Of a stretch of DNA of 23,580 nt, positions 1-23,580 are shown piece after piece. Source of the stretch: an uncultured virus (IMG/VR IMGVR_UViG_3300049139_000197). Lineage: Duplodnaviria > Heunggongvirae > Uroviricota > Caudoviricetes. The stretch is from the IMG/VR virus record IMGVR_UViG_3300049139_000197, one strand, 5' to 3'. Within the stretch, counting starts at the first letter, position 1. The number at the start of each line of letters is the position of its first letter. Position numbers and translations under genes: made by a program. The notes under the pieces were generated by a model. That model ran no database searches. It had not been told where the DNA came from and saw only the letters and a list, made by a program, of their open reading frames with translations.

Positions 1-2523
1 CGCGGCGGCGTCCGTGTTGGTGGCGAGTTCGGACAGGACCTTCTCGGCCTCGCGGGCCTTCTCCGACCCTAGGTCGAGGTCACCGTCGCGCATTTTCAGC
101 GCGCTGGCGTGGTCCTTGGTGGCTTCTGTGGCGTCGTCGATGGACTGCTCGAACGCCGACATTGCGGAGCCGGCGGCCCGGTTCACCTCATTCAACGCGG
201 TGATCGCCTGGCGTAGCCCGTCAGCGGACTGCTTCTGCGCGTCCAGCTTCGCCGACGTCTGCTGCGCCGCCTCACCGAACAGGCCCATGGACTGGGCGGC
301 CAACTCCTGCTCGAACTTTGCGTCTGCCAGGGCCGACTTGTAGTCGTCCATCTGGCCGCGGATTTGATCGGCGGAGAAACCCTGGGCCTTCAGTTTCTGG
401 CTGAGGGTGTCCAGGGCCTTCGCCGCGAGGTCGGCCTGCCCGTTCTTGACGAGGTTGGCGAGTGCCTTGTCGACCGCGTCGATGTTCTCCTTGGCTTCCT
501 TGACCGGCGTGGAGTCGGTGCCGAAGAAGGACACGATGGACTGCTGGACCTGGTCCAGGCCCTTGGGGTCGACGACTTTCTGAAGGCTGTCCGCCAGCCC
601 GGACAGGTCCTTACCGAAGGAGCGTGCCGCCTCGCCGGTCACCCGGCCGGTGTCGCCGAGGGTGCGCAGCGACGTGGTGAGCTTGTCGACGTCCGGCGGG
701 GCCTTCTTGCCCATGTCGGATAGCTGCGACAGGGCGATGAGGAGGATGCCGATACCGGAGGCGATGAGGGTGGCCTTGGCGGCGGTGCCGAGGGTGCCGA
801 ACGCGGCGGCGAGGCCGGCCATGCCGCCGCCCGCCCCGGCCGAGGCGACACGCAGAGCGGCGAGGCGGGCGCCCAGGGCGGCGATGCCCCCAGCGATGGC
901 GGCCGCACCAGCCCCGGCGAGCTGTACGAGCTTCAGGCCGGCGGCGACCTGGATGATGATGCCGACGAGCTCGGGCGGGAGTGCGGCGACGAGTTGGGCC
1001 GCGGCGGTGACGAGGGTGAGCAGGCCGGGTCCGGCCTCGGCGGAGGCTTGCAACAGCGTCACGACGGCGTCGGAGATAGCGGACAGTGCTTCCCGTGCTG
1101 CTGGGCCGTTTTCGCGGGCGTAGTCCATGAATGCGGCGATCGGCCCGTCCTGGAAGGCTCCACCTTCGGACAGGACCCGCAGGAAGTGGACGACGCCGTC
1201 GGTCATCTCGTCCAGCTTCCGGCCGGAGAAGTCGGCGAACCGATCGGCCATGGCGTCGAAGCCGGGCGTGGTGATGGCGCCGCCAGCAACGTCGACAAGG
1301 CGCCCTAGCTGCTTGGAAGCCGATTGAACATGCGGGGTAAGCCTGGGGATGAGCGTGTCAAGAACGGTTATCCCGTCGGTGACCGGGTCCATCGTGAACC
1401 CGGCCATCTCGTCCGACCAGTCGCGGAAGTCCTTCTTCAGCGTGCTCAGGGAGACTGCCGCCCGTTGGGTGGCCTCGGGCATGTCGAGAAGTATTTGCCG
1501 GTACTCCTCGGACGCCGTCATGGCCTCCTTGGATGATTTGCCATGCTGCGTTACCGCGTCTCGATACTTCTTGTCGGCGTCTGCGGCCTGCGATAGTGGT
1601 TCGATCTGACCGGCGATGGCGATCCCGAACGCTGCGGCTGTGGTGCCGCCTGTGGCAAACAGGCCCGGCAACGGGGCCAGAGCAGTGGACAGGCCAGCTA
1701 CAAGGGGGACGGCCGCGGGAGCGAGCAGCAGCAGCCCTTTGAGCATCTGCGACCCGGAAGACCCGCCGCCGCTGTTCGACAGGCCTCCGACACGGCCCCG
1801 CAGATCACCCAGCCTGCCCGTTACGCGGGTGAGGGAGCCGTCGAGGTCGTCGAGGTCGCTGCGGAAGGTGCGGGTGCTGCCGGACAGGTTGTCCAGGCGG
1901 GTCTGGCCGAGTCCGGCGGCCCGGTTGAGGGAGCGCATGCCGGCGGTGGCCGCGAGGGACTGGTTACGCAGTACGTCCAGCTGATTGCCGGCGTCCCGCG
2001 CTGCGCGTTGCAGCGTGTTCAGGGTGTGCGCGGTCTGCCGGGCTTCTTCCCTGAGCCGTGCCAGGGAGGCGGCGCCACGGTTGAGGGTGCGGGTGTCGGC
2101 CGTGACCGGGATGGTGATGCCGTTGCTGCCGACGGTGCGCAGGGCCCGCTGGACGTCGGCACGGAGGTGGCCTGCGTCGATGTTCAGGCGGACACGAAGG
2201 CCTTGCCCTGCACCGGCTGCGGTGAGGGCGGTCGCCACGTCCCGGCGCAGGCGTGTGGCGTCAATGTTGATGCGGGCCCGGACCTGCTGACCGGTGCCGG
2301 CGCTGGAGAGCGCGGCTCGGATGTCGCGGCGCAGGTTCGTGGCGTCCAGGCGCACCCTGATTCGGATGTCGCGGGAGGTGGCGGCACGTAGGCGGGTGAT
2401 GTCCTGGCGCAGGGCGTTGACGGCGCGGGAGGCGGTCCGGGCGTCATTGGCGGTGGAGCGAAGGGTGCGGGCGAGGCTGGAGCCCTGACCCGTCAGCCGG
2501 ACACTGAGGTTCCATTCGGACAC
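1..2523 (-). CDS. Tape measure protein (N-terminal 841 codons; runs off the left edge)
   Basis: Absent from the ORF track because it has no stop in the window. GTG at 2523-2521 follows RBS AGGAAGGAG. My translation (MSEWNLSVRLTGQGSSLARTLR...) stays open to base 1 and is Ala/Leu/Gly-rich and helical with hydrophobic stretches. It lies directly after the tail assembly chaperone pair. Confidence 0.9.
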   Translation of the reverse strand, partial: MSEWNLSVRLTGQGSSLARTLRSTANDARTASRAVNALRQDITRLRAATSRDIRIRVRLDATNLRRDIRAALSSAGTGQQVRARINIDATRLRRDVATALTAAGAGQGLRVRLNIDAGHLRADVQRALRTVGSNGITIPVTADTRTLNRGAASLARLREEARQTAHTLNTLQRAARDAGNQLDVLRNQSLAATAGMRSLNRAAGLGQTRLDNLSGSTRTFRSDLDDLDGSLTRVTGRLGDLRGRVGGLSNSGGGSSGSQMLKGLLLLAPAAVPLVAGLSTALAPLPGLFATGGTTAAAFGIAIAGQIEPLSQAADADKKYRDAVTQHGKSSKEAMTASEEYRQILLDMPEATQRAAVSLSTLKKDFRDWSDEMAGFTMDPVTDGITVLDTLIPRLTPHVQSASKQLGRLVDVAGGAITTPGFDAMADRFADFSGRKLDEMTDGVVHFLRVLSEGGAFQDGPIAAFMDYARENGPAAREALSAISDAVVTLLQASAEAGPGLLTLVTAAAQLVAALPPELVGIIIQVAAGLKLVQLAGAGAAAIAGGIAALGARLAALRVASAGAGGGMAGLAAAFGTLGTAAKATLIASGIGILLIALSQLSDMGKKAPPDVDKLTTSLRTLGDTGRVTGEAARSFGKDLSGLADSLQKVVDPKGLDQVQQSIVSFFGTDSTPVKEAKENIDAVDKALANLVKNGQADLAAKALDTLSQKLKAQGFSADQIRGQMDDYKSALADAKFEQELAAQSMGLFGEAAQQTSAKLDAQKQSADGLRQAITALNEVNRAAGSAMSAFEQSIDDATEATKDHASALKMRDGDLDLGSEKAREAEKVLSELATNTDAAA

Positions 2524-2541
2524 GGCGGGCTCCTTCCTGCG

Positions 2542-2922
2542 CTAGTCGTGCTGGGCGGTGCGGGCGAGTTCGAGTGCGGCGTGGACGCTGGTGGGGATGA
2601 GGGCGACTTTCACGCCGTGTCCCTCGGGCCCGTCGGGGACTTCCTTTTGCCGGTCGGCGATGGTCTGGCAGCCGATGCAGCGGTGGGTGACGGCGGTGTA
2701 GGCGAACTCGTCGCCGCCGGCGTGTTCGTCCCACTCTTCGGGGCGGGTGCCGCAGGACGGGCAGACCCTGCGCAGGTGCTCCTCCAGGGCGAGGGCTTTA
2801 CGGCGGTCCAGATCGGACCAGGTGCCGTCGCCGTGACCTCGGAAATAGCTGTGCGGGATGCGGTATGCCCTGCACAGTTCCATCTCGGCACGGAAGGCGG
2901 CATCATCGATCAGCCTTTTCCC
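2542..2922 (-). CDS. Tail assembly chaperone, frameshifted C-terminal extension (gpT-like)
   Basis: The -1 frame from the slippery site reads GKRLIDDAAFRAEMELCRAYRIPHSYF...CPSCG...CIGC...AQHD*. It lies between the gpG-like gene and the tape measure gene. Confidence 0.8.
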   Translation of the reverse strand, partial: GKRLIDDAAFRAEMELCRAYRIPHSYFRGHGDGTWSDLDRRKALALEEHLRRVCPSCGTRPEEWDEHAGGDEFAYTAVTHRCIGCQTIADRQKEVPDGPEGHGVKVALIPTSVHAALELARTAQHD

Positions 2923-3464
2923 AGGTCGGTGCGCTTGACGTGCTGGATGGACCAGGCGGCCCGCCACAGATCGGCGGCATCCTCCGGCCCCCAGGTCTTG
3001 AGGTACCGGGCGGCGTCCTCGGCGGGCATCCCGTCGAGGGAGGCGGCAGAGATGAGGGCGGGAGCGAACGTGTCGAACGCGAAGTTGAGCCCTTCGGCCT
3101 CTTCTTCTTCGCTCGGCTTGTGCTTCTCCTGAAGGTCGTCCAGCTCCTGTTGCTCCAGGGTCTGGAAGCGCAGGGTGATGGTCGCCGCGTCGTAGGCCTT
3201 CTGTGCTGCGGCGAGTTCCGCCTTGGCGTCCTTGGCCTGCTTCTCCACCGCGGCCAGCGCCTCGGGGTCGAATGCGTCGGCCTTGTCGGCTTGGGCCTTG
3301 ACCTGCGTCAGGTAGGTGTTGGCGTCCTCCGAGGTGCGCTGGGCGGCCCGGTAGCGTTCGCGGATTTCGGGGTCCTCGCACAGCGCGAACGTGCGGATGG
3401 GCTTCTTGACGTTGTCGAGGCGCTTCTTGAGGGCGTCCCAGCTGCTGCTGGCGGTGCTGGCCAT
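2910..3464 (-). CDS. Tail assembly chaperone (gpG-like), 184 aa
   Basis: ATG at 3464 follows GGAGA (MASTASSSWDALKK...). The protein is helical, ends ...TDLGKG* over the slippery site, and lies between the tail tube and tape measure genes. Confidence 0.82.
   Translation of the reverse strand: MASTASSSWDALKKRLDNVKKPIRTFALCEDPEIRERYRAAQRTSEDANTYLTQVKAQADKADAFDPEALAAVEKQAKDAKAELAAAQKAYDAATITLRFQTLEQQELDDLQEKHKPSEEEEAEGLNFAFDTFAPALISAASLDGMPAEDAARYLKTWGPEDAADLWRAAWSIQHVKRTDLGKG
2916..2922 (-). promoter_or_regulatory. Programmed -1 ribosomal frameshift slippery site G GGA AAA
   Basis: Minus strand reads CTG GGA AAA GGC TGA at the end of the chaperone gene. This is an X XXY YYZ heptamer, and the -1 frame stays open to 2542. 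Confidence 0.85.
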
Positions 3465-3487
3465 TGGTGGGTCTCCGAGGGGGAAGG

Positions 3488-3540
3488 CCCGGCCGGGCGC
3501 GCGTGGCGCCCTTCCCGTGTACGCCACGGGCCCGGCCGGG
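3488..3540 (-). terminator. Long GC-rich hairpin after the tail tube gene (terminator/stabiliser candidate)
   Basis: Inverted arms CCCGGCCGGGC..CGTGGCG / CGCCACG..GCCCGGCCGGG in the intergenic gap; no U tract. Confidence 0.45.
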
Positions 3541-3567
3541 GGCTGGTGGGGTGTGCTTCGGCCGGGA

Positions 3568-4041
3568 TCAGGTGAGCGTCGGGACGGTGCCGTTGAACAG
3601 CGGCCGCGAGGTGATCGTGAACTGCACGGTGATCTTCGCGGCCTCGTTGTCCGTGGTGTACGCCTTGGAGTTGGAGACGACAGTGGCTGGGAAGATGTCC
3701 ATGCCCTTCGCGCCCGTCGTCAGCCCTTTGGAGAAGATGGCGACGAAGCCGGACGTGCCCTTGGCCAGTTCGGTTTCGATGTCGTCGGCCGTGCTGTCCT
3801 CGTAGAAGGTCAGGGAGGAGTCCGCTGCGGAGTCGTCTCCGCCGATCTTCGACACGAATGTGGACGCCATGTCCGGCGTCTCGATGGGGCTGTTCTCCAG
3901 CGACCAGCCGTCGATCGCGTTGATCTGCTGGGTGTAGTCCGTGCCGCCGTCGATCTCGGCGCCAGTCGGGACCAGCGTTGAGGAGGCGACGGTGGGCAGG
4001 AAGTAGATCTTGGTGGTGCCCTTGCGGTTGAACCTTGGCAT
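3568..4041 (-). CDS. Major tail (tube) protein, 157 aa
   Basis: MPRFNRKGTTKIYFLPTVAS...; beta-rich Thr/Ser/Asp composition and typical tail-tube size; lies between the tail completion and chaperone genes. Confidence 0.85.
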   Translation of the reverse strand: MPRFNRKGTTKIYFLPTVASSTLVPTGAEIDGGTDYTQQINAIDGWSLENSPIETPDMASTFVSKIGGDDSAADSSLTFYEDSTADDIETELAKGTSGFVAIFSKGLTTGAKGMDIFPATVVSNSKAYTTDNEAAKITVQFTITSRPLFNGTVPTLT

Positions 4042-4087
4042 GTTGGCCCCTCGCGGATAGGGGCCGAACGGTGGGGGCCCCTGCTAC

Positions 4088-4153
4088 ACGTGTCTGGTGT
4101 GGCGGCCACCAGTTGTGGTGGCGTCCGCGTGGGGTCCCGCCGCGGTGCGGTTG
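4088..4153 (-). promoter_or_regulatory. Structured leader element, copy A (upstream of tail tube gene)
   Basis: Minus strand CAACCGCAC..GGGACC..GCG-GAC-GCCACCA-caac-TGGTGGC-CGC..CACGT; same block order as the copy at 9601-9677. Confidence 0.5.
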
Positions 4154-4167
4154 CGCATGCCGCCGTG

Positions 4168-4635
4168 TTAGGCGGTCTTCTCCAGGTACAGCCGGTACCT
4201 GATCACACTGGTGATGATGGCATCTTCCGCGTTGTCCGTTCCCCCGGCTTCCCTGGCCTCCCTGCGGTAGCAGCCCACACCGTCACCGACGTTGAGGGTG
4301 TGCAGGTATCCGGAGCTGCCGTCTGCGGGGCGTTCCACGACCTTCCAGCCGCGGTCGGCGAGCCACTGCGCCTGCTCGTCTCCGCCGCGGCTGTCGGGTA
4401 CGCCGGGCTGCGGGCCGGAGACGAACGTGGCCTGGTAGTCGAACACGGCGGCCGTCTGGTTGTCGGCGAGGGTGTTGGTGTCGTCCCCGCGGTCCAGCGG
4501 GTAGAGGATCGTGTAGGGCGGGGGCAGTGGCCGTCCGGCAGCGTCGAGGGGGACGGTGCGGCGTCCTACCGGCCGGCCGGTGAGGGTGGCGAGGAGCGTC
4601 TGGAGCCCTTCGGTGACGGGCAGTCGTTCGATCAC
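4168..4635 (-). CDS. Tail completion/terminator protein, 155 aa
   Basis: Immediately upstream of the tail tube gene; PPPYTILYP and YQATFV pattern resembles siphovirus tail terminators. Confidence 0.7.
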   Translation of the reverse strand: MIERLPVTEGLQTLLATLTGRPVGRRTVPLDAAGRPLPPPYTILYPLDRGDDTNTLADNQTAAVFDYQATFVSGPQPGVPDSRGGDEQAQWLADRGWKVVERPADGSSGYLHTLNVGDGVGCYRREAREAGGTDNAEDAIITSVIRYRLYLEKTA

Positions 4636-4637
4636 GG

Positions 4638-5033
4638 TCAGCTCCCGAAGATTCGGCCCAGGGCGTCCCTGAAAGCCTGCTCGTAGTCGGACGCCAGTTC
4701 GTCCACTGCGGGCTGGACGTGCGGGAACGGCGGCTGGAAGTAGTGACGGCCGATGCTGTCCGTCATGTCGTAGAAGCCGTACTCCAGGCGCCGACCCTGC
4801 GGCTTCGTAGTGCCAACCACCGCTCCCCCACCGTCAGGAACGGCGAACGGCTTTGGGGGCTCCCAGGAGTCGAAGTAGTCACCCGTGATGATGTTCGGGC
4901 CCGGTCGTCCGGAGGCGTTGAAGCGGATCATGGCGCGGACCAGTCGCGCTTGCTGCTGCACGGTGCGGTCCGTTTCCGGGCCGACTCGGTCAGCGGCCCG
5001 TTCAAGGCGCGGCGCGAGGTCCTCGAGGTCCAT
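4638..5033 (-). CDS. HK97 gp10-like neck/tail-completion protein, 131 aa
   Basis: ATG in a TAATG overlap at 5033 (MDLEDLAPRL...). Motifs TGDYFDSW, RRLEYG and QPPFPHVQPA. The ORF-track extension to 5549 is not credible. Confidence 0.78.
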   Translation of the reverse strand: MDLEDLAPRLERAADRVGPETDRTVQQQARLVRAMIRFNASGRPGPNIITGDYFDSWEPPKPFAVPDGGGAVVGTTKPQGRRLEYGFYDMTDSIGRHYFQPPFPHVQPAVDELASDYEQAFRDALGRIFGS

Positions 5034-5479
5034 TAGCTGGCCGCCGTCCCGTTGTTCTGGATCTGGTCCAGGCCGGTGATCCTGACGACACCCAGGGTGC
5101 CGCCGACGGACGGGTCCAGGGCCCGCCACTGCCGGCCGAGCATCGTCAGGTCCCCGCCCGGGTGGATCGCGACGACGGTGACGATGGTGTCCCGGGCTGC
5201 GATGGGCGCCTCCCGGGGGGTGAGGGCCTTGTAGCGGGAGCGGGTCTCGTCGGTCCAGGGAAGGTTGGGGATGGGCATCGCGGTGACACCGTCGGACGTT
5301 CCGGAGACCTGCACTGCGCCGGGCCCTTCGTAGATCAGGTCGCCTTCCGGGTAGACGTACAGGCCAGCGGCCGTGTCGAAGACGGGGGTGCCCGCTGCGG
5401 GTGTGGTGAAGCGGACCGTGTCGAGGAGCACCAGGTTCTGAACGACGGCGGCGATGCCGGAGAGGTCGAGGCCGGCCAT
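5033..5479 (-). CDS. Head closure/head-tail adaptor protein (DUF6093-like), 148 aa
   Basis: ATG in a TGATG overlap at 5479 (MAGLDLSGIAA...). IYEGPGAVQ and DTIVTVVA pattern; lies upstream of the gp10-like gene. Confidence 0.65.
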   Translation of the reverse strand: MAGLDLSGIAAVVQNLVLLDTVRFTTPAAGTPVFDTAAGLYVYPEGDLIYEGPGAVQVSGTSDGVTAMPIPNLPWTDETRSRYKALTPREAPIAARDTIVTVVAIHPGGDLTMLGRQWRALDPSVGGTLGVVRITGLDQIQNNGTAAS

Positions 5480-5868
5480 CAGGATCCTCCTCCCCCGGTC
5501 GCCCACTCGGTGAGCGTGGCGAGCATCGCCCGCGCGGTGGCGCCTTCACCGCCGCCGTAGTCGGACCGGTTCAACGCCTGCTGATCCAGCAGGACGGGGT
5601 CGACCTCCGCGAGGAACGCGGCCACGATCTCTCCAGGGCTCTTGGTGACGCCGACCGCTACCCGGGCCAGGCCCTCAAAGGCAGTCCCGTCGGGATGCCG
5701 GGTGTGCAGCACGAGGGTGGGCAGGGCGACTTGGATGTCGTGGTGCAGGCTGTAACCGGTGACCTGGCCGGACGGCAGGGGCGTGCCGTCGAGCGTGATG
5801 GTGGCGTGGCCAGGCTGGGCGTTGATACGGACGCCGTGCGCCTGCGGCTCGTCGGGGCGCTCAGTCAT
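5479..5868 (-). CDS. Hypothetical protein, 129 aa
   Basis: Overlaps both neighbours; globular-looking sequence with G/C third-position bias. Confidence 0.75.
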   Translation of the reverse strand: MTERPDEPQAHGVRINAQPGHATITLDGTPLPSGQVTGYSLHHDIQVALPTLVLHTRHPDGTAFEGLARVAVGVTKSPGEIVAAFLAEVDPVLLDQQALNRSDYGGGEGATARAMLATLTEWATGGGGS

Positions 5869-6100
5869 CTTCGCCCTTCCGTCCGATGCTGGTCTGGTTA
5901 ATGATCTGCTGAGCGGAGGCTAGGAGCCCGTTCTGCTCGATCCACGACAAGCCGTCGCTGGAGGCGATGGCGAGGGAGACGTCGCCGTCAGCTTCGATGA
6001 CCTTGGCGATGACGAACGCGGACGCGACGAGGTCCCCTTCGTCAAGGTCGATGGTGGTGCCGAGTCCGTCGAGAATCGGCCCGATGGGCTGTTCGGTCAC
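5861..6100 (-). CDS. Hypothetical protein, 79 aa
   Basis: GTGA overlap with the upstream stop; acidic compact product. Confidence 0.72.
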   Translation of the reverse strand: MTEQPIGPILDGLGTTIDLDEGDLVASAFVIAKVIEADGDVSLAIASSDGLSWIEQNGLLASAQQIINQTSIGRKGEDD

Positions 6101-6939
6101 AGGGTCGCTCCGGTGCGGATCTCGGTTCGGCCGATGAGGTCCATGCGGGGCAGCAGCTCTCTTTGGCAGTTCGGGTGTGCGGAGGGGTGGGCGAGGGCGT
6201 CCTGGACGGTCCGCAGTGTGCGGTTCGCGCGGTCGGGATCATCGTGGCTCGTCCAGCCACACGCGGCGCCGTCCCGGATCTCCACCCACTCGGTGCCGAG
6301 TTCGTCCAGGGCGGTGCGGGCGGCCGCGGTGTTGGCTGTAGTGACGGCCTGCCAGGTGATGGCTGCTCGGGCCCACGACTCGACTGGGTGTCGGCTGTTG
6401 TTGGCGTATACGACGGTGTCCAGCGGGTGGGCGTCACGTAGGGCGGCGATGTCGAAGCGGGCGGCGTCGGAGCGGGCCATGTCCTGGGCGGCGCGGAGGA
6501 AGGCACGGGCGCGGCGCAGGGCTTCTTGGATGCGGCCGGTGAGGTCGGCGTAGTACTGGGCGGACGCTGCGGTGACGGCGGCTCGGTGTCGGTCGGTCCA
6601 CCGGAACAGGGTGGTGGGGCGCAGGGCGTTGTCGAGGAGCGTCCAGGCGCCTTCGCGGTAGATGAGGGGAAGGTCGGTGGCGGACCATCGTTCGGCGAAC
6701 GCCATGATCGTGCGGTTGAACTCGGCGAGGGACGTGTTGAACGTGGCGATAGCTGCGCGCAGGGCGCGCCCGGTGCCGGCGGACCGTCCGGGCCGGATCC
6801 GAGTGAGCGCGTTCAGCAGCCTGGTCTGCGCTGTGGTGAGGATCGACCAGGCGGAGCGGAGACGGTCGACCGCGTCGGTGATGAAGCCGAGGAGACGCTG
6901 GCGCAGGGTGCGGCCGCGGCGCCGAACCGGGGTAGTCAT
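6097..6939 (-). CDS. Minor capsid / MuF-like head morphogenesis protein, 280 aa
   Basis: Long helical N-terminal part, then WVEIRDGAACG and the C-terminal HPNC motif (SAHPNCQREL) typical of MuF/minor capsid families; ATGA coupling. Confidence 0.65.
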   Translation of the reverse strand: MTTPVRRRGRTLRQRLLGFITDAVDRLRSAWSILTTAQTRLLNALTRIRPGRSAGTGRALRAAIATFNTSLAEFNRTIMAFAERWSATDLPLIYREGAWTLLDNALRPTTLFRWTDRHRAAVTAASAQYYADLTGRIQEALRRARAFLRAAQDMARSDAARFDIAALRDAHPLDTVVYANNSRHPVESWARAAITWQAVTTANTAAARTALDELGTEWVEIRDGAACGWTSHDDPDRANRTLRTVQDALAHPSAHPNCQRELLPRMDLIGRTEIRTGATL

Positions 6940-7277
6940 CGCCGGGGCCGTTCAACGAGGCGGAACATGCCGAGCTGGACGGTGCCGTCGCTGCCGGTGC
7001 CGGGCGGGTCGTCCGGGGCGGGCGGCTCCCCGGACTCGAGGAGGGCGATCTGCCGCTCGAGGGCCCTGATGTTCTCCGTGAAGGTAACGCCGACCACGCC
7101 GGGCACTTGGACGCTGGCCGGCTGCTGAATGAGGGCGGCCTTGCGTTCGTAGAGGACTTCGATGGCGACAGCGCGTGCGGTGCCGAGGCGGGTGTAGCGG
7201 GTTTCCAGGTCGGCGAGGGGTGTGGCCGGGCCGAGCTGGGCGAGGAGCCAGGCTTGCACGGTGGCGGTGAGGGCCAT
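6936..7277 (-). CDS. Head-to-tail connector/adaptor, 113 aa
   Basis: Helical protein of about 110 aa downstream of the capsid unit; RBS GGGAGGA. Confidence 0.6.
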   Translation of the reverse strand: MALTATVQAWLLAQLGPATPLADLETRYTRLGTARAVAIEVLYERKAALIQQPASVQVPGVVGVTFTENIRALERQIALLESGEPPAPDDPPGTGSDGTVQLGMFRLVERPRR

Positions 7278-7322
7278 GGCTGTTGTCCTCCCGGGGCGTG
7301 GGGTTGGTGTGGGAAGGGTGCG

Positions 7323-7375
7323 AGGGTGCGGGCCCGCCGGTTGGCGCCCCCACCATTGGGGCGGGCCCGCACCCT
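7323..7375 (-). terminator. Inverted repeat (16-bp stem) ending the capsid transcription unit
   Basis: AGGGTGCGGGCCCGCC (7323-7338) pairs perfectly with GGCGGGCCCGCACCCT (7360-7375), directly after the stop at 7377. Confidence 0.6.
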
Positions 7376-7376
7376 G

Positions 7377-7769
7377 CTATTCGCCGCTGGTGCCCTCGCC
7401 TGCGGCGTCCCGGCCCCGGGGCCGGTTGGACGCCGCGGTCTTACGCGCGGCGGTCTTCTTGGCCGTCGGGGCGGCCTGTTCGTCAGCCGTGCCGCCAGGC
7501 TCTGCGGAGTCGTCGCCAGAGGCGGCGTCCTCGCTGGCGGTAGGGCCCTCGGTGTCCGTCGTGGTCTGGGCCGGACCAGATTCCTGGTCGTCCTGTTCCT
7601 CGGCGGCGATGGCGCGCTTCACCGCGGCGGGCAGCTTGCCGCCCTCCCAGCACGCCGGGTTGCGGATCAGAACGGCGTGTTCCGGGGCCGGTTCCTCGCC
7701 CTCGTTGAAGACGAGGTCACGGTGCCGGTTCGGGTCGCGCACGATGACGGCGCGTGCGAGCTTGGCCAC
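7377..7769 (-). CDS. Small capsid-adjacent protein with acidic disordered tail, 130 aa
   Basis: GTG just after the capsid stop with RBS GGAGG; short folded N-terminus ending LIRNPACWEGG, then an acidic/Ala low-complexity tail. Confidence 0.75.
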   Translation of the reverse strand: MAKLARAVIVRDPNRHRDLVFNEGEEPAPEHAVLIRNPACWEGGKLPAAVKRAIAAEEQDDQESGPAQTTTDTEGPTASEDAASGDDSAEPGGTADEQAAPTAKKTAARKTAASNRPRGRDAAGEGTSGE

Positions 7770-7772
7770 GGG

Positions 7773-8819
7773 TCAGTCCTCCAGGACGGTCGCGGCGATG
7801 TGGATGTCCGGGCTGTACATGACCGGCATCGCCACGGCGTTGGCGGTGGTGGAGAACTGGACCGGGTTGGACTTCTTCTCCATGGTCACGTAGATGCCGG
7901 GCTCCTGCTGCGCGACCACGCCCGGGTTGTCGTCGCCGGCCAGTTCGATCTGCTCGGCAGTGACGCCGTACTGGGTTTCCGCCCACTCAGACCGATTTGC
8001 GGGGATCATCGCCCACAGACCCTCGGGGGTGGTGCGCACCCACTTGTCGTCGTTCCACACCTGCACGTCGTAGGTGACGACCGGCGGCAGGTTCCAGCGG
8101 GCGCGGACGGTGTTGACGTCGCCGGGGGCGAGCGTCGCGGAGGGGGTGGAGCCGGTGGGCGTGTTGTAGAACGCGGCCCGGTACTCCAGGTTGGATGCCA
8201 GCAGGGACAAGGCGCGTTCGGAGGTGACGACCTGCGCCGGCCGGGGTGCGCCGATGGACTTGAGGTAGCGGATCCACGCCATCTCGTCGGTGAGGGGGGT
8301 GGCCGCGGGGTCGTCCCACGGGGTGGCGGCGGTCGGCTTGTTCAGGGCCGGGACCTGCCAGTTCACGTCCAGGCCGACGCCGGGCAGGTTGACGATGCCG
8401 GTGGACAGCATCTCACCGGCGGCGATCTCCATGGCCGTCTTGACGGACTCGAAGTGCCGGTCCAGGTCGTCGTACAGCTTCTCGATGAAGTCCTGGTCGT
8501 CCTGGCCGCGGCTCGCGTTCATCAGGATGATCGCGAGTTCGTCCATCTCGAGGGTCTGCCCGATCGGCGGCAGCATGCCCTCGTTGACGACCCGCTCGGC
8601 CTGACGCTTGGCCATCACGGTCGGCGCGCCGTAGGAGCGGAACTTCGCGGCGTTGACGCGACGCTTGCTGCGCTCGGTGCGGAACTTTACGGAGTTGATG
8701 AACCGCTCCGGGAACACCGTGCGGGTCAGGTAGTAGTCCTCCGGCGTGGGCAGGCCCCGCACGTAGGTGTTGATGTCCTCGGCGGTGACGTTCCGCAGGA
8801 GGCGCTCGAGGGTGCTCAT
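7773..8819 (-). CDS. Major capsid protein (lambda gpE-like family), 348 aa
   Basis: RBS AGGAGG; size, strong codon bias, position after scaffold and decoration genes; TAMEIAAGEMLSTG and PWDDPAATPLTD pattern. Confidence 0.88.
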   Translation of the reverse strand: MSTLERLLRNVTAEDINTYVRGLPTPEDYYLTRTVFPERFINSVKFRTERSKRRVNAAKFRSYGAPTVMAKRQAERVVNEGMLPPIGQTLEMDELAIILMNASRGQDDQDFIEKLYDDLDRHFESVKTAMEIAAGEMLSTGIVNLPGVGLDVNWQVPALNKPTAATPWDDPAATPLTDEMAWIRYLKSIGAPRPAQVVTSERALSLLASNLEYRAAFYNTPTGSTPSATLAPGDVNTVRARWNLPPVVTYDVQVWNDDKWVRTTPEGLWAMIPANRSEWAETQYGVTAEQIELAGDDNPGVVAQQEPGIYVTMEKKSNPVQFSTTANAVAMPVMYSPDIHIAATVLED

Positions 8820-8837
8820 GGTCGGTGGCCTCCTGGC

Positions 8838-9581
8838 TTACCGGTAGTGGATGTTGACGCCGGGGGCGACGGAGGTAACGTCGGCCGGGTCGAAGGAAAC
8901 GGGCAGCAGGTTGGCGTAGACCTCGCCGAACCACAGCAGGGGGCCGGTGGCCTTGGTGGAGCCCGGGGCGAAGAGGACTTCCTGGGCCAGCAGGCCGGCG
9001 AAGACTTCGGTGCCGTCGGTTCCGGCGACGTTGCCGCCGGCGCGGGCGGTGGCGATGGTGACGCCGGGGCTGGATCCGCCGGTCAGGCCCGCGCCGGACG
9101 CGGTCAGGGCGGCGGCGTCGGTCCCTGCGAGGGTGCCGGCGAAGCGCACGTAGTAGGGGCCTGTGGGCTGCCCGTCGACGAGGACGTCACCGACGGCGAT
9201 GTTCGACAGGGCTTCGAGGGCGTGCTGGACCTGGATGGCCTGCGCGTCGAACGGGATCGCGGCGGTGGTCTGCCCGCTGTAGGTGAGGGTGAAGGTGCCG
9301 CCGGTCGGGGATCCGGTGATGGTCACCGACTGGACCTCGCTGGACACACCCGAGTAGGGGGCGTACAGCCCGGACGCGGTGATCTTGCCGAGTGCGATGC
9401 CCGACTTGAGGGTGGCGCGGGGCTCCCATGCGGTGGCCGGCTCGTAGTGGACCCCGGACGTGAACTTCGTCAGGTCCAGGGTGATGGTGTTGGTGTCGTT
9501 GGTGCCAACCAGGCTGGCGAGCCACGCACGCTCGGCGTGGGCGTCCTCGCGCAGGACGGTCATGGGCTGGAAGTCGTTCAC
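8838..9581 (-). CDS. Head decoration protein with inserted extra domain, 247 aa
   Basis: GTG at 9581 follows GGAGAGG. gpD-like segments LKSGIALGKITASGLYAPY and DGTEVFAGLL are separated by an insert of about 100 aa. Lies directly upstream of the capsid gene. Confidence 0.78.
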   Translation of the reverse strand: MNDFQPMTVLREDAHAERAWLASLVGTNDTNTITLDLTKFTSGVHYEPATAWEPRATLKSGIALGKITASGLYAPYSGVSSEVQSVTITGSPTGGTFTLTYSGQTTAAIPFDAQAIQVQHALEALSNIAVGDVLVDGQPTGPYYVRFAGTLAGTDAAALTASGAGLTGGSSPGVTIATARAGGNVAGTDGTEVFAGLLAQEVLFAPGSTKATGPLLWFGEVYANLLPVSFDPADVTSVAPGVNIHYR

Positions 9582-9600
9582 GGCCCTCTCCAGGGGTAAG

Positions 9601-9677
9601 ACGTGGCGCGGTTGCGGCAACCGTTCGGGTTGCGTCCACGGGGAGAGGGCGTGGTCCCAAGCTGTGCGTGCGGGTTG
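9601..9677 (-). promoter_or_regulatory. Structured leader element, copy B (upstream of decoration-capsid unit)
   Basis: Minus strand CAACCCGCAC..GGGACC..GTG-GAC-GCAACC-cgaac-GGTTGC-CGC..CACGT; covaries with copy A. Confidence 0.5.
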
Positions 9678-9679
9678 TT

Positions 9680-10471
9680 CTAGGCGGCGGTGTCGCGGAC
9701 CTTGCCGCGGCGGCGGAGCATCTCGCGACCCTGGTCGCCGGGCTTGTGGGTGGCTCCCCCGGGCCGCTGCCCGGTGGCGGGTGCGCCGCCTGGGGCGGGC
9801 GGCAGCAGGCTGGACTGGGGGGCGGGCGCCTGCCCGAACAGGGCGGGGTGGCGCTGTTTGACGCGGGCGGCTGCTGCGGCGACGTCGGCGGGTTCGGCGT
9901 CGGGGGTGTCGCGCAGTTCCCGCTCAAGGATCGCGAGGGCGTCTTGAAGGTTCGGGGCGGCCACCTGGCCCTGGTCGTCGAGGACATCCAGGGCGCCGAG
10001 CCGGGTCAGAGCCTGCTCACGCTGCATGGCTCGCCGGGTGGACGCAATCTCCGCCTGCTGCTGCTCGATCCTCTTACGGTCCGCTTCCAGCTGCTGCTGA
10101 GCGCGTTCCTGCTCTGAGAGGGCTTCCTGCTGCGCCTGGCGGGCTGTGGCGATGAACGCCTTGGCGTCATCGACGTTGCTGAAGCCGTGCTCCTTGGCGA
10201 AGTCTTCGAGGGCCTGGCGGGCGCCGGCGCGCTTGCCCTGGTCCTTCTCCTTCGCGGCGAGCGCGTTCAGCTCGTCCTGCGTCATCGACACGGTCGGCGT
10301 GACGGGCGGGGCGGGCTTGGGAGGCTGCGGCGCCGGGCTCGGGTCACCCGCGGACGCTACTGGCGGGTTGCCGCCGTCGTTGTAGAACACGGCGAGGGCG
10401 TCCGTGCCGGTGTAGGGGTGGGCCCAGCCGGGGGCTGCCGGGCCGGTGCGGTGCTGCGCGGGGCGACGCAT
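9680..10471 (-). CDS. Capsid scaffolding protein, 263 aa
   Basis: ATG at 10471 follows GGGAGG. Pro-rich N-terminus, TQDELNALAAKEK motif, coiled coil, HPALF motif; lies between portal and capsid genes. Confidence 0.8.
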   Translation of the reverse strand: MRRPAQHRTGPAAPGWAHPYTGTDALAVFYNDGGNPPVASAGDPSPAPQPPKPAPPVTPTVSMTQDELNALAAKEKDQGKRAGARQALEDFAKEHGFSNVDDAKAFIATARQAQQEALSEQERAQQQLEADRKRIEQQQAEIASTRRAMQREQALTRLGALDVLDDQGQVAAPNLQDALAILERELRDTPDAEPADVAAAAARVKQRHPALFGQAPAPQSSLLPPAPGGAPATGQRPGGATHKPGDQGREMLRRRGKVRDTAA

Positions 10472-10505
10472 CAGTACAAGTCCTCCCAGACTCGCTCGTA
10501 CTCCA

Positions 10506-10555
10506 GGCCCCGCGCCTAGATCCAAGTGGAGCACAGAAGTCACGGCGTGTTCCCC
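10506..10555 (-). promoter_or_regulatory. Putative late promoter, copy 3 (scaffold)
   Basis: GGGGAACA-N17-TCCACT-N7-AGGCGCGGGGCC. Confidence 0.7.
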
Positions 10556-12435
10556 CCGCTCCCCCGCACCCCCGTCGTCGCGCCGGTCTCGGCCTCCTCG
10601 TCGTCGGCGGGGTCGCTGCTGGCGGCGGGCAGGATGACGGCCGGCGTCTCGGGCTCGTCTGGTGCCTCACGGCCCAGGAACGAGGCGACCTCGTCTGGGT
10701 TGCCGAGGGCGTCGGCGAGGAAGCGGGCGTCTTCGAAGGAGCGGGCGTCGATCCGCTTGATCTCTTCGGCGGCGTCCTCGATGGGGAAGCCGGCCTCCAT
10801 CAGCATCTTGATGCCGGTCTCCTTGGACAGGATGCCCTTCTCCACTCCGGTGGCGACCTGCTCGAGGACAGCCTGCTTGTCGGTCGGCGTGTACGACCCG
10901 AACACGAGCTGCGCCGGGAGCGGAGTGACGCCCGTCCAGCCGGGGTGCTGCCCGGCGATGTGGAGACGTTGCACCATCTTCAGCAGCAGCGCGTACTTGT
11001 GGTCGCGGGCCAGGCGCATGCTCGCCACGAGGGAGTCCAGCGGCCCCAGGGACAGTTGCATGGCGTACCCGGAGGGGACCTTGGAGGGGTCCATGGTGCC
11101 GAGGGCGACCGGGGGGATGCGGGCGACGTTGGAGGCCCGGTCGGCGAGGTCGTGCCGGTGTTCACGCAGCTCGCGCAGGGCGGGGCTGGTGTCGATGGTG
11201 GTGAGCTTGCCGTCGGGGCCCAGGGTGAAGACGGCTCCGGGTCCGACGATGAAGTTCTGCTTGGGGTCGGTGACACCGGAGATACCGACCATGGGCTGGC
11301 CAGTGGTCGCGGAGGCGCGCGAGGCGTCCGTGTCGGATCCCTGAAGCTCGTCGAACACTTGCAAGACCTTGGCCAGCGATGACTGGCCCCAGAACTCCTC
11401 TGCGGACGGCACCGTGTTGGGGACGTGGATCACCGGAACGAAATCGATGTACAGGTCCAATTGGTCCAGGACCTCGCCGTCGGAGCGGGTCGCGTACACG
11501 GCCTTGTCGAGGGGGAGGGTGTCGACGTCGATGGGGCCGCGCAGATCCTGGATGTCCCAGGTGGCGTCGGTGAGATAGCAGGTCAGGGTGGACGGTTCGT
11601 CGTTCCACGCATACTGCCGCGACAGGGCCCCCGATGTGGGGTCGACCTGGTCTCCGGGCCGGACGACGGGCACCGTCTCGCCGTCGGGTCCTTCGGTGGT
11701 GAGGGGTGCGCGCACGGCGCGGCCGCGTTCGTCGACGCCGGGTCCGCTGGCCGGTCCGATTACGGCGAGTTCGAAGGTGATGCGTCGCAGCCGGGCCGGC
11801 AGGTCCCGCTTGGGGTCCTCGGGCAGTTCCCACGCGAAGTGCACACGGTCGGGGAATTCACCGCCGTCGTCGTCCTCGCCGATGATCGGGAAGAAGAACC
11901 CGGGGTCGACGGCGCGGAGGGTGACGCGCCGCTTGGCGGGGTCCCACGCGAGCCGGTACACGCCGTCGCCGAGGGAGACGGCCTTACGTTCGGCCTGCTG
12001 CATCCGCATCGCCAGCAGTTCATCCTCCGCCCAGTCCCGCAAGAGTTCCTCCACGCGCTGCGCGGCCGCGGTCTCTGGGTCAGGTTGGCCGTCTCCGTCG
12101 TGTTCGGCGCCGGGCACGACGATGTGCTGCTCACGGCCGAGGACGTTCGCCATGACCGTTTCGATGAACATGCTCGGGTCGCCGAACTCGCGACGTTCAG
12201 CAGCCGAGGGCCCGTCGGTGATCTCGGCGAGAGCTGCGGCCTGGTTGTTGTCGTAGGCGGCGAGGAGCTTGTACGCGGCCAGGCGGCGTTCATCGGCGGC
12301 CGGCACCCACATGGATTGGGCTTCAGGGAAGGCGCGACGGCTGGGCATGCCGCGGGCGTCACTGAATACGGGCTTGTAGTTCAGCCATGACCAGGCGTCG
12401 ATGACGACCTTCTTGGCGCCAGCAATGAGGCCCAC
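10540..12435 (-). CDS. Portal protein, 631 aa
   Basis: Follows TerL; RBS GGAAGGA. Motifs AVSLGDGVYRLAWD, VDPGFFFP, PVIHVPN...WGQSSL and PSGYAM fit SPP1 gp6-like portals. Confidence 0.9.
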   Translation of the reverse strand: MGLIAGAKKVVIDAWSWLNYKPVFSDARGMPSRRAFPEAQSMWVPAADERRLAAYKLLAAYDNNQAAALAEITDGPSAAERREFGDPSMFIETVMANVLGREQHIVVPGAEHDGDGQPDPETAAAQRVEELLRDWAEDELLAMRMQQAERKAVSLGDGVYRLAWDPAKRRVTLRAVDPGFFFPIIGEDDDGGEFPDRVHFAWELPEDPKRDLPARLRRITFELAVIGPASGPGVDERGRAVRAPLTTEGPDGETVPVVRPGDQVDPTSGALSRQYAWNDEPSTLTCYLTDATWDIQDLRGPIDVDTLPLDKAVYATRSDGEVLDQLDLYIDFVPVIHVPNTVPSAEEFWGQSSLAKVLQVFDELQGSDTDASRASATTGQPMVGISGVTDPKQNFIVGPGAVFTLGPDGKLTTIDTSPALRELREHRHDLADRASNVARIPPVALGTMDPSKVPSGYAMQLSLGPLDSLVASMRLARDHKYALLLKMVQRLHIAGQHPGWTGVTPLPAQLVFGSYTPTDKQAVLEQVATGVEKGILSKETGIKMLMEAGFPIEDAAEEIKRIDARSFEDARFLADALGNPDEVASFLGREAPDEPETPAVILPAASSDPADDEEAETGATTGVRGSGGNTP

Positions 12436-12458
12436 AGCTGTCCTTCCCGCTGATCCCA

Positions 12459-12508
12459 GGCCCCGCGCCTAGTGATCAGGGTACGGGCGTGCGGTCTGAA
12501 TGTTCCCC
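12459..12508 (-). promoter_or_regulatory. Putative late promoter, copy 2 (portal)
   Basis: GGGGAACA-N17-TACCCT-N7-AGGCGCGGGGCC. Confidence 0.75.
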
Positions 12509-12520
12509 TTGTTCCCCTCG

Positions 12521-15157
12521 CTACCTGCGACCTCGGAGTCTTTGGTCGCTGTAGTGCTGTGTGCCCAGGCCCTGCTGTGCCGGGTCGGCGAGCTCGGTCA
12601 ACGCGTGCACGTAGGCGTCCATGCGGTCCGGGGAGTCCATGCCAGGCAGCCAGGTGATGAGCTGTCCTTCGAGGCGCGGGAACTCGCCCACATGGTGGAT
12701 GAGGGACTGCGCGGCCAGCTGGGCGATTGGTTCGGCACGGAGCTTCTTGCCTTGCTTGGCGTGCACGGGGATGATCCGCGGCATGAGGAGGCCCTTGGTT
12801 TCGCCCTCTCGCTCGAGGTCGCGCCAGGCCTGCCGGATGATCTGCGAAGACTGGTCGCCGCCGAAGTTGTCCTCCACCACGAACGCGTCGGCTTGCAGTT
12901 CGATGGCGAGCCGGCAGGCCTCGTGGCCCCACGTATCGGCGCCCATGTTCGCGGACCGGTCTGCCAGCACGTACATCTCGCCGGATGCCGTGCGGCCGGC
13001 TCCGACGATGCCGGTTTCGTCGTGGGAGGCGCCTGCTCCTCCGGCCATGTCGACGGCCACCACGACGCGGGATAGGTCGACCCCGCGGAACGCCATGGGG
13101 GTGATCCGATTGCGGGTGATCCAGGCCCACTGCCAGACGCCTCCCTCGAGGGGGCGGGGCTGCTGTTGGTAGAGCGCCCACCAGACGCGTTCTCCGACTC
13201 CCCTGCGGATGCGCTGGAGATCGTCGACGTTGTACCGCTCCGGCCAGAGCGCTTCGCCTTCCTGCCGCCCGAGGGGGTCGTCCTCCGCCATAGCGATGGC
13301 GGGCAGATCCAGGACGGTCCATTCATCGCCCTCGGTCTCAAGGAGCCGGCCGGACAGGTCGTCGGGGTTCCAGCGAGTGTTGATGACCACGAGGGAGCCG
13401 TTGGGCTCCAGGCGGGTGAGGGCGACGGATTGCCACCAGTCCCAGACTCGGTTGCGCTGCGTCTGGGACTCGGCGTCGTCGGATCCTTTGAAGGGGTCGT
13501 CGACGATCAGGCAGTTGTGGACGAGTAGGCCGTCAGCAAAGAAGTTGCTGTTGCCTTCCACTTGGATGTCATGGACTCGGACGCCTGGCGCGTGTACTCG
13601 GCGAACCAGGGATACGGCGTCACCGTGGACTTGTGGTGCACCATGTGGCAGCCGTAGCAGAGCAGCAGCAGGTTCTCGACACGGTTGTTCGCTGGGTCCT
13701 CGTCGATGTGGTGCACGATCAGGTTGGACTTCTGCGCGGGTGCTCCGTTTCGTGTGTACGTGATCGGCTTGAACGGGGTGGCGCAGACGACGCAGGCATC
13801 CTTGTCCCGCTCGAAGATCAGAGGGCGGGTCTCCCTGAACCACTTGCTGTAGCTGGTGCCGTCCTTGTAGTGGGAGTTGCCCACTCCGAGCATCCTGATC
13901 GAGTGGGCTTTGTCCGCGCAGGGACGGGAGCAGTACACGGTCCGGCTGCTCTTCGGACGAAAGAACAGACCGCACATGGTGCAGGGCTTCTCGGGATGGT
14001 TTCGAGAGGCGGTGATGCACTCTCGCCCGCAGAACCGGTTGGCCGCCTTCTTCGGCATCGGCTCGTCGCAATGCTCGCATCGGCGCGCGTTCTTTATCGC
14101 GTGATGCGCCTGCGAATGCGGCTTGCAGCAGTAGAAGGAGAAATGACCACGGCGCAGTGCCTTGTTGTACTCGTACCGCGGCTTCTTGAATTCGTCGCCG
14201 CACCACAGGCAACGCAACAGAATCTTGACTGCTCGCGCCTGGTTGTAGCAGTCCCGGCATGACGGCCCGCGCCCGTCGCGCCCCTTGTCCTTGTCGCACA
14301 GGATGCAGTGCCGGTTGGTTCGGGAGACCGTGCGCACCAAGCCGGTCCCCGGGCCGTAGAGACGCGGCCGGCCGGTAACCGGATCCAGGGACATAGACGG
14401 GGTGATCTCCGGTAGCCCGTACTCGATTCCCACGAGCGCTGGTGACTTCGATGAGTCCATCGGCAGTAGTCGTCCTCGTTGCCAGAATCCGGCGCCATTC
14501 AGTTCGGCCGGTCGCATGGTTGAAGGAAAGGACTCGCGGCTTGTCGTTCATGGCCACGAGTTCCGATATGTAAATTTTACCGATTTCCGTGGTCACCAGG
14601 GTCTCATCGGGAAAACAGTTCGCCCCTTTTCCTGTGAGGCCACCCCCCACGCCAGCCGTCACCATTCCGCCCTCGTGTCCTGCAATGTCGAAGCGGTTGG
14701 CGGCATGTGAGGCCGGGTTGAGAGCGATGCCTAGGGCTTCGGCATATCCGGTGATGGTGTCTCGGATCCACCGGCCGTGGTCGTCGGCCAGGGTGGCGCT
14801 GTAGGAGGCCAGCATCAGGCGGTGGTCGGGGTTCTTGCGCAGGTACCAGACGGGTGCCCAGCGTGAGGCGCGGCGGCTCTTCCCGTGACGTGGTGGCATG
14901 GTCAGCATGACCTTGACCCGCTCCCCTGCCGCGATCCGCTGGAATGCGCGGTCCACCAGGTCGAGGTGCCGGGCTTGCATCTCCCTGCCGTTGGTGAGGA
15001 CGGCGGCGAGAGAGCCTGGAGACCGGTCCATGGCGATCTCGCGCTCCACGGCCAGAAGCTGGGACCGCAAGTCCGGGGAGGCCTGACGGGCTATCTCTAG
15101 ACGCTGCTCGTCGGGCAGTGTCCGGTAGGCCTGGAGGAGGTCACTGTTCGCCGTCAC
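12521..15157 (-). CDS. terL: Terminase large subunit precursor (878 aa; 510 aa after intein removal)
   Basis: Walker A region MPPRHGKS, Walker B LIVDDP, coupling motif NTRW, ALYQQQP, nuclease motifs VVAVD and PDRMDA. Confidence 0.95.
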   Translation of the reverse strand: MTANSDLLQAYRTLPDEQRLEIARQASPDLRSQLLAVEREIAMDRSPGSLAAVLTNGREMQARHLDLVDRAFQRIAAGERVKVMLTMPPRHGKSRRASRWAPVWYLRKNPDHRLMLASYSATLADDHGRWIRDTITGYAEALGIALNPASHAANRFDIAGHEGGMVTAGVGGGLTGKGANCFPDETLVTTEIGKIYISELVAMNDKPRVLSFNHATGRTEWRRILATRTTTADGLIEVTSARGNRVRATGDHPVYVPGSGYRPAASLRPGDRLGAHGLPNQPALHPVRQGQGARRARAVMPGLLQPGASSQDSVALPVVRRRIQEAAVRVQQGTAPWSFLLLLLQAAFAGASRDKERAPMRALRRADAEEGGQPVLRARVHHRLSKPSREALHHVRSVLSSEEQPDRVLLPSLRGQSPLDQDARSGQLPLQGRHQLQQVVQGDPPSDLRAGQGCLRRLRHPVQADHVHTKRSTRAEVQPDRAPHRRGPSEQPCREPAAALLRLPHGAPQVHGDAVSLVRRVHAPGVRVHDIQVEGNSNFFADGLLVHNCLIVDDPFKGSDDAESQTQRNRVWDWWQSVALTRLEPNGSLVVINTRWNPDDLSGRLLETEGDEWTVLDLPAIAMAEDDPLGRQEGEALWPERYNVDDLQRIRRGVGERVWWALYQQQPRPLEGGVWQWAWITRNRITPMAFRGVDLSRVVVAVDMAGGAGASHDETGIVGAGRTASGEMYVLADRSANMGADTWGHEACRLAIELQADAFVVEDNFGGDQSSQIIRQAWRDLEREGETKGLLMPRIIPVHAKQGKKLRAEPIAQLAAQSLIHHVGEFPRLEGQLITWLPGMDSPDRMDAYVHALTELADPAQQGLGTQHYSDQRLRGRR
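13507..14337 (-). CDS. Zinc-finger HNH homing endonuclease nested in the intein in the +1 frame
   Basis: Repeated CxxC/FCxxxC fingers (CILC, CRDC, CLWC, CEHC..FCGREC, CTMC..YCSRPC), GNSHYKDG, then RDKDACVVC..LIVHHIDEDPANNRVENLLLLCYGCHMVHH. The frame is open from 14517; the likely start is GTG 14337 or TTG 14340 after GGGGA (start uncertain). Confidence 0.88.
   Translation of the reverse strand: MRTVSRTNRHCILCDKDKGRDGRGPSCRDCYNQARAVKILLRCLWCGDEFKKPRYEYNKALRRGHFSFYCCKPHSQAHHAIKNARRCEHCDEPMPKKAANRFCGRECITASRNHPEKPCTMCGLFFRPKSSRTVYCSRPCADKAHSIRMLGVGNSHYKDGTSYSKWFRETRPLIFERDKDACVVCATPFKPITYTRNGAPAQKSNLIVHHIDEDPANNRVENLLLLCYGCHMVHHKSTVTPYPWFAEYTRQASESMTSKWKATATSLLTAYSSTTA
13514..14617 (-). mobile_element. 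Class 1 intein in TerL (368 aa, residues 181-548)
   Basis: Starts CFPDETLV (Cys1), block B ATGDHPVY (TxxH), block F VHDIQVEGNSNFFADG, ends LLVHN with Cys+1. Removal restores GLTGKGAN|CLIVDDP. Confidence 0.95.
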
Positions 15158-15668
15158 TGGCGTCCTGGTCGTCGCCTTCCATGAGGGAGGGTGCGGTACC
15201 GAGTCCGATGAGCGCTTCGAGTTCGGCGGTGGTGGCCTGGCTCATCTGGAGGGGGCCGCCGCCGGCGCCGGTGACTTCGGCCTTGGCGGGCATGTCGAGG
15301 CCGTTGAGTTTCGCTCGGCGGTCCATAAGGCGGAGGACGGTGTCGACGGCCCGCATGTCCAGAGCGTGGTCGACGACCTCGCCGTCCTTGTTGAAGACCG
15401 GGGAGGGCTGTGTGGCGCGTGGCCATGCGGCCTCGAGGAGGGCGTCGAGGCGTTCGTTCTCCTGCTGCCGGTAGATGCCGACTTCGGCGGCTTCCTCTTG
15501 GCGGTGTGCTTCGAGGGCGCGGTTGAGGTCGCGGCGTGCGGCGTTGGGGCTGCTGTAGCCGAGGGCCTCGACGCGTTCGTCGTCGTATCGGACGCCTTCG
15601 CGGCGCAGCGCAAGGAGTTTGGTGCGTCGGACGGTGACTTCGTCCAGCTTGAGTTTCGACCAGGCCAT
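15141..15668 (-). CDS. terS: Terminase small subunit, 175 aa
   Basis: ATG at 15668 follows GGGAG. HTH-like LALRREGVRY..ALGYSSPNAA, ERLDALL and RLMDRRAKLNGLDMP; overlaps the terL start. Confidence 0.82.
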   Translation of the reverse strand: MAWSKLKLDEVTVRRTKLLALRREGVRYDDERVEALGYSSPNAARRDLNRALEAHRQEEAAEVGIYRQQENERLDALLEAAWPRATQPSPVFNKDGEVVDHALDMRAVDTVLRLMDRRAKLNGLDMPAKAEVTGAGGGPLQMSQATTAELEALIGLGTAPSLMEGDDQDASDGEQ

Positions 15669-15706
15669 GGCGGTGGGGCTCCCGCTCGATCGTGTGTGTG
15701 GTTGTC

Positions 15707-15756
15707 GGCCCCGCGCCTTGGTCGAATGATCGCCGATTGGGACGGTTGTGTTCCCC
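15707..15756 (-). promoter_or_regulatory. Putative late promoter, copy 1 (terS-terL)
   Basis: GGGGAACA-N17-GATCAT-N7-AGGCGCGGGGCC. Confidence 0.7.
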
Positions 15757-15765
15757 CGGGTATGG

Positions 15766-15803
15766 CACGGACCCGCCACCGGGGGGAGGGTGGCGGGTCC
15801 GTG
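15766..15803 (-). terminator. 15-bp perfect hairpin separating transfer and virion modules
   Basis: CACGGACCCGCCACC (15766-15780) / GGTGGCGGGTCCGTG (15789-15803), just upstream of late promoter copy 1. Confidence 0.65.
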
Positions 15804-15845
15804 TGGGGCTCGGGTTCCGTAGGGGGACGGGTGGTCCCGAGCGGT

Positions 15846-15965
15846 TCAAGAGGCCTTGCTGCTCCGGCGGCCGCGCCACGCCTTGTACGCCTTGGACCAC
15901 AGAGGGTTGAGAATCCCACCAGCGAAGGCACCCACCATGAAGTAGATGCTCTGGTCAAGGCTCAT
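15846..15965 (-). CDS. Small membrane peptide, 39 aa
   Basis: Strong RBS AGAGGAG before ATG 15965; MSLDQSIYFMVGAFAGGILNPLWSKAYKAWRGRRSSKAS is one hydrophobic segment plus a basic tail. Confidence 0.55.
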   Translation of the reverse strand: MSLDQSIYFMVGAFAGGILNPLWSKAYKAWRGRRSSKAS

Positions 15966-16098
15966 GGCTTCTCCTCTGCTGCGGCTCTCGTTGGCGGGGC
16001 GGGGCGTCTCGGCGCGGGGGTGCTTTGACGTCCCGCCCTGCACGCCTCTGATGCTGCACCATGCGGCGGGGTTTGTCTGAGCCGCTATCCCCCGGCGG

Positions 16099-16638
16099 CT
16101 ACTTGGGCAGCTGGTTGCGGGTGTTCGCCAGGACAGCGACGGTCTTGGTGTGGACCTGCCGCTGGTCTTGGTGGACGTCGCCGTGGATGTGCTGGTGGAT
16201 GACGGGCGGGGCGGCCTGGGCGACTTCCTTGGCGCTCTTCATGAGGCCCTTGACTGCCAGGACGGGTGCCGTAAGTGCCACGGGGAGAGCTACGACGCCG
16301 GCGCAGATCCATCCGATGACGGTGGGGTCGGCCTGCCCGGAGCCCCAGAGGACGCCGGTGGCGGCTGCGCCGAGGGCGAAGATGGGGGCGCTGCTGGCGA
16401 TGAGGACGCCGCTGATGTTGGTGGCGGCCTCGCTCATGGGGGGCCTTCCCGGCTGGGCCACGGGCGGGGCGTCTCCGATGGTGGGCTTATCGGGCAGGGT
16501 GTCGTCGCGGAAGCTGGTCGGCTGGGCGTAGACGGCGTCGACTGCGGCGGCGATCTGCGCGGCGCGTTGGACGGCGGTGTCGGTGGGCTGCTCTCCCTGG
16601 GGGGTGTGGTGCTGCGGGTTGGTGAGGTTGGCGTTCAT
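16099..16638 (-). CDS. Two-TM membrane protein (possible spread/transfer accessory), 179 aa
   Basis: RBS AGGAG; Pro-rich N-terminus, two hydrophobic helices, His-rich HQHIHGDVHQD tail. Confidence 0.75.
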   Translation of the reverse strand: MNANLTNPQHHTPQGEQPTDTAVQRAAQIAAAVDAVYAQPTSFRDDTLPDKPTIGDAPPVAQPGRPPMSEAATNISGVLIASSAPIFALGAAATGVLWGSGQADPTVIGWICAGVVALPVALTAPVLAVKGLMKSAKEVAQAAPPVIHQHIHGDVHQDQRQVHTKTVAVLANTRNQLPK

Positions 16639-16667
16639 CGCGGGCTCCTGGGGCGGTGGGGTGGATA

Positions 16668-16702
16668 CAGAAAGCCCCCGGGTACGACCCGGGGGCTTTC
16701 TG
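16668..16702. terminator. Intrinsic terminator, possibly bidirectional
   Basis: CAGAAAGCCCCCGGGT-acg-ACCCGGGGGCTTTCTG, a 16-bp perfect stem with short T runs on both strands, downstream of the traB unit. Confidence 0.75.
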
Positions 16703-16715
16703 GTCGCGTGGTTGG

Positions 16716-16892
16716 TCAGTCGTCGTCCACGTCGTTGACGCTGCCGGACGACTCGGCGAAGTAGATGGCGGCGAAGCGCACAGCGGAGTGTTCGCTGAGT
16801 CCTGCCTTCTTCAGGCCGTTGATCAGCTCACTCATGTGGAGCATCGCCTCGTCCATCGGGGTCATCTTCAGTTCCGGGAATTCGTCCGGCAT
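16716..16892 (-). CDS. Small hypothetical protein (58 aa; 72 aa if started at 16934), overlapping the traB 3' end
   Basis: GAGG precedes ATG 16892; amphipathic LHMSELINGLKKAGLSEHSAVRFAAIYF; ends just before the terminator. Confidence 0.6.
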   Translation of the reverse strand: MPDEFPELKMTPMDEAMLHMSELINGLKKAGLSEHSAVRFAAIYFAESSGSVNDVDDD

Positions 16893-19014
16893 GGGGAACC
16901 TCACCGCTTGGAATGGCCGCGTAGGTTCCATCATCGCCCTTGACCAGCTTGTCCTGTAGGGCGAGTTTCGCGCACAGGTCGCGGAAGGTGCGGTCGGACA
17001 GGGTGTAGCCGGCCTTGACCATCAGGGGGTACACCTCGGACGGTTTGGCGTGCTTGCCAAGGGAGGCGAACAGTTCGACGGCGAGTTCGTCATTCGACTT
17101 GGGGGCGACGCGGGTCTTGGCGAGTTCGATGGCCGCGTCCTGGGCTGCGGCGCGCTCGAGTTCGTCTTCGTCGAGCATGGTTTCGGTGAGTCGCGGGATG
17201 GCCATGGAGGGGCCGTGGGCGGTGATGGTGTCGCCGTCCTCGTCGGTGGCGCGGCCCAGGAGCACGTCGTAGGAGGCGGGGGTGGGCCAGGAGCGGTAGA
17301 GCTCCCACACGGATTCGTGCATGCGGTCGGGGCCGACGTTGCCGTAGGCGTCGCCGCGGAGGTTGGGGATGCAGCGGGCCCAGCGCTGTCCGTATGCGAG
17401 GCCGGCTGCGCGTGCGGAGACTTCGTCGAGGTCGGGTCGGATGCTGGAGAGCTGTCGGGCGGCGTCCATGAACAGGGTCTGCATGCGCTCGTAGTCGGCG
17501 CTGTTCTGGGTGAAGGCTTCGGCCATGGTGGCGTAGGCCTTGGCGGGGGCGGGCTGGAAGGGGCCCTTGGTGGCGCTCATGTATACGACGGTGCCGGGGT
17601 CGGTGAAGATCGCCATGTCGGGGGCGCCGAACCCGGGGAAGAGCATGTCGAGTTCTGAGGCGTTGTTGGTGCGCAGGCCGATGCGTCCGGGGGTCAGTTC
17701 GTCCATGGCGGCGGTGATGTAGTCGCGGGTGGCGCGCAGGCCGGTGTTGGAGACGCGGACGTTGACGGAGCGGCCTTCTTCGATGATGAAGTCGATGCCC
17801 TGGAGGACGTCGTCGGGCATGGACTTGGTCTCGTCGACGCGAATGTGGATGGCGGGGATTTCGGGGCGGGCGGGCAGGTTGTCGATGTCCTCGTCTTCGA
17901 GGAGGTCGGCGTATTCGGTCTTGCGGGCAGCGATGATCTGGCGGGCGGCCTGGACCATGAGGCGGCATTCGTCTTCGTTGGTGGCGGGCCAGTCGATGAG
18001 GGGCACGCCGATGCCGTACCGCAGGTAGGGGTTGATGAAGACGGCGGACATCTTGGCGGAGGTGTCCATGTCCCACACGAGGGCGTCGATGCAGCGCACG
18101 AGGCCGAGTCCGAGGGTCTTCATCAGGGCGGTCTTGCCGGAGCCCTGGGCGCCGATCGCGATGAACCCTTCGTCCTTAAGGTTGAGGCCGGCTTCCGAGC
18201 CGTTGCCGATGACGCCGAACCCGACCGGCTTGTTGATGGTGGTGGGGGTGAGCCCCGGGTAGGGGATCGCGCCGGCCATCATGTTCTTGCGGGTGATGGC
18301 GATGAACACGACGTTGCGGGGCACCTCAGGGCCGCCCGCGGAGAAGGAGACGCCGCCGCCCTTGGGCAGGTGGAGGGCTCCGGCGAGTTCGGCTTCGTAG
18401 CCGCGCAGGGAGTCGATATTCATGTGCGCCGGGAGGGTGACCTTCACGGTTTCGCCGGCGCCGGAGGGCCAGCGGTCGACGATGGGGTCGGCGACGGCGC
18501 CGTCGATGCCGCAGATGTCGTACAGGAGTTTCGCCCAGCCCTGCTGTGCCTTGGCGATCTCTTCGCCCTGCTCGAGGCGACGGTAGAACTCCTTCTCTGC
18601 CTCACGGGTGGTCTCGCCCCACTTGTCCATGCCGATGTTGACGGCTGCTCCGGTGGCCCAGATGGCGCCGCCGAACGTCATGGTGAGGAGGGTGGGCTGG
18701 GTGGCGAGGGCGTAGGACAGCCAGCCGGTGGTGGCGAGCCAGGAGGAGACTCGGGCGACCATGACGCGTCGCCAGGAGCCGCGGGCCTTCTCGTAGAGGA
18801 CGGCTGCGCCGGTGCAGAGAAGTCCGGCTCCGGCGCCGGCTTGCCAGGGGATGTCGGCTAGGGGGGCAACGAGTGCGCTGGCGCAGGCGAGTTCGGCTCC
18901 CCAAGCGGTGAGGCGCCCGGGGGTGACGGCGTCGCGGCTGAAGTCCCACCGCTTCGGCTTGTCGGACATGGTTTCGAGGCCGGCGGGGATCTCGGTCTTG
19001 GTCATGGTCTTCAT
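16828..19014 (-). CDS. traB: FtsK/SpoIIIE-family conjugative DNA translocase (Streptomyces TraB-like), 728 aa
   Basis: N-terminal TM helices, Walker A GAQGSGKT, Walker B IHIRVDE, EGRSVNV motif and a C-terminal winged-HTH-like region; this is the TraB architecture. Confidence 0.85.
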   Translation of the reverse strand: MKTMTKTEIPAGLETMSDKPKRWDFSRDAVTPGRLTAWGAELACASALVAPLADIPWQAGAGAGLLCTGAAVLYEKARGSWRRVMVARVSSWLATTGWLSYALATQPTLLTMTFGGAIWATGAAVNIGMDKWGETTREAEKEFYRRLEQGEEIAKAQQGWAKLLYDICGIDGAVADPIVDRWPSGAGETVKVTLPAHMNIDSLRGYEAELAGALHLPKGGGVSFSAGGPEVPRNVVFIAITRKNMMAGAIPYPGLTPTTINKPVGFGVIGNGSEAGLNLKDEGFIAIGAQGSGKTALMKTLGLGLVRCIDALVWDMDTSAKMSAVFINPYLRYGIGVPLIDWPATNEDECRLMVQAARQIIAARKTEYADLLEDEDIDNLPARPEIPAIHIRVDETKSMPDDVLQGIDFIIEEGRSVNVRVSNTGLRATRDYITAAMDELTPGRIGLRTNNASELDMLFPGFGAPDMAIFTDPGTVVYMSATKGPFQPAPAKAYATMAEAFTQNSADYERMQTLFMDAARQLSSIRPDLDEVSARAAGLAYGQRWARCIPNLRGDAYGNVGPDRMHESVWELYRSWPTPASYDVLLGRATDEDGDTITAHGPSMAIPRLTETMLDEDELERAAAQDAAIELAKTRVAPKSNDELAVELFASLGKHAKPSEVYPLMVKAGYTLSDRTFRDLCAKLALQDKLVKGDDGTYAAIPSGEVPHAGRIPGTEDDPDGRGDAPHE

Positions 19015-19027
19015 CTCCTCTCTGGTG

Positions 19028-21283
19028 TTAGTTCTGGCCGGGGCGGCCGACGACGTCCCACTTCTTTTCTGCGTTGGCGCCCTTGCGGGGCTTCGCGTTG
19101 AGCTTGAGTTCGCGCTGGTGGGCGCGCTGGGCGGCCTTGATGGCCTTGCGGAGCTCGGAGGCGACGTTCTTCACCTTGGAGGCGGTGGCGAGGACGGTGT
19201 TGTCGACGACGTCCTCGGTGGGCCAGGTTTTGGCCATGCGGCGGTACAGCTTGGTGACGGCGTCGGCGACGACTTCGACGCCTCCGGCCGCGCCAGCAAC
19301 TTCGGACAGGCAGGTCACCATGTGACCGCGGTCGAAGCCCTTCATCAGGCTGACGAGCTTCTTGGTGCTGTCGTGCGAGGCGGGTACGAGCTTGCCTGTG
19401 CCGCTGCTGGTGGCTCCGGCCTGGGAGCTTCCGGCGGGAAGGGCGAGGCGCTTCTGCCCGGACGCCATGATCGCGGCGCGCATCTTTGCGGCGTCGAGGG
19501 TGCCGGCGGCGTTGCGGATGTTCCACCGTTCCTCGCCGAGTCGGGGTTCCATCACGCGGTAGATGTCCTCGCGGTGCGCCTGGACGAACACGACGATGAT
19601 CGTGTCGGCCATGCGGGCGGCGGTGAGGGCTGAGACCGCGGCGTTGTTGAGGTGCTTGACGACACTGGGGTGGAGGGGCGCGGTCTTCTGGAGCGCGTTG
19701 GCGGCTTCGCGGACGGCGAGGGACAGGTTGCGGCACAGGGCGGGGATACCGACGAGTTCCACGACGTGGTCGGCCATGTCGGCGTCGCCGTCGTTGCGGA
19801 GGCCGTTCGCGAGCTGCTCCGCCATGGCGACGAGGAGCTTGTACGCGGTGGAGGCGCGCATGTCGATCTGCCGGGCAACCGCCACGCCCGCAGTGCGGGT
19901 TCCCGCGGGCTGCGTGGTAGCTACGGGGTAGGTCACGGGGGTGCTCCTTCGCTGTTCCGTTCCCGCCGCGAGGGCGAGCAGTTGGTCTTCGCGGTGCAGC
20001 TCGCGGTCGATCCACTGGTTCTCGATGCGGATGCGCTCAAGCTTCACTGTGTGCGGGTCGCCGGCGGTGCCGTCCCGGGCGGCGTCGGCTGCCGCCTTTT
20101 TCCCAACCCTGATTGCCGCGCGGCGGGCAGCCTTCTCACGCCTGGCGCGGACGAGCGCGATCCGGTCCTCGTCGATCACTTCGCCGTCGATGACGTCGTC
20201 GGGTGCGCCGTCCGGCTTCGGGGGCAGGTCGTCGTCGACGAGTTCGGCGTCGACGTACTCGTCCGGGTCGTAGCCCGGCTTCGGCGGAAGGCCATTGCCG
20301 CCGCCGCTCTTCGGGCCCTTCGGGTCCTTCTGGTCGAGTCCGTCGCGCGCCGTCGAGCTCGACGCGTCGTCGTCCCTGTGCTTCCGGTCCTTGCGCCTGC
20401 GGTCCTTCTTGTCCTTCGGCTTCTTCGGGTCCAGGCCGTCGGGTGAGCTCGTCCACGGTTCGCTGGCGCTCTCGTCTTTCTTCGCCTTGTCGGCCCTGTT
20501 CTTGCCGCTGCCGTCCTTCCCCTTCGGGTCGGTGCCGCCAGCTCCCTTTCCGTTCTTCGGGGCCTTGTCCTTGTCGTTCTTGTTCGGCTTCAGCTTGTCG
20601 GCGAGCCCCTTGCCGAGCTTGTTCAGTTTGTCGGCGACCGGGTCTTTCACCTTGGGCTTGCGGTTCTTGCCGCCACCTCCGAGGCCCGTGCCGGTTCCGT
20701 TCCCGGCGCCGGGACCCTTGGGCGTCTTGTGCCGACCACCGCCCGATCCGTTGCCGTTGGGCGACCGGTGCCGGCCGCCGCCACCGCTGTTCCCATTGTT
20801 CCCGCGGCCGCCACCAGAACCTGAGCGGTCGCGGCCTGAGCGGTCACGACCCGAGTTCGACCCGCTGGAGCCGTTGTCGTTGGCTCCGCTGTTGGTGTTC
20901 TCGTCGTGTTCACGGCGGCGTGCCCGCCACATCGAAGCGGCGAGCAGGACGGGCAGTGCGGCGCCGCCGATGATGGCACCGATGGGGCCGGCGGCGAGGA
21001 AGCCGAGGCCGATGGCGGCCGTTTCGCCGCTCACGCTGTGTGAGATCGCGGCGTATCCGTTTCGCAGCGAATTGTCACTGTTGGTCTGGTTGCGGCTCGG
21101 GGTGGGGCGGGGCGGGGAAGCGCCGCGGGGCTGCTGAACGACCACGAGGGGGCCCTGTGTGGGGTTGTCGGCCCCGCCCCGCCCCGCCCCGCCGCCGTTG
21201 ATGTCACTCGCTGTAGCGTCCGGGGAGGTCGCTGACGGGCTGATCTGGAAGGGGGTAATCGGCTGTGCGCTCACCTCCTGCAC
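19028..21283 (-). CDS. TraA-like transfer-associated protein, 751 aa
   Basis: One TM segment, long Gly/Lys/Asp low-complexity region, and two helical C-terminal repeats ending AHREDIYRVMEPRLGEERWNI and AHQRELKLNAKPRKGANAEKKWDV; directly upstream of traB. Family call is from memory of Streptomyces plasmid genes. Confidence 0.6.
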   Translation of the reverse strand: MQEVSAQPITPFQISPSATSPDATASDINGGGAGRGGADNPTQGPLVVVQQPRGASPPRPTPSRNQTNSDNSLRNGYAAISHSVSGETAAIGLGFLAAGPIGAIIGGAALPVLLAASMWRARRREHDENTNSGANDNGSSGSNSGRDRSGRDRSGSGGGRGNNGNSGGGGRHRSPNGNGSGGGRHKTPKGPGAGNGTGTGLGGGGKNRKPKVKDPVADKLNKLGKGLADKLKPNKNDKDKAPKNGKGAGGTDPKGKDGSGKNRADKAKKDESASEPWTSSPDGLDPKKPKDKKDRRRKDRKHRDDDASSSTARDGLDQKDPKGPKSGGGNGLPPKPGYDPDEYVDAELVDDDLPPKPDGAPDDVIDGEVIDEDRIALVRARREKAARRAAIRVGKKAAADAARDGTAGDPHTVKLERIRIENQWIDRELHREDQLLALAAGTEQRRSTPVTYPVATTQPAGTRTAGVAVARQIDMRASTAYKLLVAMAEQLANGLRNDGDADMADHVVELVGIPALCRNLSLAVREAANALQKTAPLHPSVVKHLNNAAVSALTAARMADTIIVVFVQAHREDIYRVMEPRLGEERWNIRNAAGTLDAAKMRAAIMASGQKRLALPAGSSQAGATSSGTGKLVPASHDSTKKLVSLMKGFDRGHMVTCLSEVAGAAGGVEVVADAVTKLYRRMAKTWPTEDVVDNTVLATASKVKNVASELRKAIKAAQRAHQRELKLNAKPRKGANAEKKWDVVGRPGQN

Positions 21284-21368
21284 TTCCTTTCATTGGTCTT
21301 GGGGGCGGTCTTGGCGGGGGCAATCAGATGGCTTGTCAGGCCACCTTCTCGGACTTCGGGAACGCGCA

Positions 21369-22559
21369 TCAGTCGGTGTTTCCCTTCCGAGCGTTCTCGA
21401 AGGCCTCGTGCATTTCGTTGTAGAGCTCGCGGAGGGTCTGGTCGGTTTCGCCGTATCCGAGCTTCCGCCAGGCCTTGATGAAGGCGCGCTGGGAGGGCTG
21501 TCCGAGGTCGGCGTAGACGCGGAAGGCGCGGGCCTTGCGCTCGGCGTCGGTCGTGGCGGGGTTCGAACGCGGCTGCGGCTTGTCGTCGTGCGGCTGGGGT
21601 GTGTCTTCGGTTTGGCTGGGGGGTGCGGCTTCCAAAGCCGCGCTGGTCAGCGGGCTGAATCCAACCGGAAGAGCCGCGTCCGGGTTGAGTGGTCCGGTGT
21701 TCGACCGCACACCCCGCATCACAGCGACCTCGAAGTGGTCGCCGCCGATCTGCATGCCCTTCTCGAAGGCGATGCGGTCGACCAGATTCGCCTCTGCCAT
21801 CTGCCGCTCGATCCCTTCCAGGCCGTGCAGCGCGGCCCGGCCGGCCTTCACGAGGGCGCGCTTGTACATGTGATCCGTCATGTGCTTGGGCTTTCCGACG
21901 GAATTCAGGTGCACGAACTTGTCGGCGGCGTTGGCGCGTGAAATGGCCTCGGCGTCGGCGCCGCGGGATCCGATTCCGAGTCGGCTTTCGAGGCGCTTGA
22001 GGCGGTCCCGCCACCAGCGGGCGAGCAACCCATCGGACTTGATCTCGATCTTCCCGAGCTTCGCTTCGAGGCCGAGGAGCTTGTGCAGGCCGTAGGCGAG
22101 CATGACGGGGCCGACGATGCGGACGAGGGCCACGCCGAGGTCTTCGTTCTCCTGCCGGACAACCTCGATCGCGCCGATGGCCTGAGCGAAGACGAGGAAG
22201 TAGGCGACGCGTGCGGTGCTCTTGTCGTTGAACGCCCACGAGTACAGCGTCAGGCCCAGGACGATCCCTTCGAGGGCAAGGCCAACGGTGAGGGTCCAAG
22301 GCGCTTCCATGTGGAGGCGCTTCTCGGCGAAGCGGATGGAGGTGTTGGCTGCGAGGCTGAAGCCGAGGAGGGTGACGAGGCCCATGCCGAGGAAGCCGGT
22401 GACGGTACGGCGCTTGGCCTTGTCGCCGCGCGTGCGGGTGTTGGTGCGGGCGCGGAGGGCGGCGATGCGGTAGCCGAAGGCGAGGGTGGTGAGGGCGAGC
22501 AGGACGGCCCATGCCTGGACGGGCACCTGCGCGACCGCGTTCTGCACATGGGTGAGCAT
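21369..22559 (-). CDS. SpdB2/DUF2637-like multi-TM spread protein, 396 aa
   Basis: Four to five N-terminal TM helices, helical middle, Pro-rich linker and C-terminal HTH-like SQRAFIKAWRKLGYG; transfer-module context. Confidence 0.65.
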   Translation of the reverse strand: MLTHVQNAVAQVPVQAWAVLLALTTLAFGYRIAALRARTNTRTRGDKAKRRTVTGFLGMGLVTLLGFSLAANTSIRFAEKRLHMEAPWTLTVGLALEGIVLGLTLYSWAFNDKSTARVAYFLVFAQAIGAIEVVRQENEDLGVALVRIVGPVMLAYGLHKLLGLEAKLGKIEIKSDGLLARWWRDRLKRLESRLGIGSRGADAEAISRANAADKFVHLNSVGKPKHMTDHMYKRALVKAGRAALHGLEGIERQMAEANLVDRIAFEKGMQIGGDHFEVAVMRGVRSNTGPLNPDAALPVGFSPLTSAALEAAPPSQTEDTPQPHDDKPQPRSNPATTDAERKARAFRVYADLGQPSQRAFIKAWRKLGYGETDQTLRELYNEMHEAFENARKGNTD

Positions 22560-22587
22560 GGGCGGGTCCTCTCTGGTGTTGGGGTGG

Positions 22588-22902
22588 TCAGGCGGTGGGG
22601 GTGGTGGGCATGGCGCGGCAGGTCTCGGCGTGCTGGCTGGCGGTGTCCTTGGCGGGCCGCAGGAAGGCGTGGGGGTAGGTGAAGCCGCAGTGGCAGCGCA
22701 CCTTGTGGCTGGTAGAGCTGCTGGTGATGACCTCGGTGGCCAGGTCGGGGAGTCGGAGAGCTTCGCCGGCGCGGGTGAGGTAGCGGGCGCTGACGGCTTC
22801 GGACTGGGTGGGCTGGAGGGTCTGGTTGGTCCGCTTGGGGCGGTTGGCGAAGATGGCGGCTGCTCGTTCGGCGAAGCGAGGGTTGGCCGGAGTGGTGTTC
22901 AC
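22588..22902 (-). CDS. Small putative Zn-binding mobile-element protein, 104 aa
   Basis: RBS GGAGAGGA; ARYLTRAG..RCHCG..QHAETCRAMP (Cys/His pattern). Confidence 0.7.
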   Translation of the reverse strand: MNTTPANPRFAERAAAIFANRPKRTNQTLQPTQSEAVSARYLTRAGEALRLPDLATEVITSSSTSHKVRCHCGFTYPHAFLRPAKDTASQHAETCRAMPTTPTA

Positions 22903-22938
22903 GGGAATCGGGTCCTCTCCGTGGGTGTGTAAGGGAGG

Positions 22939-23139
22939 TCAGGCGTTGTGGCGAATGGCGGGCTGGAGGCTGGGGAGGAGGTCGGCTTCCTGGCAGGGGT
23001 CGGGTGTGACGGGCTGCTTGTCGGCCAGCCGGGCGAGGAGTTCACGGGCGGGGGTGGCGCATTCGGCGAACTGCTCGTATTCGTCGTCGCTCCAGTCGGC
23101 GGGGTCGCCGTGGAGTTGGCGGAACTGGGGGCCGGTCAT
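22939..23139 (-). CDS. Hypothetical protein, 66 aa
   Basis: RBS AGGAAGGAG; MTGPQFRQLHGDPADWSDDEYEQF. Confidence 0.65.
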   Translation of the reverse strand: MTGPQFRQLHGDPADWSDDEYEQFAECATPARELLARLADKQPVTPDPCQEADLLPSLQPAIRHNA

Positions 23140-23224
23140 GTCGGGCTCCTTCCTGGCTGGTGGTGTCGGGTGGGTGGCGCTGTTTGGGTTCTCCTCATCG
23201 CCGGGCGCGTGACCGGGCAGGTGG

Positions 23225-23410
23225 TCAGTTGCTGTACAGGCGGCGGAGGGCGTCGATGGTGGCGGCGGCGGAGGCGGGGTCGCCCTCGGCGGTCATGTGG
23301 TTGAGGAGCTGGTGCTTCTTGCGGTTGTTGCCGGTGTCGATGGCGTCCTGGAGTTCGGCGGCGGTGTTGTTGGCGTAGTCGCTGTCGTTGTTCCGGCTGT
23401 ACGGGCCCAT
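23225..23410 (-). CDS. Hypothetical protein, 61 aa
   Basis: RBS AAAGGA; strong G/C third-position bias; helical product. Confidence 0.68.
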   Translation of the reverse strand: MGPYSRNNDSDYANNTAAELQDAIDTGNNRKKHQLLNHMTAEGDPASAAATIDALRRLYSN

Positions 23411-23580
23411 GGCGGGGTCCTTTCGGTGTGGTGGGTTCCGCTGGTCGTGCTCGGGGCCGCACCGGCAGGGGGGTGGCTGTCGATGCGGCCTCGGGCAGGG
23501 CCAGAGGGGGTGGGGGCCCAGCCGTGTCGGCTCGGTCCGGGCCCCCGGGGGGGGATCAGTCGGTGTGAATCGATCCGGAT

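What the first reader, a model, noticed from the sequence alone, without database searches (positions are those of the whole stretch)
13507..14617. Terminase intein carries its HNH homing endonuclease in a different reading frame
Seen: the intein (14617-13514) has intact splicing motifs, but its central ~235 in-frame codons read as Arg/Leu/Gln/Pro-rich filler. The same DNA read in the +1 frame gives a coherent multi-zinc-finger HNH nuclease, and both frames are stop-free. Known: canonical inteins carry a LAGLIDADG or HNH domain in frame. Inference: the nuclease is made as a separate protein, decoupled from splicing, while the intein loops out an overprinted disordered linker. I recall alternate-frame intein endonucleases being reported recently in actinobacteriophages but cannot verify this, so it may be rare rather than wholly new. 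Caveat: G/C bias at HNH third positions makes the terminase frame inherently stop-poor.
Basis: partly seen in the sequence, partly recalled or inferred. Interest (0 to 1): 0.88.

Follow-up and report, generated by a model that had tools for sequence, protein, structure and literature searches.

The report
Terminase intein with out-of-frame HNH gene
A phage DNA-packaging gene carries a self-splicing protein insert (intein) whose homing nuclease is a separate gene written one base out of step in the same DNA; this is real and kept by selection, but the layout was already reported for Brucella phages and, in 2025, for actinobacteriophages.

Summary
Observation confirmed. On the minus strand, TerL (15157-12521, 878 aa) holds a 368-codon class-1 intein (14617-13514) just before Walker B. 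A +1-frame ORF (14460-13507, 317 codons) encodes a multi-zinc-ribbon HNH nuclease.

It is not an error. The HNH is +1 to TerL in all 14 other contigs whose DNA I checked: Streptomyces-type viral contigs, a Streptomyces prophage, Gordonia phage Clown, Brucella phage Tb, Synechococcus phage S-EIVl and Ralstonia phage RS-CA1.

Among 8 close relatives the most variable codon position switches from the TerL wobble to the HNH wobble at intein nt ~150-960. Indels there are 3 and 6 nt. Frame 0 has no stops where 2-11 are expected.

AlphaFold folds the +1 protein (HNH fold) and only the two ends of the frame-0 intein; the middle 248 residues are unstructured.

A conserved ATG with an AGGA motif upstream suggests internal initiation. 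Intein-free alleles and conflicting intein and extein trees suggest homing.

The layout is in print: brucellaphages (Virol J 2015), and a 2025 preprint for a different nuclease. This scan also noted it in at least 30 other genomes. Verdict: new member of a known kind.

The parts
12521..15157 (-). TerL precursor ORF (878 aa, GTG start), Terminase_6 type, interrupted by the intein
14618..15157 (-). N-extein (180 codons; Walker A PPRHGKS), ending in GKGAN
13514..14617 (-). Class-1 intein, 368 codons: Cys1, block B T69..H72, C-terminal His-Asn, then Cys+1
   Evidence: invariant columns
14336..14617 (-). N-terminal splicing subdomain (intein residues 1-94), pLDDT 72-91
   Evidence: Foldseek matches to mini-inteins at prob 0.99
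13592..14335 (-). Frame-0 'linker' (intein residues 95-342), stop-free, pLDDT 24-34, poorly conserved in frame 0
13514..13591 (-). C-terminal splicing subdomain confidently modelled (residues 343-368, blocks F/G). Conserved columns start at about residue 324.
13507..14460 (-). HNH endonuclease ORF in the +1 frame: 317 codons plus a TGA stop that lies in C-extein codons 2-3
14458..14460 (-). Proposed HNH start codon ATG (intein nt 157), kept by a rare xAT codon in the TerL frame in 8 of 8 relatives
14473..14477 (-). SD-like GAGGA ((G/A)AGGA in 8 of 8), 12 nt upstream of the ATG, made by a rare AGG Arg codon of the TerL frame
13891..14313 (-). Zinc-ribbon / Cys-pair repeats of the HNH protein (ORF residues ~50-190; the whole ORF holds 20 Cys)
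13630..13794 (-). HNH catalytic core (ORF residues 223-277; invariant H250, H251, N259, H272)
12521..13513 (-). C-extein starting CLIVDDPFK (Walker B), with the nuclease domain

Best explanation
This is a mobile class-1 intein inserted immediately before the Walker-B motif of a phage large terminase. Its homing-endonuclease slot holds a complete 317-codon gene for a zinc-ribbon HNH nuclease, read one base out of step (+1) with TerL.

Shown:
- Both frames are open.
- The +1 frame is under purifying selection from about intein nt 150 to 960.
- Frame 0 in that stretch is constrained only against stop codons and non-triplet indels.
- The two ends of the HNH ORF overlap the splicing blocks and carry double constraint.

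Inferred:
- Ribosomes reading TerL make a precursor in which about 250 unstructured residues loop out. The N-terminal (~94 aa) and C-terminal (~26-45 aa) splicing halves then pair, excise the intein and join GKGAN to CLIVDDPFK.
- A minority of ribosomes start inside the same mRNA at ATG 14460, behind a GAGGA motif, and make the free HNH protein.
- In a mixed infection that nuclease cuts intein-less terL alleles at the empty site, and repair copies in the intein and nuclease gene together (homing).
For: Architecture. The HNH frame is +1 to TerL in 10 of 10 loci that carry both. It is +1 in 6 of 6 intein-bearing loci of a second set, 4 of which are the same contigs as before, and in Ralstonia phage RS-CA1 by coordinates. 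That makes 14 distinct other contigs and none in frame. A contig with a 100% identical HNH, intein and TerL flanks exists (L004/L028), and a product 100% identical to the query, called at 295 aa, is recorded on 4 contigs.

Selection. In 8 relatives the mean pairwise difference by TerL codon position is 0.04/0.05/0.43 in the N-extein. In intein nt 300-959 it is 0.38/0.17/0.14; TerL position 1 is HNH position 3. The only indels are 6 and 3 nt. Identity to the window is 75-85% in the +1 frame against 51-61% in frame 0.

Frame 0 has 0 stops in 12 of 12 loci where 2.0-10.8 are expected. P(0) is 5e-5 or less in the lower-GC Tb and S-EIVl.

Folds. The +1 protein has mean pLDDT 78.8, and residues 50-315 are folded. 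Residues 199-300 match HNH nucleases: EcoKMcrA Z 8.0, IscB HNH 7.9, ScoMcrA 7.7, Cap5 7.2. The frame-0 intein folds only at residues 1-94 and 343-368, and that model matches mini-inteins.

Start. ATG at intein nt 157 is present in 8 of 8. AGG (3.7% of Arg codons in the exteins) gives (G/A)AGGA in 8 of 8. The TerL wobble variability falls from 0.36-0.48 to 0.07 just downstream. In Tb the +1 frame opens only at nt 280, and the annotated GTG at nt 301 follows AAGGAG. S-EIVl has a GTG at nt 262 behind AGGAG.

Mobility. Intein-less alleles L030 and L040 read exactly GKGANCLIVDDPF. Extein and HNH identities are uncorrelated (Spearman 0.12). AU tests reject the extein clade on intein DNA (p 0.0015) and the intein clade on extein DNA (p 0.0013).

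Decay stages. L005 has a TGA at HNH codon 64. L020 is a 149-aa mini-intein at the same site that still reads CHMVHHKS in +1.
Against: - No expression, splicing or cleavage data exist. Translation of the +1 ORF is inferred from sequence conservation only.
- The SD-like motif sits 12 nt from the ATG, which is longer than usual, and no promoter-like site was found.
- The first 45 residues of the +1 product are modelled with pLDDT below 50, so the true start could lie further downstream (a second conserved ATG is at intein nt 223).
- In the extein tree the 8 intein-bearing alleles plus L030 and L040 form one clade (97% SH-aLRT; quick tree only). Much of the distribution is therefore vertical, and the two empty alleles could be precise losses rather than targets.
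- The AU groups were chosen after I had seen the identity matrices, so those tests are post hoc.
- The 8 relatives are not independent samples.
- P(frame 0 open) is only 0.06 and 0.10 for L008 and L038 taken singly.
Confidence: 0.8

Rival explanations
1. Sequencing or assembly artefact: two compensating indels displaced an in-frame HNH domain.
For: None found.
Against: The same +1 offset occurs in 14 other contigs from unrelated projects and hosts. A contig 100% identical over the HNH, intein and TerL flanks exists. The same product is recorded on 4 contigs. The substitution-phase switch occurs over hundreds of bases. Brucellaphage records annotate the same layout.
Confidence: 0.01
2. The +1 ORF is a silent relic. 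The intein still splices, but the HNH gene is no longer translated or active in this phage and merely has not yet decayed.
For: Relatives show decay: L005 has a nonsense codon and L020 has lost the nuclease. Intein presence is largely clade-wide. There are no expression data.
Against: 7 of 8 close relatives keep an intact 317-320-codon ORF while its wobble positions differ by 0.3-0.5. The catalytic H, N and Cys columns are invariant over 41 sequences. The start codon and SD-like motif are kept by rare TerL codons in 8 of 8. Intein and extein histories conflict.
Confidence: 0.1
3. The nuclease is made not by internal initiation but by a +1 ribosomal frameshift from the TerL frame. That would give an N-extein-IntN-HNH fusion that ends at the stop just past the splice junction.
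For: In the window the +1 frame is open from intein nt 70. Four of the 150 best library representatives (P0142, P0168, P0095, P0140) are called as ORFs reading TerL N-extein and IntN straight into the HNH.
Against: In Tb the +1 frame is closed until nt 280, and a GTG behind AAGGAG follows at nt 301. The ATG and AGGA are conserved in 8 of 8. I did not search for a slippery site. The four fused ORFs end at the +1 stop, which would leave the C-extein out of frame, and P0140 also reads out of frame across its HNH core (read by eye). They therefore look like broken copies or assembly indels, but their DNA could not be fetched.
Confidence: 0.06
4. The embedded HNH has been domesticated as a terminase-associated packaging HNH rather than serving as a homing enzyme.
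For: The brucellaphage authors raise a functional link between the overlapping HNH and TerL (PMC4422536). HNH proteins that aid terminases are known (Kala et al. 2014, as cited in that paper; I did not read it).
Against: 72 of 79 related terL loci have no insert at the site, including L030 at 89% C-extein identity, so the nuclease is dispensable for packaging in this lineage. L005 carries a nonsense codon. Free-standing relatives sit next to other genes, for example DNA polymerase B in HCTV-16.
Confidence: 0.03

Closest known systems
[quoted passage not shown]
   Same: Homologous HNH: 36% identity over ~190 aa, E 1e-20. Same insertion site before hhhhDD Walker B (GNRAD|CVIIDD). Same +1 offset. 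Frame 0 is open against an expectation of 8.6 stops.
   Different: Shorter nuclease (228 aa annotated) with fewer zinc ribbons. Its ORF starts after the N-terminal splicing domain (GTG at intein nt 301) and stops 10 nt before the junction. The window's ORF starts inside IntN (nt 157) and stops in the extein. Hosts are in different phyla.
[quoted passage not shown]
   Same: A same-strand, out-of-frame nuclease gene sits in the HEN slot of a contiguous intein, often in terL. The in-frame middle has no recognisable structure. The authors propose an origin by invasion of a free-standing HEG.
   Different: Their nuclease is endonuclease VII-like (IPR004211) in 'frame 3'. Here it is HNH_3/HNH in frame 2 (+1), with no Endonuclease_7 Pfam hit at E up to 5 and T4 endonuclease VII at only Z 3.2. 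In their paper HNH HENs are listed only as in-frame.
Gordonia phage Clown terminase gp5 intein (MT771343)
   Same: The closest cultured-phage relative: HNH 40% identical over 229-239 aa. Same site, +1 frame, and the same C-terminal tail ...SMTSRW..TSL..SSTTA.
   Different: 385-aa intein. The +1 ORF runs 23 nt past the junction. Annotated only as 'terminase'.
ShiLan-type hidden HNH insertions in phage DNA methylases (PMC11855218)
   Same: An out-of-frame zinc-finger HNH gene sits inside a host ORF that stays open. Its stop codon is at the insertion's end, and homing-like distribution is reported.
   Different: ShiLan has no detectable splicing domain, so the host protein keeps the loop. Here intact intein blocks flank the nuclease gene.
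Canonical TerL inteins with an in-frame LAGLIDADG HEN
   Same: Inteins in the TerL ATPase domain at functional motifs (P-loop, Walker B, C-motif). L089 carries one at the C-motif of a related TerL.
   Different: The HEN is a domain of the intein polypeptide, in one reading frame.

Membership tests
Class-1 intein (HINT splicing domain) | Nucleophile at position 1, block B T-x-x-H, C-terminal His-Asn, and a nucleophile at +1 of the C-extein | tested here: met
   C1, T69, H72, H367, N368 are invariant in 8 sequences. Cys+1 in CLIVDD.
Class-1 intein (HINT splicing domain) | Sequence-profile match to an intein splicing domain | tested here: inconclusive
   Pfam Intein_splicing E 1.4e-8 at 35.1 bits, just under the 35.8-bit cut-off.
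Class-1 intein (HINT splicing domain) | HINT fold formed by the N- and C-terminal parts | tested here: met
   In the AF2 model residues 1-94 and 343-368 are confident. Foldseek matches DnaX, DnaB, NrdJ-1 and RecA mini-inteins at prob 0.97-0.99; E is 8e-4 for the best hit and 2e-3 to 9e-3 for the rest of the top ten.
Class-1 intein (HINT splicing domain) | Protein splicing activity | not testable with these tools
   Indirect only: terL is essential, and natural intein-less alleles L030 and L040 equal the predicted ligated sequence.
HNH (beta-beta-alpha-Me) endonuclease | Profile match above the curated cut-off | tested here: met
   HNH_3 at 27.0 bits against 24.8. Tb and S-EIVl homologues pass PF01844 (21.9 and 24.9 bits against 21.4).
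HNH (beta-beta-alpha-Me) endonuclease | Catalytic His, Asn and His, and Cys pairs for the structural zinc | tested here: met
   H250, H251, N259, H272, C223 and C226 are invariant; C268, C271, N263, H275 and H276 are kept in at least 90% of 41 sequences.
HNH (beta-beta-alpha-Me) endonuclease | HNH fold | tested here: met
   VIA-align: EcoKMcrA Z 8.0 (87 aa, 3.5 A), IscB HNH 7.9, ScoMcrA 7.7, Cap5 7.2, Gme HNH 5.8. The Z values are middling; the tool warns that Z under 8 can mean only a common arrangement. Whole-model Foldseek gave no hit at E of 0.001 or better.
HNH (beta-beta-alpha-Me) endonuclease | Site-specific DNA cleavage | not testable with these tools
Brucellaphage-type TerL intein with out-of-frame HNH | Homologous HNH ORF nested in the intein, on the same strand, +1 to TerL, at the Walker-B site | tested here: met
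[quoted passage not shown] | The nuclease belongs to the endonuclease VII family (IPR004211) and lies in frame 3 | tested here: not met
   No PF02945 match listed at E up to 5 for 4 family members, while HNH_3 or HNH pass. T4 endonuclease VII reaches Z 3.2 against 8.0 for McrA. The frame is +1. Both nucleases belong to the same broad His-Me superfamily (recalled).
Active homing element | Sporadic presence among close host-gene alleles, and an intein history that differs from the extein history | tested here: inconclusive
   Two empty alleles are nested in the intein-bearing clade, and at least 3 label changes are needed, but the label is clustered. AU tests give p 0.0015 and 0.0013, with groups chosen post hoc.

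The most novel reading that the evidence does not exclude
The out-of-frame layout is not a short-lived intermediate on the way to an in-frame HEN, as the 2025 preprint suggests it may be. It is an old, stable end state: one intein-plus-HNH composite that has kept the same +1 offset and the same Walker-B site while spreading through phages of Actinomycetota, Pseudomonadota and Cyanobacteria.

In the Streptomyces/Gordonia branch the nuclease gene has grown over both splicing halves. Its start codon and SD lie inside block-B DNA. Its last catalytic helix and two C-terminal helices are encoded by the same bases as the start of IntC and blocks F/G. Its stop codon is borrowed from the extein. Nuclease and splicing domain are therefore physically interlocked and must co-evolve.
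Probability: 0.5. Interest if true: 0.55.

Novelty: new member of a known kind. Interest (0 to 1): 0.4.

Why it matters
Gene callers and intein surveys usually treat such inteins as 'decaying' or as mini-inteins and miss the nuclease gene. Clown's record annotates only 'terminase'.

This window adds a clean, well-supported Streptomyces-type example. Together with its relatives it shows three things:
- The HNH version of the layout spans at least five phage lineages in three bacterial phyla, always with the same +1 offset.
- Selection acts on three different things along one 1.1-kb stretch: the TerL frame, the HNH frame, and mere openness of frame 0.
- All stages of the homing cycle can be seen among relatives: empty site, intact element, nonsense-hit nuclease and mini-intein.

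It gives a practical test bed for two questions: how an internal out-of-frame gene is translated from inside an essential mRNA, and how long an unstructured linker a splicing domain tolerates. It does not reveal a new kind of element.

Tried and rejected
- The window's own assembly is not held. The nearest record, G001 (6.7 kb), has no match to the region, so no whole-genome context was available.
- blastn against phages found only short, ~72-77% matches. Protein-level searches were needed.
- Rfam at E up to 1 found nothing in 13200-14900, so there is no support for a group I or II intron despite the 'intron-encoded' note in the Tb record.
- The sigma-70 scan found no promoter. It found one terminator-like hairpin at 13984-13970, fewer than the 1.5 expected by chance.
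- Foldseek of the whole HNH model gave no hit at E of 0.001 or better, probably because the model is multi-domain. VIA-align on representatives was used instead.
- A search for longer fused forms found only 2 proteins (480 and 490 aa). They carry extra zinc-ribbon repeats, not TerL. The tool warns this is weak evidence.
- Among the 150 best of 171 representatives at E of 1e-30 or better, none is a full-length TerL with the HNH in frame. The 4,309 proteins at E of 1e-10 or better were not all inspected.
- My regular expression put the start of the RS-CA1 intein in the wrong place. The TerL translation shows it begins at CFVGATLIDTDAG, so the permutation P for L026 should be ignored; its frame and C-terminal junction stand.
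- The literature search 'intein' + 'different reading frame' + 'HNH' returned 0 papers.
- The careful extein tree did not finish, so the quick tree was used.
- A look-up of this scan's earlier findings by sequence found nothing.
Full report
**What is there**

The window is a high-GC (66-74%) phage or prophage structural module read on the minus strand.
- PHROGs assigns a major head protein (8819-7773), a head decoration protein (9620-8838) and a portal (12435-10540). Upstream of terL it assigns a phrog_645 protein (15779-15141) and an FtsK/SpoIIIE-like protein (19014-16828).
- GC falls to 0.61-0.64 across 13501-15000.
- TerL is the 878-aa ORF 15157-12521, with Pfam Terminase_6N, Terminase_6C and Intein_splicing.
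- The intein runs from Cys181 (14617) to Asn548 (13514), 368 codons, between GKGAN and CLIVDDPFK. It therefore sits directly before the Walker-B hhhhDD motif.
- The +1 frame is open from 14547 to the TGA at 13509-13507. It encodes a protein with 20 Cys in paired motifs and an HNH core. Pfam HNH_3 scores 27.0 bits against a 24.8 cut-off.

**Is it an artefact?**

No.
- tblastn with separate probes for exteins, splicing blocks and HNH put the HNH +1 to TerL in 10 of 10 loci that hold both. These are Gordonia phage Clown, Brucella phage Tb, Synechococcus phage S-EIVl, six IMG/VR contigs (one 100% identical to the window) and a Streptomyces sp. genome contig. A cut contig (L010) shows the same offset at its C-terminal end.
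- Two further viral contigs (L034, L038) and Ralstonia phage RS-CA1 agree.
- No in-frame version was seen. Of 42 near-length database homologues, all are called as separate ORFs of 156-413 aa. The 2 longer ones carry extra zinc ribbons.
- Among the best 150 of 171 library representatives at E of 1e-30 or better, none is a full-length TerL.

**Which frame is selected?**

I aligned the window with five, then seven, relatives that differ by 10-20% in the exteins.
- In the exteins and the first ~150 nt of the intein, variation is concentrated at TerL codon position 3 (0.33-0.48 mean pairwise difference).
- From about nt 150 to 960 it is concentrated at TerL position 1, which is HNH position 3 (0.29-0.51).
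- The only indels are 6 and 3 nt.
- Protein identity to the window is 75-85% in the +1 frame and 51-61% in frame 0 over the same DNA.

Frame 0 is nevertheless kept open. With the HNH protein fixed and synonymous codons permuted, 2.0-10.8 stops are expected, and 0 are observed in 12 of 12 loci.
- P(0) is 0.004-0.005 for the window, 5e-5 or less for Tb (GC 0.57) and below 5e-5 for S-EIVl (GC 0.44).
- P(0) is only 0.06 and 0.10 for L008 and L038 taken singly.
- The value for RS-CA1 should be ignored because I set its N boundary wrongly.

**Folds**

- AlphaFold with 41 homologues folds the +1 product (mean pLDDT 78.8). Residues 50-315 are confident and residues 1-45 are not.
- Residues 199-300 align to HNH nucleases: EcoKMcrA Z 8.0, IscB HNH 7.9, ScoMcrA 7.7, Cap5 7.2. 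T4 endonuclease VII and I-HmuI reach only 3.2. The tool itself calls these Z values middling. They agree with Pfam and with the invariant H250, H251, N259, H272 and Cys pairs.
- The frame-0 intein model is confident only at residues 1-94 and 343-368. Residues 95-342 score pLDDT 24-34. That model matches mini-inteins at prob 0.97-0.99.

**How the nuclease is probably made (inferred)**

- ATG 14460 (intein nt 157) is present in 8 of 8. It is held by a TerL codon ending in T (GAT or AAT, 8% and 6% usage in the exteins).
- It is preceded at 12 nt by (G/A)AGGA, made from an AGG Arg codon (3.7% of Arg codons) in 8 of 8.
- The TerL wobble variability drops from 0.36-0.48 to 0.07 just after it.
- In Tb the +1 frame is closed until nt 280, and the annotated GTG at nt 301 follows AAGGAG. 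S-EIVl has a GTG at nt 262 behind AGGAG.

Internal initiation on the terL message is therefore the simplest reading.

**Double coding at the ends**

- The HNH ORF overlaps block B at its 5' end.
- At its 3' end it overlaps the start of IntC and blocks F/G. There all three codon positions are nearly invariant (0.04/0.00/0.03 at nt 1035-1079, against an extein wobble of 0.23-0.28).
- The +1 product is modelled there as two helices with pLDDT above 90.
- The stop is TGA at +5 (from CTG ATC) or TAG at +8 (from CTC ATA G) inside the C-extein.
- This tail is shared with Clown and L009, but not with Tb, S-EIVl or RS-CA1.

**Mobility and decay**

- Of 79 evaluable related terL loci, 6 carry this element and 72 carry nothing at the site. 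One (L089) carries a canonical in-frame LAGLIDADG intein at the C-motif instead.
- L030 (89% C-extein identity) and L040 are empty but read GKGANCLIVDDPF, exactly the predicted ligation product.
- In a quick extein tree the 8 bearers plus these 2 form one clade (97% SH-aLRT). At least 3 gains or losses are needed, and the label is clustered (0 of 500 shuffles as low).
- Within the clade, extein and HNH identities are uncorrelated (Spearman 0.12, p 0.54).
- AU tests reject the extein grouping on intein DNA (p 0.0015) and the intein grouping on extein DNA (p 0.0013). The groups were chosen after I saw the matrices.
- L005 has a TGA at HNH codon 64 with frame 0 intact.
- L020, from a Competibacteraceae MAG, is a 149-aa mini-intein at the same site. 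Its +1 frame still reads CHMVHHKS..TPFPW: 12 of 18 residues match the window in +1, against 7 of 18 in frame 0. This looks like a relic of a deleted nuclease gene.
- Free-standing relatives exist, for example HCTV-16 gp88 beside DNA polymerase B.

**What is known**

[quoted passage not shown] NC_019446 annotates both genes.
- Gosselin, Arsenault and Gogarten (bioRxiv 10.1101/2025.01.02.630785; abstract, passages and section 15 read; supplements closed) describe out-of-frame HENs in actinophage inteins. Theirs is an endonuclease VII-like enzyme in frame 3, and they list HNH only as in-frame. They name Clown's intein only as the longest class-1 intein.
- PMC11855218 (passages) describes hidden out-of-frame HNH genes in methylases that lack splicing domains.
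- Kelley et al. (PMC5050341, passages) map TerL intein sites to the P-loop, Walker B and C-motif.
- PMC12613952 was seen only as a listing and abstract.
- My four literature searches turned up no paper that treats the HNH version as one cross-phylum family. The library lacks most subscription journals.
- This scan has noted the same kind of element in at least 30 other genomes. Those notes agree with what I tested here.

**Verdict**

The element is a new, well-documented member of a known kind. The modestly new points are the constant +1 offset across phyla, the conserved internal start, and the double-coded ends.

Noticed in passing
L089:1500-2620 (IMG/VR contig), TerL frame: A related TerL has no insert at the Walker-B site. 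It carries a canonical in-frame LAGLIDADG intein (LLGYLLGDG ... FGYAEADGG) at the C-motif, VLIN|C...VVHN|TRWHE. The window's TerL is uninterrupted at that second site.
   Followed up: partly
L005:2191-3291: A close relative (HNH 85-87% identical to the window) has a TGA at HNH codon 64, in the first zinc knuckle, where the window has CGC. The TerL frame stays open. This may be a freshly inactivated nuclease or a read-through case.
   Followed up: partly
L020:2191-2637 (Competibacteraceae MAG contig): A 149-aa mini-intein at the same TerL site. Its +1 frame still spells the last HNH motif, CHMVHHKS..TPFPW, which suggests the nuclease gene was deleted in multiples of three.
   Followed up: partly
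proteins P0142, P0168, P0095, P0140 (library representatives): Four predicted ORFs read TerL N-extein and IntN straight into the HNH frame and end at the HNH stop. P0140 also reads out of frame across its HNH core. They look like frameshifted (broken) copies or assembly indels. P0142 additionally starts inside a LAGLIDADG intein, so that terL has two inteins. Their DNA could not be fetched.
   Followed up: partly
window 13504-13513 and the junctions of L006, L008, L034, L030, L040: The C-extein codons after Cys+1 are either CTG ATC (giving the +1 stop TGA) or CTC ATA G (giving TAG). The Ile codon ATA, unusual in a high-GC genome, also occurs in the two intein-less alleles.
   Followed up: no
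window 14336-14460 (HNH ORF residues 1-45): This stretch shows strong extra constraint on TerL wobble positions (0.07 at intein nt 180-224). Yet the +1 product is modelled there with pLDDT below 50. What is being conserved (a peptide, the initiation region or RNA structure) is unexplained.
   Followed up: no
window 15141-15779 (-): The ORF just upstream of terL, overlapping its start by 17 nt, matches phrog_645, which is labelled 'Rnase E' (E 1e-25). By position it could be the small terminase subunit. Not examined.
   Followed up: no
L027:3004-3588 (Haloarcula virus HCTV-16) and other rows: Distant relatives of this HNH (23-30% identity) are free-standing genes in haloarchaeal, Xanthomonas, Acinetobacter and Escherichia phages, one abutting DNA polymerase B. 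This fits an origin from free-standing homing endonuclease genes.
   Followed up: partly
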